From positions 512,001 through 576,000 of the forward strand of contig OY970173.1 in the NCBI GenBank assembly GCA_963707635.1: DNA of 64,000 nucleotides, read 5' to 3'. Each line of letters begins with the position of its first letter. Position 1 is the first letter of the stretch. The DNA comes from Candidatus Latescibacterota bacterium (lineage in GTDB: Bacteria > Krumholzibacteriota > Krumholzibacteriia > WVZY01 > JAKEHA01). The notes below the pieces were generated by a model. The model saw nothing but the letters and a program-made list of their open reading frames with translations, was not told the DNA's origin and searched no databases. The translations under genes and the position numbers were made by a program. Of the stretch, positions 1 through 64,000 are shown in pieces.

Positions 1-159
1 GACGATGACGACGAGTGTCCACAGAATGATCGCTCCCGCACTGGGCCCCGTGGCGAGGACTTCCTGAAACCAAAGCCCGAGGGCCGCCCCGGCAAGAATC
101 AGAAGCGGCAACATGAACCACCCGCTGATGGGTTTCAATTCTCTCTCATGCGTGTGCAT
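1..159 (-). CDS. N-terminus of a membrane protein running off the window edge, possibly SPFH/band-7 family
   Basis: Not in the ORF track. Read manually: ATG at 159 with AGGAGG upstream gives MHTHERELKPISGWFMLPLLILAGAALGLWFQEVLATGPSAGAIILWTLVVIV (two hydrophobic segments). The family guess rests on the N-terminal pattern only. Confidence 0.6.
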   Translation of the reverse strand, partial: MHTHERELKPISGWFMLPLLILAGAALGLWFQEVLATGPSAGAIILWTLVVIV

Positions 160-193
160 CGAACCCTCCTTGTCCTCATGCGAGGACATCAGA

Positions 194-222
194 AGTATAT
201 CCATATGATATCAAATTGTCAA
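194..222 (-). promoter_or_regulatory. sigma70 promoter TTGACA-17-TATACT overlapped by three GATATC-like boxes
   Basis: Minus strand reads TTGACA atttgatatcatatgga TATACT. The boxes lie at 206-213, 195-202 and 184-191 (11-bp period). Confidence 0.75.
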
Positions 223-287
223 GGCGCACGGCGTCGCAACAATATAACCAATTCAAATATAGTAGGTTGATAAGCTGGCCCGCGGAG

Positions 288-1130
288 CTAGACCTGCAGA
301 ATATCGAGCCCGGGGGCTTCGGTGAGAATCCCGCGGGCGACTGCCCGGGCATAGAGAGTCTCGAGCGCGCGACGGCCCTCGTCACCCATGTCGACGGTAT
401 CCTGGTTCACGTACATGCGCACGAACGTGCGGCAGGTCTCACGCGCGACCCCACGCCCGAACCCCATCGCGTAGTCGATTGCTTCGTCCTCGTGCGCCCG
501 GGCGTACACGATGCTTTCCTTGAGCGCCCGGGCCACCCCTACCATGGTGGTATCACCCAGGCCGCGACGCACGACGTCCAGCCCGAGTGGAATCGGGAGC
601 CCGGTGTCGTCCGTCCAGGCGGTACCGAGGTCGATCACGCGGCGTAACTCGGTCGACGTCCACGTGAGCTGGCCCTCGTGGATCACGACACCCGCGTCCA
701 CTTCGCCGCTGCCGACCGCGTCCATCACGCGCTCGAAATCCATCATCACGGGAGTGAACGGGACCGGGACATAGAGTCGAAGCAGTACGTAGGCCGTCGT
801 ATCCGCGCCGGGCACCGCAATCCGTTTTCCCACGAGGTCACCCGGAGCGAACGGCGTGCGCGCCAGCACGATCGGTCCGTAACTCCGGCCCACCGACGCG
901 CCGCAGGACATGATGCGATACGAGTGGGAAACGTGCGGATAAACCGCCGCGGAAATGGCGGTGACGTCCAGTTCTCCCCTTTTCGCGCGCTGGTTCAGGG
1001 TTTCGATGTCCTCGAGCACGTGCTGGACGACGTAGCCGTCCACCCGCACGCGCCCGGACGCGAGGCCGTAGAACATGAACGCGTCGTCGGCGTCGGGGCT
1101 GTGTCCGATGGAAAGCGTTTTGAGAGACAT
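288..1130 (-). CDS. mqnD: 1,4-dihydroxy-6-naphthoate synthase (futalosine menaquinone pathway, MqnA/MqnD family)
   Basis: HSPDADDAFMFYGL, DIETLN, GASVGRSYGP, IHEGQL, PIPLG and MYVN motifs are typical of MqnD. Confidence 0.85.
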   Translation of the reverse strand: MSLKTLSIGHSPDADDAFMFYGLASGRVRVDGYVVQHVLEDIETLNQRAKRGELDVTAISAAVYPHVSHSYRIMSCGASVGRSYGPIVLARTPFAPGDLVGKRIAVPGADTTAYVLLRLYVPVPFTPVMMDFERVMDAVGSGEVDAGVVIHEGQLTWTSTELRRVIDLGTAWTDDTGLPIPLGLDVVRRGLGDTTMVGVARALKESIVYARAHEDEAIDYAMGFGRGVARETCRTFVRMYVNQDTVDMGDEGRRALETLYARAVARGILTEAPGLDILQV

Positions 1131-1137
1131 CGATCGG

Positions 1138-1689
1138 CTACTTCGTCAATTGGAACCAGGACGCACCTACCACGCGGCCATCGCCGCCGGCATCATACGC
1201 CATGATTTCCAGCAGATAATCGCCCGGCTGAAATCGACGGCTGAACAACCGCAGCATGAATCGACCTTCCTTGAAATAGGAAAGCGGGATGGTATCGTGA
1301 AAACACACGGCGCCGTCTTCGGCCTGAATGGTGACGTCATAGCGCGCGGCCCCTCGCGGGATATAATCGAGATCGACCCCGACCACGATACTGGCGATCG
1401 ACGACAGGTCGAGGATGGCGTCGAACGTCCTCGCGGGCGCCACCGCTCCGTTGGAGCCGGCTACCCGGACCGGAAGATCCTGGAGCGGGTCGCGTGATTC
1501 GACCACATCGATGGGCGCCCACGCCGCGTAACGCCGGCCGCGGGCAATGCCCACTGCGATCAAGCCGACGAGCAAGACGATCAACGCCGCCGCCGCGATC
1601 CGCGCGTACTTCCGTCCGCCAGGAACGCGGTTTACCAGGTCGCCGATCAGCGGAAACGCCAGCGGACTTTTCGCGCGCGTGCTCGACAT
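1138..1689 (-). CDS. hypothetical membrane-anchored protein
   Basis: 183 aa with one N-terminal TM helix and a beta-rich C-terminus. It ends 7 nt before mqnD. Confidence 0.7.
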   Translation of the reverse strand: MSSTRAKSPLAFPLIGDLVNRVPGGRKYARIAAAALIVLLVGLIAVGIARGRRYAAWAPIDVVESRDPLQDLPVRVAGSNGAVAPARTFDAILDLSSIASIVVGVDLDYIPRGAARYDVTIQAEDGAVCFHDTIPLSYFKEGRFMLRLFSRRFQPGDYLLEIMAYDAGGDGRVVGASWFQLTK

Positions 1690-1723
1690 GCCGCCATGCT
1701 AGCACACGTGATAGGATGGCGCC
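1690..1723. promoter_or_regulatory. bidirectional pair of extended -10 elements for leaderless transcripts
   Basis: Plus strand: TGaTAGGAT-6nt-ATG(1724). Minus strand: TGcTAGCAT-6nt-ATG(1689). Neither side has an SD. Confidence 0.65.
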
Positions 1724-2377
1724 ATGACCCGCGCGGCGACACCTCATGTGATCGCGATCGCCGGCCCGTCCGGATCCGGCAAGTCGTCGCTTGCACGCGA
1801 AATCACCGCGCGGCTCCCCGGCGGCGGGCTCGTCTTCGGGTTGGACTCGTACTACCGCGACCAGCGCGGCGTTTCCGAGGACGCGATCAACGTGGATGTT
1901 CCGGAGGCGCTGGATCATCCGCGCATCGTGACGGACCTGCGCGAACTGGCGGCGGGGCGGCACATTCGCCAGCCCGTATACGACTACGCCACCCACGCGC
2001 GCCTCGCGACCGACCGGGAGGTCGCACCGGCTCCGTTCATCGTGGTCGAAGGCCTGTATGCGCTCTTCTGGCCCGACGTACGCGAGCTCGTTCGCACCGC
2101 GGTCTTCGTGTCGCTCGACCATGACGAGTGCCTGCGGCGTCGCGTGGACCGGGACACGCGCGAACGCGGGCGGAGTGCCGCGGCGGTGACGCGCCTGTAT
2201 GAGCGCAACGTACGGCCGATGTACGACCTGCACGTGCAGCCCACCCATCGTCATGCGGATCTGGTTCTCGACGGCCGGCTCCCCCTGGGAGAATTGACGC
2301 GGCAGGTGATCCTGTTCCTTCTCCCGGAACCGCCGCCGCCGTCAACCGACAATGACGTCGGCCATCAGCAGCGGTAG
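1724..2377 (+). CDS. udk: uridine kinase
   Basis: Walker A GPSGSGKS, DSYYRD, PVYDYATH, VEGLY, RRVDRD..ERGR and HVQPT motifs. Confidence 0.9.
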   Translation: MTRAATPHVIAIAGPSGSGKSSLAREITARLPGGGLVFGLDSYYRDQRGVSEDAINVDVPEALDHPRIVTDLRELAAGRHIRQPVYDYATHARLATDREVAPAPFIVVEGLYALFWPDVRELVRTAVFVSLDHDECLRRRVDRDTRERGRSAAAVTRLYERNVRPMYDLHVQPTHRHADLVLDGRLPLGELTRQVILFLLPEPPPPSTDNDVGHQQR

Positions 2378-2581
2378 CACGACGTACAACACGAGGTCGC
2401 GCACCAGGTAGTAGAGGAAGAAGGCGATGGCCAGCTTCCAACCGTAGGCTCGAAGCAGGCGCCGCACGCGAAACGAGAGGCGTCGCCGGCGGGACCAGCC
2501 CCGGGCGTCCGGGAGCGGCGCCTTCAGGTTGCTCCTGACCCCGGCGAAGTCCAAACGAATCCTCCGCACCGAGTCCGCCAC
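2342..2581 (-). CDS. small hypothetical membrane protein
   Basis: GTG overlaps the upstream TAG stop (TAGTG). The C-terminal YGWKLAIAFFLYYLVRDLVLYVVLP is hydrophobic. The start is uncertain. Confidence 0.55.
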   Translation of the reverse strand: MADSVRRIRLDFAGVRSNLKAPLPDARGWSRRRRLSFRVRRLLRAYGWKLAIAFFLYYLVRDLVLYVVLPLLMADVIVG

Positions 2582-2886
2582 TACTCGGCGAACACTTCGT
2601 ACTTCTCGACCTTGGAAGTGAGCACCAGGTTGCCGCTCGCGTCCTTGAATTCGCCGACGCGCCGGTGTCCCTCGCGGTACTCCTCGCTGCCGGTCCACGC
2701 GTCGAACGCGGCCTGCGACTCCCAGTGCGTCATGACGATGTATTCGTTGCCTTGCTCCGGGCGGAGAATCTCGGCACGTATGAACCCCGGGCGGCGATCG
2801 ACGGCTTTGGCGCGCGTACGAAACGTCATCTCGAACTTGTCTCTGAACTCGGCAGGCACCGTCATGCGATTCATCATCACGAACAC
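2581..2886 (-). CDS. antibiotic biosynthesis monooxygenase (ABM) domain protein, IsdG/HmoA-like heme oxygenase
   Basis: MFVMMNR..., PGF, THWESQAAFDAWTGSEEYREGH match the IsdG-type Asn/Trp/His pattern. GGAGG RBS. Confidence 0.8.
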   Translation of the reverse strand: MFVMMNRMTVPAEFRDKFEMTFRTRAKAVDRRPGFIRAEILRPEQGNEYIVMTHWESQAAFDAWTGSEEYREGHRRVGEFKDASGNLVLTSKVEKYEVFAE

Positions 2887-2990
2887 AAGCGACCTCCTCG
2901 AAAATGCGGGTGGTGATCGCCCCGAGGGCGACCAAGTTAGGACAGGCTAACTAGAATAGCCGAACCGGCGGGGCTGTCAAGGCCCGGCAC

Positions 2991-3021
2991 AAAAAAAGGG
3001 CCCTCCCGGTTGGGAAGACCC
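2991..3021 (-). terminator. rho-independent terminator
   Basis: Minus strand reads GGGTCTTCCC-AACC-GGGAGGGCCC-TTTTTTT. Confidence 0.85.
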
Positions 3022-3429
3022 GTCGTGGTGCGGCGGGGAAATGCGATCGCGGTGTGTTCGCGGGCCGCCGGAATGCGCCCGCGGCGGGTCGTGTCTCTTA
3101 CCTACGCCGAGGGAGTAGACCGAAGAGTCGAACCCAGGCCCGATGGAACGACGGCACGAAATGTTGCCTGGCGATACCGAACGATCAATGGGGGGCTCGC
3201 TTTGCGTAATTTTGCACAGATGTTCGAGCCGCTGATCGATTTCGAGAGCAGCTTCAGGCTGCTGTACCGCCGGCTCCGCTCGCTCTGCAATGACTCTCTC
3301 GATCTATCCGCCGGCGCAGGCATTCTTACGGATCCGGAGGCGAGGGGAGGGACTGATGGTTCGGTCTTCATCGACCCTCGCCGTCCGGATCACATGCGTC
3401 GAGAATCCGTGAAATCCGGATTCATATCG
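2991..3429 (-). ncRNA. candidate ~440-nt structured RNA (alternatively the mRNA of an 89-aa orphan ORF at 3102-3371)
   Basis: Bounded by -10 TAGACT (3436-3441) and the terminator. It has many stems, including a 16-bp helix 3331-3346/3375-3391. The ORF uses codons rare in this window (AGA, TTA, TCA, CGA). Confidence 0.4.
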
Positions 3430-3435
3430 TGCGGA

Positions 3436-3478
3436 AGTCTAGCCGGGTCGTGTGAACGGCCGATGAAGCCCAAATGAA
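3436..3478 (-). promoter_or_regulatory. -10 element with three upstream TTCAY direct repeats at 11-bp period (PhoB/OmpR-type box)
   Basis: Repeats at 3474-3478, 3463-3467 and 3452-3456, then TAGACT about 10 nt further on. There is no canonical -35. Confidence 0.55.
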
Positions 3479-3531
3479 ATGTGAACGGGCGTCGAAGGCG
3501 GAAACCCGGGCCGCGGAGGCCCGCGCGGGGG

Positions 3532-4692
3532 CTACGACTTTGTCGCCTGCCGCGCCCCCCGGCGCATCCGTTCGACGATGGGAGGGATCGTCTCGATGGC
3601 GTAAGCGATTTCCGCCTCGGTCGTGAGGTCGCTAAGCGAGAAGCGCAGGCACGAAGCCGCCTCCTCGGGCGGCAGGCCCATCGCGGCCAGCACGTGCGAG
3701 GGAAGCCCCGCACCCGACTTGCACGCCGACCCGGCGGAAACGCAGATGCCGGCTTCGTCGAGCAGCACCAGCATGGCGTGCCCATCGATACCATGGAAGC
3801 CCATGCTCGACGTGTTCGGAAGGCGCTCACAGTCGATTCCGTTCACGAACGAATCCGTCACGCGCGAGAGAATCTCGCGCTCGAACAGGTCGCGCAGCCG
3901 GCGCACTTCGGTCTGGTAGCGCGCCACCCGCGCGTGGGCGTGCTCGCACGCCACGCCCATGGCGACGATGCCGGCGACGTTTTCGGTGCCGGGGCGGCGG
4001 CTCCGTTCCTGGTTTCCGCCCAGGAACACCGGCGCCCACTTCGTCCCCTTGCGCAGCACCAGCGCACCCACGCCCTTGGGGCCGTGAAACTTGTGCGCCG
4101 AAATTGCGATCACATCCGCGCCCAGCACGCGCAGATCGATCGGCACCTTGCCCACGGCCTGCACGGCGTCCACGTGGAGGGGAATCCCGCGCGAGTGAAC
4201 GATCTCCGCGATCCGATCGATCGGGAAGATGACGCCGGTTTCGTTGTTGGCAAACATCACCGACACCAGTGCGGTGTCGTCGCGGAGGACCGACCGCAGC
4301 TCATCGAGGTTGAGGCGCCCGGACCGGTCGACCCCGAGGAACGTGACCTCGTAGCCGGTCGCGGCAAGCCGTTTGATGGGATTCAAGACCGCGGAGTGCT
4401 CGACCGCCGTGGTGACCACGTGGCGGCGGTCCTTCGCCGCCTCGGCGATGCCGCGAATCGCCAGGTTGTCGGACTCGGTGCCGCAGCTCGTGAACACCAC
4501 TTCCGCTTCGGTGCAGCCGAGAAACGCCGCCACCCGGGCGCGCGCGTCGCGGATGGCCGACGCGGGGCGATCGCCCAGGTGATGGGGGCTGGACGGGTTT
4601 CCGAAGTGTTCGAGGTAGAACGGCCGCATCGCCTCGAAAACTTCCGGGGCGACCGAGGTGGTGGCGTTGTTGTCCAGATAGACCGTATTCAT
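3532..4692 (-). CDS. nifS: cysteine desulfurase (NifS/IscS family)
   Basis: YLDNNATT, GNPSS, FTSCGTESDN, HVDAVQ, SAHKFHGPKG (PLP Lys) and SAGSAC (catalytic Cys). Confidence 0.92.
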   Translation of the reverse strand: MNTVYLDNNATTSVAPEVFEAMRPFYLEHFGNPSSPHHLGDRPASAIRDARARVAAFLGCTEAEVVFTSCGTESDNLAIRGIAEAAKDRRHVVTTAVEHSAVLNPIKRLAATGYEVTFLGVDRSGRLNLDELRSVLRDDTALVSVMFANNETGVIFPIDRIAEIVHSRGIPLHVDAVQAVGKVPIDLRVLGADVIAISAHKFHGPKGVGALVLRKGTKWAPVFLGGNQERSRRPGTENVAGIVAMGVACEHAHARVARYQTEVRRLRDLFEREILSRVTDSFVNGIDCERLPNTSSMGFHGIDGHAMLVLLDEAGICVSAGSACKSGAGLPSHVLAAMGLPPEEAASCLRFSLSDLTTEAEIAYAIETIPPIVERMRRGARQATKS

Positions 4693-4710
4693 GGCAATGG
4701 CTGCGCGCCC

Positions 4711-4739
4711 TTGAGAACGCGGGGCACCAGTGCTATTTT
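4711..4739 (+). promoter_or_regulatory. sigma70 promoter TTGAGA-17-TATTTT, likely leaderless for cobO
   Basis: TG extension is present and the ATG lies 7 nt after the -10. No SD. Confidence 0.55.
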
Positions 4740-4746
4740 AGGTCGC

Positions 4747-5304
4747 ATGAGCAGACAGAGCAAGCCCAAGAAGAACCCGGAAGGGCGGCGCGTCGGCCTG
4801 GTCATCGTCCACACCGGCAACGGCAAGGGCAAGACCACGGCGGCCATCGGAACCGCGTTTCGCGCCTGCGGCGTCGGATTCCGGGTGAAGATGATCCAGT
4901 TCATCAAGGGATCGTGGGACTACGGCGAACTGCACGCCGCGGAGAAGCTCGGGAACTTCGAGATCGTTCCCATGGGCGAAGGGTTCACGTGGGAGACGAA
5001 GGACCGGGAGCGCGACACCCGGGCCGCGTGGAAAACATGGGAGGCGTGCCGGGAGGCGATCGAGAACAATCAGCACGACCTTCTCATTTTCGACGAAATC
5101 AACAACGCCATCGCCTACGGCTACCTGGACATCCAGGTCGTGATCGACGCGCTCAAGCGCAAGCCGCCGGAAATGCACGTCATCCTGACGGGACGCGACG
5201 CGCACCCGGATCTGATCGACGCCGCCGACCTCGTCACCGAAATGCGCGAAATCAAACACCCCTTCCATCGCGACATCTACGCGCAGCGCGGCATTGAGTA
5301 TTGA
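4747..5304 (+). CDS. cobO: cob(I)yrinic acid a,c-diamide adenosyltransferase (CobO/BtuR/CobA)
   Basis: C-terminal part of ORF 3481..5304: HTGNGKGKTTAA, QFIKG, GEGFTW, DEIN, LTGR, ADLVTEM, KHPF and GIEY. Confidence 0.93.
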   Translation: MSRQSKPKKNPEGRRVGLVIVHTGNGKGKTTAAIGTAFRACGVGFRVKMIQFIKGSWDYGELHAAEKLGNFEIVPMGEGFTWETKDRERDTRAAWKTWEACREAIENNQHDLLIFDEINNAIAYGYLDIQVVIDALKRKPPEMHVILTGRDAHPDLIDAADLVTEMREIKHPFHRDIYAQRGIEY

Positions 5305-5365
5305 GAGGGAGACGGGCGATGGCAATTGCCATCGCCCGTCGACGTTGATCGCTGCCAAGCCGAGG

Positions 5366-5542
5366 CTAAAACAGCGCGTAGATGAAGGGAGCCAGCGCCG
5401 ATCCCTGCGTGAATACTATCAAGACGCCGAGCAGCACCAGGAAGATCATGATCGGGCCGAGCCACCATTTCTTGCGAACCTTCATGTAGGCCCACAGTTC
5501 GCCGAAGATGGACATGTGGCCCTTGAACTCCTTCAGACCCAT
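5366..5542 (-). CDS. DUF5989-like small membrane protein (58 aa)
   Basis: Missed by the ORF track. Reads MGLKEFKGHMSIFGELWAYMKVRKKWWLGPIMIFLVLLGVLIVFTQGSALAPFIYALF, with the RKKWWL.P / APFIY.LF signature and an AGGAG RBS. Confidence 0.85.
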   Translation of the reverse strand: MGLKEFKGHMSIFGELWAYMKVRKKWWLGPIMIFLVLLGVLIVFTQGSALAPFIYALF

Positions 5543-5711
5543 GGAATCAGCACTCCTGAAAAACTAGAATGGTTGTCGACGCAAGTAAGCGAAGCGTGCG
5601 TCCACCGGCGGCAGATCGCGCGCCGCAGACGTGATCAATTATAGGCGAATGGGCGTCGCCTTGTCCACAAGGCACCCCGCAGCGCACGCAACCGGGAACA
5701 AGGAGACATCG

Positions 5712-6506
5712 ATGGACCTCGGGATCAACGGACGCGCCGCCGCGGTCGCGGCTTCCAGTCAGGGACTCGGCTTTGCCTGCGCGCTCGAGCTCGCGCGCGA
5801 AGGCGCCGCGGTGGCGATCTGTTCGCGCGACCGCGCGCGCATCGATGCCGCCGCGGACCGTATTCGGACCGCCGTTCCCGGCGCGCGGGTCCACAGCGCC
5901 GTAGCCGATCTGTCCCGCACCGACGAGTGTCGCCGTTTCGTGGACGACGCGGCGGCCGCGTTCGGTCGCCTGGATATTCTCGTCACCAATTCGGGAGGAC
6001 CGACGCCCGGGGCGCTCGCGCAGACCACTCTCGAGGACGTGCGTCGCGGCGTCGATACCACGCTCATGAGCGCCATCGCACTCATCATGGCGGCCGTGCC
6101 GCACCTGCGCCGCGGTGGCTGGGGGCGCATCGTCAACATTCTCTCGATCACGGTCAAACAGCCGCGCGTGGACCTGCTGGTGTCCAACATCATGCGCCCC
6201 GGCATCCTCGGCTTCGCGAAATCGATTTCGCTCGAGCTGGCGGCGGAGGGCATCCTGGTCAACAACGTCGCCCCGAGCTACACGCGCACCGAGCGACTCC
6301 ACGAGCTCGCCGAGCACATTTCGAAAACCCGCGGCCGCCCCATGGAAGACGTGTTTGCGCAATGGGAGCGGAGTATTCCGGCTGGACGTCTCGGGACGCC
6401 GGAGGAACTCGCCGCGGTGGTGACGTTCCTGTGCTCCGAGCGGGCGAGCTATGTGACGGGGACGACGCTTCAGGTCGACGGCGGGTCGGTGCAGAGTCTG
6501 CTGTAG
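5712..6506 (+). CDS. SDR family oxidoreductase
   Basis: AASSQGLG, DILVTNSGGP, GWGRIVNI, NNVAP, GRLGTPEE and VDGG. AAGGAG RBS before ATG 5712. Confidence 0.9.
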   Translation: MDLGINGRAAAVAASSQGLGFACALELAREGAAVAICSRDRARIDAAADRIRTAVPGARVHSAVADLSRTDECRRFVDDAAAAFGRLDILVTNSGGPTPGALAQTTLEDVRRGVDTTLMSAIALIMAAVPHLRRGGWGRIVNILSITVKQPRVDLLVSNIMRPGILGFAKSISLELAAEGILVNNVAPSYTRTERLHELAEHISKTRGRPMEDVFAQWERSIPAGRLGTPEELAAVVTFLCSERASYVTGTTLQVDGGSVQSLL

Positions 6507-6527
6507 AGCACGGGCGGGCCGTGCGAC

Positions 6528-7442
6528 TCAAGACGTCGGACGCGCCTGGTAGGAACCCGAGATGCCGGTCTTGTCTTTCTGCCCCTGCAGCTTGCGAATG
6601 GTGGCGCGCATCCATTCCGCCTGTTCGGTGTGGCGAATCGCGGCTCCGACGTTTTCCGCGAACGCCTGCAGCGCGCGCAGGTCGTCGTCGTCCAGATGAA
6701 CATCGGACGAACGCGTGCTCACGTTGATCACGCCCACCAGCTCGTCGCGGAGAATGATGGGCACGACCATCGCCGAGGAGAGGTCCTTCTTCTTCAGTTC
6801 GAGTCCCGCCGGCGCGTTCTCGCCCCCCGGGCGCAGGAACAGCGGCTCGCGCTTCTGCGCCACCCAGCCCGCCACACCGCTGCCCACGGGCTGTCGCGTG
6901 CCCAGCATCCCATCCGGCACCAGTTTGCCGGCGACCGCGCGGACTTCCAGCGCGCCGCTCTCCACGTCGTGGAGCATCAGCGACGCCTGGTCGCAGTTGA
7001 AGACTTCGATGCACATCTTCACGATCGATTCGAAAACCGTCTGCAGGTCGCTCTGCGAAACCATCATGCGTCCGACGTTCAAGAGCGCGTACAGGCGCGA
7101 CGTGTGACGCTGGGCCCGGTCGCGCTCCATGCGCTGGTGTGATTCGAACTGCCTGCGGAGCGCCTTCAGGTAGCGCTGCTGGTGGGCGAGCCCGGCGAGG
7201 AGCAGCAGCGTCAGCGACAGGCCCACGATGACCATCATCTGCGGCTTCGAGAAGATCCAGAACGAGGCGAGCCGGTCGCTGAGAATCGGCGGGAGCACCG
7301 ACGCCGAGCTCAGCAGGGTGAGCAGGGTGACGGCGACGATGAGAGCCCAGCTGATGTACTCGCTGCGATGGACCTTGGTCAACGCGCCGGACTTGCCGCG
7401 CGTCTGGGGTCGTACCATCGCTCTATTTCGCGTAGCTGCCAT
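6528..7442 (-). CDS. two-TM membrane protein with coiled coil and GAF domain, no output domain
   Basis: TM segments, then GAF motifs (GSGVAGWVAQKREPL, SAMVVPI..RDELVGVINV, DDDLRALQAFA). The protein ends shortly after the GAF domain. Confidence 0.85.
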   Translation of the reverse strand: MAATRNRAMVRPQTRGKSGALTKVHRSEYISWALIVAVTLLTLLSSASVLPPILSDRLASFWIFSKPQMMVIVGLSLTLLLLAGLAHQQRYLKALRRQFESHQRMERDRAQRHTSRLYALLNVGRMMVSQSDLQTVFESIVKMCIEVFNCDQASLMLHDVESGALEVRAVAGKLVPDGMLGTRQPVGSGVAGWVAQKREPLFLRPGGENAPAGLELKKKDLSSAMVVPIILRDELVGVINVSTRSSDVHLDDDDLRALQAFAENVGAAIRHTEQAEWMRATIRKLQGQKDKTGISGSYQARPTS

Positions 7443-7508
7443 GGGTTGCCTCTTCAGCCGATCTCAACATGTTGAAACCTGATGCGGAGATTATTCGATG
7501 GAGCGACG

Positions 7509-7523
7509 GCAAGTAGCGTGCCA
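7509..7523 (-). promoter_or_regulatory. sigma54 (-24/-12) promoter for the GAF gene
   Basis: Minus strand TGGCACGctacTTGC matches the consensus. Three GGTTGC repeats upstream (7560, 7575, 7595) may be activator sites. Confidence 0.75.
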
Positions 7524-7652
7524 TCAGGCCCTTGGCTTCTGGCGGGGAGTTGGGAGGCCGGTTGCGGGGCGGAAGGTTGCAAATGGGCACGGCCGGTTGC
7601 AATCAGCGACGGTGGCGCCCCGATCCCCACCGGCGCGGGCGGAGGAGCCGGA

Positions 7653-8657
7653 TCAGCTGCCCGGTCGGTACGTCCCCTCCAGCATCGCGCGAAAATCGCG
7701 CAGCGAGGTCCGCGCCGTGACCGCATAGCGAGGGATCTCGAAGCGTCCGGCGTCACCCCCCGGTCCGGCAGCGAACGGTACGTTCGTGCCCGCGCGCAGC
7801 GCGCACGTCCGGCGGAAGCCGGCCTGCGCCGCGACCCGGTCGAGCGCCGGATTGGCGAAGCCGTACGGCCACGCGAGGTACGACGGCGCGCGGCCGATGT
7901 TGAGCTGGATCGCCAGCCGCGACCGCGCTAGGTCGTCGAGCACCGCAGTGCTCCAGCTCTCGCGCCCGTCGATGCGGTACGCGCGTTCGCTGGCGGCGAT
8001 GAACACCGGCAGGACGTCGCGCTGGTGGTTGACCTTGTAGTGCAGATCGTCGGTGTGCGATTCGATGTCGAACACGCCGCTGCGCTGCATGGCGCGCAGG
8101 CGATCCCAATCCAGGCAGGTCACGTCACCCCAGCGCGTGCCGACGCGGGAAGTCACGAGGAACAGCGTTGCCCGCAGGCCGAGGCGCTGGAGGATCGGGA
8201 ATGCCTCGTCATACGCGCTGACGTCGCCGTCGTCGAACGTGATCACCACCGGCCGGGGTGGCAGCTTGCGCCGGCCGAGCTGCCACTCGGTGACGTCGTC
8301 GAGGGTCACGGCCTGATAGCCGCGCGCCTGCAGGTACTCCATCTGCCGTTCGAACCCTCCCACGCCCACGTTCCACAATTGCGAGTCGCCCAGGAGCGGC
8401 AGGCTGAGCACGACATACCCGAAGACGCGGGCGAAGTGAAGGGGCCCGCCGGGGCTGCGCAGATAGTGGTAGCAGAGCACGGGGACGCGCGCGGTGGAAT
8501 CGGCGGGCAGCGCGAGCGAGGTGTCGGACGCGGCGCGTTCTCTCACGCGCTCGCCGGCCCCGGTGCCCAAGGTCACCATCGTGCCGATGCCGAGCACCAT
8601 CAGCAGGCCCGCGATCGCGGCCACCGTCAGCGCAATTACCATCTCGCGTCGTCGCAT
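7653..8657 (-). CDS. polysaccharide deacetylase (CE4; PgaB/IcaB-like)
   Basis: VPVLCYH, VVITFDDG, ATLFLVT, IESHTDDLH, LAWPYG and IPRY motifs with an N-terminal membrane anchor. Confidence 0.88.
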   Translation of the reverse strand: MRRREMVIALTVAAIAGLLMVLGIGTMVTLGTGAGERVRERAASDTSLALPADSTARVPVLCYHYLRSPGGPLHFARVFGYVVLSLPLLGDSQLWNVGVGGFERQMEYLQARGYQAVTLDDVTEWQLGRRKLPPRPVVITFDDGDVSAYDEAFPILQRLGLRATLFLVTSRVGTRWGDVTCLDWDRLRAMQRSGVFDIESHTDDLHYKVNHQRDVLPVFIAASERAYRIDGRESWSTAVLDDLARSRLAIQLNIGRAPSYLAWPYGFANPALDRVAAQAGFRRTCALRAGTNVPFAAGPGGDAGRFEIPRYAVTARTSLRDFRAMLEGTYRPGS

Positions 8658-8664
8658 ACGACAC

Positions 8665-10404
8665 CTACCGTACGTGCAGATAATCGAGTGTCAAGTAAAA
8701 CCCGTCGGCCGCGTACCCTTCGCGCGAATCGAGGCGCGAGGTCGAGTTGTAATAACCCGCCGTCAGCGCCAGACCGCGCCAGATCGCGAACGACCCCGAC
8801 GCTTCGAAGCGGCCCGTGTCGAACCAGTCCTCGCCGTTTTCACGGTCGAGGCCGAGGCGCCCGGCGAGCCGCGCGCGGATGCGCGGCGAAAAGACGAAAT
8901 CGATGGCCACTTCTTCGTACACGCTCAGGTACTGCCGGGGATCGTAGTAGCCGTTGTCGGTCGTCTCCGAATAGCCGAAGTACCCCGCTCCGGTGCTCGA
9001 GGTGAGGCGGTTCACGACGCCGATCGGCAGCCGCCAGATCGGTTGCCACACCAGCCGTTCCCCCAGCCCCAGGCGCGTGTTGTCGTCGCTGTACCACCCG
9101 GTTTCGACCGCCGACACCAGCATGAGCGTGTACGCGAACCGCCAGTCCCAGCCCCCCGCCACCTCGGTAACCGAGATCCCGCGGAAGATGGCGTCGGGGA
9201 CGGCGAGCGAGCCGTGGAACAGCGAGATGTCGAATCTCCACCAGTCGCGCGGGGTGAGGGTGAGGAACGCGTCGATCGTCACCAGATTGAAATCGTCCAG
9301 CCAGTAGCTCTCCGGCCCCAGCGCAGAGCGGTCGAAGGAGTTCCACTGGTAGCCGGCGGCGGCGTGCAGCAGCACGGTTTTCGACAGGCGATGCTCGAGC
9401 ACGGCCGCCATCCAGTTGCGCGAGATGTCCGGCCGCCCAGGCTGTTCGAAACTCCCGTGGCCGTACTCGCCGGAGAAGCGCGTGACGTCGCTGGTGGAGA
9501 GGCCGGCGCGGAAGGTGTGGGCCCAGCGATCGATTTCATCGGTGTCGGTGTTGTGCTCGAGCGTGTAGGAGCCTCCCGGCGCGCGCGCGCGGTCCATGTC
9601 GGCGGCGAGGGCGGCGAGCCCGCGCGTAGGTTCGCCCTCGGCGATCACGGCGCGCGCGCGCTGCGGATCGCCCATCCAGTAACACGCTCGCGCGAGGCCT
9701 TCGCGCGCCTCGGGGTTGCCGGGATGGTCGACGAGGATGCTGTCGTACATCGCCGCCGCTTCGCGGTGACGCGCCGACCAGTTGGCCATCCGCGCCGCGC
9801 CGAGGCGCGCATCGAGGTTGCCGGGATGGTCGACGAGGATCGCGTCGTAGCGCGACCGCGCCCCGCCGACGTCGTCTTTCCAGCTGAAGGTCTGGGCGAT
9901 GCCGAGACGCACCTCGGTCTCGTACTCGTCGTCGCGGGGCAGGAGCGCTTCGTACGCGGCGATGCCCTCGTCGAACTGTCCGCTCCACGCGAGCGCGCGG
10001 GCGATGCCGATCTTCGCTTCCATGTCGTCGGGGTGGTGGGAAAGATACGACTGGTACCACTGGATCGCGGTGTCGGGCACAGCGGCCCACGTGTACTGGT
10101 GCCCCAACTCCTTGCCCAGATCCGCCTCGAGCGGCGGGTAGAGCACGATGGCGCGGTGATACCACCGGATCGCGTCGCGGTGCCGATCCTCGCCTGCCGC
10201 GACGCGGGCGCTGTCGACGCACGAGTTTGCGCGCGGGAGGTTGGCGGGATTCGCCGGGACGGTAGCCGCGACGGCGGCGCTCGAGTCGGCGCCGGTCGTC
10301 TGCGGCGCGGGGGCGTGCCGGGCCGCGTAGGCGGCGGCGTGCCGGGCGGCCTGAGCCGGTAGAGCGCCGATCACCAGCACCAGCAGTGCGATCGCGCTTC
10401 GCAT
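8665..10404 (-). CDS. TPR plus outer-membrane beta-barrel export protein (PgaA-like)
   Basis: Signal peptide, 34-aa TPR repeats and a C-terminal amphipathic beta region (GYYDP, FYLTLDY). The ATG overlaps the pgaC stop. Confidence 0.75.
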   Translation of the reverse strand: MRSAIALLVLVIGALPAQAARHAAAYAARHAPAPQTTGADSSAAVAATVPANPANLPRANSCVDSARVAAGEDRHRDAIRWYHRAIVLYPPLEADLGKELGHQYTWAAVPDTAIQWYQSYLSHHPDDMEAKIGIARALAWSGQFDEGIAAYEALLPRDDEYETEVRLGIAQTFSWKDDVGGARSRYDAILVDHPGNLDARLGAARMANWSARHREAAAMYDSILVDHPGNPEAREGLARACYWMGDPQRARAVIAEGEPTRGLAALAADMDRARAPGGSYTLEHNTDTDEIDRWAHTFRAGLSTSDVTRFSGEYGHGSFEQPGRPDISRNWMAAVLEHRLSKTVLLHAAAGYQWNSFDRSALGPESYWLDDFNLVTIDAFLTLTPRDWWRFDISLFHGSLAVPDAIFRGISVTEVAGGWDWRFAYTLMLVSAVETGWYSDDNTRLGLGERLVWQPIWRLPIGVVNRLTSSTGAGYFGYSETTDNGYYDPRQYLSVYEEVAIDFVFSPRIRARLAGRLGLDRENGEDWFDTGRFEASGSFAIWRGLALTAGYYNSTSRLDSREGYAADGFYLTLDYLHVR

Positions 10405-11675
10405 CACGCGTCACCTCGCACGGGCTTCCAGCGGACGGGCGCCGCCCTGGGGGCACGAAGGATTGCCGCGGGCGTCGAGATCGACGTCACGATCGCCATG
10501 AGGATCCAGTAGAGCAACGGATAGAACACCGCCGTGAAGTAATAGAGAGAGATGTGCCGATCGTAGCGGCGGTCGAGCAGTACGCCCACCAGCAGCTGCG
10601 TGAGGCACATCGTGCACATCAACATACCCCACCAGTTCGGGATCGGCGACGCACCCACCGGCGGGTATCCGATCGTGTAACTGAAGAGCCACAGCGAGGT
10701 CAGCACCACGAAGCAATATGCCCAGGTGATGGAAAGCCACGACTCGACGATGAGCGGCCACAGGCGCCGGCGCTTCCACGTCATCGCCGCCGCGCCGTGA
10801 CGGCGCAGCACCTGGGCGAGACCGGTCGCCCAGCGCTGCCGCTGGCGCCAGAGCCCCCCGAGCGTCGAAGGCACGCGCATCCACACCACCGCGCGCGGCT
10901 CGTAACGGATGTCCCAGAACTTGAGCTGCAGCTTCCACGACAGGTCGATGTCTTCCGTCGCCATGTCCGGGCTGTAGAGGCCGACGTCGAGCATGGCGTT
11001 GCGGTGGAAGGCGCCCACGACGCCGCTCATGGTGAGGATGCGTCCCCACACGCGTTGGGCGCGGCGTTGCAAACTGATGATGGCGGTGAACTCGATCGCC
11101 TGCAGTTTGCAGAGCAGGGTGTTTCGGTTGATGACGCGCGGGTTGCCGGTGACCGCGCCGACGCGCGGCGACTTGAAATGGGGAACCACGACCTTGAGGA
11201 TCTGCGGGTCGGGAATCGCGTCCGCGTCCATCACCAGCAGGATCTCGCCGTTGGTGCAGCGCAGGCCGTCGTTGAGCGCCATCGCCTTGCCCTCGTTCGC
11301 GAGCTTGCGCACCAGCCGCACTTTATGGTCGCGGACGTACGGCAGTACCAGCGCGGCGGTGTCGTCCACGCTGCCGTCGTCGATGATCACGACTTCGAAG
11401 TTCGGGTAGTCGATCGCCAGGATGCCATCGATCGTTGACTGGATGTGTTCGCTCTCGTTGTACGCGGCGATCACGACCGACACCATCGGAGTGAAGGCGG
11501 GGTCGAGTTTTGGCTGGATGTCCTCGGCTCGCCGCTCGCGGCGCAGGTAGTAGAGCATCGACACCATCACCAGCACGCCGCTCGACACGAGTGGGTACCA
11601 AGCGAAGAACGAAAGCACGGCCAGGTAGACCACGTTGGCCTCGATCGCTTCCAGTATGCCGATGACGTCGATCAT
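10404..11675 (-). CDS. pgaC: poly-beta-1,6-N-acetylglucosamine synthase (GT2)
   Basis: AYNE, DDGSVD, GKAMALN, DAD, GAVTGNP, TEDID, QRQRW and multiple TM helices. Confidence 0.9.
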   Translation of the reverse strand: MIDVIGILEAIEANVVYLAVLSFFAWYPLVSSGVLVMVSMLYYLRRERRAEDIQPKLDPAFTPMVSVVIAAYNESEHIQSTIDGILAIDYPNFEVVIIDDGSVDDTAALVLPYVRDHKVRLVRKLANEGKAMALNDGLRCTNGEILLVMDADAIPDPQILKVVVPHFKSPRVGAVTGNPRVINRNTLLCKLQAIEFTAIISLQRRAQRVWGRILTMSGVVGAFHRNAMLDVGLYSPDMATEDIDLSWKLQLKFWDIRYEPRAVVWMRVPSTLGGLWRQRQRWATGLAQVLRRHGAAAMTWKRRRLWPLIVESWLSITWAYCFVVLTSLWLFSYTIGYPPVGASPIPNWWGMLMCTMCLTQLLVGVLLDRRYDRHISLYYFTAVFYPLLYWILMAIVTSISTPAAILRAPRAAPVRWKPVRGDA

Positions 11676-11688
11676 GCGCAGCCCGGGC

Positions 11689-12078
11689 TCAATCGGGGAT
11701 CACGTCGTTGACGCGAAAGAGTTTGTAGCCCGCTTCCTGGTTCTCGGAGTCGGCCATCTCGACGACGTGCACCTCGACGTAGCGGGCGCGGCGAATCATG
11801 TCGTCGTCCTGCAGGACGAACGCGCGACCCAGGAAGTCGCTGGCCGGGGGAATGTTGCCTCCGCGACGGTCGCGGCGCCGGGTGCGGCGCGCGATGCGGA
11901 TGTTGTGGAATACCCAGATAAGATCGAAGACGGTAATGCTCGCGACGATGATGCTCACGACGGCCAGCGAGTGTTTCATCTCGGCGGATACCGGACGCTG
12001 CATCACGACGTGCCAGTAGTAGCCGAACACCACCCACAGCAACACGCCGAGCACGATATGAAGAATCGATCGAGCCAT
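11689..12078 (-). CDS. PgaD-like accessory membrane protein
   Basis: 129 aa with two TM helices followed by WVFHN and an Arg-rich segment (PgaD has W..YN plus a basic patch). Immediately upstream of pgaC. Confidence 0.6.
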   Translation of the reverse strand: MARSILHIVLGVLLWVVFGYYWHVVMQRPVSAEMKHSLAVVSIIVASITVFDLIWVFHNIRIARRTRRRDRRGGNIPPASDFLGRAFVLQDDDMIRRARYVEVHVVEMADSENQEAGYKLFRVNDVIPD

Positions 12079-12123
12079 TGGAGGAAACACCACCGTGATT
12101 GTGCACGTGGCAACAGGACCAAC

Positions 12124-12139
12124 TGCAATGCCTGTGCCC
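12124..12139 (-). promoter_or_regulatory. sigma54-type promoter of the pga-like operon
   Basis: Minus strand gGGCACaggcaTTGCA (GG-N10-GC), about 45 nt before ATG 12078. Confidence 0.6.
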
Positions 12140-12376
12140 CGGAGCGAAGGGGAGGCGCGGGGGGTGATGGTGGACGATAATACCGCATGGGGGTGGCTTG
12201 GGTGCGTCGCCGCACCCGCGGGCCGTCCGCGGTCGTCCCGTATGCCCCACCGGAGCTTCCGGCCGGCACCCGCGGGGGGCACGAACGCCCCGGGCGAGCC
12301 GACGGGGGCGCGTTGGGGTGCATGGTTTCCGGGGACGGAGGGCGCCGCGCGGCGTGAGGGCGCGGTGCCAGGCGCG

Positions 12377-12946
12377 CTACATGGTGCGGCGGAGACGGAC
12401 AGGCTCGGAAAACGCCTCCGGCGTTTTCGCGTATTTGCGCACGAACGTTTGCAGGTCTGCAGTGGGCGCGGTCAGGAGCACGGCGCCGTCGCGGGGCACG
12501 TGAGCGATGGATGTCTTCTTCGCACCGACCACCGTCTCCAGCCATTCCGCGTCGAAGTCCGACACCCAGAGCGTGTCGGCGTCCCGCTCGATCCGGAGGA
12601 TGTTGTGCACGCGCAGCAGGTGGTCCATGTAGAAGCTGTTTTCGTTGTCGGGTTCCTCGGGATAGATGTCGAGGAACGTCACGTCGTCGAGTTCCACCAG
12701 CACGGCCTCGAAGCGCGCGCTCGACCCGCTTTCCTCGCACAGCAACGTGTAGCTCCCGCGGGTCGAGTCGATCAAGGTGAACAGGAAACCCTCGTCTTCC
12801 TCCGGCATCCACGAGCCGACCAGCTCGGGGTCGAAATGGGCGATGGTGTCGGTATAGAGCGGGTTGAGCGCCTGCACGTAGCAGCCGCCCGCCGTCAGGC
12901 ACGCGCCGACGAGCAGGAACGCAATAAGTCGAGGTGATGGAGACAC
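12377..12946 (-). CDS. hypothetical lipoprotein
   Basis: Signal peptide with a lipobox-like AGGC followed by ALNPLYT..FDPELVGSW. The GTG start is estimated. Confidence 0.7.
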   Translation of the reverse strand: MSPSPRLIAFLLVGACLTAGGCYVQALNPLYTDTIAHFDPELVGSWMPEEDEGFLFTLIDSTRGSYTLLCEESGSSARFEAVLVELDDVTFLDIYPEEPDNENSFYMDHLLRVHNILRIERDADTLWVSDFDAEWLETVVGAKKTSIAHVPRDGAVLLTAPTADLQTFVRKYAKTPEAFSEPVRLRRTM

Positions 12947-13008
12947 GGTTCGGTACGGAGCGCGGATCAATGGTAGCGGCCCGCGCGCGCGCGCGCAAGG
13001 GGCGCGAG

Positions 13009-13986
13009 CTAGTGGTGGGCGCCTCCCCACGTTTTCTCGCCTGCCTCCACCCGCATCGGCAGCACGTTATCGCGGTGCGGGAGCGGGCAGGTGGCGAAGG
13101 GCGTGAACACGCACGGCGGGTTGTAGGCGCGGTTGAAATCGATCACGGTCTTGCCGTCCGGTCCCGGCGCGCGAACGTAGACGAAGCGGCCGCCGCCGTA
13201 GGTGTCGTGACCGCTGGTGGCGTCGCCGAAGACGATAAACCACTCGTCCGCCGACTCCGACATCGGTTCGAGCCGGTATTCCTTGTCGTCGATGGAAAAG
13301 ACCAGCGCGCCGGGGCAGTCGACCACTTCCTCGAAGCCGGCGATGTTCGGGATGGTGACCCGGCGCGGAGGGTCGTAGGGGTCGAGGCGCGCTTCGACGC
13401 GCCAGGCGCGCCGCACCGGGAACCGTTCGATGCCCGTGAAATTCTTGCGTACTTCGCTCTCGGAGTCCTTGACGCGCAGGTAGAGGGTTCCGGGGCGGTC
13501 GATCGCGTAGAAGCGGATGGTTCCCATCTGGATCTCGGTGGGGGCAGCGCCGCCATGGTCGGTCGCGAGGGCGATTTGCGAGACCGGCACGCCGTCGTGC
13601 GTCATCTGGACTCCATCGGCTACCGTGAGTGTCACTCCGGTGGAATCGACCGTGATCGTTCCGGCGCGCGCGGGTGCCTTCGCCGGAAAGACAAAGTCGT
13701 TGTCCTCCGCCGACCCGAACTGGTAGCGGCCCGGCGGCATCGGGAAGAGTCCGACGAGCGTCAGCCAGCCGTCTTCGGCCGTCAGCCGGACCATTCGGCC
13801 CCGATGCCACTCCTCGACGTCGCGTCGATGCGAGCCCGTGTTGACGTTCACTCCCATGCCTGCGCCCCCCGCCCCGACGCCGACGCTGCCGCCGCAGGCA
13901 AGCGAGCTCAGAAGCGCGCTCGCGAGCATTGCGCCCGCACCCATCGTTATGCGCCGCACCGCGATACCTCCTGTGACGATGGCCAT
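13009..13986 (-). CDS. DUF1684 domain protein
   Basis: GWLTLVGL, FGDATSGHDTYGGGRF and IDFNRAYNPPCVFTPFATCPLP..N.L...VEAGE. Confidence 0.9.
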   Translation of the reverse strand: MAIVTGGIAVRRITMGAGAMLASALLSSLACGGSVGVGAGGAGMGVNVNTGSHRRDVEEWHRGRMVRLTAEDGWLTLVGLFPMPPGRYQFGSAEDNDFVFPAKAPARAGTITVDSTGVTLTVADGVQMTHDGVPVSQIALATDHGGAAPTEIQMGTIRFYAIDRPGTLYLRVKDSESEVRKNFTGIERFPVRRAWRVEARLDPYDPPRRVTIPNIAGFEEVVDCPGALVFSIDDKEYRLEPMSESADEWFIVFGDATSGHDTYGGGRFVYVRAPGPDGKTVIDFNRAYNPPCVFTPFATCPLPHRDNVLPMRVEAGEKTWGGAHH

Positions 13987-13993
13987 GTGCGCC

Positions 13994-15046
13994 TCACGGG
14001 CCGGTCGTGTAATAGATCGTGAGCCTGGGCCGGTTGGCGGCCGTGGGATTCTCGCGCGAGTCGAATCGTTTGGCGGTGGTCATGGTCGCTTCGTTGCCGA
14101 TCAGGATCCAGCCGAAGTTGGTTGCCGGAGAATCCAGCCAGGATTGCACGTTGGCGGCCATCCCCGCCGACTTCCACGTGTAGAAACCGATGCTCACCAC
14201 CGACTGCGAAGCAGCCGCGCCGGCGACGAAGTCGCCGCCGGGCGTTGCCCACGTGATCGTGTCGAAAAAGCGGTGCCTCCAGGTGACGTCGCCCGGCTGG
14301 GCGAAATCGCCGGTGCCCTCCCCTAATGTGGCGTCCGAATTGCCTTCACCCCAGTCGGCCAGCAGGGCGTGGAGCGTGTGCGTCTTGGCAGGGGCGATCG
14401 TCTTTGAGACGTGCAGCGTGAGCTGTACGCTGTCGATGGTGGCGCCGGCCGGGAGGCTGTCGGCGACGGCGAAATACAACAGCGCGCGCCGGGATTGGGG
14501 AGTCCCCGCGAGGCCCGCGTTCTTCCCCGAAAAGATGTATTCCCCCTTGCCGTTGCTGTAGTCGTCGTCCTCGTACATCGTATTGTCGCGGGCCGGCGGG
14601 ATGTTCTTGACCCAGTGCAGCGGCGTGCCGCTCGGCGCCTTGATGGCGTTGTTGGACACCGGCGACTGGTTGCCGTCCTCGTCGTCGGCGCGAATCGCGA
14701 AGTAGTAGAGGAGCGTCGAATCGAGCCCGGTGACCGTGAACGATTCCGTGAGCCCGGCGTCCTGGGGAGCGGGCACCCCCGGAACCGTGGTCGCGGCGGC
14801 GAAGTTGGACTCCGTGATGGTGGTGCCGAAGTGCTTGAGCACGTACGTGCCGGCACGGCCCACGTCACCGTTGTCGCCGGGCGCGGTCCAGGTCAGCGTG
14901 ATGCTGGTGTCGGTGACCGCGGCGACCGCGAGGTCGGTGACGCGGCCCGGTGCGATGGTGTCGGAAGTGAGGCTCAGGTCGTCGTCGCACGCCCAGGTGA
15001 GCGCGAGGGCCAGGGTGAGTGCGGCGGCGGCGCGAAGTATTCTCAT
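13994..15046 (-). CDS. lipoprotein with fibronectin type III and DNRLRE-like domains
   Basis: MRILR...TWAC lipobox. FN3 domain (ITLTWTAPGD, YYFAIRA.D). C-terminal RALLYF, W.EG, VQSWLD.P.TNFGWIL, FDSRE, RPRLTI. Confidence 0.8.
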   Translation of the reverse strand: MRILRAAAALTLALALTWACDDDLSLTSDTIAPGRVTDLAVAAVTDTSITLTWTAPGDNGDVGRAGTYVLKHFGTTITESNFAAATTVPGVPAPQDAGLTESFTVTGLDSTLLYYFAIRADDEDGNQSPVSNNAIKAPSGTPLHWVKNIPPARDNTMYEDDDYSNGKGEYIFSGKNAGLAGTPQSRRALLYFAVADSLPAGATIDSVQLTLHVSKTIAPAKTHTLHALLADWGEGNSDATLGEGTGDFAQPGDVTWRHRFFDTITWATPGGDFVAGAAASQSVVSIGFYTWKSAGMAANVQSWLDSPATNFGWILIGNEATMTTAKRFDSRENPTAANRPRLTIYYTTGP

Positions 15047-15474
15047 CTCGACTCCTTCGGATGCTGGTATTCGACGACGGCGCGTACGCGATTCCGGTCG
15101 TTCTCGCGCGTGTAACCGAAATCGCTGGTGAGATGCCTGACGATATAGATTCCGTAGCCGCGTTCCTGCCGGTCCTCGAGCGGTCCTTCGAGCACGGGCG
15201 GGGGAGCCGTTCTGGGGTCGAACGGCCTGCCGTCGTCGTCGATCACGACCGTCGCGCGGCCGGGCTCGGTGCGCACGTCGAGCGTGATCGAGTGCGCGCC
15301 CGCATCGTCGTACGCGTGGTTGATCACGTTCACGAAAAGCTCCTCGATCACCAGCCGGACGCGCCGGACGGCGTCCGGGGGGACACCCTCCTCGTCCAGG
15401 AACTCGTTGAGTGCGAATCCAAGACGCTTCAGCTCGGGCAGCTGGTTCTGGAGCGACAGGCGCAGGATTCCCAT
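15043..15474 (-). CDS. anti-sigma factor / Ser-Thr kinase (RsbW-like, HATPase_c)
   Basis: LVIEELFVNVINHAY, DDGRPFDP and GYGIYIV. Confidence 0.88.
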   Translation of the reverse strand: MGILRLSLQNQLPELKRLGFALNEFLDEEGVPPDAVRRVRLVIEELFVNVINHAYDDAGAHSITLDVRTEPGRATVVIDDDGRPFDPRTAPPPVLEGPLEDRQERGYGIYIVRHLTSDFGYTRENDRNRVRAVVEYQHPKESR

Positions 15475-15477
15475 CGG

Positions 15478-15841
15478 TCAGGTCCGGGGGGGTCCTTTGC
15501 GTGCGATTTTCAGCGCCTCGTCCAGCGAGGAAGCGAACGGGATCACCTCGTGCACGCCGACCCTGCGCAGCACGTCGTCCACCAGCCCGCGCGGCTGCAG
15601 CAGCACCATCTTGTGCCCCTTGCGTTGCAGGGACTTGGCGCAGCCGAACAGCATGCCGATGCCAAGCGATGTGATGGAGTCCAGCTCCAGAGAGGTCGAC
15701 GATGGCCGAGCGATCGCGCGCCGAGGTCTCCCCGTAGAAGCGCGTGTCGATCTCACGGATGCCGGCCATGTCGAGCGAGCCCCGGAGTCGCACGTGCGAA
15801 ACGTTGTCGTCGCGTTCGGTGGCGATGAGTTCCATCGGCAT
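15478..15841 (-). pseudogene. STAS anti-sigma-factor antagonist (RsbV-like), frameshifted as sequenced
   Basis: The N-half MPMELIAT..LRGSLD..IVDLS and the C-half ELDSITSLGIGML..LRRVG are in different frames. One extra base lies at about 15688-15692. Confidence 0.8.
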
Positions 15842-15851
15842 GGTGAACCCC

Positions 15852-16934
15852 CTATTTGCTCCGCCCCTGGGACTGCGGTTGTGCCGGCTCCGTTTCGTCT
15901 CGATATATGAACGTGCGCGCGACGCCATCGCGGCGGACATACCCGCGGTACATTCCCGAGGTGTTGCATTCCATGGCGATGTGACCGTCGCGGTCGAGCG
16001 CGATCATCCCCCCGGTTTCCTCGCCCCCCAGTTGAATCGCCTCGTCCTGGATGACGTGTCGGGTGGCTTCTTCGACCGACAGGTGCTTGTACTTCATCAA
16101 CACCGATACTTCGTGCGCAAGCGCACCGCGGATGAACACTTCTCCGCGGCCGGTGCCGGACACGGCGCAGGTGGCGTTGTCGGCGTACGTGCCCGCACCG
16201 ATGATCGGCGAGTCGCCCACCCGCCCCCAGCGCTTGTTGGTCAAACCGCCGGTCGACGTCGCCGCGGCGAGATTGCCGTCACGGTCGAGTGCCACGGCCC
16301 CCACCGTCCCGAGGTGGGTGTGCGGGAATTCGAGCGAGCCGTACTCCTTCTTCCGGGTGCGCTCCTCTTCCTGCGTGCGCTTGAGCTCGTCCCAACGCTC
16401 CTGGGTGAAAAAATAGGCGCTGTCGGCGAACTCGAGACCCTGCTCGCGAGCGAACTGCTCGGCGCCGGCACCGACGAGCATCACGTGGCTCGTCTGCTCC
16501 ATCACGCGCCGCGCGGCGCGGACAGGATTCTTGATCCCGGTAACCGCCGCGACCGCGCCTGCCTTGAGCGTGCGGCCATCCATGATCGACGCGTCCATCT
16601 CGTTGTGACCCTGGCTGGTGAACACAGAGCCGCGCCCCGCATTGAAAAGGGGCGAGTCTTCCATCACGCGGACGGCGATTTCGACCGCATCGAGGCTGGA
16701 GCCTCCCTCCAGCAACACGCGGTAGCCCGCCTGAAGCGATTCAGTGAGGGCCTGGTGGTACGCGCGGGAACGCTCGGGGGTCATGCGCTCGCGCTGCATG
16801 GTGCCCGCCCCGCCGTGGACGACCAGCACGATCTCGCGCGAGTCGGCTGACCGGGGGGCATTGGTCGGGATCACGATGGCCACGAAGGCGATTACCAGGG
16901 GAACTAAGTACGTGTGTGAGACGACGTTGCTCAT
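15852..16934 (-). CDS. iaaA: isoaspartyl peptidase / L-asparaginase (Ntn hydrolase), probably exported
   Basis: VHGGAG, EDSPLFNAGRG, EMDASIMDG, GTVGAVA, ATSTGG and GRVGDSPIIGAG. Confidence 0.92.
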   Translation of the reverse strand: MSNVVSHTYLVPLVIAFVAIVIPTNAPRSADSREIVLVVHGGAGTMQRERMTPERSRAYHQALTESLQAGYRVLLEGGSSLDAVEIAVRVMEDSPLFNAGRGSVFTSQGHNEMDASIMDGRTLKAGAVAAVTGIKNPVRAARRVMEQTSHVMLVGAGAEQFAREQGLEFADSAYFFTQERWDELKRTQEEERTRKKEYGSLEFPHTHLGTVGAVALDRDGNLAAATSTGGLTNKRWGRVGDSPIIGAGTYADNATCAVSGTGRGEVFIRGALAHEVSVLMKYKHLSVEEATRHVIQDEAIQLGGEETGGMIALDRDGHIAMECNTSGMYRGYVRRDGVARTFIYRDETEPAQPQSQGRSK

Positions 16935-17221
16935 CGGTACCTGCCGGAGCGTCGCCCGGAGTATACACGATGAGCAGCGCGCGCGTGAGTGGCGAGAGGT
17001 GGTGGGGTCTCGACTTCGCTCGGGCCCGATTGCCACGCCGGTAGCACCGGGCCCCCACTGAACCATGTTTTTGGGACCGGGTTCGCGGGTTCGATCGCGT
17101 CTCGCCCCTTTAGACGCCCCTCGAACCTCATCATCCCCCAGTCCTGTTGCTAAAGGGTCGGCGCCGTCCCGGGGATTCCCCGGACTTTCTTGCGAAGTTT
17201 CCGGCGGGCGCGGCTGGGGAG

Positions 17222-18124
17222 CTAACCGTTTAAAAGATCGGAGATTAGAGTGGCTGCCCGGGCCTCTAGTGGCGAACCCGGGAACTGGGAGCGAACCAAC
17301 TGCAGCGTGTGCCGGGCCGACTCCCACTGGCCCATCTCGTATTGCACGAGGGCGAGGTTCAGGAGGGCGGCTCCGTTGTGAGGATCGCTGTCCAGAGCCG
17401 CATGCAACAAGCGTTCGGCCCGATCCATGTCGCTCGATCGATACGCGACGATGGCGTCGAGGACGAGGAAACGCGTGTCGTCCGGGAACTGCAAACGGGC
17501 GTCGTGGACATAGATCCCCGCCGATTCGACGTCCCCGGTGGCGAGAAAGCCGCTGATCAGCCAGTGCGCGACGTCCGGGTCGGCGTCTTCGCGGTAGACC
17601 CGCGCCAGTTCGGTGAGCGCGGAACTGATCGCCGCGTTTTTCTCTACGAAACCGGTGCGATGGAGCGGGGACGTCATGGCGGAGGCCGATTCGACGCCTG
17701 GAAGCACGATCGATCCCTCGGCCGACGCGCTCGCGGCGGCGTCCTGGAGCGGCTCGAACCAACGGTCGTTACTCCGCGCCCCCGGCCGGATTCCCGAATG
17801 CCACACGGCCGCCGCGGCGACCAGCACGGCGGCGGCCGCCAGCGCGAAGCCCAGCCGGGGCACGAGCCGCGGCGACCGACGCACCGCGGTGTCGGCGCGA
17901 CGGTCCCGGGGAATCCGCTTGGCCGTTGCGACCGCGTCGTCGGGCGCCCGGAACACGGATGCATCGGCGAGCAGAATGCACCGATAGCGAACCGTGTCCT
18001 GGTACGCGTCGTGGCACGCCTCGCACTGGCGCAGGTGCTCGATCAGGAAGGCGCGCTGCGCCGCTTCCATGGAATCGTCGGCGAGGGCCGCGATCTGATC
18101 GTTGGTGAGGTGGAGTTCGGTCAT
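17222..18124 (-). CDS. putative anti-sigma factor (zf-HC2, TM helix, TPR)
   Basis: H...HLRQCEAC zinc motif, one TM helix and C-terminal TPRs. Lies downstream of a sigma factor. Confidence 0.8.
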   Translation of the reverse strand: MTELHLTNDQIAALADDSMEAAQRAFLIEHLRQCEACHDAYQDTVRYRCILLADASVFRAPDDAVATAKRIPRDRRADTAVRRSPRLVPRLGFALAAAAVLVAAAAVWHSGIRPGARSNDRWFEPLQDAAASASAEGSIVLPGVESASAMTSPLHRTGFVEKNAAISSALTELARVYREDADPDVAHWLISGFLATGDVESAGIYVHDARLQFPDDTRFLVLDAIVAYRSSDMDRAERLLHAALDSDPHNGAALLNLALVQYEMGQWESARHTLQLVRSQFPGSPLEARAATLISDLLNG

Positions 18125-18195
18125 GGTGTTTCCGGTTGTGTGACCCGCGTCGACAGTCAACTAGAGACGGATGCGGCGCCCGAATTCCCGCGGCG

Positions 18196-19074
18196 CTAGC
18201 GATCCTCTAATTTGCGGCGCAGCTTTCGGATAGCCCCGTCCAGGATGGTGTACACGCGTCGCTGGCCGCGCAGGCCGCGTTCCTTCGCGATCCGCTGCGC
18301 CGTCCACCCCTCCTCGAAACGCAACCGGACGATCTCCCGCTCTTCGTCCCCCAGCTCGCCCAGGAGTTCGCGGACGCGCTGCGCCTGGCTCGCGAGGTCG
18401 TCGCGACCCGGCGCGTCGGCCTCCTGCTCGCCGTCGCTCTGCTCCTGGCGGATGTCCATGTGGGCGAGGAACTCGAGCATGCGTCCGGACACGACCCCCA
18501 GCGCGGGAGCCTTGGCATCGGACTCGAGGCGGCGAAGGTAGCGCCGGTCGAACGTCGATTCGATTTTCAGGACTGCGTGGGCCACCATCTCGGCGGACGC
18601 CGTCATTCCCGCCGAGCGCAGCGAGTGCATCACCGCGTCGAACCCCAGACCCTCGATGTGGTGAAACCGGAATACGCGCTGCTCGAAAGGCGAGAGTGAC
18701 TCGAAGCCCTGCGGCATCTTCTTTCGCCCCTGGAGATGGCGAAGATGGTCGAGCGCCTTGCCGCGGGAAACGACGATGAGCCAGGTCGAGAGTTCCGAGC
18801 TGCCGCGAAACTCGCCGAGCTTGCCGCGGTAGAGCGCTTCGAGCACGTCGGCGAACACGGTGCGCACGTCGTCTTCGTCTTCCGCGAAGAGCTGACGGCG
18901 AATTACGCTGTAAATGAGACCGGCGTAGCGGTCGACGAAGGCGTGCCAGTGCGCGGTGGAACCGCCGAGGATCATCTCGATCAGGGCGAGATCCTCGTGG
19001 GCGCGCGTCTGCCTTTCGGCGGCCTCCGCCGGGGTGGGCTTGGGTCTTGGTTTGACAGGCTTCACGAGCGTCAC
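18196..19074 (-). CDS. sigma70-family (ECF-like) RNA polymerase sigma factor
   Basis: Region 2 (FVDRYAGLIY, FRGSSELSTWL..VSRGKALDHLR) and region 4 (LGDEEREIVRLRFEEGWTAQRIA). Confidence 0.85.
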   Translation of the reverse strand: MTLVKPVKPRPKPTPAEAAERQTRAHEDLALIEMILGGSTAHWHAFVDRYAGLIYSVIRRQLFAEDEDDVRTVFADVLEALYRGKLGEFRGSSELSTWLIVVSRGKALDHLRHLQGRKKMPQGFESLSPFEQRVFRFHHIEGLGFDAVMHSLRSAGMTASAEMVAHAVLKIESTFDRRYLRRLESDAKAPALGVVSGRMLEFLAHMDIRQEQSDGEQEADAPGRDDLASQAQRVRELLGELGDEEREIVRLRFEEGWTAQRIAKERGLRGQRRVYTILDGAIRKLRRKLEDR

Positions 19075-19153
19075 TCGCGCCGGAGGTGGGGGGCCGGCGT
19101 ATTGCCTGCTACTACGTTAACGGATCGCGACGCGGGCGGCAAGGGCGACGGCG

Positions 19154-19276
19154 TCAGCCGCGGCCCTTGTACGCCTTGAGCTCCTCCGCGAGCGCCCGTC
19201 GCGCGCGCACCAGGCGGACCAGATACAGCAACACCGCGATCGATACCACCGAATAGGCGGCTGCCACCCAGGCCAT
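19154..19276 (-). CDS. ccmD: heme exporter protein D-like
   Basis: 40 aa (MAWVAAAYSVVSIAVLLYLVRLVRARR): a TM helix plus basic tail directly after ccmC. Confidence 0.75.
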   Translation of the reverse strand: MAWVAAAYSVVSIAVLLYLVRLVRARRALAEELKAYKGRG

Positions 19277-19278
19277 GT

Positions 19279-19968
19279 TCACGCTCCTTCCGCGCTCTCG
19301 CGCAGCGCATTCACTTCGGCGCGCATGTACTCGAGGGCCACGCGCCGCCGCAACAGCACCGTGAACAGCAGCAGAAATGCCGCCGAGCACACCCACAGGG
19401 TCGTCGCCATCTTCGGGTCGAGCCCCGACCCCTCTCCGCCCATGATGACCGGCTGCGGGTGCTGGGTGCGCCACCAGCGGATGGCGAAATAGACCAGCGG
19501 CACGTCGATGAATCCCGCGACGCCGACGATCGCGGCGAGCGTCGCGCGCCGGTCCGGCGACTCGACGTAGCGGCGCAGCATGAGGTAGCCCATGTAGATC
19601 AGCCACAGCACGAGTGTGAGGGTGAGACGCGCATCCCACGTCCACCAGATTCCCCAGACCGGTTTCGCCCAGATGGGCCCGGTAATAAGGACGAGGGTGG
19701 TGAACAGCACGCCTACTTCCGCCGCCGCCAGCGCGCGCGCGTCCCACTTCGGGTCGCGGGTGGCGAGGTAGCGGAAGCTCGCGATGAACACGATCAGAAA
19801 TCCGAGGAAGGCGTTCCACGCCAGCGGCACGTGGAAGTAAAAGATCTTCTGGACGATGCCCATCTTGCTCTCGGTGGGCGCGTAGAAAAAGATCATGGCG
19901 ACGGCCACGGCCATCCACATGACCAGGGCAGCCTCGAGCACGGCGGTGGCGCGGTTTCGCGAGCCCAT
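19279..19968 (-). CDS. ccmC: heme exporter / cytochrome c biogenesis protein C
   Basis: YFHVP, WAKPVWGIWWTWDARLT (WWD domain) and WWRTQHP. Confidence 0.93.
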   Translation of the reverse strand: MGSRNRATAVLEAALVMWMAVAVAMIFFYAPTESKMGIVQKIFYFHVPLAWNAFLGFLIVFIASFRYLATRDPKWDARALAAAEVGVLFTTLVLITGPIWAKPVWGIWWTWDARLTLTLVLWLIYMGYLMLRRYVESPDRRATLAAIVGVAGFIDVPLVYFAIRWWRTQHPQPVIMGGEGSGLDPKMATTLWVCSAAFLLLFTVLLRRRVALEYMRAEVNALRESAEGA

Positions 19969-19971
19969 CGA

Positions 19972-20640
19972 TCACTCCTCGATCGCGTACTCGAAGACGA
20001 GCAACGAAGCGGTGACGAACACGACGTCGTAGACTATCAGAAGCCGATACCAAAACGAAGCGCTCTGTGCGCCACCGAGCGCGTACGACGTGGTCTCGAC
20101 CGCGGCGATGAGCGCGGGCACCGCGACCGGCAGAAACAGCAGTGGCAGCATCAACTCGCGCATGCGTGTGTTCGAGGCGACCGCGGAGAACAGCGTGCCC
20201 GCCGCCGCGAATCCCGCCGACCCCAGGGTGAACGACGCCGCCAGCGCCGGCAGCCGGGACGCGGCCAGGTCGACGTCGAAGAAGATCATGAACAGCGGCA
20301 GCACCACGATCTGGGTGGCCAGCAGGAACGTCCAGTTCGCGAGAAACTTTCCCAGGTAGATGCCGGCGGGGTCGACCGGGGCGAGGGCGAGCGCGCGGCC
20401 GGCGCCGGATTCCTTCTCGAGCGCGAACGAGTGGTTGAGCGCCAGCGTGCCCGCGAACGAGAACGCCACCCAGAAAAAGCCCGCGCCGAGGCGGCGCATT
20501 TCGGGGGTGTTCACGTCGAGCGCGAAGTTGAAAATCACCAGCACCAGGACGCTGAAAACGAGCGCCGCGCTCAGCGCATCCCTCGTGCGGAGCTCGATGC
20601 TGAGATCTTTCCACAGGACGACGGCGGCGGTACGGAGCAT
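19972..20640 (-). CDS. ccmB: heme exporter protein B
   Basis: WKDLSIELR, FALEKESG, IYLGK and RELMLPLLFLP, with six TM helices. Confidence 0.9.
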   Translation of the reverse strand: MLRTAAVVLWKDLSIELRTRDALSAALVFSVLVLVIFNFALDVNTPEMRRLGAGFFWVAFSFAGTLALNHSFALEKESGAGRALALAPVDPAGIYLGKFLANWTFLLATQIVVLPLFMIFFDVDLAASRLPALAASFTLGSAGFAAAGTLFSAVASNTRMRELMLPLLFLPVAVPALIAAVETTSYALGGAQSASFWYRLLIVYDVVFVTASLLVFEYAIEE

Positions 20641-20648
20641 GGCGGTTC

Positions 20649-21404
20649 CTAGTCCCGGGGCGCGGCCGGCGCGACCGCGCGTGTCGAACCCGTGAAGAGC
20701 ACGTTCCAGTACGCATGACGGAACGCAGCCACGTCGACGTCGCGCGCAGCTCTGTCATAGCTGACCGACCCGCGTTCGAGGATGACGGCGCGCGTCGCGG
20801 CCTGGAAGGCACGCTCGACGTCGTGCGTGCTCATCAGGACGGCTCCGCCTTCGCGCGCAAACTCCTGCAGCAGCGACGCGAGGGCCTGGCTCGAGAGTTC
20901 GTCGAGCCCGGTGAACGGTTCGTCGAGCAGGAGCAGCCGCGGACTGTGGACGAGTGCGCGGGCGATAGCGAGCCGCTGCTTCATGCCGCGGCTCAAGTCG
21001 CGGGCGGTGTTCTGCGCGCGGCCGTCCAGCTCGACGCGCGCGAGCAGCTCGCGCACGCGCGCCTCCGCGTCCGCCACGCGGTAGAGGCGGGCGAAAAAGC
21101 GAAGGTTGTCGGCGACGCTCAGGTCCAGGTAGAGGCAGGTATCGTGCAGGACGATTCCGACCGCGCGCCGCATAGCGGCGGAGGCACGGCGCAGGTTCTC
21201 GCCGAATACGCGCACGTCGCCGTCGTAGGATCGGATCAGCGAACCGGCCACATGAATGAGGGTGGTCTTGCCGGCGCCGTTGCGGCCGAAGAGCGCCACG
21301 CATTCACCCGGCGCCACCGTGAGATCCACCGCGCGGAGCGCGGTCACGCGGCCGTAGCGCTTGGTCAGTCGCTCGCACTCGAGGGCGGGCGCGCCGGCGG
21401 TCAT
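20649..21404 (-). CDS. ccmA: heme ABC exporter ATP-binding protein
   Basis: GRNGAGKTT, LSRGMKQR and LLLLDEPF, in ccm context. Confidence 0.88.
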   Translation of the reverse strand: MTAGAPALECERLTKRYGRVTALRAVDLTVAPGECVALFGRNGAGKTTLIHVAGSLIRSYDGDVRVFGENLRRASAAMRRAVGIVLHDTCLYLDLSVADNLRFFARLYRVADAEARVRELLARVELDGRAQNTARDLSRGMKQRLAIARALVHSPRLLLLDEPFTGLDELSSQALASLLQEFAREGGAVLMSTHDVERAFQAATRAVILERGSVSYDRAARDVDVAAFRHAYWNVLFTGSTRAVAPAAPRD

Positions 21405-22744
21405 CTCGTCTTCGTCTGGGGAGCCGCCGCCGGGGCTGTCGATCCGGGAAGCGGCGCGGGTTGGTAGGCGGTGGTGTCCTGGGCGCGGAGCCGGATGGCG
21501 AGCGCAGCGGTTCTCGTCACCAACTCCTCGCGCGCCGCACGGTACGCCTCACCGGGGATCGCTTCCGCCGCGTGCAGGTCGTCGAGGCGGGCGAGCCGCG
21601 CCACCATCGAGTCGTAATGGCGGCGGAGCACTTTCGGATCCGAGAGCGGATCCCCGCGGTCGCGCAGCACGACGGCCACCATGCCCGCGAACGTGAACAA
21701 GAGCGCCGCAATGACGAACAGCGACAGACCCTCGGAGTCGCTGTCCACCGTGAGGACGTTCTGGTCTCCGCCCTCGCCGCCGCCGGTTCCGGCGAAACCG
21801 GGATCGCCGCCTTCGAACGCAAGCACGAGCTCGCTGCCCTTCGAAAGCCCGTGCACCGAGTAGGCCGACATGCCGTGCACGGGCTCCATCGCCTCGAGTG
21901 TGTGCGACGTGCTGGAAATCTTGATGTCGGGGTCGACCGCAAAGACGGTCGCCTGTTCGACGTCGTGGAAGAACTTCTCGGCGAGCGTGTACCGGCCGGA
22001 CGCGTACGGCAGCGTGAAGGCGATGCCGACGCGGGTGACGCCCGGGCGGATCGGGTACTCGATGGCGTAACGGCCGGGTGTGTCGGTGGGGATCGGAGTT
22101 CGGTCGACCGGAACGCTGAAGGTGGTCACGAAACACGCCGTCAGACTGTCCATGTCGGCGGGCAGGAAAAACTGGAAGAATGCCCCGTCACCCGTGATGG
22201 TTCGCGGCGGCGAGGACTCGTTGGTGATCTCGTAGAGTTGCTCGATCTGCAGCAGCTCGCCGTTGCGGGTCGCGGCCAGGTGCGGCATCGAAATCCGAAC
22301 GCCGGCCCACGACGTCGTTCGTTCGTACACGATCACCGCGATGTCCTGGTCGGCGCCGGTCACCTGCACGGGAGAGTTGTAGGCCACGCCGTCGTATTCG
22401 ACGCGAATCAGATAGATCGGGGCGTTCGCATCGAGGTCGGGGATCTCGAAGCGCCCGTCGCGCGCTTGGATCTCACGCTCCTGGAGCATCCCGCCGGAGG
22501 GGTTGACGACCTCGACCTTCGCGGAAATGCGCTTGTCGCCGGTGGTGCCGTTCTCGAGGGTTCCGTGGATGGTGAAGGCGCTCGCGCCGGAAGCGAGAAG
22601 CAGCACTGCGCTGGCCGCGAACCCCGCGCATACCCCGCGCGCGATTTGAGCAAGAGCGGGTGGCACCAGCCGGGGCCCCCGGCGCGTGGAGCCCCGCGAG
22701 CACGACGGGGTGGGCTGGTGACAGGACCCGCGAAGGTGAATCAT
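21401..22744 (-). CDS. uncharacterised exported/membrane protein within the ccm operon
   Basis: ATGA overlaps at both ends. Signal-like segment, beta-rich periplasmic region, TM helix and a C-terminal CcmI-like helical motif. The start may be later than 22744. Confidence 0.75.
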   Translation of the reverse strand: MIHLRGSCHQPTPSCSRGSTRRGPRLVPPALAQIARGVCAGFAASAVLLLASGASAFTIHGTLENGTTGDKRISAKVEVVNPSGGMLQEREIQARDGRFEIPDLDANAPIYLIRVEYDGVAYNSPVQVTGADQDIAVIVYERTTSWAGVRISMPHLAATRNGELLQIEQLYEITNESSPPRTITGDGAFFQFFLPADMDSLTACFVTTFSVPVDRTPIPTDTPGRYAIEYPIRPGVTRVGIAFTLPYASGRYTLAEKFFHDVEQATVFAVDPDIKISSTSHTLEAMEPVHGMSAYSVHGLSKGSELVLAFEGGDPGFAGTGGGEGGDQNVLTVDSDSEGLSLFVIAALLFTFAGMVAVVLRDRGDPLSDPKVLRRHYDSMVARLARLDDLHAAEAIPGEAYRAAREELVTRTAALAIRLRAQDTTAYQPAPLPGSTAPAAAPQTKTR

Positions 22745-23094
22745 CTCGGCACCTTGCGGCGCGCGCGCGCGTCGCCCTCGATCATGTCTTCGACCTCGCG
22801 GCGCACGTGCGCCTCGTCGATCTCCTTCACGACCTCCGCTGCTTCGGCCATGAGGCCGCCGCGCAGGCGATCGTAGTCGGGCTGGGAAAGCTTGCCCATC
22901 TGGAACTCGCCGTCCAGATCGCGCAGGTTGTCGTAGACGGTGACGCGGCGCGAATAGAGGTAGGCGAGCTTCTTCTGCTCGCCCAGCCCGAGCATGTCGT
23001 CGAGATAGTAGAGGTAGCGCTTCGGCGTCACGAGCGGGTACGCGACGAACGCGAGCGCCGCGGCACACACCAGTCCGATCACGAACAGTTCCAT
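22741..23094 (-). CDS. CcmI N-terminal-like membrane protein
   Basis: TM helix then LRDLDGEFQMGKLSQPDYDRLR, a motif typical of CcmI-1 domains. Confidence 0.7.
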   Translation of the reverse strand: MELFVIGLVCAAALAFVAYPLVTPKRYLYYLDDMLGLGEQKKLAYLYSRRVTVYDNLRDLDGEFQMGKLSQPDYDRLRGGLMAEAAEVVKEIDEAHVRREVEDMIEGDARARRKVPR

Positions 23095-23096
23095 GG

Positions 23097-23687
23097 TTAC
23101 ACCGACTTCATTTCGTCTTCAATGCGTCGTTTCATCTCGGGATCGATAGCGGCCGCCGGCGCGGCGACGGCGGCGCGGCGCCTGGCCGCCCACCGCATCG
23201 ACAGATAGACCGCGGCGAACAGGCCGACCAGCAAGGCAAAGCCGGGCATCACCCAGGCAGCGAGGTTGAACCCCGACGTCGGCGGCGAGGACAGGACCTT
23301 GAGACCGTATTCACCGACGAACCCCGCCACGATCGAATCGTTCGGTGCACCTGCAAGCAACTGGGTCTCGATCGAGTGCCGCATCGGCACCGCGGACGGA
23401 CAGTTCACGTGGTTGCACACCTGCAGAATCATGTTGCAACCGCACTGGCACACGAGCCGATCGGAGATTTCGTTGAAGCGCGTCGCGAGCGCCGGGTCCT
23501 TGAGCTGCGTCTTCGCCGACTGCGCGAACGCTCCGGGGGCGAATACGAGGGTGGCAAGAGCGACGACGTATAGCGTGCGGCACAAGCGGGTGGCGCCGAT
23601 GGGGGCCCCCCGCCGCGCGCAGCCTGCGAGCACGGTGGGGGTAATCGGCGACAGGACCCGCGGAGTTGCCGACGAACTGAAATTCAT
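23097..23687 (-). CDS. ccmH: cytochrome c biogenesis protein CcmH-like
   Basis: LVCQCGC, AVPMRHSI, FVGEYGLKVLSSPP..GFNLAAWVMP and a C-terminal TM helix. Confidence 0.8.
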   Translation of the reverse strand: MNFSSSATPRVLSPITPTVLAGCARRGAPIGATRLCRTLYVVALATLVFAPGAFAQSAKTQLKDPALATRFNEISDRLVCQCGCNMILQVCNHVNCPSAVPMRHSIETQLLAGAPNDSIVAGFVGEYGLKVLSSPPTSGFNLAAWVMPGFALLVGLFAAVYLSMRWAARRRAAVAAPAAAIDPEMKRRIEDEMKSV

Positions 23688-25729
23688 CGCTCCACCGTCG
23701 CCTTGTCGGTGTCCCGGAGCAGCTGCTCGATCGCGCGCTTCTGGCGGGTGACAGCGCGGTCCTTTCGATTCGGGAGCAGCGTGACCAGCGTGCCCAGGGC
23801 CATCACGAACCCGCCCAACCAGACCCACTGCACCAGCGGATTGATCCACACCTGCATCACGGCGCGGCCGGTGTCCTCCTTGGTGTCCGAGAACACCACG
23901 TACACGTCCTCGACCAGCGCGTGGTGCATGCGCACCTCGGACGTCGTCTGCTGGCTGGCGGGGTAGAAGCGCTTCTCCGGCGACAGCTCGGCGATCTTCT
24001 TGCCGCCCTTCGACACGGCGAGCGTGGCGCTCATGCCGGAAAAATTCGGGTCGGAGACGTCCTCGATGGCGAGGCACTCGAAATCATAGTGGCCGATGGT
24101 GAACGTCTCGCCCACGTTCGCCTCGCCCCAGCCCTCGGTGGTGAACGCACGGCCGGTGAACCCGAGCATGAGCAGCACGAAACCGAAATGCACGATGTAG
24201 CCGCCGTAGCGACGCTTGTTGGTCGAGGTGATTCCGACCAGCGCGGACACCAGGTTCTCGCCGGTGTTGCGCCGGCGGGCGCGCGCGGCGCGCCCAAACT
24301 CGGAGACGAGTGTCACGGTCACGAACACGGCCAGGGCGAACGACATTACCGGGTAGATCGAGCGAACGCCGAGGGCGACGCACACCACCGCGGTCACGAG
24401 TCCGCCGATCGTCGGCCACAGGAAGATTCTCTTCATGCTCTCGAACGAGGTCTTGCGCCACGCCAGTAGCGGGCCCACGCCGGTCAGGAACAGGAGGAAG
24501 AGCGCGATCGGCACGTTGATCTTGTTGAAAAACGGCGCGCCGACGGTGACCTGCTCGCCCTGGATCAGCTCCGAAAATACCGGGAAGAGCGTCCCCCAGA
24601 ACACGGCGAAGCACGCCGCCAGCAGCACCAGATTGTTGAACAGGAAGCTCGCCTCGCGCGAAGCGTAGGAGTCGAGCTGGTTGTCGCTCTTCAGGAATTC
24701 GAGGCGCGTCACCACCAGGTAAATCGCGAACGCGCCCATCAACACCAGGAAGGTGGCGAAGAAGGTGCCGATCGACGACTGCGCGAATGCGTGCACGCTC
24801 GAGACGATCCCGCTGCGGGTGAGGAACGTGCCGAAGATCGCCAGCATGTAGGTGGCCAGGATCAACACGACGTTCCATACCTTGAGCATGTTCTTTCGCT
24901 CCTGCACGATCACCGAGTGCAGGAACGCGGTGCCGGTGAGCCAGGGCATGAGGGAGGCGTTTTCGACTGGATCCCACGCCCAGTACCCGCCCCACCCCAG
25001 CTCGACGTACGCCCAGCGCCCGCCCAGCAGAACGCCGGTGCCGAGGAACAGCCAGGCGAACAGCGTCCAGCGGCGCGCGAGCTTGATCCACCCGGCGCCG
25101 AGCTCGCGCGTGAGCAGGGCCGCCATGCAGAACGCAAACGGCACCACGAAGCCGACGTAACCCAGGTACAGCATCGGCGGGTGGATGACCATCGCGGGAT
25201 GCTGGAGGAGAGGATTGAGCCCGTTGCCATCCTGGGGCGCGAACGCGTGCCGGGCACCGTCGCCGTGGTCGACCACGAGCCGTTCGAACGGGTTCGCGCC
25301 GAACTTGTTCACGATCAGGAAAAACGCTGCCGTGAGCGAGAGCACGCCGAGCGTGTAGGGCACGAGCTTGCCCGCGTAGCGACGGTTGCGAAGCGCCACC
25401 AGCGCGCCGTACATGGTGAGGATCCACGACCAGAACAGGAGCGAACCCTTCTGGCCTCCCCACAGCGAGGCGAACTTGTAGAAGAAGGGAAGGTCGCGGT
25501 TCGAGTATCCGGCGACGTACTCGATCGAGAAGTCGCTGCGCATGAGCAGCACTTCCAGCGCGACCACCGCCAGGGTGACGAAGCCGAAGACTGCGTAGAC
25601 CGCGTGTTCGCCGCTCTTCACCAGCTCGCGCCGCCCCGTCTTCGCCCCGAAGAAGAGAGCGAACAGCGCGTACATGCAGAAGGTCAGCGCAAGCGCGATG
25701 GAGATGTTTCCGAAATCGGCCACGGTCAA
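23684..25729 (-). CDS. ccmF: heme lyase CcmF/NrfE
   Basis: WGGQKGSLLFW, GLNPLLQHPAMVIHPP, WAYVELGWGGYWAWDPVENASLMPW and SVHAF. Confidence 0.96.
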   Translation of the reverse strand: MTVADFGNISIALALTFCMYALFALFFGAKTGRRELVKSGEHAVYAVFGFVTLAVVALEVLLMRSDFSIEYVAGYSNRDLPFFYKFASLWGGQKGSLLFWSWILTMYGALVALRNRRYAGKLVPYTLGVLSLTAAFFLIVNKFGANPFERLVVDHGDGARHAFAPQDGNGLNPLLQHPAMVIHPPMLYLGYVGFVVPFAFCMAALLTRELGAGWIKLARRWTLFAWLFLGTGVLLGGRWAYVELGWGGYWAWDPVENASLMPWLTGTAFLHSVIVQERKNMLKVWNVVLILATYMLAIFGTFLTRSGIVSSVHAFAQSSIGTFFATFLVLMGAFAIYLVVTRLEFLKSDNQLDSYASREASFLFNNLVLLAACFAVFWGTLFPVFSELIQGEQVTVGAPFFNKINVPIALFLLFLTGVGPLLAWRKTSFESMKRIFLWPTIGGLVTAVVCVALGVRSIYPVMSFALAVFVTVTLVSEFGRAARARRRNTGENLVSALVGITSTNKRRYGGYIVHFGFVLLMLGFTGRAFTTEGWGEANVGETFTIGHYDFECLAIEDVSDPNFSGMSATLAVSKGGKKIAELSPEKRFYPASQQTTSEVRMHHALVEDVYVVFSDTKEDTGRAVMQVWINPLVQWVWLGGFVMALGTLVTLLPNRKDRAVTRQKRAIEQLLRDTDKATVER

Positions 25730-25765
25730 CTCCTGGGTGAGGGTGTGGCGCGGAGACGTCCGGCG

Positions 25766-26248
25766 CTAGTATCCGGCTTGCGTCGAGTCCGCAGACGCGT
25801 TCGACGGCGCCGCCCCGGCGCCTCCGAGTTTGAGCTGGCTCGGATGCTGCGCGTTGGCGCCATACTGCGCCTCGTACTTGGACGCGCACTTGGCCTGAAT
25901 GTGGTCCGCTTCGAAGGAGCCGTCCGCGCGGCGGCGGCCCTCCACGATGGCCTCGGCCCGGTCCTTGAACGTGTCCGGAACCGGCTGGCTGCCGGTGTAG
26001 TGAACCGTCATGGTGTGCGCGGGATCCTGGGTGAGCGTGAAGACGAGCTTCTGGCCATCGCGATCGATCGAACCTTCTTGCACGATCCCCGCCACCCGCA
26101 GGCGCCGGCCATCCGCCGGGTCCATGGCTGCCACTTCATCGATGGTCCGGTAGTAGGCCTTGCCTTCGTTGTAACCGGCGACCGCAAAGTACGCGATCGC
26201 GGACAGGATGATGGCGATGCCGATGGCAAATCGAAACTGTCGGTTCAT
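25766..26248 (-). CDS. ccmE: heme chaperone CcmE (Cys-type, CxxxY)
   Basis: TM anchor, LRVAGIV, PDTF and AKCASKY. Confidence 0.9.
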   Translation of the reverse strand: MNRQFRFAIGIAIILSAIAYFAVAGYNEGKAYYRTIDEVAAMDPADGRRLRVAGIVQEGSIDRDGQKLVFTLTQDPAHTMTVHYTGSQPVPDTFKDRAEAIVEGRRRADGSFEADHIQAKCASKYEAQYGANAQHPSQLKLGGAGAAPSNASADSTQAGY

Positions 26249-26307
26249 ACGGATGCTCCAGTGGTAGGAACGTCAGTGGCCGGTGCGGCGACCCTCACGC
26301 CGTCATC

Positions 26308-26337
26308 AATATAGCCGAAGCGCAGGGATGCGTACAA
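26308..26337 (-). promoter_or_regulatory. putative sigma70 promoter of the ccm operon
   Basis: Minus strand TTGTAC-18-TATATT. Confidence 0.45.
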
Positions 26338-26544
26338 TGCGCGGCACGTGAGTGCGTTCACAAGTTATCGATTGTAGAATAATTATACAACATTGGACTA
26401 TATTGTTCGTTTTGCTGGCCAACCTGCTCCGGTTCTCTTCGGGTTCTGACTATGTAATTTATTCATAAATATACTCTTACGTCGGTATCAGCCGATTCGA
26501 CGACCGTGGCACCGCGTTTGCGGTTGCTCAAAGGGGAATCCGGT

Positions 26545-27840
26545 ATGTATCGACGAGCAATTTTTGCCGCACTTCTAAGCCTCTGCCCGGTCGGCTCCGG
26601 CCTGGCCCGGGGAGCGGAGGCCCCCGCAGACACGACTGCTCCACGCACCCTCGCCGACTACCTCGCGATGGCGCGGTCCTCCAGCCCCGCGCTCAAGTCG
26701 GTGCAGGCGGGTGCGGTGGCGGCGCGCGAACGCATCGGGGTGGCGCGCGGCTATCCCGACCCCGCGGTTCTCTACGGCTATTACCTCGACGCGGATGAAT
26801 CCGGTCACGTGCCCTCGATGAAGGGGCGCAGCGAGCTGACGCTGATGCAGGAGATTCCATTCTTCGGCAAGCGGGGGATGCGCGGCGAGGTCGCGTCGAG
26901 TGAGGCGGCGGTCGCATCGCGCGTGGGCGACGCGGCGTTGCTCGAACTCGAGTACCAGGTAAAGGTCGGGTTCTTCGAGCTGGCGCGAACGCATGAGGTC
27001 GCGCGCGTCCTCGAGCAGGAGCGGGCGCTGATCGAGCAGATGCGCGACGTTTCGTTCTCGCGCTACTCGTCCGGAACGGCGGAGCAGTACGAGGTCCTCA
27101 AGCTGGACATGACGGTCGCGCAGATCGACGACCAGATCACGATGAACGAACACGACCTCGCGATGGCATCCGCGCGCCTCAATGAATGGATCGGCCGCGA
27201 CGCGGCGTCTCCATTGCCATCTCCGCGGTGGCAGATTCCCGGCGAGCCCGAGATCGAAGATACCGCGGTGGTCGACAGCGCGATCGCGCACCGGCCCGAG
27301 GTAGCCTCCGCGCAGGCGGAGATCGACGCGGCAGAGAGTTCGCGCCGCCTCGCCGGCCGAGAGTACTTTCCCGACCTGGTGCTTGGAGTGCAGTGGGAAT
27401 TCGGTGGAGAAGAGGACGCGCTGGGCAACCAGATGGGGGACAGTTGGGAGGTTCTGGCCGGCATCAGCCTTCCGCTCTGGATCGGCAAGCGGCGCGCCCA
27501 GTCGCGCGAGGCCGACGCGCGCGCCGCGAGCGCACAGCACGGGCTCGAGGCTGTGCACCTGCGCGTCGCGCGCGACGTGGAGGAATCGAGGCACGGGGTC
27601 ATGTCCGCGTGGGAACGGCTCGAGCGCTTCGACCGCGAGATCCTGCCGCGCGCGGAGCAGGCCTTCCGCTCGACCGAGGCCGGGTACCGGGCCGGGCGCG
27701 CGGATCTCCTCGACTACCTGGATAGCGAGCGCATGTGGCTTGGGATGCGCAAGGAATACTATGGGGTCGCCGCGGAGCTCGGCGCGCAGACCGCAGCGCT
27801 CGAGCGCGCACTGGGTCGCACGGGGGTGACGGGCGAATGA
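26545..27840 (+). CDS. TolC-family outer membrane efflux protein (CusC-like)
   Basis: Signal peptide, QEIPFFGKRG, HRPEV, YFPDL, ISLPLW and YRAGRADLLDYLDSER. Confidence 0.88.
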   Translation: MYRRAIFAALLSLCPVGSGLARGAEAPADTTAPRTLADYLAMARSSSPALKSVQAGAVAARERIGVARGYPDPAVLYGYYLDADESGHVPSMKGRSELTLMQEIPFFGKRGMRGEVASSEAAVASRVGDAALLELEYQVKVGFFELARTHEVARVLEQERALIEQMRDVSFSRYSSGTAEQYEVLKLDMTVAQIDDQITMNEHDLAMASARLNEWIGRDAASPLPSPRWQIPGEPEIEDTAVVDSAIAHRPEVASAQAEIDAAESSRRLAGREYFPDLVLGVQWEFGGEEDALGNQMGDSWEVLAGISLPLWIGKRRAQSREADARAASAQHGLEAVHLRVARDVEESRHGVMSAWERLERFDREILPRAEQAFRSTEAGYRAGRADLLDYLDSERMWLGMRKEYYGVAAELGAQTAALERALGRTGVTGE

Positions 27841-29099
27841 AACGCCGGGGTCTCGTCCTGGGTTTCGTCTTCATCATCGCCGCGGGTGTGGGCGCGTGTT
27901 CGCGGTCCTCCGAGCAGGCGCCCGCGTCGTCCCCGGACACCACGGTCACGCACGCGATCGTGTACACCTGCACGATGCATCCGTCGGTGCGCCAGTCCGA
28001 GCCCGGACGCTGTCCGCTGTGCGGCATGGATCTGATCCCGGTGGAGCCGGCGGCCCACGTGGACACCGCCGGCGTCGATCTCACGTTCACCGTCAACACC
28101 GCCAAGCAGCAGCTCGCCGGCGTCACCTTCGCGAGCGTGGAGCGCCGGCCGGTCACAAAGTCGATCCGTGTGTATGGAACGGTCGACTACGACGAAACCA
28201 GGCTCGCGGTGGTGAATCTCCGGGTCAGCGGGTGGATCGAGCACCTGTTCGCCGATTTCACCGGCCAGTTCGTCCGCCAGGGCGACCCGCTGTTCGCCAT
28301 CTACAGCCCCGACCTCGTCTCCGCGCAGAGCGAGTACCTGCTGGCCCGGAAGGTCGCGCTGCGCTACCCCGGGCAGACGGCGGATCCCGACCTGGTCAGG
28401 ACGGCGCGCGAACGCCTGCGCCTGTGGCAGTTCACCGACCAGCAGGTTCACGAGCTCGAAGCACGGGGCGAGGCGCAGACGAGCGTCACGCTGGTTGCAC
28501 CCGTGTCCGGTTACGTGGTGGAAAAGAACGCGGTCGAAGGCATGCGCGTCGAGCCCGGCATGACGCTCTACCGAATCGCGGATCTCTCGACGGTGTGGGT
28601 GCAGGCGGAAGTGTACGAATACGACCTGCCGCTGGTGCGGATCGGACAGGAAGCGATGGTCGCGGTCCCGTCCGAAGGGGACCGGGCGCGGTCCGGCGAA
28701 GTCACCTACATCGACCCCGTGCTGAACCCGGAGACGCGCACGGCGCGGGTTCGCGTCGCGCTGGCGAACCCCGACGGCGCGTTGAAACCGGACATGTACG
28801 CGACCGTCACCTTGCGCGCCGAGCTGGGCGAGCGGCTCGTCGTTCCCAGGGCGGCGGTGCTGTCGACCGGCGAGCGCGAAATCGCATTCGTCGACCGCGG
28901 CGGCGGCCGCCTGGAGGTGCGCTTCGTTCACACGGGGGTTCGTGCGGATGAGTTCAGCGAGATCCTGCACGGGCTCGCCGCGGGCGAACGCGTGGTGACC
29001 TCCGCCAACTTCCTGATCGACGCCGAAAGCCGGGTGCAGGGGGTGTTGCAGCGCCTCGAAGAGAACGCACCCGCACCGGCTCCCGCGCACCGGCATTGA
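27837..29099 (+). CDS. cusB: heavy-metal RND periplasmic adaptor (CusB-like)
   Basis: YTCTMHP...PGRCPLCGMDL metal-binding domain, GWIEHL, YSPDLVSAQSEY, LKPDMYA and FLIDAES. Confidence 0.88.
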   Translation: MKRRGLVLGFVFIIAAGVGACSRSSEQAPASSPDTTVTHAIVYTCTMHPSVRQSEPGRCPLCGMDLIPVEPAAHVDTAGVDLTFTVNTAKQQLAGVTFASVERRPVTKSIRVYGTVDYDETRLAVVNLRVSGWIEHLFADFTGQFVRQGDPLFAIYSPDLVSAQSEYLLARKVALRYPGQTADPDLVRTARERLRLWQFTDQQVHELEARGEAQTSVTLVAPVSGYVVEKNAVEGMRVEPGMTLYRIADLSTVWVQAEVYEYDLPLVRIGQEAMVAVPSEGDRARSGEVTYIDPVLNPETRTARVRVALANPDGALKPDMYATVTLRAELGERLVVPRAAVLSTGEREIAFVDRGGGRLEVRFVHTGVRADEFSEILHGLAAGERVVTSANFLIDAESRVQGVLQRLEENAPAPAPAHRH

Positions 29100-29106
29100 C
29101 GCTCCC

Positions 29107-32100
29107 ATGATCGAGCGGATCATCGAATACTGCGCGCGCAACCGCTTCATCGTCTTCTCGGTGCTTGCGTTCGCGATGGCGTGGGGGCTGTGGTCGCTCG
29201 ACCACACCCCGCTCGACGCCGTCCCCGACCTCTCCGACGCCCAGGTGATCGTGTGGACCGAGTGGATGGGCCGCAGCCCCGACCTGGTCGAGGACCAGGT
29301 CACCTACCCCATCATCGCGAAGCTGGTCGCCGCGCCCCGAGTGCGCGCGGTGCGGGGCGTCTCGATGTTCGGGATGTCGTTCGTGTACGTGATCTTCGAG
29401 GACGGCACCGACATCTACTGGGCGCGCAGCCGCGTGCTCGAATACATGAACACGGTGCGCGGCAAGCTTCCGCCCGATGTCAACCCCGTCCTCGGTCCCG
29501 ACGCGACCAGCGTCGGCTGGGTGTTCGAATACGCGCTCGTCGACGAAACCGGCGCGCACTCGCTCGCCGACCTCCGTTCGTTCCAGGACTGGACGCTGAA
29601 GTACTACCTCGAGGCGGTGCCAGGGGTGGCCGAGGTCGCGTCGGTCGGCGGGTTCGTCAAGCAGTACCAGGTGAACGTCGACCCGCAGGCGCTGGTGGCG
29701 TACCGAATCCCGCTCACCGCCGTGGTGGACGCGGTGCGCAAGAGCAACGCGGACGTCGGTGGCCGCATCGTCGAGTTCTCATCGACGGAGTACTTCGTGC
29801 GCGGGCGCGGCTACATCCACTCGGTCGCCGACATCGAGAACATCGCGGTGGGCATTGACCGGCACGGCACCCCCGTGCTGGTGAAGAACATCGGCTCGGT
29901 GGAGATTGGTCCCGACATCCGCCGCGGGCTCGCGGAACTCGACGGCAAGGGCGAGGTGGTCGGCGGGATCGTGATCATGCGCTACGGCGAAAACGCGCTG
30001 GACGTCATCGATCACGTGAAAGAGAAGCTCGCCGAGATCGAACCCTCGCTCCCCCCCGGAGTGAAGGTCGTCGTCGCCTACGACCGCTCGGACCTGATCC
30101 ATCGCGCCATCGACGTCCTGCGCAAGAGCCTGTTCGAAGAAATGCTGGTGGTGAGCCTCGTCATCATCCTGTTTCTCATGCATTTCCAGAGCGCCCTGGT
30201 TCCGATCGTGACCCTGCCCATCGCGGTGCTGCTCTCGTTCATTCCGATGCACTATCTCGGGATCACCTCGAACATCATGTCGCTGGGCGGGATCGCGATC
30301 GCGATCGGCGCGATGGTGGACGCGTCGATCGTGCTGGTCGAGAACGCCCACAAGCGGCTCGAAGAAGTCGGCGAGTCGGTGAGCAAGGCCGAACGCGAGC
30401 AGGTCGTGCTCGACGCGCTCAAGAGCGTCGGCCGCCCCATCTTCTTCTCGCTCCTCGTTGTCACGGTGTCGTTCTTTCCAATCTTCAGCCTTCAGGCCCA
30501 GGAAGGACGTCTGTTCAAACCGCTGGCGTACACCAAGACCTTCTCGATGATGTTCGCCGCGCTGCTCGCGATCACGGTCGCACCCGCCCTCATCTTCTGG
30601 CTCGTGCGCGGGCACGTACGGCCGGAGGAAAAGCATCCGGTGAGCCGCGCCCTGCACCGCCTGTATCACCCGGTGGTCGATTTCGTGCTGCGATTCCACA
30701 AGGCCTTCCTCGTGGGGGCGATGGTGGTGGTGCTCTCCGCCGTCCCGGCCTTCCTGCAGCTGGGCTCGGAGTTCATGCCGCCGCTCAACGAGGGGACGAT
30801 CCTCTACATGCCCACCTCGGTGCCGGGGCTGCCGGTCGGCGAGGCCAGCCGCATCCTCCAGATCCAGGACCGCATCCTCCGGGAATTTCCCGAAGTTCAA
30901 ACCGTGTTCGGCAAGATCGGTCGCGCGGAAACGCCCACCGATCCCGCCCCGCTGAGCATGGTCGAGACGGTGGTGACGCTCAAGCCGGAGCGCGAGTGGC
31001 GACCGGGCATGACGTGGGAGAAGCTCGTGGCCGAGATGGATGCCAAGCTTCAGTTCCCCGGCATGGCGAACATCTGGTGGATGCCGATCCAGACCCGAAA
31101 CGAAATGCTCACCACCGGTATTCGCAGCAATCTGGGCGTGAAGATCTTCGGGCCGGACCTCCGGGAGATCGAGAAGATCGGGGTGCAGATCGAGCAAGTC
31201 TTGAAAGAACTCCCCGGCACGCGCTCGGCGTTCGCCGAGCGGGTGACGACCGGGCACTACCTGGACTTCGACGTGCGGCGCGAGGCCATCGCGCGCTATG
31301 GACTCAGCGTCGACGACGTGAACATGATCGTACAGTCGGCGATCGGCGGCGAGAACGTAACCACCACGGTGGAGGGCAAGGAGCGCTACCCGGTCAACGT
31401 GCGCTATGCGCGCGAGCTGCGCGACGACCTCGACGAGCTCGAACGCGTGCTGGTGCCGACGCCGAGCGGCGCCCAGGTGCCCATCGCCCAGCTCGCGGAC
31501 ATCCGCTTTTCCACCAGCGCGCCCATGATCTACAACGACGGCGGCTCGCGCGTGGGCTATGTCTTCGTCGACGTCAAGGGCAAGAGCTACGGCGACTATG
31601 TCGTTGCCGCGAAGCAGACCATCCATGAGCACGTGAAGCTGCCTCCCGGGTACTACCTGCAATTCGCCGGTCAGTACGAGCATATGGAACGCATGAAGGC
31701 GCGGCTGCGGGTCGTGATCCCGGTCACGCTCTTTCTCGTGCTCTTTCTCATCTACATAAACACGCGCTCGCGTACCAAGACGGCGATCGTCCTGCTCGCG
31801 GTCCCGTTTTCGCTGGTCGGTGCGTTCTGGTTTCTCTACCTGCTGGGCTACAACCTCTCGAGCGCGGTGTGGGTGGGCCTGATCGCGCTCGCGGGTATCG
31901 ACGCCGAGACCGGCATCATCATGCTGCTGTATCTGGACCTCGCCTACGACGACATGCGCAAGGCCGGGCGCATGCGCACGCCGGACGACCTGCGCGAGGC
32001 CATCCACCACGGCGCCGTCAAGCGCATCCGGCCCAAGTTCATGACCTGGGGGACGACGTTGATCGGCCTCCTGCCGATCATGTGGAGCACGGGCGCAGGG

Positions 32101-32238
32101 TCCGACGTGATGAAACGCATCGCCGCGCCGATGGTGGGCGGGATTACACTCTCGGTCGTCATGGAGTTGTTGATCTATCCGGCGATTTTCTTCGTGTGGA
32201 AGAAACGCGCGCTGGAGAACGGGGTTGAAAGCTCGTGA
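29107..32238 (+). CDS. cusA: CusA/CzcA-family heavy-metal efflux RND transporter
   Basis: DAVPDLSD.QVI, GPDATSVGWV, NIMSLGGIAIAIGAMVDA, EFMPPLNEG and RIAAPMVGG. Confidence 0.95.
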   Translation: MIERIIEYCARNRFIVFSVLAFAMAWGLWSLDHTPLDAVPDLSDAQVIVWTEWMGRSPDLVEDQVTYPIIAKLVAAPRVRAVRGVSMFGMSFVYVIFEDGTDIYWARSRVLEYMNTVRGKLPPDVNPVLGPDATSVGWVFEYALVDETGAHSLADLRSFQDWTLKYYLEAVPGVAEVASVGGFVKQYQVNVDPQALVAYRIPLTAVVDAVRKSNADVGGRIVEFSSTEYFVRGRGYIHSVADIENIAVGIDRHGTPVLVKNIGSVEIGPDIRRGLAELDGKGEVVGGIVIMRYGENALDVIDHVKEKLAEIEPSLPPGVKVVVAYDRSDLIHRAIDVLRKSLFEEMLVVSLVIILFLMHFQSALVPIVTLPIAVLLSFIPMHYLGITSNIMSLGGIAIAIGAMVDASIVLVENAHKRLEEVGESVSKAEREQVVLDALKSVGRPIFFSLLVVTVSFFPIFSLQAQEGRLFKPLAYTKTFSMMFAALLAITVAPALIFWLVRGHVRPEEKHPVSRALHRLYHPVVDFVLRFHKAFLVGAMVVVLSAVPAFLQLGSEFMPPLNEGTILYMPTSVPGLPVGEASRILQIQDRILREFPEVQTVFGKIGRAETPTDPAPLSMVETVVTLKPEREWRPGMTWEKLVAEMDAKLQFPGMANIWWMPIQTRNEMLTTGIRSNLGVKIFGPDLREIEKIGVQIEQVLKELPGTRSAFAERVTTGHYLDFDVRREAIARYGLSVDDVNMIVQSAIGGENVTTTVEGKERYPVNVRYARELRDDLDELERVLVPTPSGAQVPIAQLADIRFSTSAPMIYNDGGSRVGYVFVDVKGKSYGDYVVAAKQTIHEHVKLPPGYYLQFAGQYEHMERMKARLRVVIPVTLFLVLFLIYINTRSRTKTAIVLLAVPFSLVGAFWFLYLLGYNLSSAVWVGLIALAGIDAETGIIMLLYLDLAYDDMRKAGRMRTPDDLREAIHHGAVKRIRPKFMTWGTTLIGLLPIMWSTGAGSDVMKRIAAPMVGGITLSVVMELLIYPAIFFVWKKRALENGVESS

Positions 32239-32263
32239 CGGGGCCGCGGCGGCCAGAGTGACC

Positions 32264-32292
32264 TTGCATAAATTTCTGGTGTCATGTATCTT
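32264..32292 (+). promoter_or_regulatory. sigma70 promoter TTGCAT-17-TATCTT
   Basis: Lies upstream of the AGGAGG RBS and ATG 32327. Confidence 0.55.
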
Positions 32293-32326
32293 CCAAGTCA
32301 ACGTTGTGAAATCTAGGAGGGGTCCA

Positions 32327-32704
32327 ATGAAACGCATTTTGATTCTGGTCGCGGGAGCCGTGCTGGTAGTGGCCGCGGTTGCTTTTGCCCAGGAGACGAA
32401 GAAAGAAGAGGCTGCCGTGCCAGTCACGCTGACGGGCGAGGTGCTCGACCTCTACTGCTACATGGGACATAGTGCCAGCGGCGCCGAGCACATGAAGTGT
32501 GCGCAAAGTTGCATCAAGAAGGGCATGCCCGTCGGTTTTCTGACGGCGGACGGTACCGTGTACCTGATCATCGGCAAGGAGCACGAGCCCGTGAACGCGA
32601 CACTCGCGGACTGGGCCGGCAAGAAGTCGGCCATCACCGGCGTCGTCAAGGAGAACAAGAGCTTGAAGGCGATCGAACTGGTGTCGATCGCGGAAGCGAA
32701 GTAG
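32327..32704 (+). CDS. small periplasmic Cys/His/Met-containing protein
   Basis: Signal peptide (AVAFA|Q), GEVLDLYCYMGH..EHMKCAQSCIKKGMP and a strong RBS. Confidence 0.8.
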   Translation: MKRILILVAGAVLVVAAVAFAQETKKEEAAVPVTLTGEVLDLYCYMGHSASGAEHMKCAQSCIKKGMPVGFLTADGTVYLIIGKEHEPVNATLADWAGKKSAITGVVKENKSLKAIELVSIAEAK

Positions 32705-32837
32705 CTCGTTCCGCCATGGGCGTCCGCGCTCTTGCGGCGTGGACGCCCACCTCGCGGATATCGATCGGAGTGCGACCCCGTGCCGCCTCGCCAACTCCAG
32801 CTTCGCCGTGGCCGAAGCCAGGCCCTATAATGCGCGC

Positions 32838-33689
32838 GTGAAGTCCCCCGGCCGCGCTCACCTGTCCGTCATCTCGCTCGCCGCACTCGCCCTCGGCGCC
32901 CTCGCGGCGTGGGGGTTCTTCAACTACGTTCGCGCGCCCAGACTCACCCCCGAGCTCCGCGGTTATGAGCTCGCCGAACGATTGGGCTGCCACGGGTGCC
33001 ACGGCCCGCGCGGCACCGGCGGGGTGACCAACCCTCGCGCGGCCGAAGGCGAGATTCCGGCGTGGGACGGCGGCAACGCGATGATGTACGTGAAGAACGA
33101 GTCGGAGATCCGCGAGTGGATTCTCGACGGCCGCCCCTGGCGTCTCGCGATGCGCGATTCGCTCGCCGCACGATCCGCGGAGCGCGACTCCGCCTTTCCA
33201 AGACCGGGAGAAGTGAACCTGCGCCCGCGCCCGCTCGCGCGAATCGAGCTCCCCGTGCGCATGCCTGCATTCCGCGGCGTGATCACCGAGCGCGAGCTGG
33301 CGGATCTGGTCGCGTACTACAAGGCGGTAGCGATTTTCGACGAGATGCCCGACAGCGTGCACGCCGGCTATCGCGCCGCGCGCGAGCTGGGATGCTTCGG
33401 CTGCCACGGCCCGGGCGGGCTGGTGGGAGCGAAGAATCCGCGCAGCTTCAAGGGCTACACCCCGCCGTGGCGCGGAAATGATTTTCGCGAGCTGGTGCGC
33501 GACGACGACGAATTACGCACCTGGATTCTCGACGGCTCGATCCCGCGCCTCACCGAGAACCGCGCGGCGCGCTGGTTCATGACCCGGCAGGTTGTGGGAA
33601 TGCCCGCGTATCGCGGGGTCGCCGCGGACTCGAGCCTGGCGAGCATCGTGGGCTACATTCACTGGCTGTCGAACGGAGAATCTGAATAG
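32838..33689 (+). CDS. diheme c-type cytochrome (internal duplication)
   Basis: CHGCH and CFGCH, each followed by NPR, WILDG and MPA[FY]RG. N-terminal TM helix. GTG lies 6 nt after TATAAT. Confidence 0.85.
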   Translation: MKSPGRAHLSVISLAALALGALAAWGFFNYVRAPRLTPELRGYELAERLGCHGCHGPRGTGGVTNPRAAEGEIPAWDGGNAMMYVKNESEIREWILDGRPWRLAMRDSLAARSAERDSAFPRPGEVNLRPRPLARIELPVRMPAFRGVITERELADLVAYYKAVAIFDEMPDSVHAGYRAARELGCFGCHGPGGLVGAKNPRSFKGYTPPWRGNDFRELVRDDDELRTWILDGSIPRLTENRAARWFMTRQVVGMPAYRGVAADSSLASIVGYIHWLSNGESE

Positions 33690-33767
33690 ACCTGCGCGGG
33701 CTTGCGGTTGCGCGGCGTTTTCCTGTAGTCTCCGGTCTTCGCCACAAGAAACGGAAAGGAACTCGCT

Positions 33768-35867
33768 GTGATGACTCGCCGGAACCGCATTGCCCTCCTG
33801 TTCGTGACCGTCGTTTCGCTGCATGCAACTGCGTGGTCAGCGCCGGTAGACGATCCTCCGGGCTCGCACCGTGACTGGGGCGTGAGCTGGATCATCCGCG
33901 CCGGGGATGCGGGCGGCGGCTACGGGGACTTCCTGAAGAAGGGTGCGGCGTGGGACCTCGATATCTACAAACAGCGAGGGCCCTGGCGCTATGGCCTCGG
34001 AATCATGTTCGGTTCGCTGAGCTACCGCGCACCGTACGATGGCGAGGGCCAGCCCACATGGGCGCACTTCGAGACGTTCGGCTTCGCCTCCCGCGTATTT
34101 CGCAATGAAGAGGCCGTGCGTCCCTACCTGCAGGGGCGCCTGGCCATCGTGCGCGTGCACCCGCGGTCGACCCACGAACCGGAAGATTCCTGGTTCCTCA
34201 AGGAACCCGTCGAGAACCTGTCCTCCGGTGAGAGTGCGACCGACGCGGTGAACGGTATCGGCATCAGCGCCATTCCGGGGGTCGAATTCGACCTGACTCG
34301 AACCTTCGCGATCGATGTGTCGGCCTACGCCAACTTCTACTTCACGGAAAAATACGAGCTCCAGGACTACCTGGGGAATCGGCCGGTCGACCACGAGGAC
34401 ACGGGGACGGGTGTGGAATGGGGAGCGCGCATCGGGGCGACGTGGCGTCCGCTGTCGTTCGAAGAACCCAAACTCACCAGCGCGCTGCCGGACACGACAC
34501 CGCTTGCGCCCGAAAGCCGATTCAAGGACGCGTGGGGCACCACGCGGAGCGCCGGCTGGGCGGCGGCGGAGGTTCTCGCGATCAACTTCGGCGCGTCGAT
34601 GTTCAACGAGTACGTGCGCCAGGCCAATTTCAACCAGATCAGCCCGCGCAGTTTCTGGCAGAATCTCGAGGATGGCTTCACCTACGACGACAACAAGTTC
34701 AAGACCAATCAGAAAGTCCACCCCTTCAACGGGAGCACGTATTTCAACGCCGGCCGCGCGAACGGATTGAGCTACTGGCCGTCGTGCGTGAGCGCTGTGA
34801 CCGGCGCGTTCATCTGGGAGGCGATGGGTGAGACGCATCCGATGTCGTACAACGACATGATCGCGACCGGGATCGGGGGGATGGTGTACGGCGAAACCAT
34901 GTACCGGCTGTCGTCGGCGATTCTCGACAACCGGCAAAGTGGGGGCGGACGGGTGTGGCGCGAGGTCGGTGCGTTCCTGGTGGACCCGGTCCGCGGCTTC
35001 AACCGCTTCCTGACTGGACAGGCCTCGCGGGTGGAGGGCAATCCGTCGAGCCCGTACGACTGGCGGCCGCCGAAGTACCTGACGTCCATGGACGCCGGTG
35101 CGCGCATCACCGGCAAGGGCGAGTCGATCAGCGACAGCACGCAGACGCAGGCCATCGTCGATCTCTACATCGACCACGGGAGCGCGTGGGACAACGAGCG
35201 CCGCAAACCGTTCGACCACTTCGACGTTGGCGTGCAGCTCAACGGCGACGACAAAGTGCCCCTCGGACGTCTGCAGGTTCGGGGCGATCTGTTTTCGAAA
35301 GCCATCGGCGAGGATCGCAAGCACGCAGTCGCCTTCGTGCAGTACTTCGACTACGTGAACAACAATGCGTACGAATACGGCGCGCAGAGTTTCGGCGGTG
35401 CGCTGTTCTCGCGCTTCCGTCCCTCCGCGAAGTGGGGGATCGAGACGCGCGTCGACCTGCTGGTTGCGCTGTTGGCCGCGGTGAACACGGAGTACTCGTA
35501 CGTCGTGCAGACGCCCGAGCAGGAGCGACTCCGCGAATACGACTACGGACCGGGGGGCGGCTTCTTCCTCGAAGCAACCGGCCTGCACTCCGGCCGCCGG
35601 ATGATCGAAATTGCCTACCGGGCGCAGGCGATCCATGTGACGAACGGGTCGATCTGGGTCCCGGCGGGAAACCCCGGCACCGACGCGGATCACTTTATCC
35701 AGTCCGGGAGTGTGAAGCTCAATATCCCGTTGAAGGGCCCGATGAGTGTGGGGCTCGACGGCGCGGTCTTCTTCCGCCAGAGCCTGTACTCGCGCGAGGA
35801 CTTCGTCGACACGAACCAGCGCGTCCCGCAGGCGCGCCTGTACCTGACCTGGGAGACGGCGCGGTAG
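33768..35867 (+). CDS. DUF3943-like outer membrane protein with an extra N-terminal beta-barrel-like domain
   Basis: Signal peptide, then YDDNKFKTNQ.VHPFNGSTYFNAGRANG, WEAMGET..SYNDMI.T and GETMYRLS. Confidence 0.75.
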   Translation: MMTRRNRIALLFVTVVSLHATAWSAPVDDPPGSHRDWGVSWIIRAGDAGGGYGDFLKKGAAWDLDIYKQRGPWRYGLGIMFGSLSYRAPYDGEGQPTWAHFETFGFASRVFRNEEAVRPYLQGRLAIVRVHPRSTHEPEDSWFLKEPVENLSSGESATDAVNGIGISAIPGVEFDLTRTFAIDVSAYANFYFTEKYELQDYLGNRPVDHEDTGTGVEWGARIGATWRPLSFEEPKLTSALPDTTPLAPESRFKDAWGTTRSAGWAAAEVLAINFGASMFNEYVRQANFNQISPRSFWQNLEDGFTYDDNKFKTNQKVHPFNGSTYFNAGRANGLSYWPSCVSAVTGAFIWEAMGETHPMSYNDMIATGIGGMVYGETMYRLSSAILDNRQSGGGRVWREVGAFLVDPVRGFNRFLTGQASRVEGNPSSPYDWRPPKYLTSMDAGARITGKGESISDSTQTQAIVDLYIDHGSAWDNERRKPFDHFDVGVQLNGDDKVPLGRLQVRGDLFSKAIGEDRKHAVAFVQYFDYVNNNAYEYGAQSFGGALFSRFRPSAKWGIETRVDLLVALLAAVNTEYSYVVQTPEQERLREYDYGPGGGFFLEATGLHSGRRMIEIAYRAQAIHVTNGSIWVPAGNPGTDADHFIQSGSVKLNIPLKGPMSVGLDGAVFFRQSLYSREDFVDTNQRVPQARLYLTWETAR

Positions 35868-35891
35868 CCACAGACGGTTTCCCGCCGCGCG

Positions 35892-36524
35892 CTACTTTCC
35901 GCCTGGAATCAGCCCCTGGCGTTTCAGTTCAGGCACGAGCTGCCCCGCCACTTCCGCGCGCACCTTCTCCGCGTCGCGCGGGTCGATCGGTGTCGTGGAC
36001 CCCGTCCACACCAGCTTTCCGCCGCCGGTCATTCCCACCAGATCGATCTGGTAGCGGGCCTCGTCCTCCTTCGGCTCGCTCGCGTACTCGTTGGCGCTCA
36101 TGTAGTAGGTGTGGTACCAGCTGCGCCAGTAGTCGTTGCCGGTCATGGCGGTGCTCTTCTCGTATCCGCCGCCGTAATCCCCGGTCTGGGTGAGCGCGAG
36201 CCGGTGCGTGATCACCGCGCCGTCGTTGCCGTCGCGGCGCATCACGACTGGCACCTGCGTCGAGTCCGGGAGCGACGGCCAGAGCTGGTGGGACGGACGG
36301 GCGTGGACGCCGTGGGCCTGGAACTCCGCCGCGAGCGCGTCCTCCCAGAGCCGGCGCAGATCCGGGTCGCGTTCGAGCGCGACGACGAGCACGTTGTCCA
36401 TCGGGGACGTCGACGCCTCGGGGTCCTTCCACAGGTTGGTGAGACTTGTCTTGGAGCAGCCGGCGACGAACGCGGCGGCGATGAGCATCGCCGCCATGAA
36501 CCGAGTGACGGGATAGGTGCGCAT
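35892..36524 (-). CDS. hypothetical lipoprotein
   Basis: Lipobox VAGC, then WKDP, RRLWED and LVWTG. CAGGAGG RBS. Confidence 0.8.
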   Translation of the reverse strand: MRTYPVTRFMAAMLIAAAFVAGCSKTSLTNLWKDPEASTSPMDNVLVVALERDPDLRRLWEDALAAEFQAHGVHARPSHQLWPSLPDSTQVPVVMRRDGNDGAVITHRLALTQTGDYGGGYEKSTAMTGNDYWRSWYHTYYMSANEYASEPKEDEARYQIDLVGMTGGGKLVWTGSTTPIDPRDAEKVRAEVAGQLVPELKRQGLIPGGK

Positions 36525-36594
36525 GGGCGATTCCTCCTGTGTGGAGAGGAGAGTAGCGGGGGCGGATGGAAAGGGCAAGGGGCGCGGGAGCCGG

Positions 36595-37536
36595 TCAGTC
36601 GGACGCCACCGGCTGGGGTCCCGGCGGCCGGCTGTGGACGGCCGCGCGCGCGCGCAGACTCTCCCACGTCCGGTCGATGGTCCGGCGAACGTCGTCCGGC
36701 GAGACCTTCGACTTCGCGAATCGGCCTTGCTGCTCGATGAATGCCCGCAAGGCGTCGATCGAAAACGTCGGCTCGATGTTGATCACGACTTCCGTCCCGT
36801 CGATGATTTCGATGACCGGGTAGAGCCCCGACTCCACCGCAAGCCGCACGAGCCGGACACCGTCCGCCGGCTCGGACTTCCACCCGGTCGGGCACGGCGA
36901 GAGCACGTGCAGAAACCGGAATCCGGGCGTGTCCAGCGCGCGGCACAGCTTGCGCATCATGTCGTCGAGGTGCGCCATCGAGGCGGACGCCGCGTAGGGC
37001 ACGCGGTGCGCGGCCATGATGCCGAGGATATCCTTCTTGTCGACGTGCTTGCCGGCCGGCGTGGTCGAGGTGAACGCGCCGAACGGAGTCGCCGACGAGC
37101 GCTGCCCGCCGGTGTTGCCGTAGATCTCGTTGTCGTAGCAGACATACAGAATGTCTTCGTTGCGCTCGGCGGCGGCGGACACCGTCGCCATGCCGATGTC
37201 GTAGGTGCCGCCGTCGCCCGCAAAGCATACGACGCGCGTCTTCTCTCCATTGGCGCTCGCGACACGCGCGAGGCCGGTCGCGACCGCGGCGGCCCCCGCG
37301 AACGTGGACGCGACCACCGGCGCGCCGTAGGCGCTCAGCGGAAACGGCCCAGCGGTTACGATGCCGCAGCAGGCGGGGATCACCAGCTGCACGTCGCGAT
37401 GGGCGATCGCGTGGCTCATCATGTTGAGCGTGATCGACATGCCGCATCCCCCGCAGTTGGTGTTGCCGGCGCGCAGGAGCGGCTCGCGGCGATCCGCCGC
37501 GGTGTGGACCATTCCCTCCAGGATGGGCTCTTTCAT
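36595..37536 (-). CDS. porB: pyruvate/2-oxoacid:acceptor oxidoreductase beta subunit (TPP-binding)
   Basis: CGGCG, GDGGTYDIG, YDNEIYGNTGGQRS and SPCPTGW. Confidence 0.9.
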   Translation of the reverse strand: MKEPILEGMVHTAADRREPLLRAGNTNCGGCGMSITLNMMSHAIAHRDVQLVIPACCGIVTAGPFPLSAYGAPVVASTFAGAAAVATGLARVASANGEKTRVVCFAGDGGTYDIGMATVSAAAERNEDILYVCYDNEIYGNTGGQRSSATPFGAFTSTTPAGKHVDKKDILGIMAAHRVPYAASASMAHLDDMMRKLCRALDTPGFRFLHVLSPCPTGWKSEPADGVRLVRLAVESGLYPVIEIIDGTEVVINIEPTFSIDALRAFIEQQGRFAKSKVSPDDVRRTIDRTWESLRARAAVHSRPPGPQPVASD

Positions 37537-38696
37537 TCTCCGGCCTCCACGAACAGCGGTTGCCCCGCGGTATCGCGTGCGAGCACATCGTCGATGATCG
37601 ACGTCACGTGCGCGGGGCGGATGTCGCCGCCCCCCAGGCCGACGAGATAGCCCTGCACGAGTGCCTCGGGGTCGGCGAAACCGCGCACCTCTCCCCACAC
37701 GATGCCGCCGAGGCCGGGGGAGCTGTCGCGGTCGATGACGGCGACGCGCGGGCGTCCAGCGAGGTGCGCGCGAAGCTCCGATTCCGGAAGAGGCCGGAAC
37801 ATGCGCAGCCGGAGCGCTCCAGCGCGCACGCCGCGCAGACGGGCCGCGTCCACGGCGGCGCGCACCGTGCTGGCAGTCGTGCCCATCGACAGGATCACGA
37901 CCTCCGCGTCGTCCATGCGGTACGGCACCACCGCGTCCGCCGGCCGTCGCCCGAAGCGCGCTTCGAACTCGTCCTGCGCTTTCGCGTACACCGCCGGCAC
38001 GCGCGCCATCGCCTCCATGTGTTGCTGGCGATGCATCTCGGTCTCGTGGGGGAAGTCGAGGCCGCCGACCACGCGGGAGCGGTCGGTCACGCGGTGCGGC
38101 AGATCGAGCAGCGGCAGAAACGCATCCACCTGTTCCTGGGTGGCGATGTCGGTCATCATCATCGTGTGCGAGAGGACGAACGCGTCCTGGCACACCATGA
38201 CCGGCATCATCACATCCGGGTCCTCGGCGAGGCGGTAGGCGAGCAGGATGGAGTCGAACACTTCCTGGTTGTCTTCGCAGTAGAGCTGGATCCATCCGCT
38301 GTCGCGCAGCATCAGCGTGTCGCCGTGGTCCACCCAGATGTTCCATGGGGGGCCCAGCGTCCGGTTCACGGCCATCATCACGACCGGCAGCCGGAAGAAC
38401 CCGGCCGCGAATACGTTTTCCGCCATGTAGGCGAGTCCGTTGGACGACGACGCGGTGAAGGTCCGCGCCCCGGAGAGCGACGCCCCGATGCAGACTCCCA
38501 TCGCGCTGTGCTCGCTCTCGACGCGGACGACCTACCCCTTCTCGATGACCTGCTCGCAGAGCTTCTCGATGCATTCGGTTTGCGGCGTGATCGGGTACAC
38601 GCCGCTGCAGAAGCCGCGCGCGGCGCGGTTGGCGCGCGCCGCGAGCGTGGCGGCGACGGCGGTGGCGTGATTGGCGCTCAACAGTTGCATGCTCAT
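37533..38696 (-). pseudogene. porA: pyruvate/2-oxoacid oxidoreductase alpha subunit with an in-frame TAG at 38532-38534
   Basis: YPITPQT...EKG*VVRVESEHSAM, TASSSNGL, NRTLGPP and RMFRPLP. The frame is continuous across the stop. Confidence 0.85.
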
Positions 38697-40909
38697 AGCG
38701 GAAACATCTCCATCGCGCCCCGCGGGCACTCGGCCACGCAGATGCCGCACCCCTTGCAGTAGTCCAGATTGATCTCGTAGCTGCCGTCCGCGAGGCGCTC
38801 GATGACGCCCTCGGGGCAGTAGACGAGGCAGGTGTCGCAGTTCGTGCAGTGACCGCACGAGAAACAGCGCTCGGCTTCGCGCCGGTCCACGAGGCCCTGG
38901 TTGGTTTCCAGGAAGCTCCGCACGCGGGAGCTGACCGGCTGGTGGCGTTCCTCCGCAGGCGGTCGCGAGTCGAAATGTGACAGGCGGAGATTCCCGATCG
39001 GCACGGCCGACGCCTTGCTCGGCCGGGTGAAGATCTCCACGTGCTCGCCCAGCGCGGCGAGCGCGCGGCCGGCGGCGCGCCGGCCGTCGCCGATGGCGTG
39101 CGCGACGGTGCCTTCGCCGGTCGAGTAGTCGCCGGCGACGAAGAGACACGTGTCGACTCCAGCCACGCGCACACGGCCGTCGATGACCTGGGCGTTGGCG
39201 GGCAGGAGCGCCGGGTCCGCCGACTGACCGAGCGCGAGAAGCACGTGGTCGCACGCGACCCGCGCCGTGCGACCACTCATCACGGGACGGCGCCGGCCGC
39301 TCTCGTCCGGCGGTCCCATCTCGATTTCGGCCAGCTCCAGTTCGGCCGCGCGGCCGTTCCCGTGGATCGCCACCGGCGCCCGCTGGAACACGAACTCCAC
39401 GCCCTCGCGCTCCGATTCGTCGATCTCCTCGAGAATGGCGGGCATGTCGGCGCGCGTGCGCCGGTAGGCGACGCTCACGCGCGCGGCCCCGGAGCGAAGC
39501 GCGCTGCGCGCGCAGTCCATCGCGGTGTTCCCCCCGCCCAGCACGACCACGTGACCGGCCACGGCCCGGCCGCCTTCGAGGTTGACGCGGTGCAGGAAGC
39601 GCGTGCCGTCCTCGACCCCCGCGAGCGATACGCCCGGAACATCGAGCCGGGTCGAGCGCGCAAAACCAGCGGCGATGATCACGGCGTCGTAGCGAGCCGC
39701 GAGATCGTCGATCCGCGCCCGGTCCAGAAACTCACCCGTGCGGACGTCGACGCCAAGCGCCACGATCGCGCCGATCTCGCGGTCGAGGACGTCACGCGGG
39801 AGGCGGTAGGTCGGGATTCCCGTGCGCAGGACACCGCCCAGCTCGTCTTCGCCCTCGAACAACGTGACGAAGTGACCGCGGCGCGCCAGCTCATACGCGG
39901 CGCTCAACCCGGCCGGGCCGCTTCCCACAACGGCGATGCGGCGCGGCTGCTGCGAGCGGTTCGCCTCGTCGTCGGGCAGGACGGCCGGGCTGTGGTCGCC
40001 GATCCAACGCTCGAGCGCGCGAATGTTGACCGCGCCATCGTAGTTGGTGCGGCTGCAGCCGATCATGCACGGCGCGGGGCAGACGCGGCCGCACACCGAG
40101 GCCAGCGGTTGCGTCCGGCGCAGCACCTTCGCCGCGGCTTCTTCCCCTTCCTTCAGTAGAGTTTGAATGAATGTGATGACGTCGTTGCCGGCGGGGCAGA
40201 AGGCGTTGCACGGCGCCGGGTGGTCGAGATAGCGGGGCAGCTGGGTGCGCCACGAGCCGGTCTTGAGACCGGTGCGCGGACCCTCCGTGTGCGCGGTGAG
40301 CGGAAGCACGTCCGAACCGTGCGACGGCAGCGGCGCGGGCTCCGGCGGCGCGCCGGCGGCCGATGCTTCGCCGATCGCCACATGTTCGTACGCTTCGCGC
40401 GCGGCGGTGAGGTTCCCGTGCAGGTGAAGGTCGCGATACGCGCATTCGAGGGCGTCGATCGGGAGTCCGACCACGCGCGCGTATGCGCCGGCGATGGTCG
40501 TGTTGACGATGACAACGGAGCGAGTGCCGATCCCGTGGCGGCGGGCGATCGCGGTGGCGTCGATGGTGGCCACGCGGAACCTCGCGAAACGCCCGGCGAA
40601 TGCGCCCGGAGAGTCGGTGGTATTGATCAGCAGCAACCCGCCGGGCGAGAGCCCTGCGACGACCTCGTCGCCGAGCAGCGTGGGGTCGAGGACCAGGAGA
40701 TGGTCGGGGCGATAGACCTTGTTGCGGTTGGTGATCGGGTGGTCGCCGACGCGGGTGTAGGCGCGAATCGGCGCGCCGGACCGTTCACCGGCGTAATCCC
40801 CGAAGGTCTGCACGCTCTTTCCGAGGCGCGCATACATCGCGGCCAAGATCTTGGCGCACGTCACCCCGCCCTGTCCGCCGCGACCATGAAGCCGGATTTC
40901 TAGTGTCAT
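38693..40909 (-). CDS. fusion of oxidoreductase gamma subunit, GltD/NfnB-like FAD/NAD(P) oxidoreductase and delta (2x4Fe-4S) subunit
   Basis: EIRLHGRGGQG/ERSGAP (PorC); KTGSWR; PC...CP, CGRVCPAPC, GSGPAG, GGGNTAMD, YRR (GltD-like); CTNCDTC..CP and DYCKGCGICVAECP (PorD). Confidence 0.88.
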   Translation of the reverse strand: MTLEIRLHGRGGQGGVTCAKILAAMYARLGKSVQTFGDYAGERSGAPIRAYTRVGDHPITNRNKVYRPDHLLVLDPTLLGDEVVAGLSPGGLLLINTTDSPGAFAGRFARFRVATIDATAIARRHGIGTRSVVIVNTTIAGAYARVVGLPIDALECAYRDLHLHGNLTAAREAYEHVAIGEASAAGAPPEPAPLPSHGSDVLPLTAHTEGPRTGLKTGSWRTQLPRYLDHPAPCNAFCPAGNDVITFIQTLLKEGEEAAAKVLRRTQPLASVCGRVCPAPCMIGCSRTNYDGAVNIRALERWIGDHSPAVLPDDEANRSQQPRRIAVVGSGPAGLSAAYELARRGHFVTLFEGEDELGGVLRTGIPTYRLPRDVLDREIGAIVALGVDVRTGEFLDRARIDDLAARYDAVIIAAGFARSTRLDVPGVSLAGVEDGTRFLHRVNLEGGRAVAGHVVVLGGGNTAMDCARSALRSGAARVSVAYRRTRADMPAILEEIDESEREGVEFVFQRAPVAIHGNGRAAELELAEIEMGPPDESGRRRPVMSGRTARVACDHVLLALGQSADPALLPANAQVIDGRVRVAGVDTCLFVAGDYSTGEGTVAHAIGDGRRAAGRALAALGEHVEIFTRPSKASAVPIGNLRLSHFDSRPPAEERHQPVSSRVRSFLETNQGLVDRREAERCFSCGHCTNCDTCLVYCPEGVIERLADGSYEINLDYCKGCGICVAECPRGAMEMFPL

Positions 40910-41132
40910 GGGCCGTCCCTTTCGCTCACCTGATAGTATAATCATTCAGGACCCAGTTGTCCTTTATTTTGATTGCCTGCAGGGATTCAATGCACTACAC
41001 TGCGATTGAGTACTGGAAGGCGGGTCGTGTTCTAGGCTGTCTCCAGGGCTGAAAGGCTATATAATGCCGCAAGTTACGAACATCCGCCGGAAGCGTCCGT
41101 CCCCGCAGGCGGTGGACCCGGAGCGCCACGCG

Positions 41133-44747
<3,615 letters not shown>

Positions 44748-44751
<4 letters not shown>

Positions 44752-45764
44752 TCGATCTCACGACTTCGTATCTGGGCCTGAAGCTCAAGAACCCGCTCGT
44801 GCATTCGGCGTCGCCGCTCTCCGAGAACGTCGATACCATGAAGCGCCTCGAGGACGCGGGTTCGTCCGCTATCGTGATGCACTCGCTCTTCGAAGAACAG
44901 ATCACGCACGAGAGCCGCCAGCTGGACCACTATCTGAGCTACGGCACCGAGAGCCAGGCGGAAGCGCGCTCGTACTTTCCGGAGGCGAACAGCTACCGGG
45001 TGGGGCCGGACGGATACCTGGAGAAGATTCGCCTGGCGAAGGCCGCGCTCGCCATCCCGGTGATCGGAAGCTTGAACGGCGTGTCGCGCGGGGGGTGGGT
45101 CGAGTACGCGCGTCTAATCCAGCAGGCGGGAGCCGACGCGCTCGAGCTCAACATCTACATGATTCCAACCGACCCGGAGATGTCAGGCCCGGAAGTGGAG
45201 CAGTTGTACGTCGACACGGTCGCGGCCGTCCGCGCCGAGGTGACGATTCCGCTAGCGGTGAAGGTATCGCCGTACTTCTCGGCGATGGCGAACATGGCGA
45301 AGCGCCTGGAGGCTGCCGGCGCCGACGGGCTCGTACTGTTCAATCGCTTCTACCAGCCGGACTTCGACCTGGAGGCTCTGGAGGTCGTCCCGCACCTGGT
45401 GTTGAGCACGTCCTGGGAGATGCGCCTCCCGCTGCGCTGGGTGGCGATCCTGTACGGGCGCGTCGACGTCGATTTCGCGATCACCAGCGGCGTGCATTCG
45501 CACGAGGACGTGATCAAGGGCGTGATGGCGGGTGCCAGTGCGACCATGATGACCTCCGCCGTTCTCCAGAACGGCGTTTCCCACGTGCGGGTCGTGGTGG
45601 ACGGGCTCGCGCGCTGGATGAAAGAAAGAGAATACGCTTCGATCGCGCAGATGCGCGGAAGCATGAGCCAGAAGCACGTCAAGGAACCGGCGGCGTTCGA
45701 GCGCGCGAACTACATGAAGATGCTGCATTCGTGGCAGTCGGATCCAACCGGATTCCTCCCCTAA
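44748..45764 (+). CDS. dihydroorotate dehydrogenase-like flavoprotein (nifJ-associated type)
   Basis: [45 protein letters not shown] and FERANYMK. Confidence 0.88.
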
Positions 45765-45770
45765 GGAGCA

Positions 45771-47444
45771 ATGACCATGAACAGACGCTCTCCCGGCGCG
45801 CGTACCCGCGCCACCGACTTTCCCCGCGGCGTCGACCTTTTGCACGACCCGCTCCTCAACAAGGGAACCGCCTTCACCGAGGCGGAGCGCGACGCGCTGG
45901 GGCTGCGCGGCCTGTTGCCGTCGCGCCCGGCGACGATGGTGGAGCAGGTGGAGCGCGTGATGTCGAACTATCGGGCGAAACCCAACGACCTCGAGAAGTA
46001 CATCTACCTCACCTCGCTCCACGATCGCAACGAGACTCTCTTCTACCGGGTGGTGGTCGATCATATCGACGAGCTGATGCCGGTCATCTATACCCCGACG
46101 GTCGGCAAGGCGTGCCAGGTCTACGGGCAAATATTTCGCCGCGCGCGCGGTCTGTTCATCACCGCCGACGACCGGGGCCGGGTGCGCCGGGTGCTGGACA
46201 ACTGGCCGCACGAGAACGTGCGCGCGATTGTCGTCACCGACGGGGAGCGCATCCTCGGTTTGGGAGACCTGGGGGCGAACGGGATGGGGATTCCCGTCGG
46301 AAAACTTTCGCTCTACACGGCGTGCGCCGGCGTGCACCCGGCGATCACGCTGCCGGTGACGATCGACGTCGGCACCGACAACGTGTCTCTGCTCGAGGGA
46401 CCGCTGTACCTCGGGCTGCGCCGGCGGCGCCTGCGCGGCCCCGACTACGACGCGCTGATCGGCGAGTTCGTGGACGCGGCCAACGCGCGCTGGCCGGGCG
46501 TGCTCATCCAGTTCGAGGACTTCGGGAACCAGAACGCGTTCCGTCTGCTCGCGGCATACCGCGAGCGGGTATGCACGTTCAACGACGACATCCAGGGGAC
46601 CGCCGCGGTGACGCTGGCGGGGCTGTTTTCGGCCATGCGCAGCACCGGCGGCGATCTGCGCCGGCAGCGATTCCTGTTTCTGGGCGCGGGAGAGGCGGGG
46701 GTTGGAATCGCGGACCTCATCGTTTCGACCCTGGTCGATCTGGGGCTGCCCAAAGACGAGGCGCGGCGCGCGTGCTGGCTCGTCGACTCGAAGGGACTCG
46801 TGGTGGCCAGCCGGACGGACCTCGCCGAACACAAGCGGCACTACGCCCACGACGCGCCGGGCGCGGCCGACCTGCTGTCCGCGATTCACGCGGTCAACCC
46901 CACTGCGCTCATCGGAGTCAGCGGCCAGCCGGGGACCTTCACGCGCCCCGTGCTGGAGAAGATGGCCGAGATCAATCCGCGGCCGATCGTCTTCGCCCTC
47001 TCCAACCCGACCGCGAATTCGGAGTGCACGGCGGAGGAAGCCTACACGTGGACGAAAGGACGGGTGCTGTTTGCGAGCGGGAGCCCGTTCCCGACCGTCG
47101 CCCTGGAGGGCAAGCGGTACGAACCGGGCCAGGCCAACAACGCCTACGTGTTCCCGGGGCTGGCGCTGGGCGTGATCGTGAGCCACGCGAGCCGAGTCAC
47201 CGACGAGATGTTCGCAGCGGCCGCGCGCACGCTGGCCGACACGGTGTCGAAAGACGCGCTCGCGTCCGGGCTGCTCTTCCCGCCGCTGTCGTCGATCCGC
47301 GAGGTGTCGGTGAAGATCGCCAGCGCGGTGGCGCGGGTGGCGATCGAACGCGGGCTCTCGACCACGCCGCCGGCGGCGGCCGAGCGCATGGAGCTGCTCA
47401 TCCGGGCGCAGATGTTCGAACCGGTGTATCAGAGCTATGTTTGA
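45771..47444 (+). CDS. maeA: NAD(P)-dependent malic enzyme
   Basis: NKGTAFT, IYTPTVG, VTDGERILGLGDLG, QFEDF, FNDDIQGT, GAGEAG, LSNPT and GQANN. Confidence 0.95.
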   Translation: MTMNRRSPGARTRATDFPRGVDLLHDPLLNKGTAFTEAERDALGLRGLLPSRPATMVEQVERVMSNYRAKPNDLEKYIYLTSLHDRNETLFYRVVVDHIDELMPVIYTPTVGKACQVYGQIFRRARGLFITADDRGRVRRVLDNWPHENVRAIVVTDGERILGLGDLGANGMGIPVGKLSLYTACAGVHPAITLPVTIDVGTDNVSLLEGPLYLGLRRRRLRGPDYDALIGEFVDAANARWPGVLIQFEDFGNQNAFRLLAAYRERVCTFNDDIQGTAAVTLAGLFSAMRSTGGDLRRQRFLFLGAGEAGVGIADLIVSTLVDLGLPKDEARRACWLVDSKGLVVASRTDLAEHKRHYAHDAPGAADLLSAIHAVNPTALIGVSGQPGTFTRPVLEKMAEINPRPIVFALSNPTANSECTAEEAYTWTKGRVLFASGSPFPTVALEGKRYEPGQANNAYVFPGLALGVIVSHASRVTDEMFAAAARTLADTVSKDALASGLLFPPLSSIREVSVKIASAVARVAIERGLSTTPPAAAERMELLIRAQMFEPVYQSYV

Positions 47445-47562
47445 TGAACTTCGCGGGTCCTGTCGCCGACAGCCCGGGGCGGCTCGCTTCGTCCGCGCCT
47501 ACGCACTAGACTCGCTCACCGGCCCGGGCGCCCGCCGGCGCCACCCGCGAGTGCTCGCAAAA

Positions 47563-47580
47563 ATGATGCAAATGCATCAT
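47563..47580. promoter_or_regulatory. palindromic operator ATGATGCA-AA-TGCATCAT
   Basis: A perfect 8-bp inverted repeat, AT-rich in a GC-rich intergenic region. Confidence 0.65.
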
Positions 47581-47717
47581 GGCAAGAGCCTGACTTTCGG
47601 GCCATGCTTGGGACACCTCACCAAGGCTCGCATCAACGCGGCCGATCTCGATCTGGACGTCAATTTCTAGACACCGATCGGGATTCCAGCGTGTACGGCG
47701 CCGGGTCAATCTTCCTA

Positions 47718-47744
47718 GCGGACCGGCGCCGTCCGCGCTTTTTT
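47718..47744 (+). terminator. putative rho-independent terminator
   Basis: GCGGAC-7nt-GTCCGC followed by gcTTTTTT. Confidence 0.55.
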
Positions 47745-47772
47745 GTGCTATTATCGCCGTGGCCGCCGCTCC

Positions 47773-48438
47773 ATGGCGAACACCCCACCCGATAGTGCCC
47801 CCGGCGCCGAGGGATCCTCCCAGGTTCCGTCCTGGGTGCACTCGATGGCGCTCCCGGTCTGGATCACCGACGCGCACGGGACCATCTCCTACATGAACAC
47901 GCGCGCCGAAGCGCTCTTCGGCCACACGTTTCTCGAGTGGTCGGGGAAAGCGTGCCACGCGTGCGTTCGCGGCCGGACTCAAGGCGGTGCATTCTGCTGC
48001 CCGCGGTGTCGCGCCCGCCAGGACGCGGACGAGGGCCGCGAAATCGGGCCCATCCGAATGCACGTGTCTTCGACGCCCGAACCCCGCGACGTGGACATCG
48101 TGATCATCGCCGTGGAGGGCGCCGGCGGCCCACTGCTCGTGCACTGCGTGCTCGACGACGAGCGGGAGCGCCGCCTGCAACGGTTTCTCACCGGCGTCAT
48201 GCACCGAAGCGAGCGCCCCGGGGCGGCGCGGGTATTGCGCGACGCCGCGCTGACGCAGCGGGAGCAGGAGATTCTGTCGCTGATCGCCGCGGACCGGACT
48301 CTCCGTCAGATCGCGGATGAACTGTCCATCAGCTACGCGACGGTGCGAAACCACGTGGCGCACATTCTCCCCAAACTCGGCGTGCACTCCATCCTGGAGG
48401 CCGCGGCCGTGTGGTTGCTGCGGTACGAGAGGCGCTGA
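47773..48438 (+). CDS. PAS-LuxR HTH transcriptional regulator with a Cys cluster
   Basis: PAS (WITDAHGTISYMNTRAEALFG), CHAC-x10-CCPRC and LuxR HTH (LTQREQEIL..IADELSISYATVRNHVAHI). Confidence 0.88.
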   Translation: MANTPPDSAPGAEGSSQVPSWVHSMALPVWITDAHGTISYMNTRAEALFGHTFLEWSGKACHACVRGRTQGGAFCCPRCRARQDADEGREIGPIRMHVSSTPEPRDVDIVIIAVEGAGGPLLVHCVLDDERERRLQRFLTGVMHRSERPGAARVLRDAALTQREQEILSLIAADRTLRQIADELSISYATVRNHVAHILPKLGVHSILEAAAVWLLRYERR

Positions 48439-48522
48439 ACCGACGACACAAGGCATCCGCCCGAGGTTGATCGCCCCCGGCGCTTCGACTACACTTCGCG
48501 TTTGCCTGCTTCCGGAGGTTTC

Positions 48523-49569
48523 ATGACCCCCAATCGCCTGCTGGCATCGGCGCGGGTGGCCGCGGCGCTCCTCGTCCTCGGGGGATGCGGCTGCAACCGC
48601 GGTCCGGGCACCGTGTCCTCCGTCATTCGCGTCGGCTACTTCGCGAATCTCACCCACGCGCAGGCGCTCGTCGGCCTGGCCGAGGGCGACTTCGCGCGCG
48701 CTCTCGGTGCGCGCGCCACCATCGAGACCACGGTGTTCAACGCGGGACCGTCGGTGGTCGAGGCGATCTTCGCGAAGCAGATCGACCTTGCCTACATCGG
48801 CCCCAACCCCGCGATCAACGGGTTCGTGCAATCCCACGGCGAGGCGCTTCGGATCGTGGCGGGCGCCACCAGCGGCGGCGCCGCTTTCGTCGTTCGCCCC
48901 GACGCGCGCATCGCCGAGCCGGCCGACCTGGCGGGGAAGCGCATCGCCACGCCCCAGCTCGGCAACACCCAGGACGTGGCGCTGCGCGCGTACCTGGCGT
49001 CGCACGGACTCAAGACCCGGGAGAAAGGCGGCGACGTCGAGGTGATCCCGACCTCGAACGCCCAGATCATCGATTTCGTGAAGCAGGGGCAGATCGACGG
49101 CGCGTGGGTTCCGGAACCGTGGGCAAGCCGTCTGGTGATGGAAGCGGGCTGCACCGTGCTGGTCGACGAGCGCGACCTCTGGCCCGGTGGCGATTTCGTC
49201 ACGGCGCACGTGGTCGTGCGCAAGGCGTACCTCGACGCGCACCGCGACGTCGTCAAAGCCTGGATCGACGCGCACGTGGCGGTGACGCAGCGGCTCCTCG
49301 CCGAACCGGTCGCGGCGCAGTCGGTGCTCAACCGCGAGATCGAGCGGCTCACCGGCAAGTCGATCCCGCCGGAGGTGCTGACGCGGGCGTGGTCGTCCAT
49401 GCGCCCGACGTGGGACCCGATCGCGCCGTCGCTGTTCGCGTGCGCGACCGCCGCACGGGCCGCGGGGTTTCTCGATGAAGACGCCAGCCTCGCCGGCATC
49501 TATGACCTTTCACTCCTGAACGACGTGCTGCGCGGGAAGGGACTGCCCGAAGTCCCGGCCCCGCAATAA
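48523..49569 (+). CDS. NitT/TauT/SsuA-family ABC transporter substrate-binding lipoprotein
   Basis: GYFANLTHAQAL, FNAGP, YIGPNPAIN, TPQLGNTQDVALR and PEPWASRL. Confidence 0.9.
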   Translation: MTPNRLLASARVAAALLVLGGCGCNRGPGTVSSVIRVGYFANLTHAQALVGLAEGDFARALGARATIETTVFNAGPSVVEAIFAKQIDLAYIGPNPAINGFVQSHGEALRIVAGATSGGAAFVVRPDARIAEPADLAGKRIATPQLGNTQDVALRAYLASHGLKTREKGGDVEVIPTSNAQIIDFVKQGQIDGAWVPEPWASRLVMEAGCTVLVDERDLWPGGDFVTAHVVVRKAYLDAHRDVVKAWIDAHVAVTQRLLAEPVAAQSVLNREIERLTGKSIPPEVLTRAWSSMRPTWDPIAPSLFACATAARAAGFLDEDASLAGIYDLSLLNDVLRGKGLPEVPAPQ

Positions 49570-49578
49570 CGGATCCGC

Positions 49579-50352
49579 ATGCAGCTCGAGCTCCGTGGAG
49601 TCAAACGTACTTTCGACGCGCGCGACGGCAACACCGTCTCCGCGCTCGAACGGATCGACCTGGTGGTGCGCGCCGGCGAATTCGTGTGCGTGATCGGTCC
49701 GTCGGGGTGCGGAAAGACCACGCTGCTCAATCTCCTGGCCGGTCTCGATTCGCCCAGCGAGGGCGAAGTATTCGCGGGTGGCGAGCTCGTCCGCGGCACC
49801 GACCCGACCCGCGTCCTCATCTTCCAGGAAGCGTCGCTCTTCCCATGGCTCAGCGTGCAAGCCAACGTCGAGTTCGGCCTGCGTATGCGCGGGATGCCGC
49901 GCGAAGAACGCGAGGCGGTCACGAAACGGCTTCTCGAGATGGTCCACCTCACGCAGTTTGCCCACGCGTTCGTCCACGAGCTCTCCGGGGGAATGAAGCA
50001 GCGCGTCGCGATCGCGCGCGCGCTCGCGGTCGATCCGAAGGTGCTGCTGCTCGACGAGCCGTTCGGCGCGCTCGACGCGATGACGCGCGACATCCTGCAC
50101 ACCGAGCTCCAGGACGTGTGGATGCGCACGAAGAAGACCATCGTGTTCGTGACCCACAACGTGCGCGAAGCGGTGGTCCTCGGCGACCGCGTGCTGGTGA
50201 TGTCGCCGCGGCCGGGGCGTCTCGTTTCGGAACACGTGATCGACCTCCCGCGCCCGCGCCGGATCGACGACGACGCGACCGTGCGCCTGGCGCGGCGCAT
50301 TTCGGCCGACCTGACCCTCGCCCCGAGGACGGATGATGCGCCCGCCCGGTAG
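49579..50352 (+). CDS. NitT/TauT-family ABC transporter ATP-binding protein
   Basis: GPSGCGKTT, LFPWL, LSGGMKQR, DEPFGALD and VTHNVREA. Confidence 0.92.
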   Translation: MQLELRGVKRTFDARDGNTVSALERIDLVVRAGEFVCVIGPSGCGKTTLLNLLAGLDSPSEGEVFAGGELVRGTDPTRVLIFQEASLFPWLSVQANVEFGLRMRGMPREEREAVTKRLLEMVHLTQFAHAFVHELSGGMKQRVAIARALAVDPKVLLLDEPFGALDAMTRDILHTELQDVWMRTKKTIVFVTHNVREAVVLGDRVLVMSPRPGRLVSEHVIDLPRPRRIDDDATVRLARRISADLTLAPRTDDAPAR

Positions 50353-51121
50353 CAGCCCCGTGCAACCGCACCGCCGCTGGGCGGTGCGCGTGGTGTTCTT
50401 CGCGGGCGTGATCGCCGCGTGGGAGATGCTCGCCCGCGCGCAGCTGTGGCCGGATTATCTGTTTCCGTCCGCCTCGCGCGTGCTGGGAGCACTCGTGCAC
50501 GGCTTCGCAGACCGGTCGTACCCGATCGGGATCGCGGGGAGCGTCTGGCGACTCGTGCAGGGCTACGCGATCGCGCTGGCCGGTGGTCTTGTGCTGGGCA
50601 TGCTGATGGCCCAGATCCGCTGGCTCAAGGACACGGTGGGGCTGCTGGTAATGGGACTCCAGGCGCTCCCCAGCATCTGCTGGCTGCCGCTCGCGATCCT
50701 GTGGTTCGGGCTCAACGAGCACGCGATCCTGTTCGTGGTGATCATGGGCGCGGTCATGTCGATCGCGCAATCGACCGAGGACGGCGTGCGCAACACCCCA
50801 CCCGTGTACCTGCGCGCTGCCCGGAATCTCGGCGCCGTGGGCCCGCGCCTGTACACCGCGGTCATCTTCCCCGCGGCGCTGCCGTCGATCGTGACCGGGA
50901 TGAAAATGGGCTGGGCGTTCGCGTGGCGGTCGCTGATGGCGGGCGAGCTGCTCTACACGCTACCCGGGCTGGGAAACCTGCTGAACATGGGGCGCGAGTT
51001 GAACGACATGGCGCAGGTGGTGGCGGTGATTCTGGTGATCGTCACGATAGGCCTCGTCGCGGACAAGGTGGTGTTCGGCAACATCGAGAAGCGCGTGCGC
51101 GGGCGCTGGGGACTGCACTAG
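50333..51121 (+). CDS. NitT/TauT-family ABC transporter permease
   Basis: LQALPSICWLPLAILWFG, PAALPSIVTG and WRSLMAGE. Confidence 0.9.
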   Translation: MMRPPGSSPVQPHRRWAVRVVFFAGVIAAWEMLARAQLWPDYLFPSASRVLGALVHGFADRSYPIGIAGSVWRLVQGYAIALAGGLVLGMLMAQIRWLKDTVGLLVMGLQALPSICWLPLAILWFGLNEHAILFVVIMGAVMSIAQSTEDGVRNTPPVYLRAARNLGAVGPRLYTAVIFPAALPSIVTGMKMGWAFAWRSLMAGELLYTLPGLGNLLNMGRELNDMAQVVAVILVIVTIGLVADKVVFGNIEKRVRGRWGLH

Positions 51122-51251
51122 TCGTTGTCACGCGACGGGAGGGCTCACCACGCCGCGATCAACAACGCCGCGGGTGGCATCGAGACGGGGTTCCCCGCGG
51201 GGCGAAGCCCGCGGGGTGGCGAGATGACAGGACCCGCGGGGCCGACAAACA

Positions 51252-52250
51252 TCACGAGAGCGTCGCCACCAACAGCGCCTTGATCGTGTGCATGCGGTTC
51301 TCCGCTTCGTCGAACACGATCGAGGACGCCGACTCGAACACATCTTCGGTGACTTCGAGCCCGTTCATCTTGTACTTCTTGAACAACTCCTCGCCCTTGG
51401 TGGTCTCGCGATTGTGGAACGCGGGCAGGCAGTGCATGAATTTGACGGCGGGGTTGCCGGTCGCCTTCATCAGGCTCGCGTTGACCTGGTAGGGCTTGAG
51501 CAGCTTGATGCGCGCGGCCCACTTTTCCGCCGGCTCCCCGAGCGAGACCCACACGTCGGTATAGACGAAGTCCACGCCCTTGACGGCCTTCTTTGGGTCG
51601 GTGGTGACGAGCGTGCGCGCGCCGGAACGCTTCGCCAGCGCCTTCGCGCGCGCGACCACCTTCGCCACCGGCTGGAGCGATTTCGGCCCGCAGATGCGCA
51701 CGTCCATGCCCATGAGCGCGCCGGCGAGCAGGAGCGAGTTCGCCATGTTGTTGCGCGCGTCGCCGATGTAGCAGAAGGACGTCTTGGACAGCGGGCGCTT
51801 GCCGTGCTCTTCCATCGTCATTAGAGCGGCCAGCATCTGGGTCGGGTGGGAATCGTCGGTGAGTCCATTGTAGACGGGGACGCCGGCGTGCGCCGCCAGC
51901 TCTTCCACCACCGACTGCGCGTACCCGCGATACTCGATGGCGTCGTACATGCGCCCGAGCACGCGCGCGGTATCCTTGATCGATTCCTTGTGGCCGATCT
52001 GGGATCCGGAGGGGTCGAGGTAGGTGACGCCCATGCCGAGGTCGTACGCGGCCACTTCGAACGCGCAGCGAGTGCGCGTCGACGTCTTCTCGAAGATCAG
52101 TACGATGTTTCTCCCGCGCAGGCGGGGCGCGTAGGTGCCCTCGGCCTTCTCGCGCTTGAGCTGTTTCGAAAGGTCGAGCAGGTAGCGGACTTCCTCGGGC
52201 GTGTAGTCCGCCAGCTCGAGTAGATGTTTCTGCCGGAGATTCGTCTTCAT
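51252..52250 (-). CDS. argF: ornithine carbamoyltransferase
   Basis: [43 protein letters not shown] and [10 protein letters not shown]. Confidence 0.93.
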
Positions 52251-52266
52251 ATCACTCCAAACACCT

Positions 52267-53658
52267 CTATGCCGACTCCCGCTTCAGCCACACGTAGACG
52301 GGAATGCCGAGCAAGAGTAGCACGAAACCGTACAACACCGTCTCGGGGCCCGATCCGTACGTGGCCCACACCGAATATAGAAATGCGAGCACCGGCACGA
52401 CCGCGCTGCGCCACGTGAGACGCGCCGGCTCACCATTGGCCCCGGCGCGCGACGGGAGGGCTCCCGCTTGCGGGAAACCCGGCGCGCGCGGGCCGCTGTC
52501 ACGAAGCAGCAGCGGCACCAAGGCGGAGAACGCGTACGGCACCAGGTTCGCCAGCGTGGCGAGCAGGATGATGAAGTTGAAGATGCCGATGAGCCCCTTC
52601 GACCCGGAATAATTGAACACGATCAGCGCGGTCATCAGGCACGCGGACGAAATAATCCCGAACGCGGGCGCGCCGAAGCGGTTCACGGAGCCGAAACGGC
52701 GGGGGAACAGGCCCTCGCGCGCGGCGGCGGCCGGCAACTGTCCCGTGAGCAGCATCCATCCGTTGAGCGCGCCGAAACACGACACCACCGCGCCGAATCC
52801 CACCGCGTACGAGGCCCACCCGCCCCAGATCGAGCCGGCCGCGTCGGCGAACGGAGCGCCCGACGTGGCGAGCTTTTCGCGCGACATGATCCCCATGACC
52901 GCGACCGTCCCGAGAATGTAGACCACGGTGGTGAGCAGGGTCCCGATCACGGTGGCGCGCGGAATGGTGCGCTGGGGTTCGTGCACGTCGTCGGCCGGTA
53001 CGGTGGCGGATTCGAGTCCTAGGAACGACCACAGCGTCAGCGTCGCGACGGCCGACACCGCGGCGAACGGGCTCTGCCCCGAGGCGTTGAAGGGCGTGAA
53101 ATGCTCCGGCTTCACCCAGAACAGCCCCACCGTGGCGAGGGCGAGGAGCGGGATCAACTTGACGATCGTGGTCGCGTTCTGCACGCGGCCTGCGGAACGG
53201 ACGCCGCGCACGTTCACGGCCGCCAGCAACCACACGATGCCGATACAGGCCAGCGCCGGCGCCATCCCGCTGCCTCCCAGCGACGGGAAGAACACGCCGG
53301 CGTAGCTCACGCACGCGACCGCGATCGCGGTATTGCCCGACCAGAGCGCGATCCAGTAGCCCCACGCGATCCAGAACGCGGCGAAGTCGCCGAACCCGGC
53401 GCGCGTGTACGCGAATGGGCCGCCCGCTTTCGGGATCATCGTGGCCAGACGCGCGAACACGAGGGCCAGGCAAATCGCGCCCGCGGCCGTGAACACCCAA
53501 CCCACCAGAGAGATTGCGCCGAAGGGGGCGAGCGAGGCGGGCAAGAGAAAGATGCCTGAGCCGATCATGTTGCCGACCACGAGCGCGACGCAGGACCACA
53601 GACCGAGCTTCCTGATTCCTGGCGCGCGCCCGTTGGGGGAGGCGGGACGGGAACTCAC
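52267..53658 (-). CDS. APC-family amino acid permease (ArcD/AdiC/PotE-like antiporter)
   Basis: [28 protein letters not shown] and GALNGW, with about 12 TM helices. GTGA overlap with the upstream gene. Confidence 0.88.
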
Positions 53659-55013
53659 TTCAAGCGCACCGTCTGTTTGTGTTCGGGGATCTCCGCCTGC
53701 CAGGCCAGCCGGCGCTCGATGTGTTTGCGAAACGCGTCCGCGGCAGCCGGTTCTCCGTGGGTGAGGAACACGCGTTTGGGCTTTTCCTGCACGCTGCCCA
53801 GCCACTCGATCAGCTCGAGGTAATCGCCGTGCGCCGACATCGAGGTCAACTCCACGACCTCGGCCCGCACCGGCACGAACTCTCCGAAGATCTTCAACTC
53901 CTTGGCGCCATTCTGAAGCGCCTCGCCGCGCGTGCCGGGTGCCTGGAATCCGGCCAGCAGAACCGTATTGCGCGGGTCGGGCAGGAGGGTGCGCAGGTGA
54001 TGAACGACGCGCCCGCCCGTCGCCATGCCGCTGCCCGCGATGATGACCGCCGGCGTGCCGGTCGCGTTGAGCGCGCGCGAGGCCTCTTCGCTCTTGATGA
54101 ATTCGGCCACGCGGAACATCTCGCGGCAGGCCGCTACGCTCAACTTGTGCTCGGTGGAATACTCGCTGTAGATCTCCGTGGCGTCGATGGCGAGCGGGCT
54201 GTTGAGATACACCGGGACGTCCGGGATCGCATGCGCCTTGCGCAGCTCCGAAATGAAATGCAGGAGCGCCTGCGTTCGTCCGACCGCGAACGCGGGAATC
54301 ACCAGTGTGCCGCCGCGCTTCACCGTGCGCGTGATGACGGCCGCCAGCTCCTGGGCCGGGTCGGTCTCGGGGTGGAGGCGGTTGCCGTAGGTGGATTCGC
54401 ACACCAGCGTGTCGGCGTGCGTGATACCCACCGGAGGCTTCATGACCGGGTCGTTCATCCGGCCCACGTCGCCCGAGAAGACAACGCGGTACCCGTCGTG
54501 CACGAACGCGACCCAGGCCGAGCCGAGGATGTGCCCGACGGGGGTGTACCGGAAGGTCACGCCGTCGCCGAGGTCGACGTCGGTGCCGAACGGCCGGGGC
54601 TGGAGCAACTTCACGCACGCTTCCGCGTCTTCACGCGTATAGAGCGGAAGGGCCGGGTCGTGGCGCGCGTACTTGTGCCGCGTCAGGTAGCGGGCCTCTT
54701 CCTCCTGCAGGTGGCCGGAGTCGGGAAGGAGGATTTCGCACAGGGCGCGAGTGCCCGCTGTGCAGTACACCGGACCCTTGTAGCCGCGCTTGACCAGTAC
54801 CGGGAGGTAGCCGGTGTGGTCGATGTGCGCGTGCGTGAGGACAATCGCGTCGATCCTGCCGAGGTCGAACGGCGGGTCCTCCCAGTTGCGCTGGCGGAGG
54901 TTCTTCAAGCCCTGAAACAGGCCGCAGTCGACGAGGATGTTCTTCTTGCCGATCGAGAGCAGGTACTTGGAGCCGGTCACGGTGCCGGCCGCGCCGTAGA
55001 AGGAGATGAACAT
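53655..55013 (-). CDS. MBL-fold metallo-hydrolase, beta-CASP ribonuclease family
   Basis: GAAGTVTGS, DCGLFQG, THAHIDHTG, GHILGS, ESTYG, PAFAVGRTQ, SAHGD and HGEP. Confidence 0.92.
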   Translation of the reverse strand: MFISFYGAAGTVTGSKYLLSIGKKNILVDCGLFQGLKNLRQRNWEDPPFDLGRIDAIVLTHAHIDHTGYLPVLVKRGYKGPVYCTAGTRALCEILLPDSGHLQEEEARYLTRHKYARHDPALPLYTREDAEACVKLLQPRPFGTDVDLGDGVTFRYTPVGHILGSAWVAFVHDGYRVVFSGDVGRMNDPVMKPPVGITHADTLVCESTYGNRLHPETDPAQELAAVITRTVKRGGTLVIPAFAVGRTQALLHFISELRKAHAIPDVPVYLNSPLAIDATEIYSEYSTEHKLSVAACREMFRVAEFIKSEEASRALNATGTPAVIIAGSGMATGGRVVHHLRTLLPDPRNTVLLAGFQAPGTRGEALQNGAKELKIFGEFVPVRAEVVELTSMSAHGDYLELIEWLGSVQEKPKRVFLTHGEPAAADAFRKHIERRLAWQAEIPEHKQTVRLK

Positions 55014-55127
55014 GCCGGCATTCTACGCGGTTTGTCGGCAACGCTCAAGGCAGCGTTGCGCCGGGGGCGTGCACCCTCTAGAATGAGGCGCCCAGCTGGT
55101 CGTTGACCTTGCGAAGAGAGGAAGAAC

Positions 55128-57746
55128 ATGGCGAAACGAATCCTGACGACCGCGTTGCTCCTGTCGGCGGTTGTTGCGCAGCCGCCGACGGCCCGCGCGG
55201 CGAGCTTCGAGTCGATCCCGTCGTACTACCAGCAGCTCGACTTCAATCTGACCGGACCGACGAGCATGCCCGAAGCGGTGGGCGGCTACGCCAACCCCGC
55301 CGTGTATTCGCTGATGCCGGGCGCCGAGGCGGAGTATTACTGGTCGAGTTTCGACTCCGACGAGTTTCAGGGCGTGGACCGCTGGGGTCTCTTCCTCGGA
55401 CTCAAGCATCTCGGATTCGGTGTGACGCACACCCAGGCCCCGTTCTCGACCGGCGAGGCGAGCGTCACCGACTACCGGATTGGACTGGGTGGCGGGTCGC
55501 GCGCGTTCACCTTCGGCCTGGGGTACGGCTGGTCGGGCGGCGACGAGAGCGCGTTCGGGCGCGAGGACTTGATGCAGGTCGGGTTCGGGTATCGCCCGGG
55601 GCGGTACCTGTCGCTGGGCGGTGTCTGGGACTTCGGCATGCAGAGCGGTGACCGCCGCGAGCTCTACGACCTGGGCGTGCGCCCGCTCGGCGACCAGCGC
55701 CTGACCGTATTCGGTGACGTCGAGCTTACGAGCGTCGGCGGCGACTATCAGGACCACCCGCCGTACAGCGTTGGGGCGATGGTGGAGATTCCCGCCGGTC
55801 TGAAGCTCATCGGACGTTACTACGACGACAACCTGGTCGCCGACGAAGGCTTCAGCGTGGCCCTCGCGTACACGTTTGGCGGCGGGTTCGGGCAGGGCGT
55901 GGCGCGGGGCTCGGCGGCGGTCCGCTTCGATTCGGACAACAACCACGCCTACACCAACTGGGGTGTGCGCCTCGGCTTCCCCGAACGATCGAACATGCTC
56001 AAGCCGCTCAACCGCCACAGCGGCTACTTGGACCTGCGCGTCGGGGGCCAGGTCGCCTACACCACCTATCGCTTCCTCGACACGCGCCAGACGCTGCGCG
56101 AGATCATTTCCAACCTCGAGGCCGCGCGCACCGACGACCGCATCAGCGGCGTGGCCTTGAACCTCTCGGGCGCGAAACTTTCGCGCGGCACGGCGTGGGA
56201 GATCCGGCACAAGCTCGAGGAGCTGCGCGCGAGCGGGAAGAAGGTCGTCGTCTACATCGATGAAGCGGGCACCGCGACCTACTACGTCGCCAGCGTGGCG
56301 GATCGCGTGTTCATGGACCCCGAAGGGCTCCTGATTCTGCCGGGCTACGTCATGGGAAGAACGTACATCGCCAACATGCTCGAGAAGCTGGGCGTGGGTG
56401 TGGAGGAGTGGCGGTTCCTCAAGTACAAGAGCGCGATGGAGGCGCTCGTGCGCCACGAGATGAGCGATGCCGACCGCGAGCAGCGCCAGGCGCTGGTCGA
56501 TCAGGCGTACACGACGCTGCGCGACGACGTCGCGAAGAGCCGCAACGTGACGCCCGAAACCGTCGATCGCTGGATCGACGACGTGACGATATTCACAGCG
56601 CAGACGGCGGTCGACGAGAAGCTCGTCGATGTGCTGGGGCGGTGGGAGGACGTCAAGGACGACGTGAAGAAGACGGAAGGGCGCCGGCAACGTTTCGTCG
56701 GATCGGGAGAGCTGGAGGACAACTGGTATCCGTCGAAGCAATGGGGCCCGCGGCCGGAGGTGGCGGTCGTGTACGCGATCGGCCCGTGCGCGATGGACGA
56801 AGGCATCAACGCTCGCCGGCTGGAGAAGACGCTGCGCCGCCTGCGCGACGACCGCGGCGTCAAGGCGGTGGTGCTGCGGGTCGACTCGCCCGGCGGGAGC
56901 GCTCTCGCCTCCGATGTGGTTGCGGGGCAATTGAAGAAGATCATGGCGAAGAAGCCGGTGGTGGTGTCGCAGGGCGACGTGGCCGCCTCGGGCGGATACT
57001 GGCTTTCGATGTGCTCGCACCAGATCGTGGCGCAGCCGACCACCATCACGGGTTCGATCGGCGTCATCGCAGGCTGGGTGTGGGACAAGGGGTTGGGCGA
57101 GAAGGTCGGAATGGAGGGGGACTTCGTGAAGCGCGGCGAGCACGCGGATCTGTTTTTCTCGCTGCGGGTGCCGTTCTTTCCCGCGGCGATTCCGCACCGC
57201 GCCGCGAACAGCGAGGAACGCGACCGCGTGCTGGCCAGCATGAAGTCGCTCTACGCAGGTTTCGTCGGCGCCGTATCGAAGCATCGCAAGCTCCCGACCG
57301 AGCGGGTGGAAGCGGTGGCGCAGGGGCGCGTGTGGACCGGTGTGGCGGCCAAGGAGAACGGACTAGTGGACCGGATCGGCGGCCTCGAAGACGCCATCGC
57401 GCTCGCGCGCGAACTGGCCAAGATCGGCCCCGACGACGAAGTCGACGTGGTCGACTATTCGCCCCGTGGGCTGTTTCGATTCGACGTGCCCACGCCGTCG
57501 ATCAACGCCCCGTTTGCGAGCATCGGGGCACTGGCGTCGTGGGATGCGTTCGCGTCCGCCATGTTGCCGTGGGTGTTCGACGAGCCGGACGCAGATGCGG
57601 ACACGCAGGAATATCTTCGCGACTACGACTTGATGTACCTGAACCAGTTGGTGCAGAACGGCGGGCGCGCGTTGTGTCTGCTGCCGCCGGAGTATATTCC
57701 GCGCGACGAGTCGACCATACGAAATGCCACGTTGCCGGATCGGTGA
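55128..57746 (+). CDS. sppA: signal peptide peptidase SppA (S49) with a long N-terminal beta-rich extension
   Basis: KYKSA (Lys), [16 protein letters not shown] (Ser), TGSIGV and QGRVWTG. Signal peptide plus about 280 aa of amphipathic beta strands. Confidence 0.88.
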
Positions 57747-57760
57747 TCCGCGACTATATT
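57732..57760 (+). promoter_or_regulatory. sigma70 promoter TTGCCG-17-TATATT
   Basis: The predicted start site near 57766 coincides with the first leader hairpin. Confidence 0.6.
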
Positions 57761-57765
57761 TCAGT

Positions 57766-57893
57766 GCCGACCGCGCGAGCGGTCGGGTCATGCAAGGGTG
57801 GGGGTCCGATGGCCGAAAGGCCGTCGGGTAGGCCTCCAAGTCGGCGCGCGCCATGACGCGAGTTGTGGTTGCGCGCCGCTTTGCGTTTGAACC
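57766..57893 (+). ncRNA. structured 5' leader (candidate riboswitch or cis-regulatory RNA)
   Basis: Three GNRA-capped hairpins and a three-way junction that closes just before the GGAGGAG RBS. Confidence 0.5.
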
Positions 57894-57904
57894 GGAGGAG
57901 CGGA

Positions 57905-58201
57905 ATGGAGACTCACAAGCGGTCGATGGTCAAATCCATCACCTGGCGTATCATCGGCGTCTTCCTGCTGGGCGGCATCGCGTACAGCGTCACCAGGAAC
58001 TGGAAGGAGATGTCGATCATCACCATCCTCTTCCACAGCATTCGCATGGTGCTTTACTACTTCCACGAGCGCATCTGGCTCCGGGTGAAGTGGGGGAAAA
58101 TCCTGCATCCATTGGCGGAGATCGAGGTCAACGGCAAGCTGACCCCCGAAGATCTGGATGAAATCCGCGCGCGGCTGCGCGCGATGGGCTACCTGGAGTG
58201 A
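57905..58201 (+). CDS. DUF2061-domain small membrane protein
   Basis: METHKRSMVKSITWRIIG...YYFHERIW.RVKWG, with a strong RBS. Confidence 0.88.
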   Translation: METHKRSMVKSITWRIIGVFLLGGIAYSVTRNWKEMSIITILFHSIRMVLYYFHERIWLRVKWGKILHPLAEIEVNGKLTPEDLDEIRARLRAMGYLE

Positions 58202-58222
58202 GGCCGAGCGCCCTGCAGCTGG

Positions 58223-58265
58223 AAACAGAAAAGGGACCTGCCGGAGGGCAAGCGGTCCCTTTTCT
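58223..58265. terminator. bidirectional rho-independent terminator
   Basis: 12-bp inverted repeat AGAAAAGGGACC/GGTCCCTTTTCT, with U-rich tails on both strands. Confidence 0.8.
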
Positions 58266-58732
58266 CCCGCTATGGCGATGTTGCCGTAGCTCGGTGCGCG
58301 CCGATCTTTTCGACTGGGGTGCCCGCACAGCCTCTCTGGAGAGAATGTCGAAAACGACCGGCGCGCGTTAGACTGTCTCGCAAATGAATCCCTCCCCCAA
58401 GAGGAACCCACGAGTTCGAGCCTTCCTACTGCGCTAACGCCGCGCTCACCACCACGACCCGTCGGTTCGCACCGCGTTACCGAACGATTCGGTCGGCTCG
58501 ATTCTGTCGCCTTCGCGGTGTGCGATGGACCTCCTTTCGCCAAGCCCGCGCTTCGACGCGAGGCTAACGCTCCGGGTGTCGATGGCGCGTCGAACTCACT
58601 CGCGCCGAAGCGCGTACCCTGCCCCTGGCGTGATTCCGTAGAATCCCGTCGCGTTGCGCCTCGATCATTCGTCTGGATGCCCTGCACGGCGGTGCGCGTC
58701 GAAGCGGAACGGCGCTGCAATCCTAGCCCCGC
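58223..58732 (-). ncRNA. candidate large (~500 nt) structured non-coding RNA of unrecognised class
   Basis: Own promoter and terminator, no credible ORF, cUUCGg and cUACGg tetraloops, G-U-rich helices on the minus strand and potential pseudoknots. Confidence 0.6.
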
Positions 58733-58736
58733 ACAT

Positions 58737-58764
58737 AAACTATCCAGTAAACGCCAGTTGTCAA
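58737..58764 (-). promoter_or_regulatory. sigma70 promoter TTGACA-16-TAGTTT
   Basis: Perfect -35 box, pointing into the ORF-free structured region. Confidence 0.7.
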
Positions 58765-58829
58765 GGGGAGGGACGAAGATTCTTGCGAGACGCTGGTGAA
58801 TCGACTCACTAGCTGTTCACGGGGAGCGT

Positions 58830-59019
58830 GCAGGCGATATATCGGACTCCGCGCTCATGCGCTCGCGCGCACATGTTGTACGCGCGACTCGCGAAATCGC
58901 GCTTCGCCCGACATATCGCCTGCCTGAGGGTGGGATGCACTCCCTCGCACCGCCAATCCGCAGTCGCGCATTTCAACATGTGCGCGGGAGGACGGCGGTA
59001 GAGGGAGTGCATCCCACCC
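58830..59019. repeat. two long hairpins with mutually complementary loops
   Basis: Stem A 58830-58845/58908-58923. Stem B 58928-58946/59001-59019 (19 bp perfect). Loop-loop pairing 58866-58878/58974-58986 and 58882-58889/58962-58969. Confidence 0.8.
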
Positions 59020-59028
59020 CGCAGAATG

Positions 59029-60408
59029 TCAGCGGCCTGGCAGGAACGTAACTTCGAACAGCTTCGAGCGCGCCAGACGCGACTTCACGATCGCGCGGAA
59101 CTGTTCCGGCGTGAGGGCATTGACCTCGGCGACGAATTCGTCGGTGGTCCGGCCCTCGCGCAGCATGTGCCGCATGCCGATGTTCAACGCCTCCTGGCCT
59201 ATCACCTGGTGGTGGGCCATTGGATAGTCGGGCGCGTCCGGTTTGAGCATGGTCGTGGACATGAAGCTGGTGGCGTTCGCCTTGATGCTTTCGACTCGCG
59301 AGTCTTCCTCCAGCAGCTTGATCGCGCCCTCCAGGTGCTGAAGGAGCAGCGAACCCACTTCAGCGACGTCGCGGCCGGTTGGCTGGGCGTAGAGGAAGAA
59401 CGGCATCTCTCCCACGCGATAAACCTGGTTCGTGCAGTAGATGACCTGGTTGCCGCTGTAGAGCGCCGGTGACGAATTCATGTACTGATTCAAGAACGAG
59501 CCGAACAGGGAAAGGACCAGGCGCTCGCGGTAGTCGTCGTAGGGGCCGGGCGCGATGTAATAGATCGCGCTCGCGCTCACGTCCCAGGTGGCGTGGAGGT
59601 CGCGCTCGAGCCGCGGAACCCGCACGGGCGGCGCCGGGCGGCGCGGAATCGATTCGAGATGCTTGCGCACCAGCGCCTCGGCATCCGCTTTTTTGAAGTC
59701 GCCGACGATGACGATCACCATGTCATCCGGCCGGAAGTACTCCAGCTGGAACTTCTGCGCTTCCGGTATCGTCAGGCGACGGGTGCCTTCGCGGATGTCG
59801 ACGTGCATCTGACCGAAGTTCATGGCCTGGTTCAGCGCCATCATCGCGAACTTGGTGAGCGCGAGCTTGGGGGTGGAGATGGTCTGGTCGATTTCACTGA
59901 TCACCTTGTCCTGTTCGCGCTTCAGAATCTTGTCCTCGCACGTCATGCCCCCGAGCCGCGCAGCCTCGACGCGCAGGGCGTCCTCGAAGTGGTTCCCCCT
60001 CACGATGTAGTCGAAATGGATGAAATCGCCGAGTGTCTCCGCGTTGGCCATGCCGCGGTCGGTGCGCAGGAGGTTCCACGCTTCCTCGGTGCCGAAGGGG
60101 CCGCTCGCGCAGTAGATGGTAAGGTGCTCGGTCAGGTGCGATAACTGGGGCCGGCCCCTGGGTTCGTCCATGAAACCCACCGGGTAGAGCGTCTCGATCG
60201 CGATCTGATTGCTGGTGTGCTCCTCCTGCAGGTAAACCGTGATGCCGTTGGACAGCGCGAACGAGGACAAATCCGACATATCGCGCTTGAACGACTCCAG
60301 GTCCGCGCGCTCGAACTTCTCCGCCTCCTGCTCGTCCTTCTGGCAGGAGAGGGTCGCCGGAATGATGGCGGCGGCCAGCAGGGCGGCGGCCACAGGAGTA
60401 ACTCGCAT
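59029..60408 (-). CDS. M16 (insulinase-like) zinc peptidase family lipoprotein
   Basis: Lipobox TLSC, LSNGITV, HLTEH (HxxEH), ANAET, EQDKVISE and YFRPDDMVIVIVGD. Confidence 0.85.
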   Translation of the reverse strand: MRVTPVAAALLAAAIIPATLSCQKDEQEAEKFERADLESFKRDMSDLSSFALSNGITVYLQEEHTSNQIAIETLYPVGFMDEPRGRPQLSHLTEHLTIYCASGPFGTEEAWNLLRTDRGMANAETLGDFIHFDYIVRGNHFEDALRVEAARLGGMTCEDKILKREQDKVISEIDQTISTPKLALTKFAMMALNQAMNFGQMHVDIREGTRRLTIPEAQKFQLEYFRPDDMVIVIVGDFKKADAEALVRKHLESIPRRPAPPVRVPRLERDLHATWDVSASAIYYIAPGPYDDYRERLVLSLFGSFLNQYMNSSPALYSGNQVIYCTNQVYRVGEMPFFLYAQPTGRDVAEVGSLLLQHLEGAIKLLEEDSRVESIKANATSFMSTTMLKPDAPDYPMAHHQVIGQEALNIGMRHMLREGRTTDEFVAEVNALTPEQFRAIVKSRLARSKLFEVTFLPGR

Positions 60409-60775
60409 GAGCAGTCCTTTCATCGTTGGAAGTGCCTGTAGGATCCGGCGATTATACGGTAGAACCGGTTCAACGGCAACACGTTGGTACGATACGCCGC
60501 CAGGCGCGGCTGCTGCCACCCAGGGTTTGGAAACAAGATCGGGAACTCGCCGCCCAAATCGCCGTATGAGAGACCGGGGCAAACAGGAACATCCAGGGTT
60601 GCTTGTGGAGGACTCTTTGAATCGCGGCGACGTATTCCCCCCGGATCCCGCCCGGGATCCGTTCGGGAGCCTCGAAGCCGCGAATCGTTGCTGAGAAGGA
60701 ATCGACAAGGTTGCTATGGGTGTCGCGAGAGCCCGGCCGATCCTACACGGCCGGGCTCTCGTCTTTTCAACCGCC

Positions 60776-61729
60776 CTATTCCCGCGGCTCGACCAGGTGG
60801 AACCTGCGCATGTCCATCTCCACGATCCCGTCGTCGGCGAGCGAGAGGATGCTCGCAAACCGGGCCCCGACGTCGATCTCCTCGTGGGTGTACGACGTGC
60901 GCGCGTGCACGCTCTGCGAGAACGTTTCGTCCATGGCGGTGACCAGGACCATGATCTCGGCGCTGTCCCGCGCCAGGTCCTCCCGCGTCAGTGCATGGAG
61001 GGGGCTGCGGTCGGTGATCGGATGCACCACCGTCAGGTGAAGCGGGATGAACGCCACGCGCTCGCGTTCCAGGCCCAGCGTGTAGTAGCGCCGCACCCGC
61101 CCGCCCGGACCCGATTCCAGCCGGCTGAACAGCACACGCACCCGAAGTTCGATGAGCTGATTCTTGCGTGCGTTGGCGAAGCGGAACATGAGCGCAGTGC
61201 CGTCCTGGCGCGGCGCGATGACGGCGGTGCGGCTGAAGACGAGCTTGGCCATCGGGCGCGAAAAGCGCGCGAACACCAGACCGGCGGCGATCGCATACAT
61301 GATGAACCCGACCCACAATTCCGCCACGGCGATGGCGTTGGCGACAAAGGTGAGCGGGCTCACCCGGCCGAAGCCGACGGTCGACAGCGTCTGCGCGCTC
61401 AGAAAGAAGGACTCGACGAGCCGGGTCGAGAACGAGTCCCCCTCGGCGCCGGCGAGAGCGCCTGGCCCGCACAGCGCGTACGCGAACGCAAAAACGATGT
61501 TGGTCGCCACGTAGAAAATACCGATGACGAGAAAGAACCGCGTCCATGAAATCGTCAGCAGCTCGTGGTACGGGCTCCAGCTGCGGGAGGGACGCAGGCC
61601 GGTGCGGCGCGCGTTGAAAGTCCCGTCGCGATTGAGCAGGCGGCGCCCGCTCGCCGCGGACACCTTGGCGCCGAACCCCGGGTCCTCCGGGTCCTCCGCG
61701 AATCGCCGATGGAAGATGTCGGTGATCAC
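60776..61729 (-). CDS. inward-rectifier potassium channel (KirBac family)
   Basis: FFLSAQTLSTVGFG filter, GLVFARFSRP, LMFRFANAR, VHPITDRSPL and DETFSQSVHARTSY. Confidence 0.9.
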   Translation of the reverse strand: MITDIFHRRFAEDPEDPGFGAKVSAASGRRLLNRDGTFNARRTGLRPSRSWSPYHELLTISWTRFFLVIGIFYVATNIVFAFAYALCGPGALAGAEGDSFSTRLVESFFLSAQTLSTVGFGRVSPLTFVANAIAVAELWVGFIMYAIAAGLVFARFSRPMAKLVFSRTAVIAPRQDGTALMFRFANARKNQLIELRVRVLFSRLESGPGGRVRRYYTLGLERERVAFIPLHLTVVHPITDRSPLHALTREDLARDSAEIMVLVTAMDETFSQSVHARTSYTHEEIDVGARFASILSLADDGIVEMDMRRFHLVEPRE

Positions 61730-63951
61730 GGCGTGAGGCCCTGCACGGTGGCGGCCGAATTCCCCTTCAGGTTGCGGTCGAAGAACTCGGTCATCTTCCG
61801 GTAGAGGTGGATCCGGTCCGCGGGGGCGGCGATGCCGTGGTCCCGCTGCGGATAGAACATCAGGTCGAAGTCCTTGCCGGCGTCGATCAGCTTGCGCGTG
61901 AGCGCGACGGTGTTCTGCATGTGCACGTTGTCGTCCGCGTCGCCCTGCATGACGAGCAGGTTCCCCTTGAGCTTGCCGGCGTGCGTGAGCGGGGCCGACT
62001 CGTCGTAACCGGAGGCGTTGTCCGCCGGGAGTTTCATGTAACGCTCGGTGTAGATCGAGTCGTACAGGCGCCAGTCGGTGACGGGCGCCACCGCGACCCC
62101 GGCGCGGAACACGTCGGGCGCGTTGAACATCGACATGAGAGTCATGTAGCCCCCGTAACTCCACCCCCACACGCCGATGCGTTCGGGGTCGACGTAGGGG
62201 AGCGACTTCATGTACTCCACGCCTGCCACTTGATCCTGGAGCTCGATGTCGCCCATGCGCTTCAGCAGCGGCTCCTCCCAGGCCTTGCCGCGCCCGAAGG
62301 ACCCGCGGTTATCGATGCTGAAGACCAGATATCCGCGCGAGGCCATGCACGCGTGCCAGAGGTCCTGGCGCGACCACGCCTTCTGAACGACCTGGGAATG
62401 GGGTCCGCCGTAGACGAATACCAGCACCGGATATTTCTTCGACGGGTCCATGTCCAGCGGCTTCCAGAGGCGGCACTGATACACGCGCTGCTCGTGCTCG
62501 ATGGTAAAGAACTCGGGCACCGGGTACTTCATCGCCTTGAGCGCCGGGGTCAGCTGGTCGCCCACGTCGAAGAGCTTCTTGCCGTTGGCCGCGTGCACGG
62601 AGACGCGTGTCGGTCGAACGTGCGAGCTGAACGCGTCGACGAAGTACTTGAAGTCGGGAGACATCGACGTGCGGTGCGTGCCCTCTTCCGACGTGAGACG
62701 CTTCATGTCCTTGCCGTTTTCCGAGATCTGGTAGAGGTGCTGCTCGAGCACGCTGCCCTCATTGGCCGTGAAGAAGATGCGGCCCTTCTTCTCGTCCACG
62801 CCGTCGAGCTCGATCACTTCCCAGTCGCCGCGCGTGACCTGCCGGATCAAACTCCCATCGAGATTGAAGAGGTACAGGTGATTGTGGCCGTCGCGTTCGG
62901 ATCCCCAGAGGAACTGACGCTTCTTCTGGTAGTAGTGCTTGTCGTCGTTCACGTTTACCCAGGTAGGCGACCCCTCTTCCATGCCTACGTCGGCGCTGCC
63001 GGTGGCGGGGTCGGCGAAAAAGAGCGTCAGGTGGTCCTGCGCCCGGTTGATCTTCTCGATCGCGACCGCGTGCGAATCGCCGGTCCAGTACACGCGCGCG
63101 ATATAGCTATCGTCGCGCGTGTCGACATCGGTCCATACCACGTCTCCGCCGCGAACCGGGACGACGCCGACGCGCACGACGGGGTTCGGGTCGCCGGGCC
63201 GCGGGTAGTGCTGGAGGGTGTAGGAGGCCCGCGTCGGAATCTGGTCGACGATCGGATACACGGGCACCGGGCTCTCGTTGATCTCGAGGAACACGATCTG
63301 CGTCCCGTCCGGAGACCACCAGTGCGCGCGGACGTCGCCGCGGGTGAACAGCTCCTCCATGTAGACCCAGTCGAGGGTCCCGTTCAGCAGCGAATCGGAG
63401 CCGGTCGCGGTGTGCCGGAATTCGGTGTGGCCCGCGAGGTCCATGGTATAGAGGTCGTTGCCCCGCGTGTAGGCGAGCATGCCTCCGTCGGGCGAAAACG
63501 ACGGGTTCTTCTCCTCGCCGTCGGTGTCGGTGACGCGCTCGATGCGACCATTCGACCGCTGGATCAGGAACACGTCCCCGCCGAAGGTGAAGACGCCGCG
63601 TTCGCCGTCGCGGTCCCATTCCAGGCCGCCGAAGGAGAAGCGGGAGCCCTCGCCGGACTTGAGATCCGCCGGGACGGTGACGGTGTCCGGAATCGCGATC
63701 ACGTGTTCCTTCCCCGACGGGACTTCACGGAAGACCAGGACGGTCTTCATGCCGCCCTCGCCCAGGGTTCTCGTCACGCAGGACACCCCCCGGCTACCCA
63801 CCCACTTGATCGGCATCGGCAGGGGTTGCAGCAGGGGCGGCATGGAGAGAAGCCGGTCGAGTGTCAGTTCCTCGGCGAGCGCGACGGCGGGGACGGTGGA
63901 AACGGCCAGGGCGAAAAAGCCCCCGGCCAGCATGCGACAGACGTGTGCCAT
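61726..63951 (-). CDS. dipeptidyl peptidase IV (S9B family), exported
   Basis: DPPIV_N propeller (NGTLDWVYMEE, WWSPDG, YPRPG), VYGGP, GWSYGG, YDSIYTERYM, DDNVH and DHG. Confidence 0.94.
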   Translation of the reverse strand: MAHVCRMLAGGFFALAVSTVPAVALAEELTLDRLLSMPPLLQPLPMPIKWVGSRGVSCVTRTLGEGGMKTVLVFREVPSGKEHVIAIPDTVTVPADLKSGEGSRFSFGGLEWDRDGERGVFTFGGDVFLIQRSNGRIERVTDTDGEEKNPSFSPDGGMLAYTRGNDLYTMDLAGHTEFRHTATGSDSLLNGTLDWVYMEELFTRGDVRAHWWSPDGTQIVFLEINESPVPVYPIVDQIPTRASYTLQHYPRPGDPNPVVRVGVVPVRGGDVVWTDVDTRDDSYIARVYWTGDSHAVAIEKINRAQDHLTLFFADPATGSADVGMEEGSPTWVNVNDDKHYYQKKRQFLWGSERDGHNHLYLFNLDGSLIRQVTRGDWEVIELDGVDEKKGRIFFTANEGSVLEQHLYQISENGKDMKRLTSEEGTHRTSMSPDFKYFVDAFSSHVRPTRVSVHAANGKKLFDVGDQLTPALKAMKYPVPEFFTIEHEQRVYQCRLWKPLDMDPSKKYPVLVFVYGGPHSQVVQKAWSRQDLWHACMASRGYLVFSIDNRGSFGRGKAWEEPLLKRMGDIELQDQVAGVEYMKSLPYVDPERIGVWGWSYGGYMTLMSMFNAPDVFRAGVAVAPVTDWRLYDSIYTERYMKLPADNASGYDESAPLTHAGKLKGNLLVMQGDADDNVHMQNTVALTRKLIDAGKDFDLMFYPQRDHGIAAPADRIHLYRKMTEFFDRNLKGNSAATVQGLTP

Positions 63952-64000
63952 GTGAAGCCTCCTCGAAGCGAACCGGATGGAAAGACGTGACGCCCAGCTT

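Follow-up and report, generated by a model that had tools for sequence, protein, structure and literature searches.

A large structured non-coding RNA with a start-less Shine-Dalgarno linker and a probable small RNA partner in a family of Candidatus Krumholzibacteriia

What is encoded in the interval bounded by a convergent DUF2061 gene and an M16 peptidase gene in this bacterial genome (G000; ~3.2 Mb, 96% complete), and what might its product do? Within the window, the 64,000-nucleotide stretch of DNA analysed here, a preliminary description had placed a novel, large, stand-alone non-coding RNA in this interval. Few bacterial non-coding RNAs reach such a size and structural depth, and those known have mostly proved to be ribozymes, scaffolds or nanocages. 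We find that the large RNA is almost certainly a real structured non-coding RNA gene; covariation, the lack of a conserved reading frame, RNA contigs confined to the gene and negative Rfam searches all uphold the original call. Its family is absent from Rfam 15 and apparently undescribed, and a small RNA gene at the same locus is, from the sequences compared, its probable partner (Table 1).

Table 1. Features of the large and small RNA genes, their surroundings and a related locus in G020. Coordinates refer to the window unless a contig is given.
Feature	Coordinates	Strand	Remarks
sppA-like S49 peptidase gene	55128..57746	+	Conserved flank
Predicted sigma70 promoter of small RNA	57732..57760	+	Similar -35/-10 words in homologues
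Small structured RNA gene, ~125 nt	57766..57888	+	GNRA hairpin, near-invariant UGCAAGG, hairpin 2, terminator
DUF2061 membrane protein gene	57905..58201	+	Optional insert between the two RNA genes
Large structured non-coding RNA, ~500 nt	58228..58730	-	Start inferred from -10 box
Bidirectional intrinsic terminator	58228..58265	-	Common to convergent transcript
Domain 5: ~18-bp stem 58366-58347/58314-58296 plus loop	58296..58366	-
Domain 4: near-invariant G-U-rich 12-bp hairpin	58384..58412	-	Anti-SD-like strand, loop, SD-like strand
Domain 3: ~86-nt irregular rod	58416..58501	-	GAA/AGUA internal loop, conserved apical GYGGRUCG loop
Long-range 5-bp helix, 5' strand	58507..58511	-	Partner 58278-58274; closes domains 3-5 into multiway junction
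SD-like linker GAAAGGAGG(U), without start codon	58529..58538	-	10 bp complementary to G000 16S 3' end
Domain 2: 27-bp rod	58544..58617	-	Includes 13-bp helix 58613-58601/58560-58548
Domain 1: 7-bp hairpin stem, variable C/A-rich loop	58657..58706	-	Absent in L014, L037
Sigma70-type promoter of large RNA: -35 TTGACA, 16-nt spacer, -10 TAGTTT	58737..58764	-	Single copy, family-restricted
M16 peptidase-family gene	59029..60408	-	Conserved upstream flank, approximate start
194-aa lipoprotein-like gene in G020	L156:2580-3164	-	Own SD, no Pfam match, C/A-rich structured leader

The large RNA has a promoter of its own. The TTGACA-16-TAGTTT element named in the preliminary description is present and is conserved within the family, and a consensus promoter scanner misses it because TAGTTT matches at only three of six positions. 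G000 contains one site of this kind, which rules out a regulon of the motif. Among the 22 other genomes of the family, 15 retain the promoter as a single copy, and none of 178 genomes outside the family has it; in all, it is known from 16 genomes in five genera. Its spacer carries a conserved GTTWAC word that is probably a regulator site. At the opposite end, the predicted terminator is confirmed by double-sided change in 10 of its 15 pairs. Nearly every locus of sufficient length shows synteny with the M16 and sppA genes, with DUF2061 optional. A ~190-bp palindromic interspersed repeat (58829-59020), which we take to be MITE- or REP-like, lies between the M16 gene and the promoter; at least 30 related pieces occur in G000, several of them full-length, at 81-93% identity.

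BLAST detected the large RNA in 12 of the 22 other genomes of the family and in none of 38 outside it; the misses in G008, G009 and G014 are not absences, because their contigs break at or near the locus. A conserved-motif search returned nine genome and 23 metagenome stretches and no viral ones, and the organism labels among them name Candidatus Krumholzibacteriia and, in one case, Latescibacteria. De-duplication left 30 unique homologue sequences, and 27 of these were aligned (alignment A1, which omits the near-duplicate loci L039, L044 and L045) with identities of 47-95% (median 61%). A covariance model of the core found no match outside genus g1. The RNA driven by the promoter in genera g2, g4 and g6 has diverged and measures about 500-620 nt; its domain-5 stem and loop are preserved (E 1e-9 to 7e-6), and the g4 and g6 versions also retain the Shine-Dalgarno (SD) sequence. 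Members of these three genera (L083, L084, L085 and L098) carry an extra 3' stem-loop with a conserved, anti-SD-like CCUCGUUCCUC word; the large RNAs of g1 have GUUCCUC in domain 4, and a CCCUC word occurs in 18 of 27 terminators. The large RNA is chromosomal and single-copy. It had no match in the plasmid or phage collections searched, and two RNA motifs had none in viral contigs, so a mobile element was rejected; the promoter pattern had two matches in AT-rich viral contigs, neither with an RNA match. As far as these searches reach, the large RNA is apparently confined to one family of Candidatus Krumholzibacteriia, uncultured bacteria of soil and sediment.

Extensive folding of the minus strand, first seen by eye, was supported by calculation: over 513 nt, the folding z was -3.6 for the minus strand and -2.26 for the plus strand, and the minus strand folded better in 27 of 27 homologues. 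The fold model, for which per-sequence ensembles were mapped on the alignment, comprises five domains plus the terminator. The 5' part of the RNA is missing in L014 and partly missing in L037. The apical region of domain 2 contains a conserved CACCCGG (58578-58572) in 26 of 27 homologues. The long-range helix that closes the junction is paired in 91% of cells, with double-sided change in four of its five pairs. In domain 3, AGUA is found in 22 of 27 homologues and the apical motif in 21; we presume the GAA/AGUA internal loop to be loop-E-like.

The helices of the preliminary description fared unequally. Its G-U-rich helix near 58385-58410 reappears as domain 4 (58384-58412), the near-invariance of which is biased for pattern-found members because domain 4 is partly the search motif, and its ~19-bp helix reappears as the ~18-bp stem of domain 5. 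The 5' closing helix (58732-58724/58566-58558) has a pairing probability of 0 and is unconserved, and low probabilities were likewise obtained for the cUACGg hairpin (0.14), the 11-bp crossing or alternative helix (0.12) and the cUUCGg hairpin (0.01), the bases of which pair instead with 58560-58548 in the 13-bp helix of domain 2 (probability 0.88). The UCGAGCC/GGCUCGA pseudoknot candidate is instead a nested stem at the base of the long rod (probability ~0.9), and no covarying pseudoknot was found in the large RNA.

The loop of domain 5 is the most conserved loop of the large RNA and sits between GC-rich inverted repeats. A 17-nt loop motif (58332-58316) is retained in four genera and is almost the sole sequence that different genera share. 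Four homologues have lost the domain (L007 and L043) or have a shortened one. In one clade (L009, L014, L034, L041, L042, L048 and L050), which has 100/99 support on an sppA tree for the three members tested, the loop is inverted, and its sense then resembles the conserved core of the small RNA.

Covariation among homologues, proposed at the outset as a check, was found. Double-sided compensatory change occurs in 57 of 118 consensus pairs among the 27 aligned homologues, a count reached by none of 500 shuffles and approached by none of the slid controls, and counting along the tree gave 33 compensatory events, where 2000 rate-matched re-pairings gave 6.0 +/- 2.5 and never more than 19; these figures lean in favour of the fold, because the structure was derived from the same sequences that were scored.

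The interval was said to hold no credible open reading frame (ORF), and indeed no frame is conserved among the 27 homologues. A 310-codon minus-strand ORF that spans it is not credible because it runs through the terminator and because SD-to-core distances fall in all three frames. A small peptide behind the SD was rejected likewise, with no conserved frame in the 27 homologues. Against Rfam 15, the large-RNA interval had no match even at E 10, and in the window and 28 homologue loci (G021 given twice) neither RNA came near a gathering score, so that this check on novelty leaves both the large and the small RNA with no Rfam family. Literature searches on the lineage, on large non-coding RNAs and on motif surveys brought up no description of the family, and the supplements of motif surveys could hold an unnamed version. 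G000 has its own RNase P RNA, 6S RNA, tmRNA and SRP RNA elsewhere. The RNase P core is absent, as had been noted, with CR-I, CR-IV and CR-V words in 1, 3 and 3 of 27 homologues, and so is the tmRNA 3' tRNA-like end, whose 3' word occurs in 0 of 27; ARAGORN found no tmRNA in the window. The suggested 6S-like first domain has to be given up, since its closing helix is not conserved, the 5' part is dispensable in L014 and the genome has a 6S RNA of its own.

The large RNA appears as RNA in soil and sediment metatranscriptomes. RNA runs were selected by words of 57900-59100, and each of six metatranscriptome runs (6/6) yielded one contig of 326-414 nt, 97-99% identical, that lay wholly in 58271-58714 with no loose end. 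The six runs represent four independent studies, the contigs of X12 and X13 being identical and the two runs apparently a single data set. Sequence from a DNA run, by contrast, extends past both gene ends. Over 19.9 kb in three RNA runs, no comparable long, near-identical RNA contig was among the longest matches listed. The contigs give neither strand, ends nor level, and they are therefore a hint of transcription, not proof. The small RNA is not among the RNA contigs listed, which has no bearing on its expression.

The internal SD without a start codon, seen in the preliminary description, proved to be a family trait. In 22 of 27 homologues it is followed by no ATG, GTG, TTG or CTG at a distance of 4-12 nt, and the other five have unrelated frames. 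The linker is present in every aligned homologue, with its GAAAGG invariant in 25 of 25 core rows; it is kept in three genera, including g4 and g6, and survives in L014, the homologue that has no 5' domains. Its predicted duplex with the 16S tail amounts to -12 to -19 kcal/mol. It has no conserved intramolecular partner, and GGAGG averages only 43% unpaired. A longer duplex between domain 4 and the 16S 3' end plus trailer was considered and rejected: it covers 19 of 22 positions in G000, 14-16 in other g1 genomes and also 15-18 in genomes where the large RNA was not found, and its energy is not above shuffles. Nor did the other conserved loops pair with the rRNA operon better than shuffles did, the domain-5 loop excepted (-31.1 against -28.1 for the best of eight shuffles).

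The origin of the SD may lie in a message. In G020 (genus g5), neither RNA was found, and the same promoter, converging on sppA, heads the lipoprotein-like gene. This protein family occurs in 8 of 13 sister-family genomes and in 0 of 16 other g1 genomes. Since the G020 promoter heads a lipoprotein mRNA with its own SD, the SD of the large RNA could be inherited from mRNA; the large RNA may be derived from an mRNA, or the promoter of the RNA may have come to drive a gene captured by G020, and the tree leaves the order of the two states unsettled.

The small RNA gene lies between sppA and DUF2061 and folds with z = -5.9. Of 28 loci, 24 have it next to the large RNA; the two genes are convergent in most cases and in tandem in three, and in G017 it is 4 kb away. 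The loose small-RNA pattern is unspecific outside the family and was used within it only, and high helix scores of L093, L043 and L083 were set aside because of overlapping sequence. The small RNA was not detected in L051, L028 and L037, despite an intact forward loop, and is still present in L007 and L043, where domain 5 is deleted. A peptide read from an AUG in the small RNA was discarded, as no conserved frame was evident by reading.

Segment 57800-57814 of the small RNA is predicted to pair with the domain-5 loop. When the 24 nt after UGCAAGG were set against the loop, the duplex reached -29.5 to -37.4 kcal/mol in 12 of 12 forward-loop loci, with a shuffle p <= 0.02 in ten of them, and also -27.1 in g6 and -31.8 in g2. 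Within the large RNA, the loop is the best pairing site for the small RNA. Complementarity to the loop extends over four genera; it is perfect over 12 nt in g4 and g2, and G000 keeps the match through three wobble changes and a bulge. In 11 loci, departures from complementarity comprised 18 wobble-compatible changes, one opposite transition and 11 transversions, four of the last from L038, which was mis-aligned in this count; the wobble bias is explicable by hairpin 2 alone, because the g1 partner segment is also paired inside hairpin 2. Cognate pairs were not significantly better than non-cognate ones (p = 0.09), and 0.84% of random genomic 40-mers of G000 pair as well as the loop. The pairing is absent in the seven inverted-loop loci and in two shortened-loop loci. 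Rescue by the other strand of hairpin 2 in the inverted-loop clade was rejected, being seen in only one of six. Hfq was not found in G000, and a dependence on it was rejected. A sponge for CsrA was dismissed, as CsrA was not found in this genome, which is 96% complete.

Our best guess, to which we assign a probability of about 0.3, is that the large RNA binds the 30S subunit and is controlled by the small RNA as an antisense partner. The chances of 30S docking through the SD, and those of the small RNA pairing with the domain-5 loop, we put at about even in each case, judging from sequence comparison. A transcription factor would act on the conserved promoter spacer, and the folded rods would provide a scaffold or a protein-binding surface. 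The SD linker would pair with the 16S anti-SD, by which the large RNA would dock on the 30S subunit without initiating translation, and this docking would be a decoy, storage or stabilizing step. The small RNA would pair with the domain-5 loop, altering the junction or the lifetime of the large RNA. A protein-free form of the idea, in which the large RNA would park or silence the 30S subunit and the small RNA would switch it by loop invasion, seems somewhat unlikely.

The main rival is about as likely as this antisense-controlled, 30S-binding RNA. It holds that the large RNA is an orphan "ornate" RNA of the OLE/ROOL/raiA type, a protein-binding or self-assembling scaffold, in which the SD-like word would be a relic of an mRNA or make a tertiary or protein contact, while the small-RNA match would be an old duplication without present function. 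The large covarying fold with its conserved internal and apical loops speaks for such a scaffold, as do the tolerance of loop inversion and of domain-5 loss, the lack of cognate specificity in the pairing and the G020 mRNA behind the same promoter. It accounts less well for a cross-genus 17-nt loop motif that is the very part complementary to the small RNA, and for an SD that outlasts the 5' domains. The roles could also be reversed, with the large RNA a sponge or store whose domain-5 loop titrates the small RNA, the active regulator in trans. We consider this unlikely: a 500-nt covarying scaffold with an SD far exceeds what titration needs, and in g1 conservation is strongest outside domain 5, even though the loop is complementary, the small RNA comes with a promoter and terminator of its own and a near-invariant UGCAAGG, and the apparent lack of Hfq in G000 would call for extended pairing.

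Two further readings keep the ribosome contact. The SD could be a 5' stabilizer only, of the STAB-SD type, with a bound 30S subunit protecting the 3' junction domain (~310 nt) against 5'-to-3' decay and a leader made up of the 5' domains. The known STAB-SD is start-less and 30S-binding (PMC4113751), and L014 can dispense with the 5' domains; against this, no RNase J exceeds the family cut-off in G000 and the RNA contigs reach 5' of the SD, to 58714, and we regard a stabilizer alone as quite unlikely. A beta-CASP metallo-beta-lactamase ribonuclease gene (53655-55013, minus strand), 3 kb from the large RNA, is the sole RNase J-like match in G000, at E 1.9e-4, below the cut-off. Very unlikely, in our estimate, is an all-RNA toxin-antitoxin pair in which the large RNA would exert its toxicity by sequestering 30S subunits, an effect that the small RNA would neutralize. 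Its convergent layout, shared terminator and oppositely read repeat recall par/fst (PMC7472228), and SD-dependent RNA toxins are known from CreT (PMC10097628), which needs a start codon, whereas the large RNA has none. The locus is, however, single-copy with fixed synteny, searches of viral, phage and plasmid sets did not find it, and L051, L028 and L037 have a forward loop with no detectable partner. Descent from a known ribozyme, as a diverged or permuted RNase P RNA or group II intron, is largely refuted and we give it hardly any weight. The motif resemblances that suggested it were seen by eye in G000 alone. A circularly permuted RNase P RNA fails because only 1-3 of 27 homologues contain RNase P-like words, a profile gives no match to the rnpB of the genome and a canonical rnpB is present. 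For a group II intron remnant, a profile of 14 class C-type introns from relatives gave a best E of 0.18, like reversed controls (1.6); RF02001 had no match in G000, and other intron classes were checked through Rfam only. Group II introns were over the cut-off in 14 of 121 genomes, none in the large-RNA family, and in other families of the class they lie directly behind terminator hairpins (L057-L070).

The large RNA has the testable defining features of no known system with which it was compared. OLE, ROOL and GOLLD are likewise 500-650 nt, multi-helix, covarying, non-coding and of unclear function (PMC12286853), but the large RNA has no Rfam match to any of them, has a start-less SD and a dedicated small-RNA neighbour, and has no covarying pseudoknot that we could find. 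Whereas ROOL is phage- or prophage-borne (PMC12286853), the large RNA is chromosomal, single-copy, limited to one family and not in the phage sets searched. The likeness to par/fst (PMC7472228) consists in convergent long and short RNAs that are complementary through a repeat, an SD on the long RNA and, in several genomes carrying the large RNA, a shared terminator. By sequence, this complementarity is present in the forward-loop lineages only and not in the inverted-loop clade. Unlike par/fst, the large RNA has no toxin ORF, with no start codon behind the SD in 22 of 27; its pairing site and the SD are separated by ~200 nt, the long RNA has twice the length, and the locus is not mobile and is tandem in some loci. 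The STAB-SD of the Bacillus thuringiensis cry3A mRNA (PMC4113751) is also a strong, 16S-complementary SD without a start codon, but here the SD lies inside a non-coding RNA and not in an mRNA leader, and no RNase J was detected. SprF1 of Staphylococcus aureus (PMC8938821) and CreT (PMC10097628) are ribosome-acting non-coding RNAs that work through a purine-rich or SD element, a likeness by description. SprF1 is a small RNA and the antitoxin of a peptide toxin (PMC8938821), and CreT is a small RNA that needs its start codon and is repressed by CRISPR-Cas (PMC10097628). The large RNA has no CreT-type start codon, and a CRISPR linkage was judged on the flanking genes only.

The start-less ribosome-binding site and the predicted RNA partner offer two handles on the large RNA, and the lack of a cultured host does not stand in the way of making the two RNAs in vitro. 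The significance of the finding is tempered by the restriction of the large RNA to one family. If true, the two-RNA switch would represent a novel class in which a large RNA binds ribosomes and is regulated by an RNA of its own.
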